DNA of 64,000 bases from Actinomycetota bacterium (GTDB taxonomy: Bacteria; Actinomycetota; Acidimicrobiia; Actinomarinales; Actinomarinaceae): positions 212,513-276,512 of the forward strand of contig JACNGE010000014.1 of assembly GCA_014384285.1 (NCBI GenBank). Reading direction: 5' to 3'. Below the pieces are notes generated by a model. The model was not told the origin of the DNA. It was given only the letters and a program-made list of their open reading frames with translations, and did no database searches. Of the stretch, positions 1 through 64,000 are shown one piece after another; position 1 is the first letter of the stretch, and each line of letters starts with the position of its first letter. The position numbers were made by a program, and so were the translations under genes.

Positions 1-2
1 TC

Positions 3-254
3 GTCATTGATGGAGAATCTGTAGAAACACCATCAACAAAGTTAGCCTCAACAGTATTAAAAGAATTTAATATAGATAGGTCATTTATTTTTGTCTATGG
101 AGATAGTGATGACAACTTAATTAAGTCATTTAGAAATTTAAAAAACTCAAGAGTTGTTTCGGTAAAGAAACTTTCGACATATGACGTTATATCAACTGAC
201 AGCATTATTTTATCAAAAAATGCAATGAACCACATAACCGGAGAAAATAAATGA
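3..254 (+). CDS. rplD: 50S ribosomal protein L4, C-terminal part (gene starts upstream of window)
   Basis: Frame 3 is open from the window start and translates to ...VIDGESVETPSTKLASTVLKEF...NAMNHITGENK, ending at TGA 252-254. It sits directly upstream of L23 in the canonical S10-operon order. Confidence 0.7.
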   Translation, partial: VIDGESVETPSTKLASTVLKEFNIDRSFIFVYGDSDDNLIKSFRNLKNSRVVSVKKLSTYDVISTDSIILSKNAMNHITGENK

Positions 255-538
255 AGCACTTAGAAGATGTTTTAATTTCCCCTGTAATTTCTGAAAAATC
301 TTACAACAGAATTTCAGATTCCAATGCATACACTTTCTTTGTTCATTCTGATGCAAAAAAACCAGAGATAAAAAGAGCGGCACAAGAGTTGTTCGATGTT
401 GAAGTATTATCTGTGAATACAATGTATAGAAAAGGCAAGAAAAAAAGATTTGGTTATATTTTAGGTCAACAGAGCACAAGAAAAATTGCAATAATCACCC
501 TTCAAGAGGGCGATACAATTGAGGCATTCGGGGTATAA
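251..538 (+). CDS. rplW: 50S ribosomal protein L23
   Basis: 95 aa ORF with L23-like sequence. Its ATG overlaps the rplD stop (ATGA). Confidence 0.9.
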   Translation: MKHLEDVLISPVISEKSYNRISDSNAYTFFVHSDAKKPEIKRAAQELFDVEVLSVNTMYRKGKKKRFGYILGQQSTRKIAIITLQEGDTIEAFGV

Positions 539-541
539 GTT

Positions 542-1375
542 ATGGGACAAAAGAAAATTAGGCCAATAACTCCTGGAATGAGAGGTCAAGTATCTGGAGA
601 CTTTAAAGAAATTACAAAAAGTAAGCCTGAGAAATCCTTACTTCAATCTAAAAATTCATCTGGCGGAAGAAACAACAAGGGTAGAATTACTTCCAGGCAT
701 CGTGGTGGTGGGCATAAAAGAAAATATAGAATAATAGATTTTAAACGCACAAAAGACAATATTCCAGCAAAAGTAGCAGCTATTGAGTATGATCCAAATA
801 GAAATGCTCGAATAGCTCTCCTTCACTATGTTGATGGAGAAAAAGCTTATATTATTGCACCTGATGGAATAACTCCAGGAGCTCAGGTAATATCTGGTCC
901 AAAAGCTGACATCAAAGATGGTAACTGTCTTCCTCTGAGAAATATTCCAGCTGGTACATTTGTTCATAATGTAGAACTAAGACCTGCAGGTGGAGCAAAA
1001 ATGGCAAGATCTGCCGGTTCCAGTGTTCAGCTAATGAGCAAAGAGGGCGGACTGGCTCTCTTGAGACTACCTTCTGGTGAAATGAGAACAGTTTCTATGG
1101 ACTGCAGGGCAACAATTGGTACAGTTGGAAATGCTGAAGCAGAATTAACAAAACTTGGAAAAGCAGGCCGAAAAAGATGGAAGGGCGTAAGACCTCAAAC
1201 AAGAGGTGTAGCAATGAACCCTGTTGATCATCCACTTGGTGGTGGAGAGGGTAAATCTTCTGGAGGTAGAACTCCTGTTAGCCCTTGGGGTAAGCCAGAG
1301 AAAAAAACTAGAAATAAAAAGAAATATAGCAATAAATCAATTGTTAGAGGAAGATCACAAAAAGGTAGAGGGTAA
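542..1375 (+). CDS. rplB: 50S ribosomal protein L2
   Basis: 277 aa with characteristic L2 motifs ([16 protein letters not shown]). Confidence 0.95.
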
Positions 1376-1376
1376 T

Positions 1377-1640
1377 ATGTCAAGAAGTTTAAGAAAAGGA
1401 CCATTTGTTGACGATCATCTGCTGACAAAAGTAGAGGACGCAAAAAATAGTGGTAACAAAACAGTTATCAAAACATGGAGTAGAAGGTCTACAGTAGTTC
1501 CTGAGATGGTTGGATTAACTATTGCAGTACATAATGGTAGACAGCACCTCCCAGTATTTATCACGGAGGCAATGGTTGGTCACAAGCTTGGAGAATTTTC
1601 ACCAACTCGTACATTTAAAGGACACCCAGGACAAAACTAA
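1377..1640 (+). CDS. rpsS: 30S ribosomal protein S19
   Basis: [15 protein letters not shown]... matches the conserved S19 N-terminus. The ATG at 1377 comes just after the rplB stop. The ORF-track start at 1224 is an out-of-frame upstream extension overlapping rplB. Confidence 0.9.
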
Positions 1641-1987
1641 TGGAAAAACAAACTGTAACCGCAAAAAGTAAATATATCAGGCAATCTCCATATAAGGTCA
1701 GGCTCGTGTTAAATTTGATTCGAGGTTTAAATGTGAATGAAGCATTAAATATTTTAACTTTTACCAAAAGAAAAGCAGCAATAGATATAAAGCAGCTTTT
1801 AGAAAGTGCAATTGCAAATGCAGAGAATAATTTTGGTATGTCTTCTGCTAATTTAGAAATCACCAAAGCAATTGCTGATGAAGGACCAACTTTGAAACGA
1901 TTTAGACCTAGAGCTAGAGGTAGTGCTGGAAGAATAAACAAAAGAACTTCGCATATAGTAATTGAATTAGAAAGTGTAGAGGAATAA
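1640..1987 (+). CDS. rplV: 50S ribosomal protein L22
   Basis: 115 aa L22-like protein ([19 protein letters not shown]). TAATG overlap with rpsS. Confidence 0.9.
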
Positions 1988-1989
1988 CA

Positions 1990-2880
1990 ATGGGTCAAAA
2001 AACACATCCATATGCGTTTAGAATTGGCATCGTTAATGATTGGAAATCTAGATGGTTTAGTCATAAAGACTATACAAAGCTTGTTAATCAAGATTACAGA
2101 ATAAGAGAGTTCTTGACTGGAGAGCTTATCAAAGGTGCAGTTTCTAGAATTGAAATTGAAAGAACTAGAGATAAGGTTCAGGTAGATATCCACACAGCTC
2201 GACCAGGGGTAGTAATTGGCCGAAAAGGTGCAGAGGCAGACCGCTTAAGAAAAGGCCTAGAAGAACTGTCAAACCAACCAGTAAAATTAAACATTATTGA
2301 AGTTAGAGACGCTGAACTTGACGCACAGTTACTTGCTAGAGCTGTAGCAGATCAGTTAGAAAACAGGGTCGCTTTCAGAAGAGCTATGAAAAGAGCTGTA
2401 GGAGCAGCTTTGAAGGCAGGTGCTGAAGGTGTAAGGGTTGAGTGTTCAGGTAGACTTGGTGGTGCTGAAATGGGCCGAAGAGAATGGTACAGAGAAGGTC
2501 GGGTGCCTCTCCACACTTTAAGGGCAGATATAGACTTTGGTAGAGCAGCTGCACATACTACCGTAGGAGCTATTGGTGTAAAAGTATGGGTTTACAAAGG
2601 TGATGTAGTCGCTACAAACAAACTTAGACAAGAAAAAATTTCAGCAGAAGCCTCTCTTGCTAGCGGAGGTCCAGCAAGTGGAAGAGTGAAATCTGTCAAA
2701 TCTAGGGTTGAGGCTGCAGTTGGAGAATCTAAAGAATCAAGGATTCTTGAAGCAGGTGGCGGTAAAAAAGCTGGTGAGCAAAATTCTAAAATAGTTGAAG
2801 CCGGTGGAGGCAAAAAGATTACACCTGTTAAAGCTCAGGAACAATTTGAAGAAGAAAAATCAATATTGGAAGAAGAATAA
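1990..2880 (+). CDS. rpsC: 30S ribosomal protein S3 with C-terminal low-complexity extension
   Basis: The N-terminal 230 aa are canonical S3 (KH domain, GRRIxG). A Gly/Lys/Glu-rich tail then carries the duplicated unit EAGGGKK. Confidence 0.9.
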
Positions 2881-2883
2881 CTT

Positions 2884-3294
2884 ATGTTAATGCCTAAAAA
2901 AACAAAATATAGGAAATCCCACAGAGGGAGAAGAAAAGGCATGTCCAAAGGTGGAACAGAAGTTAATTTTGGGGATTTTGGCCTTCAAGCATTAGAGACA
3001 TCTTATATTACAGGACGTCAGATAGAAGCAGCAAGAATTACAATTACTCGTACCATGCAAAGAAAAGGTAAAGTATGGATTAATATTTTTCCTCATAAAC
3101 CTATAACTAAGAAACCTGCCGAAGTAAGAATGGGTTCTGGAAAAGGTGCAGTTGAGTATTATGTAGCTGTAGTAAAACCAGGTAGGATAATATTTGAAAT
3201 TTCTGGTGTTTCAGAAGAAGTAGCCAGAGAAGCAATGAGAAAAGCAGGACACAAGCTTCCTATTAATACAAAATTTGTAATGAGGCACACATGA
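2884..3294 (+). CDS. rplP: 50S ribosomal protein L16
   Basis: [16 protein letters not shown]... is the L16 signature N-terminus. Confidence 0.9.
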
Positions 3295-3509
3295 GCATAA
3301 ACGATTTAAGAGAGCTATCTATCTCTGAATTAGAAACCAGAGTAGGAGAGCTAAAAAAAGAATTAATGGAATCACGCTTTTCTCTGGCAACAAGCCAGAT
3401 AGAAGACACATCTATATTTAAAAAAATTAAAAAACAAATTGCACAAGCTAACACAGTTTTAAACCAAAAAAAAAGAGAAGAAATGATGAAAGCTGAAAAT
3501 AATGAGTAA
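3291..3509 (+). CDS. rpmC: 50S ribosomal protein L29
   Basis: 72 aa helical protein in the expected position between L16 and S17. Confidence 0.85.
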
Positions 3510-3768
3510 CAAATTAGAAAGATCATCTAGAAAAGTTAAAGTCGGAATAGTTGTATCAGACAAAAGAGAGCAAACAGTTACTGTTGCCATAGAGCTGCAG
3601 TACCCTCATCCAAAATACGGAAAAATAGTTAAAAAAACTAGAAAACTCCATGCACACGATGAAAGTTTTGAAGCCAAGATGGGTGACACAGTTAGAATTA
3701 TGGAAACTAAGCCAATTTCAAAAACAAAAAGATGGAGAGTAACAGAAGTCATTGAGAGGGCAAGATGA
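3502..3768 (+). CDS. rpsQ: 30S ribosomal protein S17
   Basis: 88 aa with S17-like sequence ([14 protein letters not shown]...[17 protein letters not shown]). Confidence 0.9.
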
Positions 3769-4133
3769 TACAAAAAGAATCTAGACTCAAAGTTGCTGAC
3801 AACTCTGGCGCAAAAGAAGTTTTATGTATAAAAGTTAAAGGAAGCTCAAGAATAAGATATGCAGGTTTAGGCGATGTATTTACAGCTACAGTAAAAGATG
3901 CTATCCCTGGTGGACAAATCAAAAAAGGAGATATTGTTCAAGCTGTAGTTGTCAGAACAAGTAAGGAAACTAGAAGAAAAGATGGAACTTATATAAGATT
4001 TGATGAAAATGCATGCGTAATAATTAATGAACAGGAACAACCTAGAGGTACTAGAATTTTTGGACCAGTCGGTAGAGAATTAAGAGAGAAAAAATTTATG
4101 AGAATTGTATCACTTGCACCGGAGGTAATTTAA
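3765..4133 (+). CDS. rplN: 50S ribosomal protein L14
   Basis: [17 protein letters not shown]... is the highly conserved L14 start. Confidence 0.95.
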
Positions 4134-4435
4134 TGAAAATTAAAAAAGGTGATTTAGTAAAAGTAATAGCTGGCAAGGACAATGGAAAAGAAGGTAAAGT
4201 ATTACAAGTTTTTCCCAAAAAAGACAAACTTCTTGTTGAAGGTGTAAATGTAGCTAAAAAACATCAAAAACCCCAGGGCCAAACAATGCAAGGCGGAGTA
4301 ATTGATATAACCATGCCTATACATATATCCAATGTGGCTCTAGTTGTTAAAAAGAAAAGTGGTAGAGTGTCCTACAAATTTGATAAGAACGGTCAAAAGT
4401 ACAGAGTGTTAGCTCAAACTGGAGATGAAGTATGA
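4133..4435 (+). CDS. rplX: 50S ribosomal protein L24
   Basis: [23 protein letters not shown]... carries the L24 KOW motif. Confidence 0.9.
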   Translation: MKIKKGDLVKVIAGKDNGKEGKVLQVFPKKDKLLVEGVNVAKKHQKPQGQTMQGGVIDITMPIHISNVALVVKKKSGRVSYKFDKNGQKYRVLAQTGDEV

Positions 4436-4977
4436 TTCCTAGGTTAAAAGAAGCATTCAATACTGGATTAAATGAAGAGATAAAAAAAGAATTAGGTCTT
4501 AAAAATGTTAATCAAATTCCAACACTTGAAAAAATTGTTATAAATATTGGCTCAGGAAAAGCAGCTACAGATGGGCGAGCACTAGAGTCAATGGTTGATG
4601 AATTAACAGCTATCTCAGGACAAAAACCAGTTATTCGGAGAGCTAAAAAATCCATAGCCGGTTTTAAGATTAGAGAAGGAATGCCTATAGGAGTTTCAGT
4701 CACACTTAGGGGTGATAGAATGTGGGAGTTTTATGATAGGTTTATTCAAGTAGTTGTTCCTAGAATTAGAGACTTCAGAGGATTTAGAAAGAAATCATTT
4801 GATGGAAACGGAAATTATTCACTGGGATTAAATGAGCAGCTTGTATTCCCAGAAGTTGAATATGACAAAGTGAGAGATATTAGAGGAATGAATATTACAA
4901 TTTGTACAACCGCTAACGATAATAAAAAAGGATATGTATTATTACATTCGCTAGGGTTTCCTTTTAGAGAGAATTAA
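4432..4977 (+). CDS. rplE: 50S ribosomal protein L5
   Basis: 181 aa with L5 family sequence. Operon position fits. Confidence 0.95.
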
Positions 4978-4979
4978 AA

Positions 4980-5285
4980 ATGGCAAAAACAAGTAAAGTA
5001 GTAAAAAATAATAAGAGACTTGAAACAGTAAATTTTTATACAGAAAAACGCAAAGACTTATTAGCTGTAATAAAAAATCCTGAATCTACTTATGACGAAA
5101 AAAGATCTGCTCAAAAAAAGATTGCAAAAATGCCAAGAGATGCATCTGCAACAAGGCACAGAAATAGATGTCAGGTTACAGGAAGGCCAAGAGGTACTCT
5201 CAGAAAATTTGGTATGTCAAGAAACACATTTAGAGACTTAGCACTTAAAGGGGAGTTACCCGGCATAAAGAAAGCATCTTGGTAG
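4980..5285 (+). CDS. rpsN: 30S ribosomal protein S14, long zinc-independent form
   Basis: 101 aa ending ...[11 protein letters not shown]. It lacks the CxxC...CxxC zinc ribbon of the short type-Z form. Confidence 0.9.
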
Positions 5286-5288
5286 ATT

Positions 5289-5687
5289 ATGGTTACTGAC
5301 CCGATTTCTGACTTGCTAACAAGGCTGAGAAATGCATCGATGGTATCAAAACCTAGTGTTTCAATTCCGCATTCAAATTTTAAATTTGAATTAGCTAAGC
5401 TTCTCAAAAACGAAGGCTATGTATCGGATGTAAAAGTATCTGGAGAAGGTGTCAAAAAACTAATTGATATTGACATGAAATATTCTGAAGAGGGAATTTC
5501 TGTCATATCTGGAATGAATAGATTATCTAAACCTGGTCAAAGAGTATATTCGAGTTTTGACAATCTTCCAAGAAATAATGGTGGGTTAGGAACAGTAATT
5601 GTTTCAACTTCTAGGGGCTTACTCTCTGATTCTGAAGCAAGAAAACGAAAACTAGGTGGAGAGCTTATTTGCGAGGTATGGTCATGA
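5289..5687 (+). CDS. rpsH: 30S ribosomal protein S8
   Basis: MVTDPISDLLTRLRNA... is the S8 signature. Confidence 0.9.
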   Translation: MVTDPISDLLTRLRNASMVSKPSVSIPHSNFKFELAKLLKNEGYVSDVKVSGEGVKKLIDIDMKYSEEGISVISGMNRLSKPGQRVYSSFDNLPRNNGGLGTVIVSTSRGLLSDSEARKRKLGGELICEVWS

Positions 5688-6235
5688 GCCGAATAGGAAA
5701 CAAGCCAGTTGTAATACCTGAAAAAGTAGAAGTCACTATAAATGATATGACAATCTCGGTAAAAGGTCCAAAAGGAGAATTATCCACAACAATAGTTGAT
5801 GATAGAATCACATTTGAAATTAATGAAGGAACACTTACTTTTTCAAGAACAAGTGAAGATAAATTTGTAAAAGGCTTACACGGGCTGTATAGATCTCTAG
5901 TAGCCAATAATATAGAGGGTGTAGTTGATGGTTATTCCAAGACTCTATCACTAGTTGGAGTTGGTCATAGAGTTTCAATGAAAGGTAACGATCTTGAAAT
6001 ACTTTGTGGTTTTTCACACCCTGTTCTATTCAAAAAAGTTGAAAACATTAATTACGAAGTACCAGATCAAAACACCATAGTTGTTTCAGGCATAGACAAA
6101 GCCTTAGTAGGCGAGGTTTCAGCAAAAATCAGAGCTATCAAACCTCCAGAACCTTACAAAGGCAAAGGTATTCGCTACAAAGATGAATATGTGAGAAGAA
6201 AAGCAGGTAAAGCTGCTGTAACGGCGGGAGCATAA
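5684..6235 (+). CDS. rplF: 50S ribosomal protein L6
   Basis: MSRIGNKPV... is the conserved L6 start, at the ATG overlapping the rpsH stop. The ORF-track start at 5669 is an upstream extension. Confidence 0.9.
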   Translation: MSRIGNKPVVIPEKVEVTINDMTISVKGPKGELSTTIVDDRITFEINEGTLTFSRTSEDKFVKGLHGLYRSLVANNIEGVVDGYSKTLSLVGVGHRVSMKGNDLEILCGFSHPVLFKKVENINYEVPDQNTIVVSGIDKALVGEVSAKIRAIKPPEPYKGKGIRYKDEYVRRKAGKAAVTAGA

Positions 6236-6242
6236 TTTAATT

Positions 6243-6590
6243 ATGAAAACTAAAGACGCTAGACATCAAAGAAAAATAAGAATTAGAAAAAAAATCTCAG
6301 GCACAGCCTCAAAACCAAGGCTTGCAGTATTTAAGAGTAACAAAAATATTTATGTCCAGGCTATCGATGATTTAAACCAAAAAACAATTGCAACAGCCAG
6401 CACATTAGCAAGTGATCTAAAAAAAGAGAAACTAACTGTTGAAACTTCAAAAAAAGTTGGAGAAAAAATGGGAGAAGCACTTTTAGAAATTGGAATCAAA
6501 GAAGCAGTTTTTGACAGAGGTGGATACATATACCATGGAAGAGTTGAAGCAGTAGCTCAAGGAATAAGAGAAAAAGGAATAAAATTTTAA
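6243..6590 (+). CDS. rplR: 50S ribosomal protein L18
   Basis: 115 aa with L18-like sequence ([18 protein letters not shown]). Confidence 0.9.
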
Positions 6591-7138
6591 TGGTTGAAAC
6601 AGAATTACAGGAAAGTGTTATCCACATAAACAGAGTTGCAAAAGTAGTAAAAGGTGGCCGAAATTTTGCCTTTACTGCACTCGTAGCTGTTGGGGATGGT
6701 AACGGAAGTGCTGGAATTGGTTATGGTAAAGGCTCAGAGGTACCTTTAGCAATACAAAAGGCTATTGAAAATGCTAAAAAAAATATTCACCAAATTCCAA
6801 TGGCTGGCTCAACTATAGTACATACAATTACTGGTGAACATGGCTCATCAAGAGTTCTTCTGAAGCCAGCATCACCTGGAACAGGAATTATTGCTGGGGG
6901 TGCTGCAAGAGAAGTGTTACAAGTTGCAGGAGTTAAAGATATACTTGCAAAGTCTCTCGGCTCACCAACACATTTAAATGTGGCAAAAGCTACTATAAAC
7001 GGTTTGCTCGGTCAAAGGACACCAGACTCTGTAGCTAAACTTCGAGGTAAAAAACCTTCTGAAGTTGCTCCAAAAGGTTTAGTTGATGCGTATGAAAAAA
7101 CAAAAGCTGAAAGAAAAGTTGCGTCTCAAGATGTCTAA
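6590..7138 (+). CDS. rpsE: 30S ribosomal protein S5
   Basis: 182 aa with S5 dsRBD-like sequence ([27 protein letters not shown]). Confidence 0.9.
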
Positions 7139-7310
7139 AGTGAAAATTACTCTAAAAAGAAGTCTTATAGGACAGGGACATAAGTCTCGTGAGACAATCA
7201 AGTCTCTAGGTTTAAAAAAAATAAATTCTACTGTAGAAAGAGATATGGACGACTCTCTCGAAGGTATGCTTAGAGTAGTAAATCATTTAGTAAGTATTGA
7301 AGAGGTCTAA
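7131..7310 (+). CDS. rpmD: 50S ribosomal protein L30
   Basis: [15 protein letters not shown]... is a typical L30 start. I chose this internal ATG; the ORF-track start at 7083 overlaps rpsE by 56 nt and adds a basic N-terminal extension not seen in L30. Confidence 0.8.
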
Positions 7311-7312
7311 AA

Positions 7313-7762
7313 ATGAATAAATTAAGATTTCACCATTTAAAACCAACTCCTGGATCAACAAAAAGAAAACTAAGAAAAGGTAGAGGAGAAGCTGGAAAAA
7401 GAGGTAAGACTGCAGGTAGAGGTACAAAGGGTACCGGAGCACGTAAAACTGTACCAGCTTATTTTGAAGGTGGGCAAATCCCTCTTTATAGACGAATTCC
7501 TAAACTAAAGGGTATTGGCAATGGTCCTAAAATGTCATATGTGGTTGTAAATGTTTCAGATCTTCAAGAAAAGAATATATCCGGAGATGTAGACCCTGAT
7601 ACATTAAGAAATCTTGGATTAACTAGAAAAAAAGGTTTAGTAAAAATTCTAGGCAACGGAGATATCTCTAATGCAGTTAATCTAAAAGTACACTCAATAA
7701 GTGGAGTTGCAAAAGAAAAGATTGAAAAAGCTGGCGGTACAGTAGAGATTATAGAAGGCTAG
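7313..7762 (+). CDS. rplO: 50S ribosomal protein L15
   Basis: 149 aa with a Gly/Arg/Lys-rich N-terminus typical of L15. Confidence 0.9.
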   Translation: MNKLRFHHLKPTPGSTKRKLRKGRGEAGKRGKTAGRGTKGTGARKTVPAYFEGGQIPLYRRIPKLKGIGNGPKMSYVVVNVSDLQEKNISGDVDPDTLRNLGLTRKKGLVKILGNGDISNAVNLKVHSISGVAKEKIEKAGGTVEIIEG

Positions 7763-7764
7763 TT

Positions 7765-9078
7765 ATGCAATTATCCATCTTCAAGTACATGTTCAAGATT
7801 CCAGATCTTAGAAAAAGAATTTTATTTACAATAGCTATGTTCGGTGTCTATAGATTAGGAGCATCGGTACCGGTCCCAGGGGTAGACCTCGAAGCAGTTC
7901 AAAGACTTACAGACTCGGGTTCACAGGCAGGTATTTATGGACTTCTTAACTTGTTTTCAGGTGGTGCATTAGAAACCTTCTCAGTTTTTGCACTTGGCAT
8001 CATGCCATACATCACTTCTAGCATTATTCTCCAATTGCTCACAGTGGTCATTCCACGTCTTCAAAAACTACAAGAAGAAGGAGAATCAGGTAGAAAAGTA
8101 ATTACTCAGTGGACGAGATACATAACAGTTGTATTAGCTCTCCTGCAATCAACTGGACTAACTTATATTTTTTCAAGAGGTAGTTTAACAGGTGGTATAT
8201 CCCTGATACCTAATTACACCCCCTCAAGAGTTGGATTAATAGTCTTAACAATGACAGCAGGTACAGCGTTTATCATGTGGCTTGGAGAGTTAATTTCTCA
8301 AAGAGGAATTGGTAACGGAATGTCGCTAATTATTTTTGCAAGTATAATTTCACAACTTCCCGCTAGTTTCGGTGGAGCATATCAAGTAACAGCAGGTCAA
8401 GGAAGAATTGGTCAATTTTCGTTTTTAGTTCTTATGTTCATACTCATGATTGTTGGAATCATTTATGTTGAGCAAGGACAGAGAAGAATTCCAATTCAGT
8501 TTGCAAAAAGAGTTAGAGGAAGAAAGGTTATGGGGGGACAAAGCACCTATATTCCATTAAAGGTGAACAGTGCAGGAGTTATTCCTGTTATATTTGCAAC
8601 AAGTATTTTATTTTTCCCCGCATTAATCGCTACATCACTACCTCAAGATAATTCAATTACAGCAGGGATTAGAAACTGGATAGATGTAAATTTAGCAAAC
8701 TCACAAGGAACAAGCTGGTTCTATATCTTTTTTCTTGGTATGCTGATAATCTTTTTTACTTATTTTTATACAACAATTCAATTCGACCCAGTAAGACAAT
8801 CTGACATGATAAGAAGACAGGGTGGTTTTGTCCCTGGTATTAGACCTGGTATTTCAACTACAAATTACTTATCACATATTGTGAGCAGAATAACACTACC
8901 TGGCTCCATATTTTTGGCATCTGTTGCAGTACTCCCATCTATTGCTTCAGCTATTTGGGATATACCTTTAGGTTTTGGTGGAATTTCAATCCTCATAACT
9001 GTAGGTGTCGCCCTAGAAACTATGAAACAGATAGAGAGTCAATTAAGCATGAGAAATTATGAAGGGTTCATTGATTGA
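7765..9078 (+). CDS. secY: Preprotein translocase subunit SecY
   Basis: 437 aa polytopic membrane protein with SecY-like sequence, located after rplO as expected. Confidence 0.95.
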   Translation: MQLSIFKYMFKIPDLRKRILFTIAMFGVYRLGASVPVPGVDLEAVQRLTDSGSQAGIYGLLNLFSGGALETFSVFALGIMPYITSSIILQLLTVVIPRLQKLQEEGESGRKVITQWTRYITVVLALLQSTGLTYIFSRGSLTGGISLIPNYTPSRVGLIVLTMTAGTAFIMWLGELISQRGIGNGMSLIIFASIISQLPASFGGAYQVTAGQGRIGQFSFLVLMFILMIVGIIYVEQGQRRIPIQFAKRVRGRKVMGGQSTYIPLKVNSAGVIPVIFATSILFFPALIATSLPQDNSITAGIRNWIDVNLANSQGTSWFYIFFLGMLIIFFTYFYTTIQFDPVRQSDMIRRQGGFVPGIRPGISTTNYLSHIVSRITLPGSIFLASVAVLPSIASAIWDIPLGFGGISILITVGVALETMKQIESQLSMRNYEGFID

Positions 9079-9632
9079 CCGAATTAATAATTTTCCTTGG
9101 CCCTCCAGGAGCTGGCAAAGGAACTCAAGCATCAAGATTAGCTGAAGACAAAAATCTTGCCCATATCTCTACTGGAGATATGCTGAGAGAGCATGTTTCA
9201 AATAATACAGAATTAGGGAAAACAGCAAAGTCACTTCTAGATGAAGGAAAGTTAGTGCCAGATTCTTTAGTTATAGAGATGCTTATTGATAGATTACGTT
9301 CTGAAAAAAATAAAGATGGAGCAATTTTAGATGGCTTTCCAAGAACTTTAGCTCAGGCAAATAGTCTAGATAAAATTAGTGAAAATTTTCCAATTTCTAA
9401 AGTTATAGTTTTTGACGCTAATCATGAAGAGTTAATAAAAAGAATTTTACACAGAGGTGAAACATCTGGAAGAAGTGATGACACCAAGGACTCTATAAAG
9501 GTAAGGCTCGATGTGTATCAGAAAGATACAGAGCCGCTTATTGAGTATTACGAAAAAAATAATTCAACAATCAAAATAAATGCCGTGGGAGATGTTGAAG
9601 ATATATACAACCTTTTATCTAAAGAGTTCTAA
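9075..9632 (+). CDS. adk: Adenylate kinase (short-LID form)
   Basis: P-loop GPPGAGKGTQ at the N-terminus. 185 aa with no zinc-binding LID insertion. Confidence 0.9.
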   Translation: MTELIIFLGPPGAGKGTQASRLAEDKNLAHISTGDMLREHVSNNTELGKTAKSLLDEGKLVPDSLVIEMLIDRLRSEKNKDGAILDGFPRTLAQANSLDKISENFPISKVIVFDANHEELIKRILHRGETSGRSDDTKDSIKVRLDVYQKDTEPLIEYYEKNNSTIKINAVGDVEDIYNLLSKEF

Positions 9633-9637
9633 CCAAA

Positions 9638-10384
9638 ATGATTACTTTTAAATCACAAGAAGACTTCAACAATATGGATAAAGCGGGAACAATAGTTGCA
9701 ACTATTCATTCTGAATTACAGGAAGCTTCAACTCCTGGAACTTCTTTAATTAAACTTGATGAACTTGCTAAAGATATTGTAATTAAAAGTGGATCAACTT
9801 CTAGTTTTTTAGGCTACAGGGGATACCCAGCATATATCTGCGCATCTCCAAACGATGTTATTGTCCATGGAATACCTGGAAACTACATTCTAGAAGAAGG
9901 AGATATTTTATCCATTGACGTTGGGGTATCTGTTAACGGATATCATGCTGATGCAGCCTTAACGTATGGAATAGGTGAGATTACAGATGAAAATCAGAAA
10001 TTAATTAAATTAACAAAAGATGCACTATACGCTGGAATTAAATTAGTCAAAGATGGACAGAAGTTGGGTACCATCGGAAATAAAATTGAGAAAATTGGGA
10101 AAAAGGGCTCTTACGGGGTTGTTAAAGAATATGTGGGTCATGGTATTGGTCTAGAGATGCACGAAGATCCACAAGTACCAAATTATGGTAAAAAAAATCA
10201 AGGATTTACATTAAAAAAAGGAATGGCAATTTGTATAGAGCCAATGTTCAATATGGGCTCTGAACAGACTAAAGTTGACGATGATGAGTGGACAGTTAGA
10301 ACTTTTGATGGAAGTAACTCAGCTCATTGGGAACATACAATAGGAATAATGGATGATGAAGTACGAATATTTACTGAAAAGTAA
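9638..10384 (+). CDS. map: Methionine aminopeptidase type I
   Basis: 248 aa with pita-bread fold motifs (HGIPG, GYHAD, EPM). Canonical position after adk. Confidence 0.9.
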   Translation: MITFKSQEDFNNMDKAGTIVATIHSELQEASTPGTSLIKLDELAKDIVIKSGSTSSFLGYRGYPAYICASPNDVIVHGIPGNYILEEGDILSIDVGVSVNGYHADAALTYGIGEITDENQKLIKLTKDALYAGIKLVKDGQKLGTIGNKIEKIGKKGSYGVVKEYVGHGIGLEMHEDPQVPNYGKKNQGFTLKKGMAICIEPMFNMGSEQTKVDDDEWTVRTFDGSNSAHWEHTIGIMDDEVRIFTEK

Positions 10385-10455
10385 TTTTAAAAACATGTTG
10401 GTAATAGTTTTTAATCGCACTATTCTGATTTATCGGTCCTAATTACAAGGTAGTT

Positions 10456-10680
10456 TTGGTAGAAAAAGAAAAAAATATAATAAAGGTTCAGGGGACAGTT
10501 ACTGAAACTTTGCCAAACGCATCTTTTAAGGTGGAACTTGAAAGCGGTGCAGAAATACTTGCACATGTTTCAGGGAAAATGAGAATGAGGTATATAAGAA
10601 TACTACCTGGAGACATGGTCGACATGGAAGTATCACCATACGATCCTACAAGAGGTAGGATAACTTGGAGACATAAATGA
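10456..10680 (+). CDS. infA: Translation initiation factor IF-1
   Basis: 74 aa with an S1-like OB fold sequence ([19 protein letters not shown]...[16 protein letters not shown]). Apparent TTG start. Confidence 0.85.
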
Positions 10681-10793
10681 AAGTTAAATCAAGTATAAAA
10701 AAGAGGGGTCCAGGAGACCAAATTGTTAGGCGTAAAGGAAAACTTTATGTAATAAACAAAAAAAACCCTCGAAATAAACAAAGGCAAGGCTAG
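10677..10793 (+). CDS. rpmJ: 50S ribosomal protein L36, Cys-free (zinc-independent) form; missed by the ORF track
   Basis: The 38-aa [41 protein letters not shown] aligns to L36 (MKV..S.K......I.RR.G...VI...P..KQRQG) but has no Cys or His ligands. Its ATG overlaps the infA TGA, and rpsM follows 3 nt downstream. Confidence 0.8.
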
Positions 10794-10796
10794 AGA

Positions 10797-11174
10797 ATGG
10801 CAAGAATTTCTGGGATAGATATCCCAAGAGACAAGAGAGTTATTGCATCACTTAGATACATCCACGGTGTTGGTGCAAAAAGATCCGCAGATATTTGTGA
10901 AGATTTAAAAATAGACCCTAGTACAAGAGTTAGTAATTTAACTAGTGATGAAGTCGCCCAAATAAGAAAATATATAGAGGCTAATTTCAGAGTAGAAGGA
11001 GATCTTAGAAGAGATGTTTCTCAGAACATTAGAAGAAAAACTGAAATTGGAACATACCAAGGCCTAAGGCACAGAACAGGATTACCAGTCAGGGGTCAAA
11101 GAACACACACAAATGCAAGGACACGTAAAGGACCTAGATTTGCAATTGCAGGTAAGAAAAAGGTAACTAAATAA
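10797..11174 (+). CDS. rpsM: 30S ribosomal protein S13
   Basis: [15 protein letters not shown]... is the S13 signature. Confidence 0.95.
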
Positions 11175-11557
11175 TGGCTGAAACTAAATCAAAGAAAAAA
11201 AATAAAAAAAATATCCCTTCAGGAGTAGCTCACATAAAAGCTAGCTTTAACAACACAATAATTAATATTTCAGATTCAAACGGGGAAACAATAGTATGGA
11301 CCTCTGGTGGCTCTGTTGGGTTCAAAGGATCTAGAAAGTCAACACCCTACGCAGCCCAAGTAGCTGCCGAAGAAGCAGTAAGACGAGCAACAGAATTTGG
11401 TGTTCACAAATTAGATATCATCATAAGTGGTACAGGCGCTGGAAGAGAAACTGCAGTCAGAACACTCCAGAATATGGGTATGGACGTGGGAACCATTAAA
11501 GACATAACTCCAACACCACACAATGGTTGTAGACCTAAGAAACGCAGGAGAGGGTAA
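11174..11557 (+). CDS. rpsK: 30S ribosomal protein S11
   Basis: 127 aa with S11 sequence ([16 protein letters not shown]). Confidence 0.95.
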
Positions 11558-12171
11558 TGGCTAGATATACAGGACCAAGAGTTAGAGTTTCACGAAGAAT
11601 TGGATTCAATGTATTTGAAAATAAAAAAGGAGACAAAGCTCTTCAAGATAGGCCCTACCCACCGGGAGAAAATGGCAGAAAAAGGGTCAGGGAAACTGAC
11701 TATGGTACTCAGTTAAAAGAAAAGCAAAAAGTAAGGTATATGTACGGTATATTAGAAAAACAATTCCGTAATTACTATAAAGAAGCATCAAGAATGCCTG
11801 GCATAACAGGGGAGAATTTATTAATACTTTTAGAGTCGAGATTAGATAATGTAATTTATAGAGCAGGATTTGCCTCAACAAGGCCTCAGGCAAGACAAAT
11901 AGCGTCTCACAGACATTTAAAGCTAAATGGTTCACTGGTAGACGTTCCGTCAATACAGATCAAGCCTGGTGATAAAATTGAGTTAAAAGATAGTAGTCAA
12001 AATATGATTGTTGTTCAACATACTATTGATACTGGTCAAGATAATGAAGTACCTTCATGGCTATCTGTCGATACTAATAAAAAATCAATAGAAGTTTTAT
12101 CTTTACCATCAAGAGGAGAAATAAGTCACCAAATAGAAGAACAGTTAATAGTAGAGCTTTATTCAAAATAA
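11557..12171 (+). CDS. rpsD: 30S ribosomal protein S4
   Basis: [14 protein letters not shown]... is the S4 N-terminus. Confidence 0.95.
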   Translation: MARYTGPRVRVSRRIGFNVFENKKGDKALQDRPYPPGENGRKRVRETDYGTQLKEKQKVRYMYGILEKQFRNYYKEASRMPGITGENLLILLESRLDNVIYRAGFASTRPQARQIASHRHLKLNGSLVDVPSIQIKPGDKIELKDSSQNMIVVQHTIDTGQDNEVPSWLSVDTNKKSIEVLSLPSRGEISHQIEEQLIVELYSK

Positions 12172-12192
12172 AAATTAGAGAGGAGAATTAAA

Positions 12193-13152
12193 TTGCTAAT
12201 ACTACAAAGACCTGAGATATCTCAAGAAGAAATAAGCGTAAATAGAACAAAATTTTCGATTGAACCACTAGAACCTGGATTCGGATTAACTCTTGGTAAT
12301 ACCATGAGAAGAGCTTTATTGTCTAGAGTTCCTGGAGTAGCAGTTACTGGAGTAAAAATCCAAGGTGTAAACCATGAATTTACATCAGTACCTGGAGTTG
12401 TAGAAGATGTTTTAGACTTATTGCTAAATCTCAAAAGACTTGTACTTCAAGTTGAAGATCAAGAGAGTCATACTTTAACAGTTAAAGCAAAAGGTCCTGG
12501 AGATGTCACTGCTGCACAAATTCAGTGTCCCGCAGGAGTTGAGGCTGTAAACACAGACCTAAAAATTTGTACGCTTTCTGGTGATGCAACTTTAGATATG
12601 GAAGTATCTATTGCACATGGCGTAGGATACCGATTGGCAGACAAAAATAAAACGAGTGATTCTAATTTCATTCCTATTGATTCAATTTTTTCACCTATTG
12701 TAAAAGTAAGTTATGCTGTTACCCCAACCCAAGTAGGTCAGGTAACTAACTATGACAAACTTACATTAGACGTAGAAACTGATGGTTCAGTGGCACCTAG
12801 TGAGGCTGTGTCATCTGTTGGAAAAACTTTAGGAGAGTTATGGAAGCTTTTTGCTGACATAGATGAAGGAATAGGCCTTGAGCTTGGAGAACTTACTGTT
12901 TCTGAAGGAAGTTCACCAGACCTTTCTATTTCAGTTGACGCATTAGATCTATCAGAACGACCAATGAATTGCTTAGGTAGAGAGAATATAACTACTGTTG
13001 GTCAAATCTTAGAGTACACAGAAGACGATTTGTTGAACCTGACCAACTTTGGACAAAAGAGTCTTGATGAGCTTGTAGCAAAGTTAGACGAATTAGGATT
13101 GAGCTTACCAACAAGTTCTGATTTAGATTCTGAGGAAAACGCAGATGCCTAG
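12193..13152 (+). CDS. rpoA: DNA-directed RNA polymerase alpha subunit
   Basis: 319 aa with an N-terminal dimerisation domain and an acidic C-terminal tail. TTG start preceded by the GAGGAG SD. Confidence 0.95.
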
Positions 13153-13495
13153 ACCAACCAAAGGAAAAAGATTAGGTGGTTCTGCCTCTCATGAAGATCA
13201 AATCATTAGTAATTTGGTACGATCTCTTATTCAACATGAAAAAATTGAAACTACAATAACTAAAGCAAAAGTAGTTAAACCTTATGCTGAAAAGGTAATA
13301 ACTAAGGCAAAAAAAGGAACTTTACACGACAGAAGACAGGTTCTAAAAATGATTCAAGATAAAGCTGTGGTTGCAAAGTTGTTTGAAGAGATTGGTCCTA
13401 AATATCAAGAAAGAAATGGTGGATATACAAGAATCACCAGAACAACTTACCGAAAGGGTGACGGGACAGAACTAGCTGTTCTAGAACTAGTTTAA
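13145..13495 (+). CDS. rplQ: 50S ribosomal protein L17
   Basis: 116 aa with L17-like sequence, following rpoA. Confidence 0.9.
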
Positions 13496-13496
13496 G

Positions 13497-14042
13497 TTGA
13501 GTACTTTTAGTGATGTTTGGAAGAAATTCCAAGCTTTTTTAAGATTTAATCCAGCTCTAATTCAAAACATCATAAATGACAGATATGAAAGTGGAAATGC
13601 TTTTTTAATTGTTTTAACAAGCCTTACCTCGATTTATACAGCGTTATTTATTACAACAAGGTTTTCTAATTTCCTAGACGTTGTCTTTTATGGAATCTTG
13701 GACGGTGCCTTCGCTTGGATAATTTCAAGTCTTGGAATGTGGTTCATTCTCTCAAGAGTTTTTAAAGAAAATCTTGATATAAATGCTGTTTCAACAATTA
13801 CTGGTTATGCACATGGGATAGTCGCAAGCATTTCTTTAATTATTTTCTTACAAAACTATTTAAATCTCAGTGCAAGAATTATCGAAATTTCAATTTTAGG
13901 AATATTTCTTTGGCTGTTTTATACAATTTCGAGAAGCTTGGAAATAGGTTTTTTCATTGAGAAGAGAAGCTCTAGAATAGCTTCATCTGTATTTATTATT
14001 ATCCTCATTTGGACTTCAGGACCTTTGAAAATCTTTTTCTAG
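13497..14042 (+). CDS. Hypothetical polytopic membrane protein (Yip1-like topology), inserted between rplQ and truA
   Basis: 181 aa with about five hydrophobic segments and no recognisable catalytic motif. Apparent TTG start. Confidence 0.45.
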   Translation: MSTFSDVWKKFQAFLRFNPALIQNIINDRYESGNAFLIVLTSLTSIYTALFITTRFSNFLDVVFYGILDGAFAWIISSLGMWFILSRVFKENLDINAVSTITGYAHGIVASISLIIFLQNYLNLSARIIEISILGIFLWLFYTISRSLEIGFFIEKRSSRIASSVFIIILIWTSGPLKIFF

Positions 14043-14043
14043 C

Positions 14044-14766
14044 TTGAACTATAAAGTTATAATTTCATATGACGGAAATCATTTTCATGGTTTCCAAAAA
14101 CAAATTAAAAATATCACTGTACAAGAGTCTGTTGAGAATGCTTTAAAAAAGCTATTAAACAATTTCGAAATGACTTACGCAGGAAGAACAGATGCTGGAG
14201 TTCACGCAAAATATCAAGTCCTAAGTATTACAACAACTGAAAAACTTTCAAGTTCATTCAAATCTTCTTTAAATGCATTAGTTGGAAAACATATATATAT
14301 AAAAAAAGTTACAAAAGTTAAGGAAAGTTTTCATCCAAGATTTGATGCAAAACAAAGAACTTACAAGTATTTTATAAATACTCCTAGGAACTATGAACCC
14401 TATAACCTTGGGTATACTCATTTAATTAATGACGAAGTAAACTTATCAGAACTCAATGTAATTGCTAAATCTTTTTTAGGAAAAAATAATTTTACAAATT
14501 TTTCTAAACTCAGAAAAGATCAGAATCCAATCCGTGATATAGCTGTTAGTAAATGGACTCACAGCAATCAAGGCTATATTTATACAATTACAGGAAACTC
14601 ATTTCTTCATAATATGGTCAGATCAATTGTGGGAGTACAGCTTGCCTGCCTGAATGGAAAACTTAGTAATGCAAAAATCAAATCTTCATTAAAGTATCCT
14701 CAAAATGAAAGATTTAATCACGTAGCTCCACCAGAAGGTCTTTACCTGTGGAAAATTAAATACTAG
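14044..14766 (+). CDS. truA: tRNA pseudouridine(38-40) synthase TruA
   Basis: YDGNHFHGFQKQ near the N-terminus and the catalytic region GRTDAGVHA are TruA hallmarks. Confidence 0.85.
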   Translation: MNYKVIISYDGNHFHGFQKQIKNITVQESVENALKKLLNNFEMTYAGRTDAGVHAKYQVLSITTTEKLSSSFKSSLNALVGKHIYIKKVTKVKESFHPRFDAKQRTYKYFINTPRNYEPYNLGYTHLINDEVNLSELNVIAKSFLGKNNFTNFSKLRKDQNPIRDIAVSKWTHSNQGYIYTITGNSFLHNMVRSIVGVQLACLNGKLSNAKIKSSLKYPQNERFNHVAPPEGLYLWKIKY

Positions 14767-14827
14767 TTTTCATAAATATCAATAACCTTTATACTTAAGT
14801 TTCGTTACAATCCTATAGGTTTATAAA

Positions 14828-15289
14828 ATGAGCACAAAAACGACATTTAAAGGTATAGAAGCTTCTGACAGAAGTTGGCATCTTGTTGATGCAAGCAATC
14901 TTCCTGTTGGAAGATTAGCTAGTGAGATAGCGCAAATTTTAAAAGGCAAACACAAACCCCAGTACGCACCACATTTAGATGTTGGAGATCATGTTGTAGT
15001 GATTAATGCTGATAAAATTCAAGTAACTTCTAACAAGCCTGAACAAAAAATGTATTACAGACATTCTGGTTATCCAGGAGGCATAAAGGAAGAATCATTT
15101 AATGCTTTGAGAAAACGTAAGCCCGAATTAATCATCGAAAAAGCTGTCTGGGGGATGCTTCCTAAAAATAGATTAGGAAGAGCAATAATAAAAAAACTCC
15201 ACATTTATTCATCTGATACCCATCCTCACGAAAGTCAAAACCCTGTAGAATTAAATTTCAATATAAAAAAGGTTGTTGACAATGACTGA
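14828..15289 (+). CDS. rplM: 50S ribosomal protein L13
   Basis: 153 aa with L13 sequence (WHLVDASNLPVGRLAS). Confidence 0.95.
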   Translation: MSTKTTFKGIEASDRSWHLVDASNLPVGRLASEIAQILKGKHKPQYAPHLDVGDHVVVINADKIQVTSNKPEQKMYYRHSGYPGGIKEESFNALRKRKPELIIEKAVWGMLPKNRLGRAIIKKLHIYSSDTHPHESQNPVELNFNIKKVVDND

Positions 15290-15671
15290 TGCAATATTAG
15301 GTACAGGCAGGAGAAAAAGTTCAGTTGCCAGAGTAAGACTTACAGAAGGTAGTGGAGAGTACACTTTTAATGGTAAGTCCATGGAACAATATTTTCCAAG
15401 TCCAAACATGAGAATGAGAGTTAACAAGCCTTTTAATGTGGTTGATATGGATAAACAGTTTGACCTTCATGTAACATTAAATGGAAGTGGGTTATCCGCT
15501 CAAGCTGATGCAGTGGCTCTTGGAATATCTAGAGCATTAATTCAATTTAATCCCGACTTAAGACCTAGGCTCAAAAAAGCTGGATTACTTACTAGAGATT
15601 CTAGAAAAGTTGAACGTAAGAAATACGGACTTAAGAAAGCTAGAAGAGCTGAGCAGTTCACCAAAAGATAA
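15273..15671 (+). CDS. rpsI: 30S ribosomal protein S9
   Basis: 132 aa with the S9 C-terminus ...RRAEQFTKR. Confidence 0.95.
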   Translation: MLTMTDAILGTGRRKSSVARVRLTEGSGEYTFNGKSMEQYFPSPNMRMRVNKPFNVVDMDKQFDLHVTLNGSGLSAQADAVALGISRALIQFNPDLRPRLKKAGLLTRDSRKVERKKYGLKKARRAEQFTKR

Positions 15672-15678
15672 TTTTTCA

Positions 15679-16983
15679 TTGAAAAAACACTTTGGTACTG
15701 ATGGAATTAGGGGCATACCTGAAGAATCCCTCACCGAAGAAATAATTTCAAATGTTTGTGCTTCTGTAGAAGAAATATTAAAACCCAAAACAATTGCTTT
15801 GATTACAGATACACGCAAATCTTCCGAGGTAATTTCTTCATGGATAAGTGAAGGTTTTAGTCATAACGTAGAAATTCTCAATTATGGAGTTCTCCCATCT
15901 GGGTCGATGCCGATTTTACTTAATGAGTTAAATCATGATATGGGGATAATAATTTCAGCTTCTCATAACCCAAGTGAATATAACGGAATTAAGTTAATTG
16001 ATAAAAATGGATCGAAATTACTCGATGACGTAGAAATTTTAATTGAAGAAACTATGGACGAAATTCAACTACCTGAAAACTCTTCTTCAATCAAAAATTC
16101 TCATTTAGGGTATGAAAGCTATAAAAAATTTCTAAACTCTATCAATGATATTGACTTTTCAAACTTTGATTTAGTAATTGATTCTGCAAATGGATCAGCT
16201 TTTGAAATAATCAAAGATATTGTCCCAGATTCAGTGGGAAAAATTACTCATATTGCAAATAAACCAAATGGTCAAAATATTAATGAAGAATCAGGAGCTA
16301 CTAATACAAAAAACTTAATAAATATCATGAAAAATGGACAACTAGGTGTTTCGTTTGATGGAGATGCTGACAGGTTAATCATGATTGATGAAAATAAAGA
16401 AATTGCAAATGGCGATGTATTAATTGCACTATTAGCTACTTACTTCTCCAGAATTAAAGAGCTCGATAATGACAATGTTGTTAGTACGGTGATGTCAAAC
16501 TACGGATTCAAACTAGCGATGAAAAGTCAAAATTTTAACTTAATTGAAACACCTGTAGGTGACAAATACGTAGCTGAGGCTATGAAGAAACACAAAGCAG
16601 TTTTAGGAGGAGAGCAATCTGGACATATTATTTTTTCAAAATACCTACCAGTCGGTGATGGATTAGTCACATTTTTAATGGTATTAAAAGCATTAAACTA
16701 TCTTGATACTACTTTAGTTGAGTTTAGAAAAGAAAATATCCAAGAATATCCACAAAAATTAGTAAATATTAATCTTCAGGAAACTCTGAATAAAGAAGAG
16801 CTTGAATTCATCAACCAGTTAGCTTTTGAGCTTTCAAATAAAAGAAACCTTGATGGTAGATACTTAATTAGGAATTCCGGAACAGAGCCACTACTAAGAG
16901 TTCTAGTCGAAGCAAGTAATAATGAAGAGATGGAGTCTTTTCTTGAAGAACTGCTGAATAAAATTAATGGATACCTAAATTAA
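15679..16983 (+). CDS. glmM: Phosphoglucosamine mutase
   Basis: LKKHFGTDGIRG at the start, an active-site phosphoserine loop SASHNP, and an Mg loop DGDADR. I chose the TTG at 15679 just after the rpsI stop; the ORF-track start at 15610 overlaps rpsI by 60 nt. Confidence 0.85.
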   Translation: MKKHFGTDGIRGIPEESLTEEIISNVCASVEEILKPKTIALITDTRKSSEVISSWISEGFSHNVEILNYGVLPSGSMPILLNELNHDMGIIISASHNPSEYNGIKLIDKNGSKLLDDVEILIEETMDEIQLPENSSSIKNSHLGYESYKKFLNSINDIDFSNFDLVIDSANGSAFEIIKDIVPDSVGKITHIANKPNGQNINEESGATNTKNLINIMKNGQLGVSFDGDADRLIMIDENKEIANGDVLIALLATYFSRIKELDNDNVVSTVMSNYGFKLAMKSQNFNLIETPVGDKYVAEAMKKHKAVLGGEQSGHIIFSKYLPVGDGLVTFLMVLKALNYLDTTLVEFRKENIQEYPQKLVNINLQETLNKEELEFINQLAFELSNKRNLDGRYLIRNSGTEPLLRVLVEASNNEEMESFLEELLNKINGYLN

Positions 16984-16999
16984 AATATCTTCGTTATAA

Positions 17000-17165
17000 T
17001 TATAATAACGAGCAAATTAAGCGCCAGACCTTTAATTAGGTGACGAGGAAGTATGTTATCGAAAATTCGGCGGATGCATACTCGGCTCTACGGTCGTAAT
17101 AAATTGTTTAAAAACAGAAAGAAACTTCTGAACAGAGACAGTTTAAAGTAGTCTTATTTCAACTT
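17000..17165 (+). ncRNA. glmS_ribozyme: glmS ribozyme (GlcN6P-responsive self-cleaving riboswitch) in the glmS 5' UTR
   Basis: Conserved core strings read directly from the sequence: AGCGCCAGA (cleavage site, predicted between A17020 and G17021), GGUGACGAGGA, UUAUCGAAAAUUCGGCGGAUGC, CGGCU, then the P3/P4 region UUCUGAACAGAGA. It lies immediately upstream of glmS. Confidence 0.8.
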
Positions 17166-17188
17166 GCTCGTTGGAATGGAGAAATTAT

Positions 17189-18985
17189 ATGTGTGGAATT
17201 ATTGGCTATTCAGGCCAAAGAAAACCTTTACCAATACTTTTAGATGGTTTGTCAAGGTTAGAGTATCGAGGATATGATTCAGCTGGTATTGCAATTATTG
17301 ATGGAGAAAGTTTAACCATTGAGAAAAAAGAAGGTAAATTACAAGTATTAAAAGACCATCTTGTAGATAAAGAAATTAATGGAAATATAGGTATAGGCCA
17401 TACAAGATGGGCTACACATGGAGTGCCAAGTGATGAAAATGCGCACCCACATTATGACAACAATCAAGATTTTGCAATAATTCATAACGGCATAATTGAA
17501 AACTATGCCGAGATGAAAGAAGTATTGCTAAATGAAAATTATGAGTTTAAATCGGAGACCGATACTGAGGTAGTTGCTGTTGAACTAAGCAGACAATGGA
17601 CAGGCAATCTCTTGGAGACAGTTTGTAATGTTGCCAAAGGACTTGAGGGAACATATGCACTAGTTGTAATCACAATAAAGGATCCAGAAACTATAGTAGC
17701 TGGAAGAATGATGAGTCCACTAGTCCTAGGAGTTGGAGAGGATGAAGTTTTTCTTGCTTCAGACTCAGCAGCAATCCTCGAACATACTAACAAAATGATA
17801 TTTTTAGAGAATGGAGATTTTGTCGAAATTAAAAATGGTCAGTATCAATTATTTGATATAGACATGAATGAAATTACCCGAGAAGTACAACTAATTGATT
17901 GGGAGGTATCTGAAGCAGAAAAATCTGGTCATGATCACTTTATGTACAAAGAAATTTTAGAACAATCAGAAGTCATCGAAAGAACAATAACTGGAAGGTT
18001 AGAATTAGGAAGCGAGCAGATTCCGATTGACTTAGAACATGCAAAAAAGTTTGAAAAAATATGGATAGTTGCATGTGGGACAGCTTATCATGCAGGATTA
18101 TTTGGAAAAGATTTATTTGAAAAAGTATTAGGCATTCCAGTTAGTGTTGAACTCGCTTCAGAGTTTAGGTACAGAGAGCCCATAGTTGGCAAAAATGATT
18201 TAGGAATCGTTATTTCTCAATCTGGTGAAACTATGGATACCATCGCAGCAACAGAACTGTTGAAAGATAATGGCTCTCATGTATTGGCCCTTGTCAATGT
18301 AGTAGGAAGTTCTCTAGCGAGAATGGCCGATAGTGTGTTATACCTCCATGTTGGACCCGAGATAGGAGTCGCATCTACAAAAGCTTATTTAGGTATGCTT
18401 GTTGGGCAGCTTCTTCTTGCTAAACATTGGGATGAATTTAACAAGCTAGAAACCTCTTTTGATGAGATAAGCGAGCTACCTTTCCTCATAAAGAAAGCTT
18501 TAGAATGTGAACCGCAAATTAAAGAAATATCAAAATCAATAAATGATAAAAAAGATATTTATTTCATCGGTCGAGGGCTCGATTACGCTTTAGCTGCTGA
18601 AGGTGCATTGAAATTGAAAGAGATTTCATACCTACATGCTGAGGCCCTTGCTGCTGGAGAACTTAAACATGGCACTCTTGCCTTAATTGAAAAGGGTACA
18701 CCAGTGGTAGTTACAGCCAGCCAACACCATTTACTAGACAAAACAACAAGTAATGTACAGGAGGTTAAAGCTAGAGGAGCATATGTGATTGCTATAGGAG
18801 ATAATTCTTCAAAGAAGCTTCAAGACATTTCTGATAATTATGTCACCCTCCCTGAGGCAAGTGAAATGTTATCAACAATCATTTCAATAATCCCTCTACA
18901 GTTTATTGCATATCATGTAGCAAACTTAAATGGTGAGTCTATTGACCAACCCCGTAACCTTGCCAAATCTGTGACAGTGGAGTAA
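17189..18985 (+). CDS. glmS: Glutamine--fructose-6-phosphate aminotransferase
   Basis: MCGIIGY... gives the N-terminal nucleophile Cys2. Two SIS domains follow. The ORF-track start at 17171 adds 6 spurious residues. Confidence 0.95.
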   Translation: MCGIIGYSGQRKPLPILLDGLSRLEYRGYDSAGIAIIDGESLTIEKKEGKLQVLKDHLVDKEINGNIGIGHTRWATHGVPSDENAHPHYDNNQDFAIIHNGIIENYAEMKEVLLNENYEFKSETDTEVVAVELSRQWTGNLLETVCNVAKGLEGTYALVVITIKDPETIVAGRMMSPLVLGVGEDEVFLASDSAAILEHTNKMIFLENGDFVEIKNGQYQLFDIDMNEITREVQLIDWEVSEAEKSGHDHFMYKEILEQSEVIERTITGRLELGSEQIPIDLEHAKKFEKIWIVACGTAYHAGLFGKDLFEKVLGIPVSVELASEFRYREPIVGKNDLGIVISQSGETMDTIAATELLKDNGSHVLALVNVVGSSLARMADSVLYLHVGPEIGVASTKAYLGMLVGQLLLAKHWDEFNKLETSFDEISELPFLIKKALECEPQIKEISKSINDKKDIYFIGRGLDYALAAEGALKLKEISYLHAEALAAGELKHGTLALIEKGTPVVVTASQHHLLDKTTSNVQEVKARGAYVIAIGDNSSKKLQDISDNYVTLPEASEMLSTIISIIPLQFIAYHVANLNGESIDQPRNLAKSVTVE

Positions 18986-19174
18986 TTATAGATAATAAAT
19001 TTAAGAACTCTAGAAATGCAGGAAATTGGATTGGTGTTGGTGCTGGTATTGGTGCAACAGTTTTTGTGGCCACAAATGAACCAACATGGATAGCAGTAGG
19101 TGTTGCGATAGGCGCAGCGCTTAGTCAGCGAAAAACAGAATCTCAAAAATCAGAAACAGCGGAATAAAAGCAAA

Positions 19175-20263
19175 ATGGACAGAGGATATATTTACGTCAA
19201 TAAGAATAACCTTCAACACAATATTGAATACCTGAATAATTTTACATCAAAGGAACTTTGCATTGTAGTTAAAGCGAATGCTTACGGGCACGGAATAGAT
19301 TGGACTGTAAGAACTGCTATTGAATCAGGTATAAACTGGTTTGCCGTCGCTGCTCTAGATGAAGCAATTCTTGTTAGGAACCTTTCAGATGATATTCGTA
19401 TTCTTTTGCTCTCTGAGCCCTCAATAACAGAGTTGGAAAAGATAGCAACCTACAATGTAGATGTAACTGTTTATAGTGAAAAGTTTATTGATGCAATGAT
19501 AATTTCTAAAGATTCATATAAAATTCACCTAAAAATTGACACCGGGATGCACAGAGTAGGATGTAGTCCTGAAAATTTTGATAATTTATACGATAAGATT
19601 ACTTCTTCCAAAAATTTGAGCTTAGAAGGTATATGTACCCATTTTCCTGTTGCAGATACCGATAAAAAACAAACTACTGCATCTATACAAATGTTTAAGA
19701 ATACAATCTCAAAAATTAATGTTGACCAACTTAGAATCCACGCGGACAATTCTGCATCGAATACTTATAATAATGATCAAGTTTTTAATATGGCAAGGGT
19801 TGGGCTAGCCACATATGGTTATACTATTTCACCAGTAAAGGCTTTGGATGGGCTTAAGAGGGTAATGGAGATAAAGACAAGAATATCAAATATTCAAAAT
19901 AGAAAAAAAGGAGAGGCCGTTTCTTATGGCAAAGCTCATATCTTAGAACAAGACTCTTTAATTGCTACAGCCCCAATAGGATATGGCGATGGATATCCCT
20001 GGAACTCCTTTCCTGATGGAAAAGTCATAGTAAAGAATAATTTCTGTAAGTTAATTGGAAGGGTAACTATGGATCAGATTTTATTTGATGTTACAGGATT
20101 GGATGTCAATATTGATGATGAGGTTATTATTTTAGGGTCCTCATCTGATAATTCGTTAAGTATAACTATAAGAGACATTGCAGCATGGAACAAAACTATT
20201 GAATGGGAAATATTAACAAATATTAAAGATAATCGTTTAAACCGGGTAGAAATTGATATCTAA
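19175..20263 (+). CDS. alr: Alanine racemase
   Basis: 362 aa. A PLP-binding Lys lies in VVKANAYGHG. Fold-type III racemase layout. Confidence 0.85.
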   Translation: MDRGYIYVNKNNLQHNIEYLNNFTSKELCIVVKANAYGHGIDWTVRTAIESGINWFAVAALDEAILVRNLSDDIRILLLSEPSITELEKIATYNVDVTVYSEKFIDAMIISKDSYKIHLKIDTGMHRVGCSPENFDNLYDKITSSKNLSLEGICTHFPVADTDKKQTTASIQMFKNTISKINVDQLRIHADNSASNTYNNDQVFNMARVGLATYGYTISPVKALDGLKRVMEIKTRISNIQNRKKGEAVSYGKAHILEQDSLIATAPIGYGDGYPWNSFPDGKVIVKNNFCKLIGRVTMDQILFDVTGLDVNIDDEVIILGSSSDNSLSITIRDIAAWNKTIEWEILTNIKDNRLNRVEIDI

Positions 20264-20657
20264 AGAATTAAAACAAGAAGATTTACAGACTTTTGCTGAG
20301 CAGTTCATCTTAGACTTAGCAATCCCTTCGGTGGTTGGGCTTAAAGGTACACTCGGAGCAGGTAAGACTACGCTAATTAAAAATCTTATTCACGCACTTG
20401 GTGTAAATGAAAAAGTTACATCTCCCACCTTTAATATTGTAAGAACTTACAAAAACGATTTACTTAATATATATCATGTAGATCTATACAGATTAACCTC
20501 TATACATGAGTTTTTAGATTTAGATCTTCCTTTAAACGAGGAAAACACGTTATTTTTTATTGAGTGGTCTGATATGATTCCAGAATCAAAATCTAAAGGT
20601 TGGAGATTTCTAGACATAGAGGTTATAGATGAGACAACTAGGAAAGTAAGCTATTAA
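20253..20657 (+). CDS. tsaE: tRNA threonylcarbamoyladenosine biosynthesis protein TsaE (P-loop ATPase)
   Basis: 134 aa with Walker A GTLGAGKTT. Typical actinobacterial position after alr. TTG start. Confidence 0.8.
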   Translation: MISKELKQEDLQTFAEQFILDLAIPSVVGLKGTLGAGKTTLIKNLIHALGVNEKVTSPTFNIVRTYKNDLLNIYHVDLYRLTSIHEFLDLDLPLNEENTLFFIEWSDMIPESKSKGWRFLDIEVIDETTRKVSY

Positions 20658-20659
20658 TT

Positions 20660-21364
20660 ATGTATAAGCTTTCAATCTCAACTTCAGGCTCATTTATCTC
20701 AGCTTGCCTTCATGAAGATAAATTAATTGGGAGCTTAATTTTTAAATCTAGCCAAGGATCTACAAATTTGTTATTAAATGAAATAGATGAGTTGTTAATT
20801 AAAACACATGTCCAGAAGAAAGATCTTGGTGCAATATATCTTGATACAGGTCCTGGTTACTATACAGGATTGAGAATTGGTTACTCAGTTGCACAGGGAA
20901 TAGGTGGAAGCTTAGGAATACCACTTGTTCCAGTAAATGGCCTTGATTCACTTGCTTTTGCAGCACACACGAGTCATAGAAAAATATGTGCGATTATTGA
21001 TATTAAAAGAGGTGAGTTTGCATTCTGTACCTATAAGCCGGTACCAGGTGGTGTCGTCAGAGAGACTGAACCAGAAATAATTAACTCTGAAAGCCTTAAG
21101 GCAAAACTGTCGGATGATGCAGAAAAAAAACTATTAGTTGGGAATTGGGATGTTATACCTGAATACAATTTACCAAATGATAGCAATGCAAAACTTGCTG
21201 ATCCGAAAGTAGTCACAGCTGAAACAATTTTTTCAGTTGGTGAAAGATTATTTCAAAATAATAAATTTCCAAATTTCAATGAAATATCAATAAATTATAT
21301 GAGGGAGCCAGATATTTCACTTTCTCAATCGGCACTTGAAAAAAAAGTAGAATTTAATGATTGA
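20660..21364 (+). CDS. tsaB: tRNA t6A biosynthesis protein TsaB (inactive Kae1/YgjD paralog)
   Basis: 234 aa with an ASKHA-fold N-terminal region, lying between tsaE and rimI. Confidence 0.7.
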   Translation: MYKLSISTSGSFISACLHEDKLIGSLIFKSSQGSTNLLLNEIDELLIKTHVQKKDLGAIYLDTGPGYYTGLRIGYSVAQGIGGSLGIPLVPVNGLDSLAFAAHTSHRKICAIIDIKRGEFAFCTYKPVPGGVVRETEPEIINSESLKAKLSDDAEKKLLVGNWDVIPEYNLPNDSNAKLADPKVVTAETIFSVGERLFQNNKFPNFNEISINYMREPDISLSQSALEKKVEFND

Positions 21365-21800
21365 TCTAATAAATGAATGTGATGAACAACTAGCAAAAGA
21401 GTTAGAGATAATAGAAAATAAAATATTTGGTACAGCTTGGCCATATCAAACAATTCAGTGCAAAATAAATAATCAAGAATTTAAATATTGGACCTATAAA
21501 AAAGATGAAAAGATAGTTGCCTACCTGGGTATACATTTTGTAAATGACTTTATAGAGGTATTAGGCATTGGGGTTATTGAAAAATATAGAAAAAATGGGA
21601 TAGCAAAAAATTTGATGAATGAATTTATAGAATATTTCAATACATCGATGTATCAAAAAATTTTACTGGAAGTCCGTGAATCGAATAGTAAAGCAAAAAA
21701 TTTGTATACAAATTTTGGATTTAGACAGATTTCTAAAAGAAAAAATTACTATAAAACAGAAGATGCCGATATTTACCTAAAGGAAAAAATTTATGTTTGA
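21357..21800 (+). CDS. rimI: GNAT acetyltransferase, ribosomal-protein-alanine acetyltransferase-like
   Basis: 147 aa GNAT fold (acetyl-CoA motif region RKNGIAKNLM) in the conserved tsaB-rimI-tsaD arrangement. Confidence 0.7.
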   Translation: MIDLINECDEQLAKELEIIENKIFGTAWPYQTIQCKINNQEFKYWTYKKDEKIVAYLGIHFVNDFIEVLGIGVIEKYRKNGIAKNLMNEFIEYFNTSMYQKILLEVRESNSKAKNLYTNFGFRQISKRKNYYKTEDADIYLKEKIYV

Positions 21801-22794
21801 AGATAAAGTAATTTTAGGATTCGAGACTAGTTGCGATGAAACTGCTATCGCAGTTATGAAGAATAATAAACTTCTGGTGAATAAAATTTCATCACAGGTA
21901 GATATTCATGAAAAATTCGGTGGGGTAGTTCCAGAAGTTGCGTCAAGAGCACATTCAGAAATGATACGAAACTTATTTCACCTATCTTTAAAAGAGGCTC
22001 AATTAGAACTCTCAGATATTGATCTTATCGCCTCAACTGATGGACCTGGTTTAGTAGGGAGTCTTGTTGTTGGTTATAATTTTGCAAAATCTGTTGCTTG
22101 GTCCCTAGAGAAACCATTTCTTCCAATTGACCATATGGTCGGACATCTGAGTGCACCCTTGATTGAGCATCCACAATTAGACCCACCATTTCTTTCACTA
22201 CTTGTTTCGGGAGGACACTCCCAAATAGTTTTAGTTGAAGAGTGGGAAAAATACGAATTACTTGGGTCCACTATTGATGATGCTGCAGGGGAGGCATTTG
22301 ATAAACTCTCACGATATTGTGGGTTTGGCTTTCCCGGAGGACCTGCGATACAGAAGTTAAGTGAAGGTGGTGATGAGTCAAAAATAGCTCTCCCAAGACC
22401 TAAAACTTCAGGGGAGTTTGACTATTCATTTTCTGGTCTCAAAACAGCTGCTATGTATTATCTGAGAGACTTAAAAAAAGAGGATGAAGTTTCTAGAAGA
22501 GATTTTGCTGCCTCATACCAAGAAGCAATTGTAGATTCATTGATGGGTGTATTTGAAAGGGCTGTAAAAGAAACTAATGTTCCAACTATTTCTGGGGGTG
22601 GTGGAGTAATAGCTAATAGAAGATTGCGTGAAAAACTGGCCATTTTTGCTGAAAAAAATAACAAAAATATTTATCTACCCTCACCAATTCTATCTACTGA
22701 CAATGCAGCGATGATATGTAGTGCAGCTCAAAAGAACCTTACAACTAAAGACTTAAACATCAATGATGTAAGGCTTTCTTCAATAATTAATTGA
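21793..22794 (+). CDS. tsaD: tRNA N6-adenosine threonylcarbamoyltransferase TsaD
   Basis: 333 aa Kae1/TsaD family with metal-binding motif HMVGHL. Confidence 0.9.
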   Translation: MFEDKVILGFETSCDETAIAVMKNNKLLVNKISSQVDIHEKFGGVVPEVASRAHSEMIRNLFHLSLKEAQLELSDIDLIASTDGPGLVGSLVVGYNFAKSVAWSLEKPFLPIDHMVGHLSAPLIEHPQLDPPFLSLLVSGGHSQIVLVEEWEKYELLGSTIDDAAGEAFDKLSRYCGFGFPGGPAIQKLSEGGDESKIALPRPKTSGEFDYSFSGLKTAAMYYLRDLKKEDEVSRRDFAASYQEAIVDSLMGVFERAVKETNVPTISGGGGVIANRRLREKLAIFAEKNNKNIYLPSPILSTDNAAMICSAAQKNLTTKDLNINDVRLSSIIN

Positions 22795-22868
22795 AAATAA
22801 AAATACCTTTATAAACGGCACAGTATTAAATTCACAATGTAACAATAAAAATTTAGGAGGTAATGTAA

Positions 22869-24805
<1,937 letters not shown>

Positions 24806-24825
24806 GAACATCAAAAATTTAAAAA

Positions 24826-24854
24826 AAGAGCGGACTTAGATCCGCTCTTTTTTT
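24826..24854 (+). terminator. Rho-independent terminator after groEL
   Basis: Stem aagagcgga / tccgctctt around loop cttaga, followed by a T-run. Confidence 0.75.
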
Positions 24855-24870
24855 ATAGTATGCTTAAAAC

Positions 24871-25212
24871 ATGACTGGAATCCGTGGTGCAATTGCAGAA
24901 GTTACTAATACTTCAATAGATATCATTGAATCATCAAAAGATTTATTCAAAGAACTTCTTGAATTAAATAATTTAGATATCTCTAAGATAGTGTCTGTAA
25001 TCTTTACTGTCACACATGATTTAACTGAGGCCTTTCCTGCAAAAGCAATAAGAGATCTCGGTTATACGTCAGTTTCTGCAATAGACACATTAGCCCCAAA
25101 CATTTCAAATGATTTAAAGGGTTGCATCAGGATACTTATTCATTATGATGATGACATTGTTCCAAATCATCTTTATCTAGGTGAAGCAAAGAATCTTAGA
25201 CCTGATAGATAA
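24871..25212 (+). CDS. aroH: Monofunctional chorismate mutase, AroH class
   Basis: 113 aa MTGIRGAI...FPAKAIRDLGY...KGCIRILIHY...LRPD aligns along its length with B. subtilis-type AroH (IRGIRGAT...FPAKAVREL...KKCIRVMM...LRPDL). Confidence 0.75.
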   Translation: MTGIRGAIAEVTNTSIDIIESSKDLFKELLELNNLDISKIVSVIFTVTHDLTEAFPAKAIRDLGYTSVSAIDTLAPNISNDLKGCIRILIHYDDDIVPNHLYLGEAKNLRPDR

Positions 25213-25253
25213 AACTAATTGGCAAAACATTGAAAGATGCTATCATAATCACA

Positions 25254-25298
25254 ATGAAATTAAACAATACTTTTTTTTACTTTAGTGAGCACATATAA
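25254..25298 (+). promoter_or_regulatory. Putative attenuator leader peptide MKLNNTFFYFSEHI (3 Phe + 1 Tyr in a row)
   Basis: 14-codon ORF 27 nt upstream of a strong terminator hairpin that abuts the aroF SD. Codons 7-10 are TTT TTT TAC TTT. There is no obvious SD, so it may be translated leaderless. Confidence 0.35.
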
Positions 25299-25322
25299 GT
25301 TGCCCTAAAGTTGTGTTGTAGT

Positions 25323-25350
25323 AAATCGGGCAAAGGCCCGATTTTTTTAT
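25323..25350 (+). terminator. Intrinsic terminator / attenuator hairpin immediately upstream of the aroF RBS
   Basis: Stem aaatcgggc / gcccgattt around loop aaag, then TTTTTTT. It ends 12 nt before the aroF ATG. Upstream ttgccc (25300-25305) can pair with gggcaa (25328-25333) to form an alternative antiterminator. Confidence 0.6.
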
Positions 25351-25362
25351 TTAGGAGAAAAA

Positions 25363-26379
25363 ATGATAATCGTTATGAAACAAGCAGCTTCTGAAGAAGA
25401 TGTAGAAAAGGTTAAAAGTAAAGCTATTGAGCAGGGGCACGAGCCTTTAACAATCTTCGGAGTTGAAAGAACAGTTGTTGCCGTAAGTGGCAAAGTAATC
25501 GAAGACAACAGAGCAATCATGAGGTTATTAGATAATGTTCAAGAAGTGATTCCTATCGGTAGACCTTACAAGCTTGCTAGTAGGAGCTACAAAGAAGAAA
25601 GTACTCAAATTAAGATTAAAAATTTAGTAGTTGGTGGTACTGAACTAGCTCTTATTGCCGGTCCAGATAGTGCTGAAACAAGAGCTCAGACACTAGAAAC
25701 AGCGGAAGCTGTTGTAGCAGCAGGTGGTAACGGACTGCGAGGAGGTGCTTTTAAGCCACGAACCTCTCCATATAGCTTCCAAGGACTTGGTGAAGATGGT
25801 TTAAAGATGCTTAAAGAAGCATCAGAAGTTAACAACCTTCCATTATTTAGTGAGATTATGGATGCTCAACATTTATCTATGATGGAAAACTATGTTGATG
25901 TTCTTCAGGTTGGCGCTAGAAATATGCAAAATTTCAAACTATTAGAAGCTGTAGGGGAGTCAAAATTACCTGTACTTCTCAAAAGAGGTATGAGTGCAAC
26001 CTTAGAAGAGCTTCTTCTAGCTTCCGAGTATATTTTAACTGGGGGTAACGAAAATGTGATGTTGTGTGAAAGAGGAATCAGAACCTATGAAACTGCAACA
26101 AGAAATACTTTTGATGTAAACGCAATTCCATTTTTAAAGATGAACTCACATCTTCCTGTAATAGCTGATCCCAGCCACGCAACTGGGGATAGTAAATTAG
26201 TTGAGCCAGTTGCTTTAGCTGCTATTGCTGCAGGAGCGGATGGTCTTTTAATAGAGATTCACCCTAGACCAGATGAAGCTCTTTGCGATGGCCCTCAGGC
26301 GATAGTACCAACACAATTGAATGAGCTAAGTAAAAAAGTTAGTGCTATTGCTAATGTGGTAGGAAGAACGCTCAATTAG
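25363..26379 (+). CDS. 3-deoxy-7-phosphoheptulonate (DAHP) synthase, type I-beta (KDO8PS-like) with N-terminal regulatory domain
   Basis: 338 aa. The first roughly 75 aa form an ACT/ferredoxin-like domain, followed by a TIM barrel with DAHPS/KDO8PS family sequence (GPDSAE, KPRTSPYSFQGLG). Confidence 0.85.
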   Translation: MIIVMKQAASEEDVEKVKSKAIEQGHEPLTIFGVERTVVAVSGKVIEDNRAIMRLLDNVQEVIPIGRPYKLASRSYKEESTQIKIKNLVVGGTELALIAGPDSAETRAQTLETAEAVVAAGGNGLRGGAFKPRTSPYSFQGLGEDGLKMLKEASEVNNLPLFSEIMDAQHLSMMENYVDVLQVGARNMQNFKLLEAVGESKLPVLLKRGMSATLEELLLASEYILTGGNENVMLCERGIRTYETATRNTFDVNAIPFLKMNSHLPVIADPSHATGDSKLVEPVALAAIAAGADGLLIEIHPRPDEALCDGPQAIVPTQLNELSKKVSAIANVVGRTLN

Positions 26380-26381
26380 AT

Positions 26382-27212
26382 ATGAAGTCAGTCAGAGTTA
26401 TTGGATTAGGCCTAATGGGTACAAACTTAGGCCTTAAGTTATTAACTCAAGGTATAAAAGTATATGGTAATGATACAGATGAAGAATCTGTTAATAGAGC
26501 TTCCAGCTTGGGCTTTGATATAAATGGTTCCGAGGAGACTGTAGATTTAACAGTTCTTGCTATGCCAATAAATAGCATAGTATCATCTCTTAGCTCAAAA
26601 GAGTTAATAGTAAATACAAAAGCTATCGTTGATATAGGAGGAACAAAAGAAAAAATTTGTAATTTGATGGATAGTTATCAAATCCCATCAATTGGAGGCC
26701 ATCCTATGTGCGGGGTTTCTGACAACAGTACTTGGAAGCCAAATCCTGATATATATAATGGTGCAACATTTTTACTATGTGAAACAAAATCAACCGATGC
26801 TGATTCAAAAGAAATAGTAAAGAAAATGATAGAGTTATTAAGCTCTAAAGAAGTATGGATTGACAGGGTTCAGCACGATGAGATAATTTCAATTACTAGT
26901 CACCTTCCTCACCTAATAAGCACAGCTCTAGTGGGAGTAGCAAAAGACAACTACGACATAGGCGAGATTATGGGAATGGCAGCTGGTGGCTTTGATGGTG
27001 CAACTAGGTTAACACGGACTAATCCTGAGATGATTAGAGACATGTACGACACTAACTCTGAAAATATTAATACATTTCTCAAGCACTTTTTGGAAGAGCT
27101 AATGGAATTAATAGATCTCCAGCAAAGAGATGAACTTTTAAACTATTTAAATAATTCAGTCGAATGGCGTAGGGCACTATCAGACAAATTCGGAGAAAGG
27201 CCATTAAGTTGA
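26382..27212 (+). CDS. tyrA: Prephenate (or arogenate) dehydrogenase
   Basis: 276 aa with a Rossmann N-terminus GLGLMG and the catalytic region GGHPMCG. Confidence 0.8.
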   Translation: MKSVRVIGLGLMGTNLGLKLLTQGIKVYGNDTDEESVNRASSLGFDINGSEETVDLTVLAMPINSIVSSLSSKELIVNTKAIVDIGGTKEKICNLMDSYQIPSIGGHPMCGVSDNSTWKPNPDIYNGATFLLCETKSTDADSKEIVKKMIELLSSKEVWIDRVQHDEIISITSHLPHLISTALVGVAKDNYDIGEIMGMAAGGFDGATRLTRTNPEMIRDMYDTNSENINTFLKHFLEELMELIDLQQRDELLNYLNNSVEWRRALSDKFGERPLS

Positions 27213-28483
27213 TAAATAATAAACTCTCCGGAGAAGTGACAATTATTGGTGATAAATCTATATCTCACAGAGCTATAATTTTTTGTTCATTAGCAGATGG
27301 AATCTCAAGAATTTCAAACATACTTATTTCAGGTGACACAACTGCCACTATCGATATATTCCGTTGTCTAGGTGTAAATATTGATATTGTTGAAGGAAAT
27401 TCTTTAATAATTCATGGGGTTGGACTGCAGGGTTTATCCAAACCAGATTCTAAATTAAATGCCAAAAGTTCAGGAACTACAGCAAGGCTTTTGACAGGCT
27501 TACTATCAAGACAAAACTTTACATCAGAGTTAGTAGGAAGTAGTCAACTCACGAAAAGACCTATGGGTAGAGTGGTTGATTTACTAAATGAGAATGGCTC
27601 TAATATATCTTCTAAGAATGGGTATTTACCAATAAATTTTAAAAAAGGTTTTAGCACTTTCCACTCAATCAACACAAAAGTTCCAAGCGCTCAAGTAAAA
27701 AGTGCGTTGTTAATTGCTTCACTATATCATCAAGAACCCACCGTTATTACAGAAGACATCCCAACAAGAGATCACTCTGAGAGAATGTTGGCCTATATGG
27801 GTATAGGTATTGTAAGAATGGGTACATCCGTTACTGTCCCCCCCAATCAAAAAATTAAACCAGTCGAACTTGATATTCCATCTGACACATCGTCTGCTGC
27901 TTTTCTTATTGCGCTGGGTATTTTATCCTCTGAAAAAATAGTTTTAAGAAAAGTACTTATAAATGAGAGAAGAATAGGTTTTTTAAAAGTTTTAAAAAGA
28001 ATGAACGCAAATATTGAAATAAACAACATAACTGAAATTGGTAATGAAATGGTTGGAGACATAAAGGTTTCAAAGTCAAACCTGGTTGCAACGCAAATAG
28101 AGCCTAGTGAAATTCCAGACCTTATTGATGAGATTCCGATTCTAACATTTATAGCTTCTCAAGCAGATGGCTTAACTACATTAAGAGGAGCAGAGGAGTT
28201 GAGAATAAAAGAATCAGATAGATTAGAAACAATGAAAGACTTCATAGAAGCTTTAAATGGAAAAATAAAAATGTATTCAGATGGATTCGACATTCTAGGA
28301 AAACAAAACCTAGAAGCTGGAAGTATAAAAACAGAAGATGATCACAGGGTTTCTATGACAGCTCTCATAGCTAATATTTCACTTAATAAAAAAATTACCC
28401 CTGACAATATTAAGTGTATTGATGATTCATATCCATCATTTTTTCAAGACCTTGCTCTTCTTGGAGGGGAGATTAATGAATAA
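27209..28483 (+). CDS. aroA: 3-phosphoshikimate 1-carboxyvinyltransferase (EPSP synthase)
   Basis: 424 aa with the EPSPS fold and conserved motifs (KSISHR, SAQVKSALL, DHRVSM). Confidence 0.9.
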   Translation: MINNKLSGEVTIIGDKSISHRAIIFCSLADGISRISNILISGDTTATIDIFRCLGVNIDIVEGNSLIIHGVGLQGLSKPDSKLNAKSSGTTARLLTGLLSRQNFTSELVGSSQLTKRPMGRVVDLLNENGSNISSKNGYLPINFKKGFSTFHSINTKVPSAQVKSALLIASLYHQEPTVITEDIPTRDHSERMLAYMGIGIVRMGTSVTVPPNQKIKPVELDIPSDTSSAAFLIALGILSSEKIVLRKVLINERRIGFLKVLKRMNANIEINNITEIGNEMVGDIKVSKSNLVATQIEPSEIPDLIDEIPILTFIASQADGLTTLRGAEELRIKESDRLETMKDFIEALNGKIKMYSDGFDILGKQNLEAGSIKTEDDHRVSMTALIANISLNKKITPDNIKCIDDSYPSFFQDLALLGGEINE

Positions 28484-29264
28484 ATTAGGAATACTAGGAT
28501 GGCCGTTAACTACAACCTATTCACCTCTGATACATAATAAATTATTTGAACTCTCTGGGTTGGAGGGAAGTTATCAAATAATTAAACAAGAAGAAATAAA
28601 CTCTCAAATAATATCGGAAATAAATAATGACTTATTAGGCTACAACATCACAATCCCCCATAAAGAAAAAATTATATATCTTCAAAAGTCAGCGATACTA
28701 AGTGCAAGTGTCAAAGATATTGGGGCTTGTAATACGGTATTGAATAGAAACTCAAAAATATATTTATTCAACACTGATTTTTCAGGATTTAAAACATTTT
28801 TAAACTTGATTCAATATGATTTTTGTAAAAAGTCTGTTTTGATACTTGGATCTGGAGGAAGCGCTAAAGCAATTGCTTACACATTAAAATTACAAAACAT
28901 AAATTATTTCATAGCGAGTAGGCATTCAAATGAAAATACTATTTCATATAATGAAATAGTTAAAATTGGCTCGGACATTGATTTAGTAATTAATACTACA
29001 CCTGTAGGCATGCCTCCATTTAATCATGGAGAACTACCAATAAAGTGGAACAATTTACCTAATATAAAAACAGTAATCAATCTTGGGTATGGGTCTAAAA
29101 ATACCTTTCTAAATCAATTTGATGACTCCATTGCTAAATATGATGGATTGGGCATGCTTGTGTGCCAAGCTATAGAGTCATTTAATATATGGACCTCTGC
29201 AGGCTTAAATACAAGTAGAATTTATGGTGAAGTGATAAAGGAATTGGAAAATATAGATGATTAG
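28476..29264 (+). CDS. aroE: Shikimate dehydrogenase
   Basis: MNKLGILGWPL... with an NAD(P) site GSGGSAKA. I chose the ATG overlapping the aroA stop; the ORF-track start at 28419 adds 19 aa inside aroA. Confidence 0.8.
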   Translation: MNKLGILGWPLTTTYSPLIHNKLFELSGLEGSYQIIKQEEINSQIISEINNDLLGYNITIPHKEKIIYLQKSAILSASVKDIGACNTVLNRNSKIYLFNTDFSGFKTFLNLIQYDFCKKSVLILGSGGSAKAIAYTLKLQNINYFIASRHSNENTISYNEIVKIGSDIDLVINTTPVGMPPFNHGELPIKWNNLPNIKTVINLGYGSKNTFLNQFDDSIAKYDGLGMLVCQAIESFNIWTSAGLNTSRIYGEVIKELENIDD

Positions 29265-30426
29265 ATATTTAACAGCGGGTGAAAGCCACGGTCCAGAGTT
29301 GACAGGTATTTTAGAGGGTATACCAGCAGGGTTCAATGTTTCAAAAAAATATATAGATGACTTTTTACAGAGGAGACAAAAAGGACTTGGCTCTGGTGGC
29401 AGAATGAATATTGAGCAAGATGAAGTTTTGATAACCTCGGGTATAGTCAACGGAGTGACTACTGGAGCACCAATTGCCATAAGAATCTTAAATAAAGACT
29501 GGAAAAATTGGAAAGATAAAGAAATTGAGCCATACATCGTTCCTAGGCCTGGACATGCTGATTTAGTAGGAACAGCAAAATACGATCATGAAGATATAAG
29601 ATTTGTTCTAGAAAGAGCCAGTGCTAGAGAAACTGCAATGCGAGCAGCCATAGGGGCAATAACAGCAGAAATTCTTGAGTCACTTGGAATCAATATCGTA
29701 GGATATGTTACTGCAATTGGAGATATTTCTTATCAAGGAGATCCAAAAGTGAAAATTGACAAACTAAAAGTTATGCATTCTGAAGTTGGCTGTCCTGATC
29801 CTGTAACAAGCAAAATGATGGAGGATAAGATTCTTTTAGCTAGAAAAAATAAAGATACTTTAGGTGGTGCTATAACTTGTATAGCTTCAGGGGTTCCAGC
29901 AACTTTAGGAAGTTTTGTACATTGGGACAAAAAACTAGATGCAATATTAGCAAAGCAATTTATGTCTGTTCAAAGCGTAAAAGCAGTTGAAATTGGTAAG
30001 GGTGTTGAAGTGTCAAAAAAATATGGTACGGAAGTACAAGACCAGTACTCAATTGATGAAAAAAAAATAAATAAGATTTCAAATAACCTAGGAGGTTTTG
30101 AAGGGGGAATGTCTAACGGTGAAGATATTTACATTACTGCATACCTTAAACCAATTAGTACTACACTAACTCCCATAAATAGTATTGATTTGGTAACAAA
30201 AACTGAAACTGAAACAGTTTATGAACGCTCAGATACCTGCGCAGTACCACGAGCAATACCAATTTTTGAAGCAGTTATGGCTTTTGAAGTTCTTAATAAT
30301 TTACTACTCAAAACAGGTGGTGACAACAAGAAAGAGGTTTTAAAAAACTACAATAACATTCCAAGTCTTGAAGTTGATGATTTCAACATGAAAAATGAAG
30401 TATGGAATATGAATTATGACAACTAA
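29257..30426 (+). CDS. aroC: Chorismate synthase
   Basis: MIRYLTAGESHGPEL... is the chorismate synthase signature N-terminus. Confidence 0.9.
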   Translation: MIRYLTAGESHGPELTGILEGIPAGFNVSKKYIDDFLQRRQKGLGSGGRMNIEQDEVLITSGIVNGVTTGAPIAIRILNKDWKNWKDKEIEPYIVPRPGHADLVGTAKYDHEDIRFVLERASARETAMRAAIGAITAEILESLGINIVGYVTAIGDISYQGDPKVKIDKLKVMHSEVGCPDPVTSKMMEDKILLARKNKDTLGGAITCIASGVPATLGSFVHWDKKLDAILAKQFMSVQSVKAVEIGKGVEVSKKYGTEVQDQYSIDEKKINKISNNLGGFEGGMSNGEDIYITAYLKPISTTLTPINSIDLVTKTETETVYERSDTCAVPRAIPIFEAVMAFEVLNNLLLKTGGDNKKEVLKNYNNIPSLEVDDFNMKNEVWNMNYDN

Positions 30427-30922
30427 CAAGACGGCTTACGTTGTTGGTTTCATGGGTTCTGGAAAGTCGTCTATTTTGAAAGTTATAAACCAATCGACAA
30501 ATATTAACACTGTTGATTTAGATGAACTAGTTGTAAAAGATAACGGAGAAAGCATTCTAAAAATATTTAGAAACCACGGTGAAGAATATTTTAGAAAAAA
30601 AGAGGAAGAGTCTTTTTATAAAATTAAGAATATGCCAGAAACAATAATATTTCTGGGCGGGGGCTCGCTAGTTACAGATTCAATCAGAACCACTATCCAA
30701 CAATCTGAAAATTCTTTTTACTTACAAAATTCATTTGATAATTTGTGGGAAAACATTAAAAACAGTGACAGACCATTAGTAACTACAGGAAAAAAAAATG
30801 TAATGAAAATTTATAATGAAAGACTAGATAGTTACGAACAATGTAAAAATACTATAGATATGTCAAATAGTAGTTTAAAAGAAGCATCTAAGTTAATAGT
30901 GAGTCAGCTAGGGTGGATTTAA
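30416..30922 (+). CDS. aroK: Shikimate kinase
   Basis: 168 aa with P-loop GFMGSGKS. Confidence 0.75.
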   Translation: MTTNKTAYVVGFMGSGKSSILKVINQSTNINTVDLDELVVKDNGESILKIFRNHGEEYFRKKEEESFYKIKNMPETIIFLGGGSLVTDSIRTTIQQSENSFYLQNSFDNLWENIKNSDRPLVTTGKKNVMKIYNERLDSYEQCKNTIDMSNSSLKEASKLIVSQLGWI

Positions 30923-31932
30923 AATTGAATAATTCAAAAGTAGTGTATTTTGAAAACTTAAATGAATTAATAACATACTGTGGGGAAAAGACTAGCAATA
31001 ACTCACACCATACGTTTATTGACAAGAATGTTTTATTAAAATTTCCGGTTTTTAAAGAAGCCGGTATGAATATGAGTCCTCTAGATATCAGCGAAGATGA
31101 GAAAAATTTAGCAACAGTTTCTAGTTTGTGGAATATTATGTTTGAAAAATCTCTCCAAAGAAGTTCTATCGTATTTTCCATCGGAGGAGGGGTGATTTCA
31201 GATGAAGTTGGCTTTGCTGCCAGCACTTATAAAAGGGGGACCAAGCTAATAAACATTCCGACAACTCTTTTGTCAATGGTTGATGCTGCACATGGAGGTA
31301 AGAATGGAATTAATAATGAATACGGAAAGAATCAAATAGGAACATTTATGATGCCAAACGAAGTATTAATTTGCAGTGAATTTTTGAATGAGCTGCCCGA
31401 AAAAGAAATAAAAACAGGTTTAATTGAGTTAATAAAAGCTGGCTTTTTGAAAAATCCTCAACTGGTTGAAAAAGTTTATGACGTAAACCTAAATCAAATT
31501 GATACAAGTCTTATAAGTACAGCAGTAGAAATTAAAAATGAAATTGTTAGCAAAGACTTCGCAGAGTCATCAGAGAGAATGTTATTAAATTTTGGACATA
31601 CGATTGGACACCTAATTGAGGTTGACTCTAATTATAATATTTCACATGGTGAAGCAGTTGCTATAGGAATGTTAAAGTCTATGAAAATCTCTGAAAATAT
31701 TTTTGGACTAGATTCAAACGTAGCTGAAAAATTTGGATTTTTCTTAGAAAAATTAGAACTACATAAAGACTACAAATTTAATAGTGACACTGACCTCCTT
31801 AAAGAACTTTTAATAAATGATAAAAAAACGAATAATACTGAAATAAAGTATGTTCTTTTAAAAGATATTGGAGAGCCAATTTTGATTGATTATGACTTGA
31901 TGGAATTACTAAATGAGATTACTAATGATTAA
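30913..31932 (+). CDS. aroB: 3-dehydroquinate synthase
   Basis: 339 aa with DHQS family sequence (GGGVISDEVGFAA, metal ligands HTIGH, HGEAVAIG). GTG start overlapping the aroK stop. Confidence 0.85.
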   Translation: MDLKLNNSKVVYFENLNELITYCGEKTSNNSHHTFIDKNVLLKFPVFKEAGMNMSPLDISEDEKNLATVSSLWNIMFEKSLQRSSIVFSIGGGVISDEVGFAASTYKRGTKLINIPTTLLSMVDAAHGGKNGINNEYGKNQIGTFMMPNEVLICSEFLNELPEKEIKTGLIELIKAGFLKNPQLVEKVYDVNLNQIDTSLISTAVEIKNEIVSKDFAESSERMLLNFGHTIGHLIEVDSNYNISHGEAVAIGMLKSMKISENIFGLDSNVAEKFGFFLEKLELHKDYKFNSDTDLLKELLINDKKTNNTEIKYVLLKDIGEPILIDYDLMELLNEITND

Positions 31933-32356
31933 AATCTTGATAATTAATGGTCCAAATCTTAATATGCTCGGATTAAGAGAGATAAACCAATATGGAAAAA
32001 TATCTTATGACGATTTATGCAACCTAATCAAAACACATTCAAAAAATAAAGTTCAAATCGAATTTTATCAATCAAATATTGAAGGAGAGATTGTGTCTAG
32101 AGTTCAAGAAATCATTGATCAAGATATAGATGCTTTAATTGTAAATCCTGGAGCCTACACTCATACAAGTATTGCAATTAGAGATGCATTAGCGATCTTG
32201 AATATTCCAAAAATAGAAGTACATTTATCAGACATTAACAGCCGGGAAAATTTCAGAAAGACAAATTTAATTACAGATTTATGTGAATTGAGTATTATCG
32301 GGAAAGGTGCCAACGGCTATATTGAGGCAATAGAGTATTTGTATGAAAAAAATTAA
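31925..32356 (+). CDS. aroQ: 3-dehydroquinate dehydratase, type II
   Basis: MIKILIINGPNLNMLGLRE... is the type II DHQase signature. The ATG overlaps the aroB stop. Confidence 0.85.
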   Translation: MIKILIINGPNLNMLGLREINQYGKISYDDLCNLIKTHSKNKVQIEFYQSNIEGEIVSRVQEIIDQDIDALIVNPGAYTHTSIAIRDALAILNIPKIEVHLSDINSRENFRKTNLITDLCELSIIGKGANGYIEAIEYLYEKN

Positions 32357-33161
32357 AAATATTTACTATCAGGGTTCCGAAGGGTCTTATTCAGAATCTG
32401 TATTAAGAAGCTATTTCCCACAGAATAGCTATATTCCTTGTCAAACATTTAAAGAAGTTGTTACACAGGCAGGGGATGAAAATTATGGCTTACTCCCAGT
32501 TGAAAACTCACTTGTAGGAACCGTAGTTGATTCATATGAGAACTTGATAGAAAGTGAATTATCAGTTTATGGAGAATTTAAGAAAAAGATAACTCATGCT
32601 CTCATCGGGTTAAAAGACTCAAAAATAGAAATAATTGATAAGGTCATTTCGCACCCTCAAGCTCTTCAGCAGTGCAGTAACTATCTTCAGACCATAAATG
32701 TAGAGTTACAGCCTGTATTCGATACTGCCGGGAGTGTATTAAGTTTACTTGATGAAAACTCTAAAACTACTGCTGGTATTGCTGGTGAGCACTTTGAAGA
32801 TGATGAAAGATTTAATATTTTGAAAAAAAATATTTCAAATCATGTAGAAAACTACACTCGTTTTTTTCTTATTGGAAACAATGATCCTTTTCTAGATGTA
32901 GTTAAAGAAAAAAGATCAGCAGTATTAATAGCTGACGATAAGCCTGGGTCTTTGTTAGCCTCATTAAAAATATTTGAAGAGACGAATGTTAATCTCACAA
33001 AACTTGAATCGAGACCAATAATTGGCAGTCCATGGGAATATAAATTCTATGTTGACTATCAAAATTCAGTTGATGACATCGACATTAAGTTACAAAATAA
33101 ACTGAAGGATGTTACAAAAAAATTTAAGATAATAGGAAAATACGGTACAGTTAATCTTTAA
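32343..33161 (+). CDS. pheA: Prephenate dehydratase with C-terminal ACT domain
   Basis: 272 aa with a PDT domain (TRFFLIG) followed by an ACT domain (PGSLLASLKIFEETNVNLTKLESRP). Confidence 0.85.
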   Translation: MKKIKNIYYQGSEGSYSESVLRSYFPQNSYIPCQTFKEVVTQAGDENYGLLPVENSLVGTVVDSYENLIESELSVYGEFKKKITHALIGLKDSKIEIIDKVISHPQALQQCSNYLQTINVELQPVFDTAGSVLSLLDENSKTTAGIAGEHFEDDERFNILKKNISNHVENYTRFFLIGNNDPFLDVVKEKRSAVLIADDKPGSLLASLKIFEETNVNLTKLESRPIIGSPWEYKFYVDYQNSVDDIDIKLQNKLKDVTKKFKIIGKYGTVNL

Positions 33162-34224
33162 ATTTCCAACTAGAACCAGATTCACTATCTTCGATTGCTA
33201 TATTCAGATTATCAAGTAAGTCACGAATCTCATCAGACTCGCTATATTTTTTTTCATTTCTAAATTTATTCCTTAACTCAATAATTCCTTGAACTGTACT
33301 ATCGAAAAGTGTGGTGTAGGTCTGATTATTTTTCAATTCAAGATTTAATTTTGCTACTTCTTTTTTAAGTATGTTTAAATCAGTTTCATTACGCTTACCT
33401 TGCTTATTGCTTAAGTCAGTTTTTTCTGGCCTAGGGAGAATATCTTGTAAATCACCTAAAGGATACTCAATTCCTCCTCTAAAACTAGTTTGTCCCAACT
33501 TTGTAATTGTTGTAACCTCACCAATGCCTTGCACAGTAAAGGTCTTTTTAGATCCATCTATTACTAGGGCAGTATGTTCATCTATTCCCAATATATTCGT
33601 ATATTCAGAGGATAGAAGATTATTCAATCTGTTCCTTCCTATATAGCTACAACTAGTGTCATGATTCCCACCCTCCTGATTATTAAAATGTGGGACAATT
33701 GTACAACTCAAACCATATAGATCTAATAAATTTAGACCTTTCTCCCAATAAGGATCCATACCAACTTTATATATCTCGTATACAGGAATTGACTTTTGTC
33801 CAAGGACAGTAGCTGCAGCACTTGAAAATACTGCATATTTTCCATTTCTAAGATGATTGGAAATAATGAGCGGAATTTCTGAATTTATCCATGTCTTAGA
33901 TGCATAGCTTGGACTACCTGGACCAGAAAATATGAAATTTGAATTTTTTAACTCTTCAAGCATTTCAAAATAATCAACAGAATCTATCGAGTCTTGAGTT
34001 CTTAAACTAGCTAGTTTGATATCGATTTGGACGCTTTTTTTAAAAAAAAGTTTTAATTTATCAACCAATACATCTGCATTTTCTTGAAAACCAAATGGAG
34101 TATCAATTAAATATGCATTAACTTGGTTATCAATTTGCTTCACAAAATCTCTATGAACAGAGACAAGATTTGGACTTGTTTCTCCTGAGCCCATAATCGC
34201 AATACTGCCTTTAGCTACTTCCAT
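33151..34224 (-). CDS. Peptidase S51-like / class I glutamine-amidotransferase-like hydrolase with C-terminal coiled-coil extension
   Basis: 357 aa. The N-terminal 230 aa resemble the cyanophycinase / dipeptidase E fold (IMGSGETS, candidate nucleophile in FSSAAATVLG). The C-terminal ~100 aa are charged and coiled-coil-like. Convergent with pheA, overlapping it by 11 nt. Confidence 0.4.
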   Translation of the reverse strand: MEVAKGSIAIMGSGETSPNLVSVHRDFVKQIDNQVNAYLIDTPFGFQENADVLVDKLKLFFKKSVQIDIKLASLRTQDSIDSVDYFEMLEELKNSNFIFSGPGSPSYASKTWINSEIPLIISNHLRNGKYAVFSSAAATVLGQKSIPVYEIYKVGMDPYWEKGLNLLDLYGLSCTIVPHFNNQEGGNHDTSCSYIGRNRLNNLLSSEYTNILGIDEHTALVIDGSKKTFTVQGIGEVTTITKLGQTSFRGGIEYPLGDLQDILPRPEKTDLSNKQGKRNETDLNILKKEVAKLNLELKNNQTYTTLFDSTVQGIIELRNKFRNEKKYSESDEIRDLLDNLNIAIEDSESGSSWKFKD

Positions 34225-34276
34225 TTAATCTATTATAGGGATTTATTGAATCTTCTATAAAATGTATAATTAAACT

Positions 34277-35275
34277 ATGTTGAAGATTGTTGTTAAGTTA
34301 CTAGATGTTTTTACTTTAGATTACATTCCAAGACTTCCTATATCTGTCAGAACAAGATTATTTTATATTATTCTTCCATTGAGAAAATATAGAGACAAAA
34401 TTCGAATGAACAAACCAGTTAACCAAGTTACATATCAGGAGAGAGTTGAGTTTGCAAGAGTGTCAAGAGAAGGAATTAATTATTCTGGTATAAAACTAAA
34501 TGAATTCCATCCTGAAGTTGATATTACAAAAATCACAAATGCGAAATTTAACACCCATAAACTTACTCCAAAGAATCCAAAAAGTGATGTTTATGGAATT
34601 TATTTTCATGGAGGCGGTTATTACTCTGGAAGTGTAATCTCTCATAAAAATCTTCTATCTCAAATTACTGCTTCAACAAATATGGTGACATATATATTTG
34701 AGTACAGACTTTCACCTGAAGCAGTTTTTCCAAGCGCTCATGATGATTCAAAAGAAATAGTCACATTTCTAGATAATCTTGAAGTAGGTAAAGATTCTAT
34801 CTGGATTGGAGAGTCAGCTGGTGGTGGACTTGCTACTGGATTATGTGTGGATGACTCATTTAAACTAAGACCGAAGAAACTTATTTTGATGTCTCCTTGG
34901 CTTGATTTATCTAATAAGAATAAAGACAGAAATTATCTCAAAAATAAAGACATCCTAATTCTCCTTGATGGCATGCATATGATGGGAGAGTACTATGCAG
35001 GAGAACATGACCCTTCAAATCCAATTCTTTCTCCAGTTTTTGCTGATTTTAAAGAATTTCCAGATGTGTTAATTCAGGTTTGCTCCAACGAGCTACTTTA
35101 TAACGATGCAGTTGAATTTAGTAAAAAACTAGAGACCATAAATAGTAATTTTGAATTACAGGTTTGGGATAACTTATGGCATGCTTGGCAATTTTTTCCT
35201 ATAAAAGAAGCCGAAGATGCTCGAGAAAAAATAGTAAAGTTTGTTAACAGTGAGTCTTATTCCTCATCTAAGTGA
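34277..35275 (+). CDS. Alpha/beta-hydrolase, esterase/lipase (hormone-sensitive-lipase-like)
   Basis: Oxyanion motif HGGGY and nucleophile elbow GESAGG. The N-terminal ~45 aa are uncertain, since the true start may be the internal Met before NKPVNQ. Confidence 0.6.
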   Translation: MLKIVVKLLDVFTLDYIPRLPISVRTRLFYIILPLRKYRDKIRMNKPVNQVTYQERVEFARVSREGINYSGIKLNEFHPEVDITKITNAKFNTHKLTPKNPKSDVYGIYFHGGGYYSGSVISHKNLLSQITASTNMVTYIFEYRLSPEAVFPSAHDDSKEIVTFLDNLEVGKDSIWIGESAGGGLATGLCVDDSFKLRPKKLILMSPWLDLSNKNKDRNYLKNKDILILLDGMHMMGEYYAGEHDPSNPILSPVFADFKEFPDVLIQVCSNELLYNDAVEFSKKLETINSNFELQVWDNLWHAWQFFPIKEAEDAREKIVKFVNSESYSSSK

Positions 35276-36003
35276 TGTAAAGCAAAGCCAAATGGAAGTT
35301 CTAAACGATTTTCTTTCATAATTTTATCGTTTGTAAGCAGTTCCTTGGTTACTCCATCCTGAGTTATAGATCCACCATTAACAACTATGCTTCGAGGACA
35401 GATTTCTAGTGCCATTGGTAAATCATGTGTGACGAGTATTATTGAAATTTCCAGAGATAAAAGTATATCAATTAATTCTCTTCTTGATGAAGGATCAAGG
35501 TTAGAGCTAGGTTCATCAAGGACAAGTAATTGAGGTTTTGAAGCCAAAACACTAGCAATTGCAACTTTTCTTTTTTGGCCAAAACTTAAATGATGAGGTG
35601 CTTTATTTTGATATTTATTCATACCCACCATATTTAGCGCTTCGACGGCATTTTTCATACTAGCTTCATCTGAAAAGCCAAAATTTTTTGGTCCAAACAT
35701 GACATCTTCTAAAACAGTAGGCATGAATAGCTGGTCATCGGGGTCTTGAAAAACAACACCAACTGTTTTTCTGATTTGAGCCAGATTATCTTCTATGAAC
35801 TCCATATTGTCTAACTTAATAGAACTGTCCATAGCTCCTAATATCCCATTTAAATGGAGAATCAAAGTAGTTTTGCCTGCCCCGTTTGGACCTAATATCC
35901 CTAATGAGTCACCTTCATCAAGGTTAAAACTTATGCCATTTAGAGCTTTGTACCCATCAGGATATTCGTATGTTAAATTTGAAATTTCTAAATATTTACT
36001 CAT
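35257..36003 (-). CDS. ECF / cobalt-type ABC transporter ATPase (CbiO/EcfA family)
   Basis: 248 aa with Walker A GPNGAGKTT, signature LSFGQKRKVAIA, and Walker B LLVLDEP. Confidence 0.8.
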   Translation of the reverse strand: MSKYLEISNLTYEYPDGYKALNGISFNLDEGDSLGILGPNGAGKTTLILHLNGILGAMDSSIKLDNMEFIEDNLAQIRKTVGVVFQDPDDQLFMPTVLEDVMFGPKNFGFSDEASMKNAVEALNMVGMNKYQNKAPHHLSFGQKRKVAIASVLASKPQLLVLDEPSSNLDPSSRRELIDILLSLEISIILVTHDLPMALEICPRSIVVNGGSITQDGVTKELLTNDKIMKENRLELPFGFALHHLDEE

Positions 36004-36767
36004 ATTTGTAGATCCATAATCAAAACTATTATTGATATAAGTGTGAGTAATACTAGGTAGTTGGAATTGTTATATTCTCTATCTTGGAGTTCAATGACTC
36101 CGTTAAATCCTCTTGAGACCATAGAGAGGTAAACCCTTTCTCCACGCTCATAACCCCTTATTAACATTGCTCCAGAAGCATAAGCGATTGGTAAAAGTGT
36201 CTTTATACCTTTTTCTATATAACCCCTAGATTGCATTGAAATTCTGACACGCTTAAATTCATCAATAAAAACATCTATATATCTTATAGAGAAGGACATT
36301 ATTGCAATTATTATTGAAGGGAGTTTTAATTTTTGTAGACCGTATATAATTTCAATATTTGTTGTAACTGCAGTTAAAACAATTCCCATAGATACTCCAG
36401 CTGTAGCTTTAAAGAGAATTGCAGACATTTCCAGCAGACCTGTTTTATAAATATCTAAAGAAAAAAAAGTAAATACCGCATCATTATTACCACTGCTTAG
36501 AAAGGGGAGGAAGATAGCAAATAGCACAAATGGGATGTCGATGGTAAGACGTTTTAGATAAGTTTTAACTGGAATTCTGGAAAATTTAATTATAAGCAAC
36601 ACAATGAGCGCGTGAGAAATTATTTGAAAAGGATTTATAATTTTTGAAAAAGCAATAGAGACAACAATTAACAAAGTGGCGAGAATTTTAGATTGTGGGC
36701 TTAATGTATAAAGTATTGATTCATCATGAAGGGAAAGATGGTGGGAGTGGGTTGTTTGCATATACAT
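36000..36767 (-). CDS. ECF transporter transmembrane T component (CbiQ/EcfT family)
   Basis: 255 aa polytopic membrane protein with CbiQ-like sequence. Translationally coupled to the downstream ATPase. Confidence 0.7.
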   Translation of the reverse strand: MYMQTTHSHHLSLHDESILYTLSPQSKILATLLIVVSIAFSKIINPFQIISHALIVLLIIKFSRIPVKTYLKRLTIDIPFVLFAIFLPFLSSGNNDAVFTFFSLDIYKTGLLEMSAILFKATAGVSMGIVLTAVTTNIEIIYGLQKLKLPSIIIAIMSFSIRYIDVFIDEFKRVRISMQSRGYIEKGIKTLLPIAYASGAMLIRGYERGERVYLSMVSRGFNGVIELQDREYNNSNYLVLLTLISIIVLIMDLQI

Positions 36768-36799
36768 ATCTTAATGCAAACAGTTTGCAAAAAGAATAA

Positions 36800-37216
36800 T
36801 TATTTACAGTTTTCGCAGATTCCAGAGTAGATAAAATTATTGTTAATACTTGTAAATTTTGTTTCCTTCATTAATAATTTATTAATTTTTGTAAATGTTT
36901 CAAAGCTTATATCAATGATTCTTTCACAGCTCATACAAATTAAGTGCATGATATTCTCTTCATTTCGAAGGAAATAAATTCCTGAACCGTGTGCTCGGTG
37001 CAAGTGCGCTATTAATCCAATCTGTCCAAGTAATTCTAAAGTTCTATAAACTGTAGCAAGGTCAACTTCAGAGCTCTTCTTAGTTACTTTTTTGTACAAT
37101 TCGTCAACCGTGAAGTGTGCATGCCCAGAATTTTCAAGAATTTCACAAATAAGCTCTCTTGATTTAGTAACCCTGTGACCCTTTTTCTTAATCTCGCCTA
37201 TCAAGTTCATATTCAA
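36800..37216 (-). CDS. Fur-family metalloregulator (Fur/Zur/Nur/PerR; specificity not assignable)
   Basis: 138 aa with a winged-helix N-terminus, an HxH site (HLHRAHG), and two CxxC pairs (CMSC, CENC). Confidence 0.8.
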   Translation of the reverse strand: MNMNLIGEIKKKGHRVTKSRELICEILENSGHAHFTVDELYKKVTKKSSEVDLATVYRTLELLGQIGLIAHLHRAHGSGIYFLRNEENIMHLICMSCERIIDISFETFTKINKLLMKETKFTSINNNFIYSGICENCK

Positions 37217-37249
37217 AGTATAATTTACTTAACTACAAAAATTATTTAT

Positions 37250-37723
37250 ATGAAAAAATCAATTTTTAGAATACTCAATAGGTATAGCCTTATATATCTG
37301 CCAGTCGGTTGGATTGTTGGGTTGGCAATAATTTTTATAACATTTGAACCATTCGCTGTTCTTTATTTTTTAAGTTTTGTGGTTATTGGTGCTTTTTTTG
37401 GTTTATATTTATTTACTTCTAATAGGGGGCTGGTAATTGATGATCATAATTTTTCTGCAAGCAGGTTTACAATTATTGAGTTTTATTCAGACTATTGACT
37501 AGGTTGTAGTGCATCAAAATTCATAGTTAATGAGTTTAAAAAAAAGAAACCAGATATTCCTGTTGTTTCGGTGAATGCTTCAAAGAAGAATTACAATGAC
37601 ACAGTAGCAAAGTATAATTTGGAGTATACCCCAACCTATGTTCTTGTAGACAGAAATGCAGAATTGGTTTACAAAAGAGTTGGTAATTTTAAGTTAGAGA
37701 AGTTTGAATCCCTAACAACTTGA
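37250..37723 (+). CDS. Candidate selenoprotein: membrane-anchored thioredoxin-fold thiol:disulfide oxidoreductase (TlpA/ResA-like) with in-frame TGA giving a UxxC motif
   Basis: Two TM helices are followed by ...FTIIEFYSDY-TGA(37496)-LGCSASKF...PVVSVNAS...YTPTYVLVDRNAELVYKRVGNF. This aligns to the ResA/TlpA pattern (FLNFWGTWCEPCKKEFP...VEIVAVNV...LPTTFLID) with the TGA exactly at the first Cys of CxxC. The 74 codons after the TGA stay open in the same frame and contain no in-frame start other than a GTG that would bisect the fold. Confidence 0.4.
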
Positions 37724-38059
37724 CTAAGCTATTTTATCTCCAATCGAAGCTTTGTCTTCTGGTGATATTAGATTGACTGTATTATCTTTTGAAATTGAGC
37801 CTAAAATTAAGCACTGACTTATAATTGGACCAATTTGTTTGTCTCCTAGGTTGATTACTGCGATACACTTTCTGCCAATTAAAGATTCTTTTTTGTAATT
37901 TGTAATTTGAGCACTTGTTTTTTTAATCCCAATATTCTCACCAAAATTTATCTCAAGAACGTAGGAGGGATTCATAGCTTCAGGAAAATCTTGTACGTCT
38001 ATTATTTCACCAACTCTTATATCAAGTGAAGCGAAATTATTTAAGTTTTCTTTAACCAT
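37724..38059 (-). CDS. tRNA-binding domain protein (CsaA/Trbp111-like, EMAP-type OB fold)
   Basis: 111 aa with DIRVGEI...KKTSAQI...KCIAVINLGDKQIGPIISQCLILG, typical of standalone tRNA-binding proteins. Confidence 0.7.
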   Translation of the reverse strand: MVKENLNNFASLDIRVGEIIDVQDFPEAMNPSYVLEINFGENIGIKKTSAQITNYKKESLIGRKCIAVINLGDKQIGPIISQCLILGSISKDNTVNLISPEDKASIGDKIA

Positions 38060-38087
38060 AACTCAAAGTTAATTACATAATTAAATT

Positions 38088-38627
38088 ATGTCAAAAGTAT
38101 TACTTTTATCAGCTGGGTCCACCAACACGTCAGGTAATAAAAAAGCTGCTGAATACACTAAGAAGTATTTGAAGCAAAAAGAAATAGTATCCTATTTATA
38201 TGACGATTTATATAGTGAAATACCTTTTATACTAGAGGGTGGTTCAGAGCAACCAGAAAAAATAATACAAATTAGAGATACTTTAGTAAGTTGTAATCAT
38301 TTAATAATTTTTAGTCCAGTATTTAATGGTGGTTACGCTTCACATCTTAAAAATACTTTAGATTGGCTGTCATTAGCATTTGATGATTATAAATATAATG
38401 AATTATTCAAAAACAAAAAAGCAGCAATTGTGTCTGCCGTCCTTGGAAAAGGTGGAAACTCATACAATGCCTACAGTTCACTTTCTTCTCAACTCGAAAA
38501 TTATGGATTGAAAGTTTTCAAAGATTTTTATCTATTTTCATCCAATAACAACTTAGAACAAAGACTCAGAGAAAATACACAAATTAAGGAATTTAATAAT
38601 TTTTTAGATGACTATTTAAAAAATTAG
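38088..38627 (+). CDS. NAD(P)H-dependent FMN reductase-like flavoprotein (flavodoxin fold)
   Basis: 179 aa with the N-terminal LLLSAGSTNTSGN loop and overall NADPH-dependent FMN reductase family similarity. Confidence 0.55.
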   Translation: MSKVLLLSAGSTNTSGNKKAAEYTKKYLKQKEIVSYLYDDLYSEIPFILEGGSEQPEKIIQIRDTLVSCNHLIIFSPVFNGGYASHLKNTLDWLSLAFDDYKYNELFKNKKAAIVSAVLGKGGNSYNAYSSLSSQLENYGLKVFKDFYLFSSNNNLEQRLRENTQIKEFNNFLDDYLKN

Positions 38628-39341
38628 TCGCTCATTCACCCTTTGATAAAGTAATTCTGTAAGTTCATCAACTTCATAATTTTGAATATCGGTAATCGGG
38701 TCTAATATTTCAATATCGATTTTTCCAGATTTCAACCACACACCACCCTTAACCATTAAATCATGGGCATTATGGGTTACAACAGGAACAATTGGTAAAT
38801 TAAATTGTTTAGCTATATGTGCTGCACCTTTTTTAAAAGGGAGTAAAGTTTTCTGATTACTCCTAGTTCCCTCAGGAAAAATCATAATAGAGTTTTTGTC
38901 ATCAATGACTCTCTGGATTGAGTCATTGATTTTAGGAAGATTAATTTGAGCTCTCTTTCTATCAATTCTTGGAAGTCCAAGAAGTTTTAAAACACGGCTT
39001 AGGAGGGGAATTCTAAATAGTTCAGTTTTAGTAAGAAATCTAATTGAAACTGGAAGTGCTGTGATATGCGTAAAAATATCTAAAGTTGAGGGATGGTTTG
39101 AAATTACAACATAACTTTTAGTAGTTTCTATCTTTTCAACTCCTGAAACTTTTAAGTTTATTCCAGCTACTTTAAGTCCAGACAGTCCAAAGAAGTTATA
39201 AAGCTTAGTTGCTAGGTATTTTCCATTTGGCAGAAATGAGACAAAAATAATTGTAATTAATAGCAAAATAAAAAACACTATGTAAAGAGGAAGTAATATA
39301 AATGTCCTCAATCGATCTTTAGAAGAAAGCTGAACACTCAT
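38616..39341 (-). CDS. plsC: 1-acyl-sn-glycerol-3-phosphate acyltransferase
   Basis: HxxxxD motif (NHPSTLD) and FPEGTRS motif, with an N-terminal TM anchor. Confidence 0.8.
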   Translation of the reverse strand: MSVQLSSKDRLRTFILLPLYIVFFILLLITIIFVSFLPNGKYLATKLYNFFGLSGLKVAGINLKVSGVEKIETTKSYVVISNHPSTLDIFTHITALPVSIRFLTKTELFRIPLLSRVLKLLGLPRIDRKRAQINLPKINDSIQRVIDDKNSIMIFPEGTRSNQKTLLPFKKGAAHIAKQFNLPIVPVVTHNAHDLMVKGGVWLKSGKIDIEILDPITDIQNYEVDELTELLYQRVNERLIF

Positions 39342-39388
39342 AAATATATGATATACAAGATTTTTATTTTTTTAGAGATTTTTAATTG

Positions 39389-39982
39389 TCACCTTAAATC
39401 AAAATACGGAATTACTAACTGTACTACAGGTCCAATTGATACAGCTATTACTACTGAAGATAAGCCAACAGTACCTCCTAAAAGCCAGCCTAAACCTAAA
39501 GCCGTTACTTCAATTATGTTCCTAGCCATCCCAATTTTTAAACCCCTACTTTCAAGACCAACCATAACACCATCCCTAGGACCTGAACCCATATCTGCTC
39601 CAACATAAATTGCTGTACCAGAACCAATGCAAATAATTCCTATAATTACAAGCACCCATTTAACAATTAAACTCTCAGAATCAATTCCGAGGCTAATTAC
39701 TAGATCTGCAACTGTGCCAATCCAGAAAATATCAACGAAAGTTGCAATTCCTGGTTTTTGCTTCAGGGGTATCCAAAGAAGGGTGACAAAAATTCCTGTA
39801 GCAATTATTGCACTTCCAAAAGATAGGGTTGTATTCATTGAAATACCCTCATGAAACACACCCCAAGGTCCAAGGCCTAATCTAGAAGAAAAATTTAGAG
39901 CTACACCGGTGCCAATTAGGGTTGTTCCAACAAATACTTGAATTAGTTTTCTTGAAGTTAAAGCCATATAACAATGTAACAT
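39389..39982 (-). CDS. YczE/YitT-like integral membrane protein
   Basis: 197 aa, about six TM segments with Gly-rich helices. The true start may be Met at 39967. Confidence 0.45.
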   Translation of the reverse strand: MLHCYMALTSRKLIQVFVGTTLIGTGVALNFSSRLGLGPWGVFHEGISMNTTLSFGSAIIATGIFVTLLWIPLKQKPGIATFVDIFWIGTVADLVISLGIDSESLIVKWVLVIIGIICIGSGTAIYVGADMGSGPRDGVMVGLESRGLKIGMARNIIEVTALGLGWLLGGTVGLSSVVIAVSIGPVVQLVIPYFDLR

Positions 39983-40017
39983 TTATTTCTTGCAACGAAG
40001 AGTACTACAATAAAAAT

Positions 40018-40725
40018 ATGAAAAAAATATTACCTTTTCTTTTATTGCTTTCTTTCTGTACCGCAGACAGCTCAGAGTCCTTGCTAGACATAGAAGACAG
40101 TCCTAATAGTTCTATGTCAGAGGAACCTGTTCAGACATCTACAAGTACATCTATTGAGGTAACTCAGCTTGAGTCCTTTGAAGAGGCAGTATATAAGGTG
40201 AATAAAGAAATGAGCTCTGTTAGTTACTTAGCTCCAAAGCAGTTCTTAAATGCAAATCTAGAAATCGTTGAGGGAGTTACTAGAGAAATTTCTGGGGAAT
40301 TCAGAATCACATTAGGTGACTGTGATTCTGCAGACTCTTGTCTGCAGGTTAGAGATTTAATTATATCTGCAGACTTAACTACGTTAAAAAGTGGTAGCAG
40401 CATTAGAGATGGTGCAATTCAAAATAATTGGCTGGAGTCAAAACTCTTCCCCGAAGCAATTTATACAGTAGATGAAATTGTATTTCCTAATAACAACTTT
40501 GATTCAAAAATAGATGAGACAATTGTTGGCATTTTAACTGTAAGAAATATTGAAGTAAATGTTCCTTTTTCAATAACTGCATACATGGAAAATGAGATTA
40601 TATACGTCTCTGGTATTACTGAAATTGACACAACTTGGTTTGGATTTGATGCTCCAACTAAATTTAATGCTTGGGAGGTTCTAAATCCCATAGGTATAAA
40701 AATATCTATTGTTGCAGAAAAATAA
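40018..40725 (+). CDS. YceI-like (polyisoprenoid-binding) lipoprotein
   Basis: Signal peptide MKKILPFLLLLSFC followed by a YceI-like beta-barrel sequence (LTTLKSGSSIRDGAI...). The ORF-track start at 39922 overlaps the upstream gene. Confidence 0.6.
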   Translation: MKKILPFLLLLSFCTADSSESLLDIEDSPNSSMSEEPVQTSTSTSIEVTQLESFEEAVYKVNKEMSSVSYLAPKQFLNANLEIVEGVTREISGEFRITLGDCDSADSCLQVRDLIISADLTTLKSGSSIRDGAIQNNWLESKLFPEAIYTVDEIVFPNNNFDSKIDETIVGILTVRNIEVNVPFSITAYMENEIIYVSGITEIDTTWFGFDAPTKFNAWEVLNPIGIKISIVAEK

Positions 40726-41245
40726 AATATTGAAACTGAAACTTAAATACAAAGAATTAAACATACAAAACGAATCAAAGAAAGAAAACTATGCAGCAGT
40801 TGCTATTTTGATATACGATGAAAAAGAAATTTTATTTATCAAACGGTCCAACGACATGCCAACTCACAAAGGACATATAGCTTTTCCAGGAGGAAAAAAA
40901 GAAATAGATGATCTTAGTATCGTAGATACTGCCACTAGGGAAGCATCCGAAGAGTTATTGATTTCAAGAACTGATGTCCAACCCTTTGGACAACTAGACC
41001 CAGTTGATACTATAGAATTTAAAAATAAAGTATATCCAATTTTATGTAGCCTGTCTAAATTACCTACATCCTACAACAAATCAGAAGTCCAATCTGTATT
41101 TCTTGTTCCAATAGAGGAATTAAGAGACACCAATAATTGGCGTTTTAGAGGTGTCTATCCCCAAGATTGGGTATTCAAAATTGAGCAAGAAACGTTGTGG
41201 GGAGCAACTGCAAAAATTACTAGGGAATTATTAAGTTTAAGCTAA
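40709..41245 (+). CDS. Nudix hydrolase, CoA-pyrophosphatase-like
   Basis: Nudix box GGKKEIDDLSIVDTATREASEELLI, with an N-terminal region resembling NudL-type enzymes. Confidence 0.7.
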   Translation: MLQKNKILKLKLKYKELNIQNESKKENYAAVAILIYDEKEILFIKRSNDMPTHKGHIAFPGGKKEIDDLSIVDTATREASEELLISRTDVQPFGQLDPVDTIEFKNKVYPILCSLSKLPTSYNKSEVQSVFLVPIEELRDTNNWRFRGVYPQDWVFKIEQETLWGATAKITRELLSLS

Positions 41246-42124
41246 TCCCTTGGATTCTCCTTTTACAGCAATATAAAGAGATGCAAATATCATGATTAAC
41301 GTAAAATAGAAAATATTATTCACTACTTCATCTAAGAAAATATAACCAAGAGAAATACCAAACAAAGGAACAACATAATCGACCAATGAAGTAAAAGTTG
41401 CGGACAATCTTTTGATGGTATAGAAGAATAGGGAATAGTTAAATATATCAATAAACACAAGCCCCAACAGCTGATAAACCTCCATGAGGGATAATATTTG
41501 AAATTTTCCTCCAAGAATAAAAAATAATATTATCGAAAGGATGCTTCCAAACAACCATTGAGTGAGTAAGTATGTTTTGGCTGGAATGTATTGAGAATCT
41601 TTTTTATTTGTTATATTCGCTATAGCTAGCCCCTGGACTCCAATCAAAGCTAAAGTACCTCCTAAAATTAAATTTCCATCGTTGGATAGTCCCGTAGCTC
41701 CAGAAGTAAAAAGTGCGGCAAGCCCAAGTAGACCAACTAGAACTGATACAATTTTTGTCCGAGTTATTTTTTCTTCTTTGTAGAAAAAATAGACCCAAAA
41801 TATAGTGAACATTGGTATGGTCGAAATGAAAATACTTTGTAAACCAGCAGAAATATTTTTTAACGCATAAATAAATGTCCAACCCGGAATAAATATTGCT
41901 AAGAAGCCTGTCCAACTTCCTTTTAAAAAAAACTCTAATTTAATTTCTGATTTAAATTCAGTAAAACAATAGAAGCTCAACAATAAAGTAACCAAAGTTA
42001 TTCGTGCTGTCACGATATAAATTTCGTTTACTCCACCCAGCAACAAACTACGATTAAAAAGACCGTGAAATCCAAAGAGAAAGCCAATTAAAATAATATT
42101 TCTCAATCCCAAATAAGGAGACAT
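41237..42124 (-). CDS. EamA/DMT-family transporter
   Basis: 295 aa, 10 TM segments, two EamA-like halves. Confidence 0.7.
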   Translation of the reverse strand: MSPYLGLRNIILIGFLFGFHGLFNRSLLLGGVNEIYIVTARITLVTLLLSFYCFTEFKSEIKLEFFLKGSWTGFLAIFIPGWTFIYALKNISAGLQSIFISTIPMFTIFWVYFFYKEEKITRTKIVSVLVGLLGLAALFTSGATGLSNDGNLILGGTLALIGVQGLAIANITNKKDSQYIPAKTYLLTQWLFGSILSIILFFILGGKFQILSLMEVYQLLGLVFIDIFNYSLFFYTIKRLSATFTSLVDYVVPLFGISLGYIFLDEVVNNIFYFTLIMIFASLYIAVKGESKGLA

Positions 42125-42182
42125 AGAATATTGAGATTTGATAAGCTACTCCAACTTCATTTAAGTTATTAGAATAGCAGGT

Positions 42183-43154
42183 ATGAAAACAGTTTTTTCT
42201 GGAATACAGCCAACAGGTAAAGTTCACCTTGGAAATTTTCTAGGTGCTATAAAGAATTGGGTCAGACTATCAAATGAAAAGAATAAAAATTACTTTTGTG
42301 TAGTTGATCTACACTCAGTTACTACACATCCAAACCCTAAAGATTTGAACTCCAATATTGAGCAAACACTTAAGTTGTTAGTAGCCGCGGGTATAAATTT
42401 AAATAATTCTATAATCTATCCCCAAAGTAAAGTTCCACAGCATGCATATTTATCGTGGATACTCTCTAACTTTTGCCAGGTTGGTGAACTACAGAGGATG
42501 ACACAGTACAAAGAAAAAGCTGATAGTCTTGGTAGTCACTCTGGTATTTTCACTTACCCTGTTCTTATGGCTTCAGACATTTTGATTCATAAAGCCAATG
42601 AGGTACCAGTTGGAGATGACCAAACACAACACTTAGAACTCACAAGAAATATTGCTGAGAGATTTAATAATAATTATGGAAATGTATTCCCTTTGCCTGA
42701 AAAGTCTAGTGGAAAATCAGGTACGAGATTAATGTCTCTTAAGCATCCTGAAGATAAAATGTCGAAAAGTTCTGATGATATCAATGGAACAATATATTTT
42801 GATGACAGTAGAGACACTATAATGAAAAAGTTTAAGTCCTCAGTAACAGATTCTTCTAATGTCGTAAAGTATGATATTGATAGCAAAAAAGGCATAAGTA
42901 ATTTAATTGATATTTATGCATCTATAAATGACATTTCACACCAAGAAGTTGAGAGACTATTTGAGAACTCACAATATGGAGAATTTAAAATTGCAGTAGG
43001 AGAGACTGTATCAGACTACTTATCTCCTATATATTCAGATTACCAAGAACTAGAGAAAGAAGATCTTTCTCAAGTTCTTGGCAATAATCTTGATCAGGCA
43101 AATGATTCAGCACAAGAAACGATAAACGAAGTAAATAGTATTTTAGGTCTTTAA
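42183..43154 (+). CDS. trpS: Tryptophan--tRNA ligase
   Basis: HIGH-type motif near the N-terminus (SGIQPTGKVHLGNFLG) and a KMSKS motif. Confidence 0.9.
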   Translation: MKTVFSGIQPTGKVHLGNFLGAIKNWVRLSNEKNKNYFCVVDLHSVTTHPNPKDLNSNIEQTLKLLVAAGINLNNSIIYPQSKVPQHAYLSWILSNFCQVGELQRMTQYKEKADSLGSHSGIFTYPVLMASDILIHKANEVPVGDDQTQHLELTRNIAERFNNNYGNVFPLPEKSSGKSGTRLMSLKHPEDKMSKSSDDINGTIYFDDSRDTIMKKFKSSVTDSSNVVKYDIDSKKGISNLIDIYASINDISHQEVERLFENSQYGEFKIAVGETVSDYLSPIYSDYQELEKEDLSQVLGNNLDQANDSAQETINEVNSILGL

Positions 43155-43158
43155 ACAG

Positions 43159-45294
43159 ATGCAAGAGATCGTACAGATTCCTGATAACTGGAATAATCTA
43201 GTAAACGAAAAGCAAAAAGAAGCTATTGAGCACACACACGGGCCGTTGTTGATAGTCGCAGGTGCAGGATCTGGAAAAACTAGAGTCTTAACCTACAGGT
43301 ATGCTCATCTTGTTATGAGCCATTCAGTGAACTACTCAAATATACTTGCTATTACTTTTACAAATAAAGCTGCAAATGAGATGAAGGAAAGAATTAGTAA
43401 ACTTTTAGATTTAGATATTTATCCTAAATGGATTTCCACATTTCATAGTTCCTGTGTAAAAATTTTACGAACCCACGGACATTTGATTGGATATAAAACA
43501 AACTTTACTATTTACGATCAGTCCGACTCCTCAAAGCTTATTAGAAACTGTATGAGAGACAATGGTGTTGACTTAAAACAGTATTCGCCCAGAAGATTTC
43601 AAGCTAGCATATCTGGTTTAAAAAATATGAGAATAAGTCCTGGTGAGGCTATCGAATCAGCAGAAAGTTTCTTTGATGTAAAAGTTGCAGAAATATATAC
43701 ATCTTATGAAAAAAAATTAATGCTTGCTAATAGTATGGATTTTGATGATCTTCTAATAAAAACTGTAGATTTACTTGAAACTAGCCAAGAAGCTCTCAAT
43801 TATTGGTCTTCAAAGTTTAAATATATTATGGTGGACGAATATCAAGATACAAACTTAGTTCAGTACAAACTCATAGAACTTTTATCTTCTAAACATAAAA
43901 ACCTATGTGTGGTTGGTGATTCTGATCAGAGTATTTATGCCTTCAGGGGTGCAGATATAAGAAATATACAAGAATTTGAAAAAGACTTTCAAAATGCAAA
44001 AATTATTACTTTAGATAAAAATTATCGCTCTTCTCAAAAAATCTTAGATATAGCAAATGCTGTAATTTCTAATAATCCTAGAAGTCAGGATAAAAAATTA
44101 TGGACAGATAACTCTGAAGGACTAGATGTCAATGTTGTTGAGTTTAGTTCAGAGAGAGATGAAGCAAAATGGATAACTTCTGAAATAAAAGAAATATTAG
44201 CTAAAAACAAAAAAACTGAAATAGCTATTTTTTACAGGACTAACAATCAGTCACGAATATTTGAAGAGGAACTGAGAAGAAATAGTATCAACTATAAAGT
44301 TGTTGGAAATGTTAGATTTTATGACAGAAAAGAAATAAAAGATATATTGTCATATTTGAATTTTCTTGTAAATCCAGATGATTCGGTTTCTTTTGAGAGA
44401 GTACTTAATGTACCTAAAAGGGGAATTGGTGAATCAACTCTCCAAAAATTAAGAGACTTTTCTAATAATAAAAATTCTTCAGTTTCAAATTCATTAGATA
44501 ATTTAGAAGAGTTAGACTTTCTATCTGCAAGAGTATTGAACAAGCTTAAGGAATTTAAAGACCTAATTATTGATTTAAAATCTCATGCTATAAAGGGTCC
44601 TTCAGAAGCCATTATTAAAACGTTAGAGTTAACCGGGTATAAAAATCAACTTATCAAAGATGGAACACTGGAGTCTCAGATGAGAATTGAGAATCTAGAC
44701 GAATTAATTAATTCAGCATTTGAGTTTGAAAATCTATATGAAGAAGATGTTGAAGATCCTTATGTAGTCCTCAGGGACTATCTTGAGTCACTTGCTTTGT
44801 TTACAAACACTGACAGCATTGAAGATGAAGACAAAGTTCTATTAATGACCTTGCATAATGCAAAAGGATTAGAATTTCCATATGTATTCATGACCGGGAT
44901 GGAGGAAAACATATTCCCTAGTCAAAAATCAGAAAATGATTTTGAGATTCAAGAAGAACGCAGGTTGTGTTACGTGGGAATGACTCGTGCTGAAGAGAAA
45001 CTTTTTTTAACCTACTCTCAAACGAGAACACTTTGGGGAGGAACTACATATAATTTAAAAAGTAGATTTTTAGATGAAGCTGAAAGCTATTTTAAAGAAA
45101 TAAAAGTTAAGAATCTAAGCTCTCTCAATTCTTTAGCTCCTGATAATGGGAAAGTTGGGAATACAGTCACTCATGAAAAATATGGAAAAGGAATAATTGA
45201 AGAAATCTCTGGCAGTGAAATTACAATTAATTTTGGAGAAGAATGGGGAGTTAAATACTTAGATGCTGAGTGGGCCCCTATTAAATTTGATTAA
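43159..45294 (+). CDS. pcrA: ATP-dependent DNA helicase PcrA/UvrD
   Basis: 711 aa SF1 helicase with motifs AGAGSGKT, DEYQDTN, a VGD.DQSIY-type motif, and the C-terminal LCYVGMTRA. Confidence 0.9.
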   Translation: MQEIVQIPDNWNNLVNEKQKEAIEHTHGPLLIVAGAGSGKTRVLTYRYAHLVMSHSVNYSNILAITFTNKAANEMKERISKLLDLDIYPKWISTFHSSCVKILRTHGHLIGYKTNFTIYDQSDSSKLIRNCMRDNGVDLKQYSPRRFQASISGLKNMRISPGEAIESAESFFDVKVAEIYTSYEKKLMLANSMDFDDLLIKTVDLLETSQEALNYWSSKFKYIMVDEYQDTNLVQYKLIELLSSKHKNLCVVGDSDQSIYAFRGADIRNIQEFEKDFQNAKIITLDKNYRSSQKILDIANAVISNNPRSQDKKLWTDNSEGLDVNVVEFSSERDEAKWITSEIKEILAKNKKTEIAIFYRTNNQSRIFEEELRRNSINYKVVGNVRFYDRKEIKDILSYLNFLVNPDDSVSFERVLNVPKRGIGESTLQKLRDFSNNKNSSVSNSLDNLEELDFLSARVLNKLKEFKDLIIDLKSHAIKGPSEAIIKTLELTGYKNQLIKDGTLESQMRIENLDELINSAFEFENLYEEDVEDPYVVLRDYLESLALFTNTDSIEDEDKVLLMTLHNAKGLEFPYVFMTGMEENIFPSQKSENDFEIQEERRLCYVGMTRAEEKLFLTYSQTRTLWGGTTYNLKSRFLDEAESYFKEIKVKNLSSLNSLAPDNGKVGNTVTHEKYGKGIIEEISGSEITINFGEEWGVKYLDAEWAPIKFD

Positions 45295-45346
45295 GAATCT
45301 TACAGTGCATAAATTAGTGAACATTATATAATTTGTAGGTTAAATT

Positions 45347-46480
45347 ATGGATTTATTTGAATATCAAGGAAAATCGCTTTATGGAAACTATGATATCGCA
45401 CATCCTAACTCATTTCTTGCAAGCAATATAGAAGATCTCGAAAAAGATTTTAATTTAGATTATCCCGTAGTTGTAAAAGCTCAAGTTCAAGTTGGAGGGA
45501 GAGGTAAAGCCGGAGGTATCAAATTAGCCAGCACTCACGAAGAGTTACATTTACATTCAAATGAGATTCTTGGAATGGACATAAAAGGACATAAAGTTGA
45601 AAAAATTCTTATTGAAGAAGCTTCTGAAATTAAAGAAGAGTATTATTTATCCTTCACTCTTGATAGGTCAGAAAAAAAATATCTTATGATGTTAAGTGCT
45701 AAAGGTGGAATGGATATTGAAGCTGTTGCAGCTGAAAACCCAGACGACTTAACAATGGTCCACATCAATCCAGCAGAAACTTTAACTGATGAAGTTATTA
45801 AAAAAGCAATTCATAATTCTAATTTGAATATCGTGTACGAAAATGAGTTATTAAAAATTATTCAATCACTGTTCAAGTTATTTGTTGATGGTGATTGCGA
45901 TCTAGTTGAGGTAAATCCATTAGCAATCACAAGTAGCGGAGTAATGGCACTAGATTCAAAAGTTTCACTAGATATGAGCGCAAAATATAGACATGAAGAA
46001 TTCGATGAGATTGAAAAAGATATTCCCATTCCTCCCTCAGAAAAGTCAGCTAAAGAAAAAGGATTAAACTTTATAAAGCTTGACGGATCAGTTGGGATAA
46101 TTGGTAATGGAGCAGGACTAGTTATGTCAACATTAGATGTTGTAGCTGAATATGGTGGCAGTGCTGCAAACTTTCTTGATATTGGAGGTGGGGCAAAGGC
46201 AGAAACTGTCAGTGCAGCGCTAGACGTTCTTGAAACAGATAAATCAGTTACGAGTGTTTTTATAAATATCTTTGGTGGTATTACTAGATGTGATTTAGTT
46301 GCACAAGGAATAGTAGAAGCAACCAAGGGTAAAGATTTGAAATGGCCGATAGTCATTAGACTTGATGGAACAAACGCAATTGAAGGACTTGAAATTTTAA
46401 GAGCAAACCCTAATGAAAAAATATTTATTACTGACACCATGAACCAAGCTGCAGAATTAGCAGTGAAAGGAATAAACTAA
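45347..46480 (+). CDS. sucC: Succinate--CoA ligase (ADP-forming) beta subunit
   Basis: MDLFEYQGK... followed by an ATP-grasp fold. Confidence 0.95.
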
Positions 46481-47349
46481 TGGCAATTCTTCTTGATGAA
46501 AACTCTAAGGTAGTTGTTCAAGGAATCACTGGACGAGAAGGAAAATTTCATGCACTAAGAAATAGAGATTACGGCACCAATATTGTTGCAGGTACTCGTC
46601 CTGGTAAAGGTGGAGAAGAGGTAGAGTCAATCCCAATATTTAACACAGTCCAAGAGGCTATTGAATCAACTGGAGCAAATGTAGCCCTAACAATGGTACC
46701 GCCAGCATTTGCAAAAGATGCAGTTCTTGAAGCTGCTTATGCTGATTGTGAGTTGATTGTTTGCATAACAGAAGGGATACCAGCAAAAGATGAAGCTGAA
46801 ATGTATAACCTTATTAAAAAAAATACAACATCTAAATTGTTAGGCCCAAATTGTCCAGGTCTAATTTCACCAGGAAAATCAAATGTTGGAATTATGCCAC
46901 ATGAAATAACTTTGCCAGGTAATGTAGGCGTTGTTTCCAGATCAGGAACTTTAACATATCAAGCCGTTCATGAGTTAACACAACTAAGCATAGGGCAATC
47001 AACTTGCATTGGTATAGGTGGCGACCCAGTACCAGGGATGTCATTTATAGATGTTCTTAAAGAATTTGAAGAAGACCAAGAAACACAAGTTATTGTGATG
47101 ATTGGAGAAATTGGTGGAACCGCAGAGGAAGAAGCAGCAGAGTACATCAAGGAAAAAGTAACAAAACCAGTTGTCTCCTATATTGCTGGTGTAACAGCTC
47201 CGGCTGGTAAAAAAATGGGTCACGCAGGTGCTATAGTTTCCGGAAACAAAGGTACTGCAAAAGCTAAAATGAGTGCACTCGAAGAAGCAAATGTTGTTGT
47301 AGTCAGCAATCCAACAAAAATTGGTCAAGCAGTAAAGGAGCTAATGTAA
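46480..47349 (+). CDS. sucD: Succinate--CoA ligase alpha subunit
   Basis: 289 aa with a CoA-binding N-terminus and a phosphohistidine loop (GHAGAI). Confidence 0.95.
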
Positions 47350-48578
47350 TGGTTGAAAACTTAAATAGAGAAGAATTAAATAATGCAATCAAAAAAACAA
47401 GAGAATCTTTCGATACAGACAACCCAACAGTTCCATTTATTGAAGGAGATGGTATCGGTATAGATATTTGGCCAGCTTCTCAAGTGGTTTTTGATGCAGT
47501 AGTAGAGAAAGCATATAACGGTAATAGGAAAATAAACTGGGTTGAAGTTCTAGCAGGTCAAAAAGCATTCGATACAGTTTCAGAATGGCTTCCAAAAAAA
47601 ACACTAGACACATTTGATGAGTTTGGAGTCGGAATAAAAGGCCCATTGACAACACCTGTCGGAGAGGGTATCAGGTCAATTAATGTTGCAATAAGGCAGG
47701 AGTTAGATCTTTATGTCTGCCTAAGACCAATTAAGTATTTTAAGGGAATTGAAACCCCTACGAAAAATCCACAAGATGTTGATATTGTTCTTTTTAGAGA
47801 AAACACAGAAGATGTTTATTCTGGTAAAGAGCTAGAAGAAGGTACTGAAGAAGTATTAAAATTAAATAATTTTCTTAAAGAAGAATTTGGATGGGAGATA
47901 AGAAAAGACAGCGGAATAGGCATTAAGCCAATATCTAATACAGGTTCAGAAAGACTTATTAGGGCGGCGATTAATTTTGCAGTTGAAAACGATAAAAAAA
48001 ATCTTGCAATTGTCCACAAGGGAAACATCATGAAATTTACCGAAGGAGCTTTCAGGAAATGGGGATATGAATTAATAGAAAAGGAATTTTCTGATGTAGC
48101 TGTATCCTGGGAAGATTCAAATGGTGATCCTGGAGAAAAAATATTAGTTCAAGATGTTATAGCCGATGCTTTTTTACAACAGATTCTAATAAAACCTCAA
48201 GAATTCGATGTTATTGCTACAACTAACCTAAACGGTGATTATGCGTCAGATGCTTTAGCTGCACAAATTGGAGGGATAGGTATAAGCCCAGGAGGAAATA
48301 TCAATTATGAAAATGGAAAGGCTGTTTTTGAAGCTACACATGGAACTGCGCCTAAATACGCAGGTCAGAATAAAGCAAACCCAGGTTCTCTGATATTGTC
48401 TGGTGAGATGATGTTTAGGTATATGGGATGGAATGAAGCAGCAGACCTAATTATTGAAAGTATGGAGAAGTCTATTCTTGAAGGCAACGTAACATACGAT
48501 CTTGCCAGAGGTAGGAATGACGCCTCTATTCTCTCAAGTTCTGAATTTGCAGAGTCTCTTGTAAAAAATATACAATAA
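47349..48578 (+). CDS. icd: Isocitrate dehydrogenase (NADP), homodimeric type
   Basis: 409 aa with NLNGDYASD and other IDH/IMDH family motifs. Confidence 0.9.
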
Positions 48579-48596
48579 AAGAAGAGAAAGGTAGTT

Positions 48597-49535
48597 GTGA
48601 AAAAAGTTACAGTAGTTGGAGCAGGAAAGTATGGTTCCATGACCGCTTTACGTGTTGCAGAATATAATCTTGCAAGTGAAGTAGTAATGACAGATATAGT
48701 TGAAGGTTTACCACAAGGACTCGCACTTGACATAAACCAATCTAGGTTTGTAGAAAAATTTGATACAAAAATTCTTGGTACCAACAATTATGCAGATACC
48801 GCCAACAGTGATGTAGTTGTCATAACTGCTGGATTGCCAAGAAAACCAGGTATGTCCCGTATGGACCTTCTCGAGGTAAATGCTGGGATAGTAACTGACG
48901 TAACGAAGAATATACTAGAACATTCTGATAACCCAATAATTATTGTTGTCACTAACCCACTTGATCAGATGACTACTTTAACAGCTGAAGTTTCAAACCT
49001 TTCTAAAAACAGAGTCATAGGACAAGCTGGAATTCTTGATTCATCTAGATTTGCATATTTTATTTCAGAAAAATTAAATGTAAAAATGAGTGAAGTCCAT
49101 GCCTTAACCTTAGGAAGTCATGGTGAAACAATGGTACCTGTCCCTTCACTTTGCACTGTTAGCGGGGAACCCTTGGTTGATATTTTATCTAAAGATGATA
49201 TCGATGAACTAGTTGCTAAAACTTCTGAAGGTGGAGCAGAGATTGTAGGACTTCTTAAAACTGGAAGTGCATATTTTGCACCAGCATCATCAGCAGCAAC
49301 AATGGTAAAGTCAATTATTTCAGATTCAAATGAAGTATTTCCTGTGTGTGCTTGGCTACAAGGGGAGTACGGAATAAAAGATGTCTATCTTGGAGTTCCC
49401 GCAAAGCTTGGAAAAGAGGGTGTTACAGAAATAGTCGAGCATGATCTAACTGATATAGAATTAACAGCTCTAAAAGAAGCTTCTAAAGCAGTAAAAGATA
49501 AGGTTTCTGAGCTTAATAGCATAAATAACCAATAA
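48597..49535 (+). CDS. mdh: Malate dehydrogenase (LDH-like family)
   Basis: GTG start, Rossmann motif VVGAGKYGS, and the catalytic region GSHGETMVP. Confidence 0.9.
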   Translation: MKKVTVVGAGKYGSMTALRVAEYNLASEVVMTDIVEGLPQGLALDINQSRFVEKFDTKILGTNNYADTANSDVVVITAGLPRKPGMSRMDLLEVNAGIVTDVTKNILEHSDNPIIIVVTNPLDQMTTLTAEVSNLSKNRVIGQAGILDSSRFAYFISEKLNVKMSEVHALTLGSHGETMVPVPSLCTVSGEPLVDILSKDDIDELVAKTSEGGAEIVGLLKTGSAYFAPASSAATMVKSIISDSNEVFPVCAWLQGEYGIKDVYLGVPAKLGKEGVTEIVEHDLTDIELTALKEASKAVKDKVSELNSINNQ

Positions 49536-49645
49536 AATCAGTCTTTTAATAAAAAAAGCCATATTTTATCGTATTTTAAGAAAATCTAATTAAAAAAACT
49601 ATAATTAATATATAGTAAAAACGCAAAAAGAAAGGCAAAACAGCT

Positions 49646-49918
49646 ATGAATAAAGATCAATTAGCAAGTGTTGTAGCAGCAGAAGTAGGGTTGTCACAAT
49701 CAGACGCTAAATCAGCTGTGGAAGCAGTGTTTGACGGAATAACAAACGGAATGAAGAATGGCGACAAGGTTAGCATTGCCGGTTTCGGACAGTTTGAATC
49801 AAGATACAGGGCTGCAAGACAAGGGAGAAATCCTGCAACAGGTGAAACAATCCAGATAGCTGCTAAGAATGCACCAGCATTTAAGGCTGCAAAAGGATTA
49901 AAAGATAGTCTAAACTAA
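49646..49918 (+). CDS. hup: DNA-binding protein HU (short form, no actinobacterial Lys-rich tail)
   Basis: 90 aa MNKDQLASVVA...GFGQFESRYRAARQGRNPATGETIQIAAK. Confidence 0.85.
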   Translation: MNKDQLASVVAAEVGLSQSDAKSAVEAVFDGITNGMKNGDKVSIAGFGQFESRYRAARQGRNPATGETIQIAAKNAPAFKAAKGLKDSLN

Positions 49919-49940
49919 GACATCTTAAAACCTTATTGAA

Positions 49941-49968
49941 AAGACGGCTAAGCCGTCTTTTCTTTTTT
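49941..49968. terminator. Terminator hairpin between convergent hup and the SCP2-like/sdh operon
   Basis: Stem aagacggc / gccgtctt followed by a T-run on the plus strand, with short U-tracts on both sides. Confidence 0.65.
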
Positions 49969-50257
49969 ACTTAAGAAGCTCTAAGTTTCCTTTTACCTTA
50001 ATTTTTTCATCGAACATTAAATCTTCCGGATGCTTAATATTATTTTTTAGTTCAAAAAAAGTAGCTTCATCCATCATAATTATTAGACTATCGTTTGAAT
50101 TTTCTGAGTCCTCAGAATATTTTAAATTTTCTAGATTTATCTTTGCAATATAATCTGATCCCGTTATTTGAAAATAAATTTTGCTTAGATTATTTTTATC
50201 TTTGACATTGAAACTATTAACGACAGATTTTAAGTGTTCTAATATTTCGCTGTTCAA
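49967..50257 (-). CDS. SCP2 sterol/lipid-carrier-like small protein, last gene of the sdh operon
   Basis: 96 aa ending ...DEATFFELKNNIKHPEDLMFDEKIKVKGNLELLK, matching the SCP2 C-terminal helix pattern. Overlaps the sdhB stop by 4 nt. Confidence 0.55.
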   Translation of the reverse strand: MNSEILEHLKSVVNSFNVKDKNNLSKIYFQITGSDYIAKINLENLKYSEDSENSNDSLIIMMDEATFFELKNNIKHPEDLMFDEKIKVKGNLELLK

Positions 50258-50949
50258 TTATTTAAAAGTGTTTCTCTTTTTACATCTTCAATAGCTTTAG
50301 TAACCTGTATACCTCTTGGACATGCACTTGTGCAGTTAAAAGCTGTTCTGCATCTAAAAGCTCCATTTACATCTTTCATTATTTCGAGTCTCTGCTTTGA
50401 GCCTTGGTCTCTTGAGTCCATAACAAATCTGTGAGCATTTACAATAGCTGCTGGACCAATGTAGCTTTCAGCCGTCCAGAAAACAGGACAGCTAGTTGTA
50501 CAAGCTGCACAAAGAATACATTTTGTTGTATCTTCAAATTTGTCTCTATCTTCAGGGGATTGTAGTCTTTCTCTGTCTCCAGGATCATCATTGTTTATCA
50601 GATATGGCAAAACTTTTTTATAGCTATCAAAAAATGGCTCCATGTCAACAATCAAGTCTTTTACAACTGGTAGCCCTCTAATTGGTTCGATTTTAATAGG
50701 GTTGCTTACTTCTTTAACCAGAACCTGACATGCAAGCATGTTTTCTCCATTTACAACCATTGCATCAGAACCACACACACCGTGAGCACAAGATTTTCTA
50801 AATGATAAAGATCCATCTTCAAACCATTTTATTTTATGGAGTAAATCAAGAATTCTTTCTTCAGGTTCCGCGTCTACTTTATAATATTCCCAATGCCCTT
50901 TTTTATCATTCTCGGGATCGTATCTGAGTATCTTTAGATCAATTTCCAT
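50254..50949 (-). CDS. sdhB: Succinate dehydrogenase iron-sulfur subunit
   Basis: 2Fe-2S, 4Fe-4S and 3Fe-4S cysteine clusters (CAHGVCGSDA, CILCAACTTSCP, CTSACP). Confidence 0.9.
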   Translation of the reverse strand: MEIDLKILRYDPENDKKGHWEYYKVDAEPEERILDLLHKIKWFEDGSLSFRKSCAHGVCGSDAMVVNGENMLACQVLVKEVSNPIKIEPIRGLPVVKDLIVDMEPFFDSYKKVLPYLINNDDPGDRERLQSPEDRDKFEDTTKCILCAACTTSCPVFWTAESYIGPAAIVNAHRFVMDSRDQGSKQRLEIMKDVNGAFRCRTAFNCTSACPRGIQVTKAIEDVKRETLLNN

Positions 50950-52691
50950 CAGTATTTTCTTTCCATAGGTTCATATTTACCAAGTTCAACATCTTTATAT
51001 TCAAGTTTTACAGAATTTCCATTTTTGAATGCAAATGAATGTTTCATAAATTTTTTGTCGTCTCTATCTGGAAAATCTTCTCTAGAGTGAGCTCCCCGAG
51101 ATTCTTTTCTTGCTAAAGCGCTTGCTACTGTTGTATCTGCCATATCTAGTAGATAATCAAGTTCGATTGCTTCAAGAAGCTCACTATTAAATACTTTGCC
51201 TTTATCTTGAATTGTTACATTTTGATATCGTTCTCTTAGATTGGCCAAAATTTCTGTTTGGTTGTCTAAAGTCTCTTTTGATCTAAATATTTTTGCATTC
51301 TCTTCCATTGAATCCTGTAGTTCAGATCTAATGTTTGCAACCGAGAACTCAGTTGTATGTTCTTTTTCCATAAGGTTGTTTATTTTGTTTGATAAATCAT
51401 CTGCGGCTGATTCATTTAATGTACTTGCTTTAGTACTAGACACATAATCAACCATGCTCTGACCAGCTCTTTTACCAAAAACAACAATATCTAATAATGA
51501 GTTTGTACCAAGTCGATTAGCCCCATGTACACTCACACATGCTGCTTCTCCTGCGGCATAAACTCCCTCGATAACTCCACCCTTGTGATCGCTTAGAACT
51601 CTTCCATTCACATCAGTTGGTATGCCTCCCATTGCATAATGGGCGGTTGGCTGAACAGGTATAGGGTCATTGATAGGTTCAATCTTTACATAAGTTCTAA
51701 CAAAATCAGTAATATCTGGAAGTTTTTTCATAATTGCTTCTTCACCAAGATGCGTTAGGTCAAGATATACATAATCATTATTTGGCCCAGCACCATTTCC
51801 AGCACTTATTTCCGTTGCTATTGCTCTAGATACCATATCTCTTGGTGCTAGATCTTTTATAGAAGGAGCATATCTTTCCATAAACCTCTCGCCATCTTTG
51901 TTTCGTAAAATACCCCCTTCACCTCTGGCAGCCTCGGATAAAAGTATGCCTAATCTATAGATGCCAGTGGGGTGGAACTGATAAAACTCCATATCCTCAA
52001 GAGGGATTCCCTTCTGATACAGCATTCCCGGTCCATCTCCTGTAAGGGAGTGCGCATTTGAGCTTACCTTAAATATTTTTCCGAAGCCTCCAGTAGCAAA
52101 AGTTACAGCTCTAGCTTCAAAAACATGAAGATCTCCAGTTGCAATTTCATATGCTACTACGCCTTTACAAACACCATCTTCGATTTTTATATCTAAGACT
52201 TGGAACTCGTCAAAAAATTCAACGCCCATAGACACACATTTTTGATAAAGAGTTTGGAGTATCATATGGCCAGTTCTATCTGCTGCGTAGCAAGCTCTGA
52301 ATGCTGGTGCGGCACCTTCTTTTATAGTGTGGCCACCGAATCTTCTTTGCGCAATTTTTCCACTTTCTAATCGACTAAAAGGTAGACCCCAATGCTCAAG
52401 TTCAACTACTGCATCTATTGCTTCTTTGCAAAGTATGTCTACTGCTGGTTGATCAGCTAAGTAATCGGAGCCTTTTACTGTATCAAAGGCATGCCAATTC
52501 CAATTATCTTCTTCTACATTTGCAAGGGCTGCACTCATTCCTCCTTGAGCTGCTCCAGTATGAGATCTAGTTGGGTAAAGTTTTGTAATAACTGCAAGTT
52601 TCATCGTAGGCGCTGCTTCGATTGCTGCTCTAAGACCCGCACCTCCGGCACCAACAATTATTCCATCAAATGAATGTTTTACAATTTTCAT
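50949..52691 (-). CDS. sdhA: Succinate dehydrogenase flavoprotein subunit
   Basis: 580 aa. FAD-binding GAGGAGLRAA and the covalent FAD His in the RSHTGAAQGG region. Confidence 0.95.
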   Translation of the reverse strand: MKIVKHSFDGIIVGAGGAGLRAAIEAAPTMKLAVITKLYPTRSHTGAAQGGMSAALANVEEDNWNWHAFDTVKGSDYLADQPAVDILCKEAIDAVVELEHWGLPFSRLESGKIAQRRFGGHTIKEGAAPAFRACYAADRTGHMILQTLYQKCVSMGVEFFDEFQVLDIKIEDGVCKGVVAYEIATGDLHVFEARAVTFATGGFGKIFKVSSNAHSLTGDGPGMLYQKGIPLEDMEFYQFHPTGIYRLGILLSEAARGEGGILRNKDGERFMERYAPSIKDLAPRDMVSRAIATEISAGNGAGPNNDYVYLDLTHLGEEAIMKKLPDITDFVRTYVKIEPINDPIPVQPTAHYAMGGIPTDVNGRVLSDHKGGVIEGVYAAGEAACVSVHGANRLGTNSLLDIVVFGKRAGQSMVDYVSSTKASTLNESAADDLSNKINNLMEKEHTTEFSVANIRSELQDSMEENAKIFRSKETLDNQTEILANLRERYQNVTIQDKGKVFNSELLEAIELDYLLDMADTTVASALARKESRGAHSREDFPDRDDKKFMKHSFAFKNGNSVKLEYKDVELGKYEPMERKY

Positions 52692-53098
52692 ACTTTGCTC
52701 ACAAAAGCCACGATGACATAAGTTCCTAATACAAAGAAACCAAGGCTTGTTACATACAAAGCAGAAAGAGAAAGCTTTCTAACTGTTGTATCAGATATAT
52801 TATCATGAAGAACAACTCTCAACCCATTAGTTCCGTGAAGCAAACTTAAAGCCAGAAGCAACCAGTCAAAAGCTCTCCAGTATGGAGTGTCCCAACGGGC
52901 AGCAACAAATTCATAATCTAGATTGAGTGTATCGTTGAATACATGCATAATGAACATGTGACCTACAGCAAGCAGAACTAGTAAAAGACCACTGACTCTC
53001 ATAAAGAACCAAGCATATAATTCAAAACTTGAACCAGCTAGTGGAGGCTGCCTCCGTCCCCAGTCTGTTCTTTGTGTTTTCATACTTACTATTTCCAA
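52688..53098 (-). CDS. sdhD: Succinate dehydrogenase hydrophobic membrane anchor subunit
   Basis: 136 aa, three TM helices, positioned between sdhC and sdhA. Confidence 0.7.
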   Translation of the reverse strand: MEIVSMKTQRTDWGRRQPPLAGSSFELYAWFFMRVSGLLLVLLAVGHMFIMHVFNDTLNLDYEFVAARWDTPYWRAFDWLLLALSLLHGTNGLRVVLHDNISDTTVRKLSLSALYVTSLGFFVLGTYVIVAFVSKV

Positions 53099-53544
53099 TC
53101 CGGTATTGGTCTAATAATACAGTCAGTGACTGTAGTTCCAGGCGAACTCTTTTCTAGGCATAAATCAAAATATGATACGACCATCCTGTATGAAGATGGA
53201 ACAAAAACGCCAATGAAAATTACTAAAGATATAAGATTTAATTGTTTTTGATAATCTGAACCTTTTTTCCATAAATCAACAGTTATAATTCTAAGTCCAT
53301 TTATAGCATGAGCTAGGACTGCTCCAAATAGGCCAATTTCAGCAACTCTGAAATAAAAATTTTTATATATTGCTTCTGCTCCTTCATAAACTTCTGGGCC
53401 CAGAAGAATTAATGCTGTTGAAATAATATGTAGAAGTAGGTAGCCAAAAAGAGCAACACCAGTAACTCTGTGAAATATGTAGAGCCACATACTTGTCTTA
53501 CCTTTATAAATTCCTCCAGAGGAAACTAATTTTTGATTAGGCAT
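53089..53544 (-). CDS. sdhC: Succinate dehydrogenase cytochrome b subunit
   Basis: 151 aa. A heme-ligand His lies in a TM helix (FHRVTGV). First gene of sdhCDAB. Confidence 0.75.
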   Translation of the reverse strand: MPNQKLVSSGGIYKGKTSMWLYIFHRVTGVALFGYLLLHIISTALILLGPEVYEGAEAIYKNFYFRVAEIGLFGAVLAHAINGLRIITVDLWKKGSDYQKQLNLISLVIFIGVFVPSSYRMVVSYFDLCLEKSSPGTTVTDCIIRPIPDWK

Positions 53545-53600
53545 TATATTATTATCCTACATTTCTCAAATTACATTAAATCAAATGAAGAATTAGCCTC

Positions 53601-53642
53601 TTGACAATTGTCCTAAAACTATATAGATTACACACATGTAAT
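53601..53642 (+). promoter_or_regulatory. Putative sigma-A-type promoter for whiB with overlapping inverted repeat
   Basis: TTGACA (53601-53606), a 17 nt spacer, then TAGATT. The inverted repeat ATTACA-N4-TGTAAT (53627-53642) overlaps the -10/+1 region. SD AAGGAG sits 5 nt before the GTG start. Confidence 0.3.
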
Positions 53643-53667
53643 TTAGTTTTCTATATAAGGAGCAAGG

Positions 53668-53949
53668 GTGGAAAATTCAAAAATGGAAGATCTAATCGGA
53701 GGAATGCCTTCATGGACAGAAGAGGCAAACTGTAAAGGTGCAGATGCAGATATCTTTTTTCCCGAGAGAGGAGCATCAACTAGAAAAGCTAAATCTATCT
53801 GCAGAGCATGCAGTGTTCAGGAAGACTGTCTAGAGTTTGCTATCGAGCAATCAGAAAAATTTGGTATCTGGGGTGGTTTATCCGAAAGAGAACGTAGAAG
53901 TATAAAACGACAAAGAATTCAAAGTTTTGACATCAGAGAAGTTGGTTAA
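53668..53949 (+). CDS. WhiB-family (Wbl) Fe-S transcription factor
   Basis: Four Cys in the WhiB pattern (C...C-x2-C-x5-C: NCKG...CRACSVQEDC) and the GIWGG turn followed by a basic C-terminus. Confidence 0.85.
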   Translation: MENSKMEDLIGGMPSWTEEANCKGADADIFFPERGASTRKAKSICRACSVQEDCLEFAIEQSEKFGIWGGLSERERRSIKRQRIQSFDIREVG

Positions 53950-54401
53950 AAACTAAAACTCTCTTTATATTCGTTAAAGTCTCTTTCAATACCAATTTCA
54001 TCACTTTTGATAATCTCAGTTATAGTGTTGTTTTCGTCAGTTATATAAGAATACCTTAAAGCGATACCTGCCTTTTCATGAAAACAGCCAAACTTTTTTG
54101 ACACTTCACCGTGTGGCCAAAAATCCGCAAGTATGGGAAAGTCAATACCATAATGACTAGCCCATGCATTGTTTGTAGGGCTTGCTCCCACAGTAATTAT
54201 CACTGTTTGAGTTCCATCTTTCTCTATCGAGGATTTGTTGTCTCTTAAATCGCAAATCTCTTTATCGCAAACACTGCTAAATGGAAATGGAAGAAAAACA
54301 AACATAGTTTTCTTTCCTAAAAAATCTTTATCTTCGTAAGCCTGTTTATCGTAATTGTATAACTTAAATACAGGTATTGTATCCCCAACTTGTAAGGTCA
54401 T
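53946..54401 (-). CDS. Peroxiredoxin, AhpE-like (AhpC/TSA family)
   Basis: 151 aa with peroxidatic Cys in FPFSSVC. WASHYGIDFPILADFWPHGEVSKKFGCFHEKAGIALR closely parallels mycobacterial AhpE. Confidence 0.8.
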   Translation of the reverse strand: MTLQVGDTIPVFKLYNYDKQAYEDKDFLGKKTMFVFLPFPFSSVCDKEICDLRDNKSSIEKDGTQTVIITVGASPTNNAWASHYGIDFPILADFWPHGEVSKKFGCFHEKAGIALRYSYITDENNTITEIIKSDEIGIERDFNEYKESFSF

Positions 54402-54437
54402 TTATTCTCCTTTTTATATATATATTACTTACTTTAA

Positions 54438-55481
54438 TTAAATAGGTGGGAGAGAAGTTCTTGCAGCCCATGCTATAGGGTCTTCAATCTCATCCCTACT
54501 TGGTATAAGATTTTTATCACTTAAAATATCATCAATTGTGAATTCGTTACTTGAATTAATTAAAAATTCAAAGAAAAGTGTAGTCGATTCATCAAGTTCA
54601 TTTATACCAGCTTCAAAATCACTTAATGGACTTTGCTCAATTGGAAAACTTAAATCCATTACGAGATCAAATGTCGAATCATCCTGAATTAGATTTAGTT
54701 CTTTGGCTTTGGACATTATAACCCCCCTATAAAAACTTAATGGTGCAATGATTTCTTCAAGAATTTTTGACGGATCAAACCCTTCAATTCCTGAAAAATT
54801 ATTCAAAATTTCCTGTGGGTTTGTCATATTTGCAGGATCTATCTCCATACCTTGTAGACCTGACATCATCTCTTTACTAGCAATTTCAAGACTCTCAATA
54901 ATTTTTACAAATGGTGCTGAATACCTTCCAAGACTAAGTGCGACAGATTCTAAAGCTATCAAAGATAAAGCTAATTGATTAAGATCAGCTTCAAACTGAT
55001 CAATCCTAGCGAAGTACTTACTTTTATTGATTGCGAGTGTTTTTGACTGCGGAAGAATAATTCCAAAGTGACTTAGCCCCCACATGTTTTTACTTACCAT
55101 TCCTGCCAAGTTGCCGAGTTGCATACCAATAATTGATGACTGAATATTTCCAAGCTGCATACCACCAGGAAGATCCCCAATGCTAAAGTTTGAAAAATCA
55201 AAATGTTGTATGGAATCTAGAAACCAGTCTCCATATTCACTAGGACCTAGTAATTGAATACTTGATTGTTGAGTATTCTGTTCAAAATTATTTTCGATAT
55301 TTAATTCCAAATATCTAAATAGTTCTTCCAAATTTAATTCTTCATTTGAAAGCTCAAAGAGATTTTTCTCTGAATCTTTATTTAGATGTTTGTTTATCTG
55401 TTTTGAAAGCTCCCAATTTACCTCAGAATCATTGTTATTAAATAAATTAAAAAATTGAGAGAATATATCTTCAGACATCAA
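54438..55481 (-). CDS. Hypothetical acidic protein, co-directional with and immediately downstream of htrA
   Basis: 347 aa, highly acidic, with no recognisable catalytic motif (no HExxH). Overlaps the htrA stop by 4 nt. Confidence 0.4.
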   Translation of the reverse strand: MMSEDIFSQFFNLFNNNDSEVNWELSKQINKHLNKDSEKNLFELSNEELNLEELFRYLELNIENNFEQNTQQSSIQLLGPSEYGDWFLDSIQHFDFSNFSIGDLPGGMQLGNIQSSIIGMQLGNLAGMVSKNMWGLSHFGIILPQSKTLAINKSKYFARIDQFEADLNQLALSLIALESVALSLGRYSAPFVKIIESLEIASKEMMSGLQGMEIDPANMTNPQEILNNFSGIEGFDPSKILEEIIAPLSFYRGVIMSKAKELNLIQDDSTFDLVMDLSFPIEQSPLSDFEAGINELDESTTLFFEFLINSSNEFTIDDILSDKNLIPSRDEIEDPIAWAARTSLPPI

Positions 55482-56695
55482 ACATCAGAGGGTCTAAGGT
55501 CAAGTAAGAATTCCAATATAATTGCTTGACCATTTCTAGTTATCTCTATGCTTATTTCATCACCAGCTTTTTTACTTCTTAACAGACTGATTAAGCCATC
55601 AAGCGTTTTAATATTTTTTCCGTTTACTTTTTTAATGATATCTCCCGGCAAAGCACCTGCTTTACCTATTGCATATATATCGTTTGCTGGACCATAAAGT
55701 TCTTGGATTACGACACCTGAAAAAATTCTCGCTCCATCTTCTGCAACTTCAAAATGTTGTGCGCCAAGAATTCCAAGAAATGAATGATAAACTTTACCAT
55801 CATCAAGTAAGTCTTGACTTATATTTAATGCTAAATTTATAGGTACAGCAAAACCTAGGCCCTCGGCACCTACATCTGCAGTTGCAATAGCAGTTGTTAT
55901 CCCAATAAGCTCACCATTTTGATTCAACAATGCTCCACCACTAGATCCTCGAGTTATGGGAGCATCTGTTTGTATAAGCCCAAATAGAGTTACTGAAGAG
56001 CTCATGTCCTGTCCACCAACATCAAGCCTTCGTTCTAATGCAGAAACAATTCCTGTAGTTACAGTAGGTGCAGCGCCAAGTGTAAGTGGGTGCCCTATAG
56101 CAACTGCTAGGTCTCCTACAACTAGAATATCGCTATTACCTATTGCAATTGGAGTTAAGTTATTAGATTCAATTTTAACTAGGCCAATGTCAGTCAGTTG
56201 ATCAGAACCAATAATCTCTGCTTTATACATTCTTCCGTCTTCAAAAATTACTCTCACAGATGCAGCATCATCAATTACATGGTGGTTTGTAATTATTAAT
56301 CCTTCTGAGGAGATAACTACTCCTGAACCTCCACCCAGAGATATAAATTCATCATTCTCATTTACCTCACCAACCTGAATTTGGACTATTGTTTTTGTTG
56401 CCATTTCAGCAATAGAAACAATTTCTGTTGAGTCTATTCGCGGCATGATTAGCTCTTTTTCTGTCACTGTCTCGGTAATGGTTACTGGATCAGGAATTAC
56501 AATTTCATCTTCTTCAAAGATTCCATATACAAACAAAAAAGATAAAACTATTGCACTTGTAAGAATAGAGCTGCCGATAATTGAATTAAATGATGATTTA
56601 GTCTTACTTGACTTTTGCTCAATTAAATCAGAAATATATTTTTCTTGTTGAAAGAGCTCTTGTTGTTCGAAATTTTCATTTTCCATATATCTCAT
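55478..56695 (-). CDS. HtrA/DegP-family serine protease with N-terminal TM anchor and C-terminal PDZ domain
   Basis: Trypsin-fold catalytic Ser in TRGSSGGAL, His in the ITNHHV region, and a PDZ-like C-terminus. Confidence 0.85.
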   Translation of the reverse strand: MRYMENENFEQQELFQQEKYISDLIEQKSSKTKSSFNSIIGSSILTSAIVLSFLFVYGIFEEDEIVIPDPVTITETVTEKELIMPRIDSTEIVSIAEMATKTIVQIQVGEVNENDEFISLGGGSGVVISSEGLIITNHHVIDDAASVRVIFEDGRMYKAEIIGSDQLTDIGLVKIESNNLTPIAIGNSDILVVGDLAVAIGHPLTLGAAPTVTTGIVSALERRLDVGGQDMSSSVTLFGLIQTDAPITRGSSGGALLNQNGELIGITTAIATADVGAEGLGFAVPINLALNISQDLLDDGKVYHSFLGILGAQHFEVAEDGARIFSGVVIQELYGPANDIYAIGKAGALPGDIIKKVNGKNIKTLDGLISLLRSKKAGDEISIEITRNGQAIILEFLLDLRPSDV

Positions 56696-56855
56696 AATAT
56701 ATGTAGTTCAAACGTATTGATACTCAAGAGAGGATAGATTGATAAAAACTTTTATCTGGGGACTTCATATTTTAATTATGGTTTCCTGAGGTTTTTTTTA
56801 CATCTTGTTTTTAAGTTGTGAAATGGATACCCCATCAGTTAAAGTTATAAAGTAG

Positions 56856-57644
56856 ATGTTAGCCATTAATAACCTAGAGGTAGTTTATCAAGATGTAATA
56901 CTTGTTCTTAGAGGCGTATCTTTAGGGATAAAAAAAGGTGAAATAGTGGCATTGCTTGGCAGTAATGGCGCGGGAAAAACTACAGTAATTCGATCGATAA
57001 CTGGTTTATTAGATGTTCAAAATGGTGACATCACAAAAGGCTCTATATCATTAGATGGTGAAGACATTACAAACTTGAACCCTTCTAAGATTGTTGAAAA
57101 AGGGATAGCCCAAGTACTAGAAGGAAGGAGAATATTTTCCGAACTAACTGTTATTGAGAATTTAAGACTTGGTGGTCATACAAACAGCAATAATATCAAA
57201 GACAACATTGATAAAGTATTGGATTTATTTCCAATATTAAAAGAAAGGTCAAAAAATACAGCAGGGTACCTTTCAGGTGGAGAACAGCAAATGCTAGCAA
57301 TTGGTAGAGCACTAATGTCAGACCCGAGTTATCTTCTTCTAGATGAACCCAGTCTTGGTTTAGCCCCAAAACTAGTTGATGAAGTTGCTGAGCTAATACT
57401 AGAAATAAATTCTCAAGGTGTAACGGTTTTACTTGTTGAGCAAAATGCGAACATGGCACTTAATATTTCAAATCACGGTTATATCATGGAAACTGGAAAT
57501 GTAGTTATGGATAATAAAAGCAATTTACTACTTAACGATGAAGACGTAAGAGAGTTTTACTTAGGCCTAAATGCTGAAGGAACTAAAAGAAAATCTTTTA
57601 AAGATGTTAAACATTACAAAAGAAAGAAAAGGTGGTTGTCATAG
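56856..57644 (+). CDS. Branched-chain-amino-acid-type ABC transporter ATPase, LivF-like
   Basis: Walker A GSNGAGKTT and signature LSGGEQQMLAIG, with a basic C-terminal tail. Confidence 0.8.
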   Translation: MLAINNLEVVYQDVILVLRGVSLGIKKGEIVALLGSNGAGKTTVIRSITGLLDVQNGDITKGSISLDGEDITNLNPSKIVEKGIAQVLEGRRIFSELTVIENLRLGGHTNSNNIKDNIDKVLDLFPILKERSKNTAGYLSGGEQQMLAIGRALMSDPSYLLLDEPSLGLAPKLVDEVAELILEINSQGVTVLLVEQNANMALNISNHGYIMETGNVVMDNKSNLLLNDEDVREFYLGLNAEGTKRKSFKDVKHYKRKKRWLS

Positions 57645-58402
57645 AGTCCTTAAAGTTTAACAATGTAACACTAAAATTTGGTGGGATAACTGCATTAAAT
57701 GATATAAGTTTTGAAGTTAAGCCTAAAACTTTGTATTCAATCATAGGACCAAACGGTGCTGGAAAGACCTCGATCTTCAATTGTATTAGCGGTATCTACA
57801 GACCTACAGAAGGAACGGTTACCTATGGAGAAAATAAAATTAATGATTTACGACCGGATGAAGTAGCCTCACTAGGAATAGCACGAACCTTTCAAAACAT
57901 CGAATTATTTGAAAACATGACAGTATTAGACAATATCTTAATCGGGTGTCATAGACAATTAGACTATGGTCCAGTTTCAAGTCTACTTTTCAGTAAAAAG
58001 GTAAGAAAAAATGAACTTGAGGCTAGAAAAATTGCAGAAGAGATTATTGATTTTCTTGAAATTGAACAATTTAGATCCTCCTATATCATGTCTCTCCCTT
58101 ACGGTGTTCAAAAAAGAGTTGAACTAGGAAGAGCACTCGCTATGAACCCAGACATGCTGTTGCTTGATGAACCAGCAGCAGGTATGAATAATGAAGAAAC
58201 TGAAGATATTGCAAGATTTATTATTGATATTCACGAAGAAATGAAAAAGACCATAATTATGGTTGATCATGATATGAATATGGTCATGGATATAGCTGAA
58301 GAAGTTATGGTATTGAATTTTGGTGAAAAATTAGCTGAGGGAGTTCCTACTGAAATTGTTAAAGACAAACAAGTTATTGATGCATATTTGGGGGTGGGTT
58401 AA
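57632..58402 (+). CDS. Branched-chain-amino-acid-type ABC transporter ATPase, LivG-like
   Basis: Walker A GPNGAGKTS and the LivG-like region ARTFQNIELFENMTVLDN. Confidence 0.8.
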   Translation: MVVIESLKFNNVTLKFGGITALNDISFEVKPKTLYSIIGPNGAGKTSIFNCISGIYRPTEGTVTYGENKINDLRPDEVASLGIARTFQNIELFENMTVLDNILIGCHRQLDYGPVSSLLFSKKVRKNELEARKIAEEIIDFLEIEQFRSSYIMSLPYGVQKRVELGRALAMNPDMLLLDEPAAGMNNEETEDIARFIIDIHEEMKKTIIMVDHDMNMVMDIAEEVMVLNFGEKLAEGVPTEIVKDKQVIDAYLGVG

Positions 58403-58404
58403 GT

Positions 58405-60255
58405 ATGGCACTATCAATGGACAAAATTTATGAAGAAATCTTAAGAGATGGAGGGGAAACTCCGTCAAAGAAAGTAAGAGAGACTGCACAACGTTTTCCA
58501 GAAATGATTGCAATGAGGTATAAAGAATACGGCTTGTGGCAAGAAACAACTTATGTAGATTTTTGGTTGAAGTCTAATTACTTAAGTATGGCATTAAAAA
58601 ATTTTGGAGTGCTCAAAGGAGATTCGGTTGCTATTCATTCTGAAAATAGACCCGAATGGTTTATTGCCGATATAGGAATCCAGTCAATGGGATTTGTGAG
58701 TGTCGGTCTCTATCCTTCAAACCCATCTTCAGAAGTCAAGTATTTGCTTTCCCATTCTGAAGCTAAGATACTATTTGCCGAAGATCAAGAACAAGTTGAC
58801 AAAGCTTTAGAAGTTATTGACGAGCTACCAGGATTAGAGAAGATTATCTACTTCGAAGAAAGAGGTTTATACAATTATGATCATCCTAAGCTAATGAAAT
58901 TTGAGGATTTCCTTGAAATTGGAAGAACCGAACATGAAAATAATCCTACACATGTCGATGAACAACTTGATGAAATTCAAGATGAAGATATAGCTTTTTT
59001 AGTTTACACATCTGGAACAACTGGACCGCCTAAAGGATCTATGATTTCTCATGGAAATATCAAATGGGTTGGATCACAGATACCAAACTTTTCGTTAGTT
59101 GAATCTGTCACTGCAACTAACCCACAATTTTTATCTTACTTACCCTTATGTCACATTTTTGGACGATTAACAGATTTATTGATAGCCACACACACGCTTG
59201 CCACAATAAATTTTGCTGAGTCCATAGACACTGTTCAAATGGACTTAGTTGAAATTCAACCTACGATTTTTCCAGCTGTACCAAGAATTCTTGAAAGAAT
59301 GCACGCTGGAGCAATGGTAAGAATGAAAGATGCGACTTTTTTAAAAAAACAATTATTTAGAGTTGCTATGTATTTTGGAAATATGGGTGCGGAACGAAAG
59401 CTCGAAAAAGGTTTTAATGACAAAATTGCACAAATTTATATTGGTATAGGGTGGCTATTAGCATTTAGAACACTGAAAAAAAAGCTAGGTTTGAGTAAAG
59501 CAGAAACAGCTATTTCTGGTGCAGCACCCATAGCTCCAGAAATATTAAAGTTCTTTCTAGCATTAGGTGTCCCAATTTTTGAAGGTTACGGTATGACGGA
59601 AAACTGTGCTTACGCATCAGGAAACAACGATAAAAAAATGAAACTAGGAACGGTAGGGGTTCCAAACTATGGTGTTGAAATAAAACTTGCAGAAGATGGA
59701 GAAATTTTAGTGAAATCACCTGCAGTTTTTAAAGGTTACTTTAAAGATGAGGAAGCCACTCGGGAGACTATAGATGAAGATGGGTGGTTGTACACAGGTG
59801 ATGTAGGAGTATTTGATGGAGAATTTCTTAAGATAGTCGACAGAAAAAAAGATATCATCATAACGAGTGGAGGAAAGAATGTATCTCCTCAAGAAATTGA
59901 AAATAAAATAAAAGTTTCACCATTTATAAAAGATGCACTTGTAATTGGAGACAATAGGAAGTTTTTATCAGCATTAATAGCAATAGAATTTGAAACTGTT
60001 TCAAATTGGGCTCTTCGAAAAAATATCGCACACACTACTTACAGAGATTTATCAGAAAAAAAAGAAGTTAAAGATCTGATTTGGAGTGAAATATTAAAAG
60101 CTAATGCAGAAACCTCCACACTAGAAATCAGAAAATTTCAGATGATTCCTAAGGAATTAGATCACGAAGATGGGGAAATGACTGCTACTCAAAAAATAAA
60201 AAGGAATGTTTTAATGGAAAAATTTAGTAGCTTGATTGAGGAGATGTACAGTTGA
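58405..60255 (+). CDS. Long-chain acyl-CoA synthetase (AMP-binding superfamily) embedded in the ABC operon
   Basis: 616 aa with an AMP-binding motif YTSGTTGPPKG and later motifs (GYGMTE, TGD). Confidence 0.8.
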   Translation: MALSMDKIYEEILRDGGETPSKKVRETAQRFPEMIAMRYKEYGLWQETTYVDFWLKSNYLSMALKNFGVLKGDSVAIHSENRPEWFIADIGIQSMGFVSVGLYPSNPSSEVKYLLSHSEAKILFAEDQEQVDKALEVIDELPGLEKIIYFEERGLYNYDHPKLMKFEDFLEIGRTEHENNPTHVDEQLDEIQDEDIAFLVYTSGTTGPPKGSMISHGNIKWVGSQIPNFSLVESVTATNPQFLSYLPLCHIFGRLTDLLIATHTLATINFAESIDTVQMDLVEIQPTIFPAVPRILERMHAGAMVRMKDATFLKKQLFRVAMYFGNMGAERKLEKGFNDKIAQIYIGIGWLLAFRTLKKKLGLSKAETAISGAAPIAPEILKFFLALGVPIFEGYGMTENCAYASGNNDKKMKLGTVGVPNYGVEIKLAEDGEILVKSPAVFKGYFKDEEATRETIDEDGWLYTGDVGVFDGEFLKIVDRKKDIIITSGGKNVSPQEIENKIKVSPFIKDALVIGDNRKFLSALIAIEFETVSNWALRKNIAHTTYRDLSEKKEVKDLIWSEILKANAETSTLEIRKFQMIPKELDHEDGEMTATQKIKRNVLMEKFSSLIEEMYS

Positions 60256-61172
60256 TTATCTTTTTACAAGCAACAGTTGAAGGCCTATCCCTAGCTGCAA
60301 TCTATTCACTAGTTGCTATTGGCTTTGTTTTAATTTACAAAGCTATGGAGGTATTAAGTTTCGCTCAACCAGCGCTTGCTGTAGTGGGAGCAGGGATAAT
60401 TAGTTTTCTATCAGTCGAGCGAGGAATTCCTTTTTGGATTGCTTTAGTTCTTGGGGTTATCTTTACAGGAGTTTTGGGATTGATAATTGAGAGAACTTTC
60501 TTAAGACCTATGGTAGGTGAACCAGTTTTCTCAGTCGCAGTTTTAACAATTGGAATTGATTTATTATTGAGAACACTTCTTGATAGTTGGATTGGGATTA
60601 ATCCCAAATACATGGGTGACCCTTTTCCAAGTTATGGAAACTTTGGGGCTGTAAATGTTGGCGGTGTAAATATAAAATATCTTGAAGTAGCAGCTTTTTT
60701 CACCGCAGTTGTTCTTATATTGCTATTGACTATTTTCTTTAGAAAGTCAAAGTATGGAATCGCAATGAGAGCCACATCTTATGACCAAGAAGCGGCCATG
60801 GCCCAAGGCATCAATGTAGGAAGAATTTTTGGACTTGTATGGTTAATAGCGGGTATTCTAGCTGCCTTTGCGGGATTCTTTATCACAGGAGGTTTTAATA
60901 CATTATCTCAATTTAGTTTTATATCTGCTTTAAGAGCATTACCCGCAGTTGTAATTGGTGGCCTAGACTCAATTCCTGGAGCAGTAGTTGGGTCAATAAT
61001 AATTGGTTTAACACAAGGATATGTTGCATACTACCAACTTACATTTGAGGCTTTCATTGGGTTTTCTTTTGGGAGTGGTTTTTCAATTGTTGCTCCATAT
61101 TTAATTATGTTTGTTATTTTAATATTTAAACCTGACGGACTATTTGGAACAGAGGAGGTAGAAAGAGTATGA
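60252..61172 (+). CDS. ABC transporter permease, LivH-like
   Basis: 306 aa, about eight TM segments, LivH family sequence. Confidence 0.8.
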   Translation: MIIFLQATVEGLSLAAIYSLVAIGFVLIYKAMEVLSFAQPALAVVGAGIISFLSVERGIPFWIALVLGVIFTGVLGLIIERTFLRPMVGEPVFSVAVLTIGIDLLLRTLLDSWIGINPKYMGDPFPSYGNFGAVNVGGVNIKYLEVAAFFTAVVLILLLTIFFRKSKYGIAMRATSYDQEAAMAQGINVGRIFGLVWLIAGILAAFAGFFITGGFNTLSQFSFISALRALPAVVIGGLDSIPGAVVGSIIIGLTQGYVAYYQLTFEAFIGFSFGSGFSIVAPYLIMFVILIFKPDGLFGTEEVERV

Positions 61173-62272
61173 GAGGAAGACCTAATCTGTACACTGACTA
61201 CCAAAAAGAGTCATCAATTTTCTCAAATAAAACTCAAAAAAGCTGGTTTGGTTTATTAATTTCTTTGGCCATTGGCCTATGTTTTTTAGCAACAGATTAT
61301 TGGTTGTTGCTTATTACAACTTCTTGTTTAATTGCAATAGCTTCTTGGGGTTTAAATATAGTTTCAGGTTTAGCTGGTCAAATTAATCTTGCACATGGCG
61401 TATTTATTGGAGTTGGGACATACGCATCTGCTGTTATCGGTGGTGTAGCCACCTCAAGCGTTATAGGATATAACTTAGATATGATTTTCTGGCTGCCTGT
61501 AGCTGGTTTAGCGTCTGCAGTTGTAGGTTTAATTATTGCACCAATCACTGTAAAACTAAAGGGACTCAATCTAGCATTAGTGACACTTGCCTTGGTGTTT
61601 ATAGGATCTCATTTATTTTCTAACTTCAAGTCTATGACTGGTGGGGCAGGTCTTGGAAGAAAAGTTGCTACTTTAAAACTTTTCGGTATTGATTTAGAAA
61701 ATGGTCTTCAAGTTGGAAGTTACTATCTCCAAAGGGAACAAATTTTATATCTTTTTTCACTACTTATCTGTGTGCTTGCAGGTTTGGGTGTTAAAAACTT
61801 AGTTAGGTCAAGAGCTGGTAGAGCATATTCTGCAATTCGTGATGGCGACATTGCAGCAGAAGCATTAGGTATCAATCTCTTTAGGTACAAAGCTTCAGCT
61901 TTTGCATTATCAAGTTTTTACGGAGGAATAAGTGGTGCGCTATTTTTTACAGTATCAGGAGGTGTTGAGCCAGGATCATTCAATCTTGTATATTCAATTA
62001 CTTTTGTGGCAATAGTTGTTATTGGCGGTGCAGGAACAGTTTTAGGACCTCTATTTGGTGCTTTTTTCTACACATTATTTCCAGCTGTAATCCAATTATT
62101 TCTCCATACCTTTGATATAGGGGAGCAGTCTTTGCCTTTAAACTTGGGACAGTTGGAAAGACTTTTATTTGGACTTGTAATTATTTTGTTTCTAATGTTT
62201 GAACCTAGAGGACTATGGGGTATTTGGTTTAGGTTACGTAATTATTTTAAAGCCTGGCCATTTTCCTACTAA
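61169..62272 (+). CDS. ABC transporter permease, LivM-like
   Basis: 367 aa polytopic membrane protein of the LivM family. Confidence 0.8.
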   Translation: MRGRPNLYTDYQKESSIFSNKTQKSWFGLLISLAIGLCFLATDYWLLLITTSCLIAIASWGLNIVSGLAGQINLAHGVFIGVGTYASAVIGGVATSSVIGYNLDMIFWLPVAGLASAVVGLIIAPITVKLKGLNLALVTLALVFIGSHLFSNFKSMTGGAGLGRKVATLKLFGIDLENGLQVGSYYLQREQILYLFSLLICVLAGLGVKNLVRSRAGRAYSAIRDGDIAAEALGINLFRYKASAFALSSFYGGISGALFFTVSGGVEPGSFNLVYSITFVAIVVIGGAGTVLGPLFGAFFYTLFPAVIQLFLHTFDIGEQSLPLNLGQLERLLFGLVIILFLMFEPRGLWGIWFRLRNYFKAWPFSY

Positions 62273-62328
62273 CCGAGTAAAAACCTAGTAATCTAAATTT
62301 ATTAGTACTAATTATAAAAGGGGGAATA

Positions 62329-63705
62329 ATGAAACCATTGCGTAAGCAGGGAATCATTCTTTTTACAATTCTTGCCCTTGTCTTAGTAGCTTGCGGCGGA
62401 GCCGCTGAAGAAACAGTAGAGGAAACAACTCCAGAAGTTGTCGAGTCACTTGAATCTCCAGCAGTTACTACTGCTAGCACTGTAGATACAGGTGTTGGAG
62501 TTACGGCAGATCCATGTCCTTCCGAAATAGGTGGAGTCCCAACAGGGGCTGATCCATCAAAAGGTTGTATATATCTTGGGTTACTCAATGATTATACAGG
62601 ACCTTACGGACCGCTTGGACCTGCACTAGAAACAGGCCAAAGAGCATTTTGGCTTTGGGCTAACCAATCTGGTGGAGTTGGAGATTACAGTGTTGCAATC
62701 GTAGAAGGTTATGACACAGGATATAATCCACAAAAACACCTAGAAGGCTATAACGCACAACGCGATAATGTTGCAGCATTAGCTATGTCACTTGGTACGC
62801 CTCAAACAGTATTTATTCTTGACAACATGGATAAAGACAACATGATTGCAGCTCCTATGAGTTGGTATTCAGGTTGGTCTTACAAATCAGTTGATAAAGG
62901 ATTAGTAATTGAATTCGGTTCAGCATATTGTGCTGACGGTATGAATGCGGTTGATTGGGCATTAGGTAATTATCCAGTTGAAGTTAAAACAATTGGAATT
63001 ATGGGATATGCTGGCGACTATGGTGGAGATTACGCTAAAGGTGTAAAAGCTGCTGCAGAAGCCAATGGTCTTACTGTTGCTTGGGAGTATATCGTTCCAA
63101 GTCCAGAGTTTGACGTTGCTCAAGCCGTTGGTCTAATGGTTACAAAACCAGTAGACGCATACTTTCCAGCAGTTGGACCTGCTCATATGGCACAAGTAGC
63201 AGGTGGAGCATTCCAACAAGGATTGACACCACTATCTATGATGGCTGCACCATCATTTAATGATGCGTTCGTCAAAGAGGGTTTTGCATTAGCACCATTA
63301 TTTACTTCTGGTTCAATGTACCTTATGGCCTTCGTTGCTCCGTATGAAGCTGAAACAGCTGGTCATGCAACTATGAGAGCTACTTTCTCAGCAATGGGAA
63401 TTGATTCAGCTAATACATTCTTAGTAGCAGGTTGGGCTTCACAGCATCACTTAAAAGGTGTTCTTGAAGCAGCTAATAAAGGTGGAGACCTTACTAGAGC
63501 TGGTATTAGAAGAGCTGCTGGTAGTGTTTATGTTGACTCTGATGGCATGATGCCACAAAGAGAGCTTGGACAAAACAGAGCAGATGCAGAGAGCTTCATC
63601 GCAGTTCCAGATGGAACAATTGCTAGTGGAGTTAAATTGTTGGCAGGAAACTATGTCGGTCCATCAGCTGGTGGATATGACTGGGAATCTGGTCCATGTA
63701 GTTAA
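62329..63705 (+). CDS. ABC transporter substrate-binding lipoprotein (type I PBP, Liv/amide-binding family) with long N-terminal linker
   Basis: Lipoprotein signal MKPLRKQGIILFTILALVLVAC, then an ~50 aa Glu/Thr/Val-rich linker, then the PBP fold. Confidence 0.75.
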   Translation: MKPLRKQGIILFTILALVLVACGGAAEETVEETTPEVVESLESPAVTTASTVDTGVGVTADPCPSEIGGVPTGADPSKGCIYLGLLNDYTGPYGPLGPALETGQRAFWLWANQSGGVGDYSVAIVEGYDTGYNPQKHLEGYNAQRDNVAALAMSLGTPQTVFILDNMDKDNMIAAPMSWYSGWSYKSVDKGLVIEFGSAYCADGMNAVDWALGNYPVEVKTIGIMGYAGDYGGDYAKGVKAAAEANGLTVAWEYIVPSPEFDVAQAVGLMVTKPVDAYFPAVGPAHMAQVAGGAFQQGLTPLSMMAAPSFNDAFVKEGFALAPLFTSGSMYLMAFVAPYEAETAGHATMRATFSAMGIDSANTFLVAGWASQHHLKGVLEAANKGGDLTRAGIRRAAGSVYVDSDGMMPQRELGQNRADAESFIAVPDGTIASGVKLLAGNYVGPSAGGYDWESGPCS

Positions 63706-63728
63706 TTTTTATTAACTAAATTATTTAA

Positions 63729-63756
63729 AGAGCCGGTATTTGCCGGCTCTTTATTT
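63729..63756 (+). terminator. Rho-independent terminator after the substrate-binding protein gene
   Basis: Stem gagccgg / ccggctc around loop tatttg, followed by a T-rich tract. Confidence 0.65.
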
Positions 63757-63780
63757 ATCTAGATATCCTAAAATTTTAAT

Positions 63781-64000
63781 GTGAAAAGTTTATCAAAATT
63801 TCAAAAAAAAAGACTCATAGCTATACTGCTAATTTTTTCATCTCTATCCTACACCGGTCTATTCATTGATACAGATTATTATTACATGTCACCCGGTCCT
63901 CCTTATGAATGGAATATTTCTATTGATAAAGCCACTTCTTATGAATCTGAGGGTAAGTTATATCAACTAACAGTAAGAAGAGATGTAGCAAATTATCTTT
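63781..64000 (+). CDS. Hypothetical secreted/membrane protein, N-terminal fragment (continues beyond window)
   Basis: GTG-initiated ORF encoding a basic N-region followed by a hydrophobic signal-like segment (RLIAILLIFSSLSYTGLF). Open to the window end. Confidence 0.3.
   Translation, partial: MKSLSKFQKKRLIAILLIFSSLSYTGLFIDTDYYYMSPGPPYEWNISIDKATSYESEGKLYQLTVRRDVANYL

Follow-up and report, generated by a model that had tools for sequence, protein, structure and literature searches.

An in-frame TGA in the 64,000-nt stretch of Actinomycetota DNA analysed here (the window) is, judging from its sequence context, in all likelihood the selenocysteine (Sec) codon of a membrane-anchored thioredoxin-like selenoprotein with a U83-L-G-C86 active site. 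The locus was assigned to Candidatus Actinomarina, and orthologs were taken from species-representative assemblies (single-cell and metagenome). The initial annotation had favored the same main reading, that is, a Sec/Cys-pair protein in which a two-helix anchor precedes a thioredoxin fold, and it is supported by the conservation of the TGA, by Cys-containing homologs and by a SECIS-type hairpin.

The coordinates of the gene, its elements and its neighbours are given in Table 1. Re-translation of the open reading frame on the plus strand showed a single internal stop, a TGA at 37496-37498 between FTIIEFYSDY and LGCSASK, with 74 sense codons after it, in agreement with the initial annotation. 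As had also been described there, the only in-frame start codon 3′ of the TGA was a GTG, located at 37571, and the reading frame was bounded exactly by the next gene, a minus-strand gene at 37724-38059 that directly abuts the stop codon. The hexamer at 37219-37224 was TATAAT or TATATTAT in every orthologous locus and is a putative promoter element of the selenoprotein gene. On the other side of this intergenic region, the ATG at 37210 is the most likely start of the Fur-family gene, because it was kept in all orthologous loci while a TTG at 37216 was not. The gap between the two divergent genes is therefore 39 nt, not 33 nt as first given. When the Fur-family protein was compared with NCBIfam, the Fur and PerR models both scored under their cut-offs. 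The Fur/CbiQ/ATPase arrangement was found next to the selenoprotein gene in 52 of 52 loci, and since the entire region was equally syntenic, this adjacency is uninformative. The neighbours of distant homologs were different (AMMECR1, MFS_3 and a methyltransferase). A functional inference from the Fur and ECF genes, from which a metal- or redox-linked role had been suggested, was ruled out on these two grounds.

Table 1. Coordinates of the candidate selenoprotein gene, its predicted elements and its neighbours in the window.
Feature	Position	Strand	Details
Selenoprotein gene (candidate), complete	37250..37723	+	157 codons; ATG 37250; predicted Sec-UGA is codon 83; true stop TGA 37721-37723
N-terminal membrane anchor (predicted)	37253..37420	+	Hydrophobic helices, residues 2-31 and 34-57, with a tight E-P turn between; AlphaFold2, hydropathy
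Minimal thioredoxin fold (beta-alpha-beta-alpha-beta-beta-alpha), residues 73-157	37466..37720	+	Pfam, AlphaFold2, Foldseek
U-L-G-C redox motif (predicted)	37496..37507	+	Attacking Sec83 (UGA 37496..37498) and resolving Cys86; ortholog alignment
Frozen synonymous sites	37514..37534	+	Codons +6 to +12 after UGA (S-K-F-I-V-N-E)
bSECIS-type hairpin	37518..37536	+	7 bp; 5′ arm 37518-37524 AAUUCAU, loop 37525-37529 AGUUA, 3′ arm 37530-37536 AUGAGUU
T-P-T, residues 127-129	37628..37636	+	Invariant in family alignment; precedes strand beta-3 (129-134) in model
TATAAT (-10-like) hexamer	37219..37224	+	25 nt upstream of ATG, in the Fur/selenoprotein intergenic region
Fur-family regulator, divergent	36800..37210	-	Pfam FUR, E = 4e-28
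ECF T component CbiQ	36000-36767	-	TIGR02454, above cut-off; same strand as Fur gene, after Fur gene
ECF ATPase	35257-36003	-	Same strand as Fur gene, after CbiQ

The gene occurred in every Ca. Actinomarina genome examined; 52 species representatives carried it with the same architecture. The TGA was at codon 83 in all 53 Actinomarina sequences, in each of which the frame stayed open for exactly 74 further sense codons, and frameshifts and further stops were absent from the orthologs. The dN/dS ratio was 0.15 upstream of the UGA and 0.23 downstream of it, and the diversity downstream was highest at third, lower at first and lowest at second codon positions, a periodicity of the coding type. 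Purifying selection acts on the frame downstream of the UGA, which bears out the earlier remark that this frame is conserved. TGA terminated 14 of the 59 long open reading frames in the window and was internal to none of them; the open tails beyond these stops were short. TGA is therefore an ordinary stop in this DNA, and a reassigned genetic code (code 4 or 25) was ruled out. Across the window, 79 TGA sites had open frames on both sides, and only the site at 37496-37498 united long non-overlapping flanks with a good hairpin; the others were rejected as further selenoprotein genes.

Distant homologs were collected with an HMM from 1.84 billion representative proteins. The wider family consisted of proteins of about 160 aa with two helices and a thioredoxin domain, and its CxxC-bearing members included P0076, P0077, P0084, P0071 and P0067. 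Where DNA was available, the codon at the Sec column was TGA in seven lineages (L056-L062) and TGC in three (L063-L065), and the Trp codon TGG was never seen there. This alternation, read from the codons at the motif column, is that of a classic Sec/Cys pair. It confirms the pairing proposed at the outset and answers the proposed check of orthologs at this column, which held TGA in all Actinomarina orthologs and TGC or TGA in distant homologs. The L, G and C of the motif were invariant in the Actinomarina orthologs with the exception of one species (L049), in which the motif is U-L-G-F and the protein would therefore have no capacity for an intramolecular Se-S bond.

A conserved hairpin was found downstream of the UGA by RNA folding, at a site where no convincing bSECIS had been recognized by eye. 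Its loop begins 26 nt after the UGA and carries G31-U32 at 37526-37527; its MFE was -4.7 kcal/mol (z = -3.4). All seven pairs could form in all 41 distinct Actinomarina orthologs, and RNAalifold on 15 sequences from 8 lineages predicted exactly the same helix. Compensatory changes were present at six of the seven pairs between Actinomarina and the seven other TGA-bearing lineages, with G31-U32 invariant, and 96% of the cells in the hairpin alignment were paired, compared with 15-46% when the register was slid. Within Actinomarina the hairpin showed invariance and wobble-compatible changes without covariation; the compensatory changes mostly separate Actinomarina from the other lineages and therefore represent few independent events. 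The coding sequence over the hairpin was also constrained at the nucleotide level. Within Actinomarina, synonymous diversity at codons +6 to +12 was 0.034 against a gene median of 0.44, a value reached in none of 20000 permutations. Across 50 sequences the Phe codon of this stretch was always TTC, compared with a TTC usage of 13% in the rest of the gene, and ATA and GTT were likewise kept in 50 of 50.

A covariance model built from the seven non-Actinomarina lineages gave its best match in the 64-kb window at 37514-37540 (16.6 bits, E ~0.02). The control on the Cys-form lineage L065 worked only partly, with 15.2 bits at the homologous site and five of seven pairs; part of the covariance signal is therefore shared coding sequence. 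The second-best match, at 50208-50233 (-) after the stop of sdhB, was rejected as a second SECIS for its wrong register and its only 4 open codons. The Rfam scan of the window matched no SECIS family, and its sole match was a glmS ribozyme. The bSECIS model comprises a loop of 3-9 nt, a stem of 4-16 bp and a UGA-to-loop distance of 16-37 nt, with a G at loop position 1 or 2 and G or U as the next base (PMC13188914). The window hairpin, with a loop of 5 nt, a stem of 7 bp, G-U at loop positions 2-3 and a spacing of 26 nt, falls within this geometry. Compared with the bSECIS MFE threshold of -7.5 kcal/mol, the hairpin alone is weaker, and a 65-nt stretch reached -7.8 kcal/mol only by the addition of a lower stem of GGUU (37502-05) paired to AACC (37548-51). 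This stem was present in the MFE fold of the window and was discarded because its partner bases vary among orthologs. The hairpin at 37546-37569, which had been taken for the only clean one, was also ruled out, as most orthologs form just 2-4 of its 8 pairs. Taken from sequence, conservation and covariation, the hairpin at 37518-37536 appears to be a bacterial SECIS element.

The thioredoxin fold assigned at first was borne out. With C in place of the stop, Pfam Thioredoxin (PF00085) matched residues 71-152 with 28.7 bits (cut-off 23.5). An AlphaFold2 model was made on the database protein P0001, which is 99% identical and has W at the Sec position and a 14-residue read-through tail (mean pLDDT 76.8). 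It showed two long N-terminal helices, a strand at 73-79, a helix at 85-99, a strand at 105-109, a helix at 116-122, two further strands (129-134, 139-144) and, at the C-terminus, a helix. In this model the residue encoded by the TGA would sit just before helix alpha-1, the site of the first Cys in thioredoxins, and the T-P-T loop is, by position and conservation, the probable equivalent of the thioredoxin cis-Pro loop. Foldseek against the PDB gave classical thioredoxins as the best hits (target-normalised TM-score ~0.75, rmsd ~2 Å over ~95 residues, E ~1e-6), with a probability of 1.00 to many thioredoxins.

The protein was claimed by no curated family model. The TrxA equivalog model TIGR01068 gave 19.7 bits, far from its cut-off of 96.8, and 18-47 bits for distant family members. 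No match was obtained for the window protein with the ResA, TlpA and DsbE models at E <= 1e-3 or with Pfam Redoxin and AhpC-TSA, nor for P0001 with the NCBIfam models of the named thioredoxin-like selenoproteins SaoT (NF040730), HUIPC (NF047660), VPGUxxT (NF041383), GOS_C (NF045500) and TsoX (NF045809) at E <= 1e-3. From models of this kind, distant members gave matches just to TsoB/TsoX, far under threshold, and two of them weakly matched the slr1796 thylakoid factor model (E = 1e-4 and 5e-3). The TlpA/ResA-like identity given initially was thus abandoned: matches to those models were absent, the protein has two helices, and its structural neighbours are plain thioredoxins.

The two-TM anchor agreed with the two long helices of the AlphaFold2 model and with hydropathy, as originally described. 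The N-terminal tail, MKKSIFRILNR, has four K/R residues. In Actinomarina the tail carried +4 to +5 charges and the inter-helix loop none, whereas the loop was positive in most distant members. By the positive-inside rule, these charges weakly suggest an N-in/C-in protein in Actinomarina, with the catalytic domain facing the cytoplasm. In most distant members, the positive loop would place the catalytic domain outside the cell. The topologies derived for Actinomarina and for its distant relatives are thus in conflict.

The window and the orthologous regions were searched for the Sec machinery. There were no tRNA genes in the window or in the 52 orthologous loci, SelD and SelA motifs were absent from about 1 Mb of scanned orthologous flanks, and the ten largest unassigned open reading frames examined were ordinary housekeeping genes. 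With none of it in the window or in these flanks, the presence of the machinery in the source genome rests on the genus-wide report of Nielsen and Lui, who reported that every one of the 84 complete Actinomarina genomes contains selC, selA and selD together with a divergent selB (bioRxiv 10.64898/2026.04.03.716425). The same preprint reports about five deep-Sep-predicted, mostly uncharacterised selenoproteins per genome, in families defined by identical first 20 residues, for which Rfam models gave no SECIS; a thioredoxin-like family is not described in it (bioRxiv 10.64898/2026.04.03.716425). The window gene is very probably among these predicted selenoproteins.

Three other explanations of the TGA were considered. 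A recent pseudogene, or a sequencing or assembly error for TGT/TGC, had been named as the alternatives by the initial annotation, and a single window alone could not rule them out. The TGA was found, though, in 52 independent single-cell and metagenome assemblies of different species and in seven further lineages. This conservation, together with purifying selection downstream and a frame free of frameshifts and extra stops, therefore excludes both, leaving them a negligible probability. It is also improbable, if not quite to that degree, that translation normally ends at the UGA and yields an 82-residue two-helix peptide, the thioredoxin part being rare or selenium-dependent. Gene callers on long contigs do annotate just such a product of 81-92 aa. 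As Sec insertion tends to be inefficient, a certain amount of truncated product is to be expected. The 74 downstream codons nevertheless remain in frame and constant in number in all 53 genomes, with a dN/dS of 0.23, they complete a thioredoxin fold that the UGA splits in two, and no start codon could express this part alone. The Cys-form homologs, moreover, are single full-length proteins.

The remaining possibility is that the UGA is recoded to another residue, by read-through with a near-cognate Trp or Cys tRNA or by insertion of Cys through a tRNA(Sec)-like tRNA, to give WxxC or CxxC. We consider this unlikely, and only slightly less so than termination. The absence of Sec machinery from the window and from ~1 Mb of orthologous flanks would fit such recoding, as would the W that public databases show at the UGA column, although this W comes from code-4 gene calling. 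P0001 reads even the terminal TGA as W, and the W in the databases is therefore a gene-calling artefact; a true Trp was ruled out since the DNA of all loci is TGA. Homologs carry Cys and never a TGG-encoded Trp, and a conserved SECIS-type hairpin, with its loop GU invariant and its spacing constant, would not be needed for simple read-through. In addition, the genes responsible for Sec-tRNA synthesis, selA and selD, have been reported from every complete Actinomarina genome. Selenocysteine thus remains the preferred identity of residue 83.

The UGA at 37496-37498 would be read as selenocysteine during translation, with the mRNA hairpin recruiting SelB carrying GTP and Sec-tRNA(Sec). The product is most likely a thiol/selenol-disulfide oxidoreductase tethered to the membrane, and a mechanism can be drawn for it by analogy with thioredoxin and UxxC selenoproteins. 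Sec83 lies at the N-terminus of helix alpha-1, and its selenolate may attack an oxidised Cys or the disulfide of a substrate; Cys86 would then resolve the mixed selenenylsulfide to form an intramolecular Se-S bond, which an upstream reductase would re-reduce. We also put forward, as a tentative proposal that may well prove wrong, that the protein represents a distinct and unnamed seleno-thioredoxin family. This family would be membrane-anchored, obligately Sec in Actinomarina (no Cys reversion in 53 species-level lineages), flipped in its anchor relative to its Cys relatives and, in a rhodopsin-bearing cell, facing the cytoplasm. Selection for this protein would be among the main causes for which a 1.1 Mb genome retains the Sec machinery, and the SECIS of its gene (stem and NGUUR loop, +30 to +34) would be recognised by the divergent Actinomarina SelB.

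Among surface-ocean bacteria, Candidatus Actinomarina stands out as one of the most abundant and streamlined. A universal TGA-bearing gene would help to explain why four or more Sec genes are kept in a genome of ~1.1 Mb; throughout the genus the gene serves as a Sec target and has never reverted, which makes its product one of the proteins that could account for the machinery. Such a target would also tie the fitness of Actinomarina to dissolved selenium. The hairpin is the first concrete SECIS defined for the genus and could seed a covariance model for finding other Actinomarina selenoproteins. The gene further illustrates an annotation blind spot, as it is mis-annotated by standard gene callers: on long contigs it is cut to a stub of ~82 aa, and on short low-GC contigs the Mycoplasma code is used, so that Trp is shown at the Sec position in public databases.

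Among known systems, the classical TrxA proteins (2e0q, 3hhv, 2tir) have the redox motif and the proline loop at the same positions as the window protein. Identity to them is 13-24%, and the window protein differs in having no N-terminal beta-alpha unit, Sec for Cys, Tyr for Trp before the motif and a membrane anchor. TlpA, ResA and DsbE (CcmG) share with it a membrane-anchored thioredoxin fold and a CxxC-type motif. Their anchor is a single N-terminal one, their domain is extracytoplasmic and they contain an additional insertion of the Redoxin/AhpC-TSA type, whereas the window protein has two helices and a predicted cytoplasmic topology in Actinomarina. Like the E. coli fdhF-type SECIS and the bSECISearch consensus, the hairpin lies within the coding sequence shortly 3′ of the UGA, as a stem-loop whose small apical loop contains G-U. 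It differs from the fdhF type in its AU-rich, weak stem (-4.7 kcal/mol) and in having no evident bulged U. Its loop GU is at +31/+32 counted from the U of the UGA, and that of fdhF is at +23/+24.

The closest precedents are the UxxC thioredoxins of marine microbes, to which the initial annotation had already pointed. Sec-containing 'Trx' and 'Trx-like 1/3' families were reported in the Sargasso Sea and GOS selenoproteomes (PMC1088965, PMC2398784), and a Trx entry (PF00085, UxxC) appears in a 2026 review (PMC13188914). These families and the window protein share the thioredoxin fold, Sec as the first residue of UxxC, Cys homologs, a marine origin and a SECIS immediately 3′ of the UGA. The GOS 'Trx-like 3' family, weakly similar to cd02950, with UxxC, more Sec than Cys sequences and enrichment in marine samples (PMC2398784), fits the window family in a comparison of descriptions rather than sequences. 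The two-helix anchor sets the window protein apart, in that a transmembrane feature is not mentioned in PMC1088965 or PMC2398784. UxxC thioredoxin-fold selenoproteins in marine microbes have been known since 2005-2008, and the present case refines and assigns one of them while leaving the concept unchanged. To the selenoproteome of Nielsen and Lui, which concerns the same genus, the present analysis adds a fold assignment, a Sec/Cys family and a SECIS hairpin.

Translation of 37250-37723 on the forward strand gave a single frame of 157 codons, MKKSIFRILNRYSLIYLPVGWIVGLAIIFITFEPFAVLYFLSFVVIGAFFGLYLFTSNRGLVIDDHNFSASRFTIIEFYSDY*LGCSASKFIVNEFKKKKPDIPVVSVNASKKNYNDTVAKYNLEYTPTYVLVDRNAELVYKRVGNFKLEKFESLTT*, confirming the in-frame TGA that the initial annotation had reported inside the gene; in the ORF list, the 5′ part of the gene ends at this TGA. 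The two other features described for the frame were also found: the sole later in-frame start is a GTG, at 37571, and the frame is bounded by a convergent gene that adjoins its terminal stop. With C substituted for the internal stop, Pfam Thioredoxin covered residues 71-152 (28.7 bits versus a gathering score of 23.5).

Explanations of this TGA other than selenocysteine (Sec, U) included a reassigned genetic code and the two alternatives named in the initial annotation, a pseudogene and a sequencing error. In the window, TGA terminates 14 of 59 long ORFs and is internal to none, and the frames beyond those stops remain open for only 0-28 codons. TGA is thus a normal stop and the code is standard, which rules out reassignment. 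When one genome per GTDB species was scanned, the gene appeared in 52 assemblies, nearly all labelled Candidatus Actinomarina or Actinomarinales. In the DNA of the window and of 52/52 loci, TGA at codon 83 is followed by exactly 74 sense codons, and 52 independent single-cell and metagenome assemblies cannot have one sequencing error in common. The dN/dS was 0.15 upstream of the TGA and 0.23 downstream, and codon-position diversity followed the same pattern, third > first > second, on either side. The 74 codons after the TGA are held under purifying selection, as those of a pseudogene would not be.

Among 5.8 billion proteins searched, about 45 were full-length relatives of 157 aa (52-99% identity), all with 'W' at the TGA column; five further hits were stub proteins that stop precisely at ...FYSDY. 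In P0001, a database protein 99% identical to the window protein, the terminal TGA is also read as W (...SLTTWLSYF...), indicating that these products were called with genetic code 4 and that 'W' represents TGA. In ENA/MGnify, Logan and JGI, the family (window 37250-37723; P0001-P0046, P0047-P0054, P0073-P0098) is stored in two wrong forms: short low-GC contigs, called under code 4, carry a 157-aa protein whose Sec column is occupied by Trp, and long contigs carry an 81-92-aa stub terminating in ...FYSDY. One species (L049:10001-10441; JBEROH010000022.1, Ca. Actinomarina sp.) encodes U-L-G-F, with Phe (TTT) in place of the resolving Cys, while retaining an intact TGA and SECIS; a monoselenol variant, incipient decay or an assembly error could each account for it.

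A family profile HMM, searched against 1.84 billion representative proteins, recovered a wider set of ~160-aa proteins matching the Actinomarina protein in architecture: a short N-terminus bearing an N-[QH]-Y-S motif, then a pair of hydrophobic helices, then a thioredoxin domain. Part of this set is CxxC, such as P0076, annotated as hypothetical in a Chloroflexota MAG, and other members with the IMG name 'thiol-disulfide isomerase/thioredoxin'; the rest is 'WxxC'. The codons were checked in the DNA of ten members (L056-L065). TGA was found in the seven 'W' lineages (L056-L062, GC 27-45%) and TGC in the three Cys forms (L063-L065), in agreement with the Sec/Cys pair proposed initially. TGA in seven and TGC in three members at one column is the pattern by which selenoprotein families are usually recognized. 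A distant TGA-bearing member from a marine lineage (L053-L056:3001-3560; JGI marine metagenomes, contigs up to 215 kb, GC 0.40) is annotated only as an 83-aa stub, leaving ~350 nt uncalled, and is flanked by HEAT-repeat and MFS_3 genes, not Fur.

The signal for Sec insertion was sought downstream of the UGA. The sequence directly 3′ of it, TCAAAATTCATAGTTRATGARTT, was nearly invariant among 50 distinct Actinomarina genes, third codon positions included. Synonymous diversity at codons +6 to +12 fell to 0.034, a value reached by 0 of 20000 permutations; the median for the gene was 0.44. In this stretch Phe was TTC in 50/50 genes versus 13% TTC elsewhere in the gene, and Ile (ATA) and Val (GTT) were likewise fixed in 50/50. 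No convincing hairpin had been recognized by eye in the initial annotation, but a conserved one exists at 37518-37536, whereas the one it had listed at 37546-37569 is not conserved and is complete only in the window among orthologs. The conserved hairpin is the MFE structure (-4.7 kcal/mol; z = -3.4 for a 29-nt piece). All seven pairs are possible in 41/41 distinct orthologs, where stem changes are wobble-compatible only (A-U to G-U, U-A to U-G). No covariation of the stem was found within Actinomarina, because its sequence does not vary there. In the seven other TGA lineages, the protein reads K-P-x-V-D-R-L here and the stem is AGCCUNN/NNAGGCU in identical register. RNAalifold on 15 sequences from 8 lineages yielded exactly the same helix, with compensatory double changes at 6/7 pairs that mostly divide two clades; 96% of cells were paired, versus 15-46% when the 3′ arm was slid by 1-3 nt. 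Besides the UGA and the outer A-U pair, the only bases invariant across the 8 lineages were loop G31 and U32, together with G7 and U10, with which conserved Gly and Cys codons begin.

A covariance model of the seven non-Actinomarina sequences alone, scanned over both strands, gave its top window match at 37514-37540 (16.6 bits, rough E 0.02). The second-ranked match (50208-50233, minus strand, 14.6 bits) lies just past the TGA stop of an sdhB-like gene; it was rejected as a SECIS for its wrong register and 4 open codons after the stop, and is probably chance in AT-rich sequence. The consensus geometry of bacterial SECIS elements (PMC13188914) accommodates the hairpin: the loop is 5 nt long with G-U as its second and third bases, the stem has 7 bp, and 26 nt separate the loop from the UGA. 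The hairpin's stability reaches the -7.5 kcal/mol criterion only when a lower stem, itself not conserved, is counted in. In the Chloroflexota Cys form (L065), 5/7 pairs persist and SECIS covariance model R1 gives 15.2 bits, indicating that some of the signal comes from shared coding sequence, or possibly from what is left of a former SECIS; only 1/7 and 3/7 pairs remain in the two further Cys forms. L065 also has a GUUG loop at the homologous position (L065:2516-2542; MAG JAADYZ010000297.1), and its hairpin may be left from a former Sec state. With both frozen synonymous sites and covariation behind it, the hairpin at 37518-37536 is the predicted SECIS of the gene.

No tRNA was found in the window or the orthologous flanks, and a motif scan of the window and ~1 Mb of orthologous flanks detected no SelD or SelA motifs; the large ORFs there are housekeeping genes, not Sec machinery. 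selC, selA, selD and a divergent selB have been reported in 84/84 complete Actinomarina genomes, with ybbB not found, ~5 deep-Sep-predicted, mostly uncharacterised selenoproteins per genome and no match to Rfam SECIS models (Nielsen and Lui, bioRxiv 10.64898/2026.04.03.716425, April 2026). That preprint names no thioredoxin-like family, and its supplement is without selenoprotein sequences.

An AlphaFold2 model was examined for P0001, with W at the Sec position and a 14-residue read-through tail (input alignment of 46 sequences; mean pLDDT 76.8). Helices 2-31 and 34-57 precede a minimal thioredoxin fold, whose best PDB matches were classical thioredoxins (target-normalised TM-score ~0.75, rmsd ~2 Å). 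The gene's protein scored far below threshold with the NCBIfam thioredoxin model (19.7 bits vs 96.8), and NCBIfam gave no match to ResA, TlpA, DsbE or any named selenoprotein family; distant members showed the same picture. The protein is therefore not TlpA/ResA-like, as it had been labelled, and is without a curated family. In the predicted model, Sec83 directly precedes helix α1, Cys86 lies inside its first turn, and T127-P128-T129 ahead of strand β3 occupies the site of the cis-Pro loop in thioredoxin. Thioredoxin and the UxxC selenoproteins, taken as analogues, make the chemistry of a thiol/selenol-disulfide oxidoreductase most likely. By charge counts, the N-tail is +4 to +5 in the Actinomarina clade and the loop lacks positive charge, whereas most of the distant members (P0071-P0128) have an uncharged N-tail with a loop of +2 to +4; the positive-inside heuristic suggests N-in/C-in for the former and the opposite orientation for the latter.

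The gene order ATPase-CbiQ-Fur (-), selenoprotein (+), CsaA-type tRNA-binding protein (-), FMN reductase (+) was kept in 52/52 loci, and so was everything else within several kb. Since the whole region is syntenic, the selenoprotein/Fur adjacency carries no specific information; the 'metal- or redox-linked locus' of the initial annotation is a guess. Neighbours of distant homologs differ from those in Actinomarina. Judged by conservation, the Fur-family gene most likely starts at ATG 37210, not TTG 37216; its product scored below the cut-offs of both the Fur and the PerR models of NCBIfam. Neither CbiM/CbiN nor an S component adjoins the CbiQ/ATPase pair. Elsewhere in the window, a glmS ribozyme lies directly upstream of a 604-aa ORF (17171-18985), presumably glmS, and the last ~85 residues of the 357-aa ORF weakly match the NCBIfam cysteine-tRNA ligase C-terminal region (E = 5e-6).

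Coordinates of features in the window
Feature	Position	Strand	Remark
glmS ribozyme	17009-17155	+	Rfam RF00234, 89.4 bits
357-aa ORF	33151-34224	-	Pfam Peptidase_S51, 27.7 bits
ECF ATPase, single	35257-36003	-	after Fur gene, with CbiQ
ECF T component CbiQ	36000-36767	-	above TIGR02454 cut-off
Fur start ATG	37210	-	conserved in all loci
TATAAT/TATATTAT box	37219-37224		conserved; between two divergent genes
Internal stop TGA	37496-37498	+	translation
Predicted SECIS hairpin AAUUCAU / AGUUR / AUGARUU	37518-37524, loop 37525-37529, 37530-37536	+	MFE fold

A 2026 preprint reported that Actinomarina uses Sec (bioRxiv 10.64898/2026.04.03.716425). What the present analysis adds is that the gene is assigned to a thioredoxin fold preceded by a two-helix anchor, that it is universal and obligately Sec-encoding across the genus, that it belongs to a wider Sec/Cys family, and that it has a predicted SECIS hairpin backed by covariation and by frozen synonymous sites. 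Selenoproteins with a UxxC thioredoxin fold rank among the most abundant ones of marine metagenomes (Sargasso Sea 2005, PMC1088965; GOS 2008, PMC2398784). One such family, GOS 'Trx-like 3', shows weak similarity to cd02950, contains Sec sequences in larger number than Cys sequences and is enriched in samples of marine origin (PMC2398784); compared by description only, it may well be the family of the Actinomarina gene.
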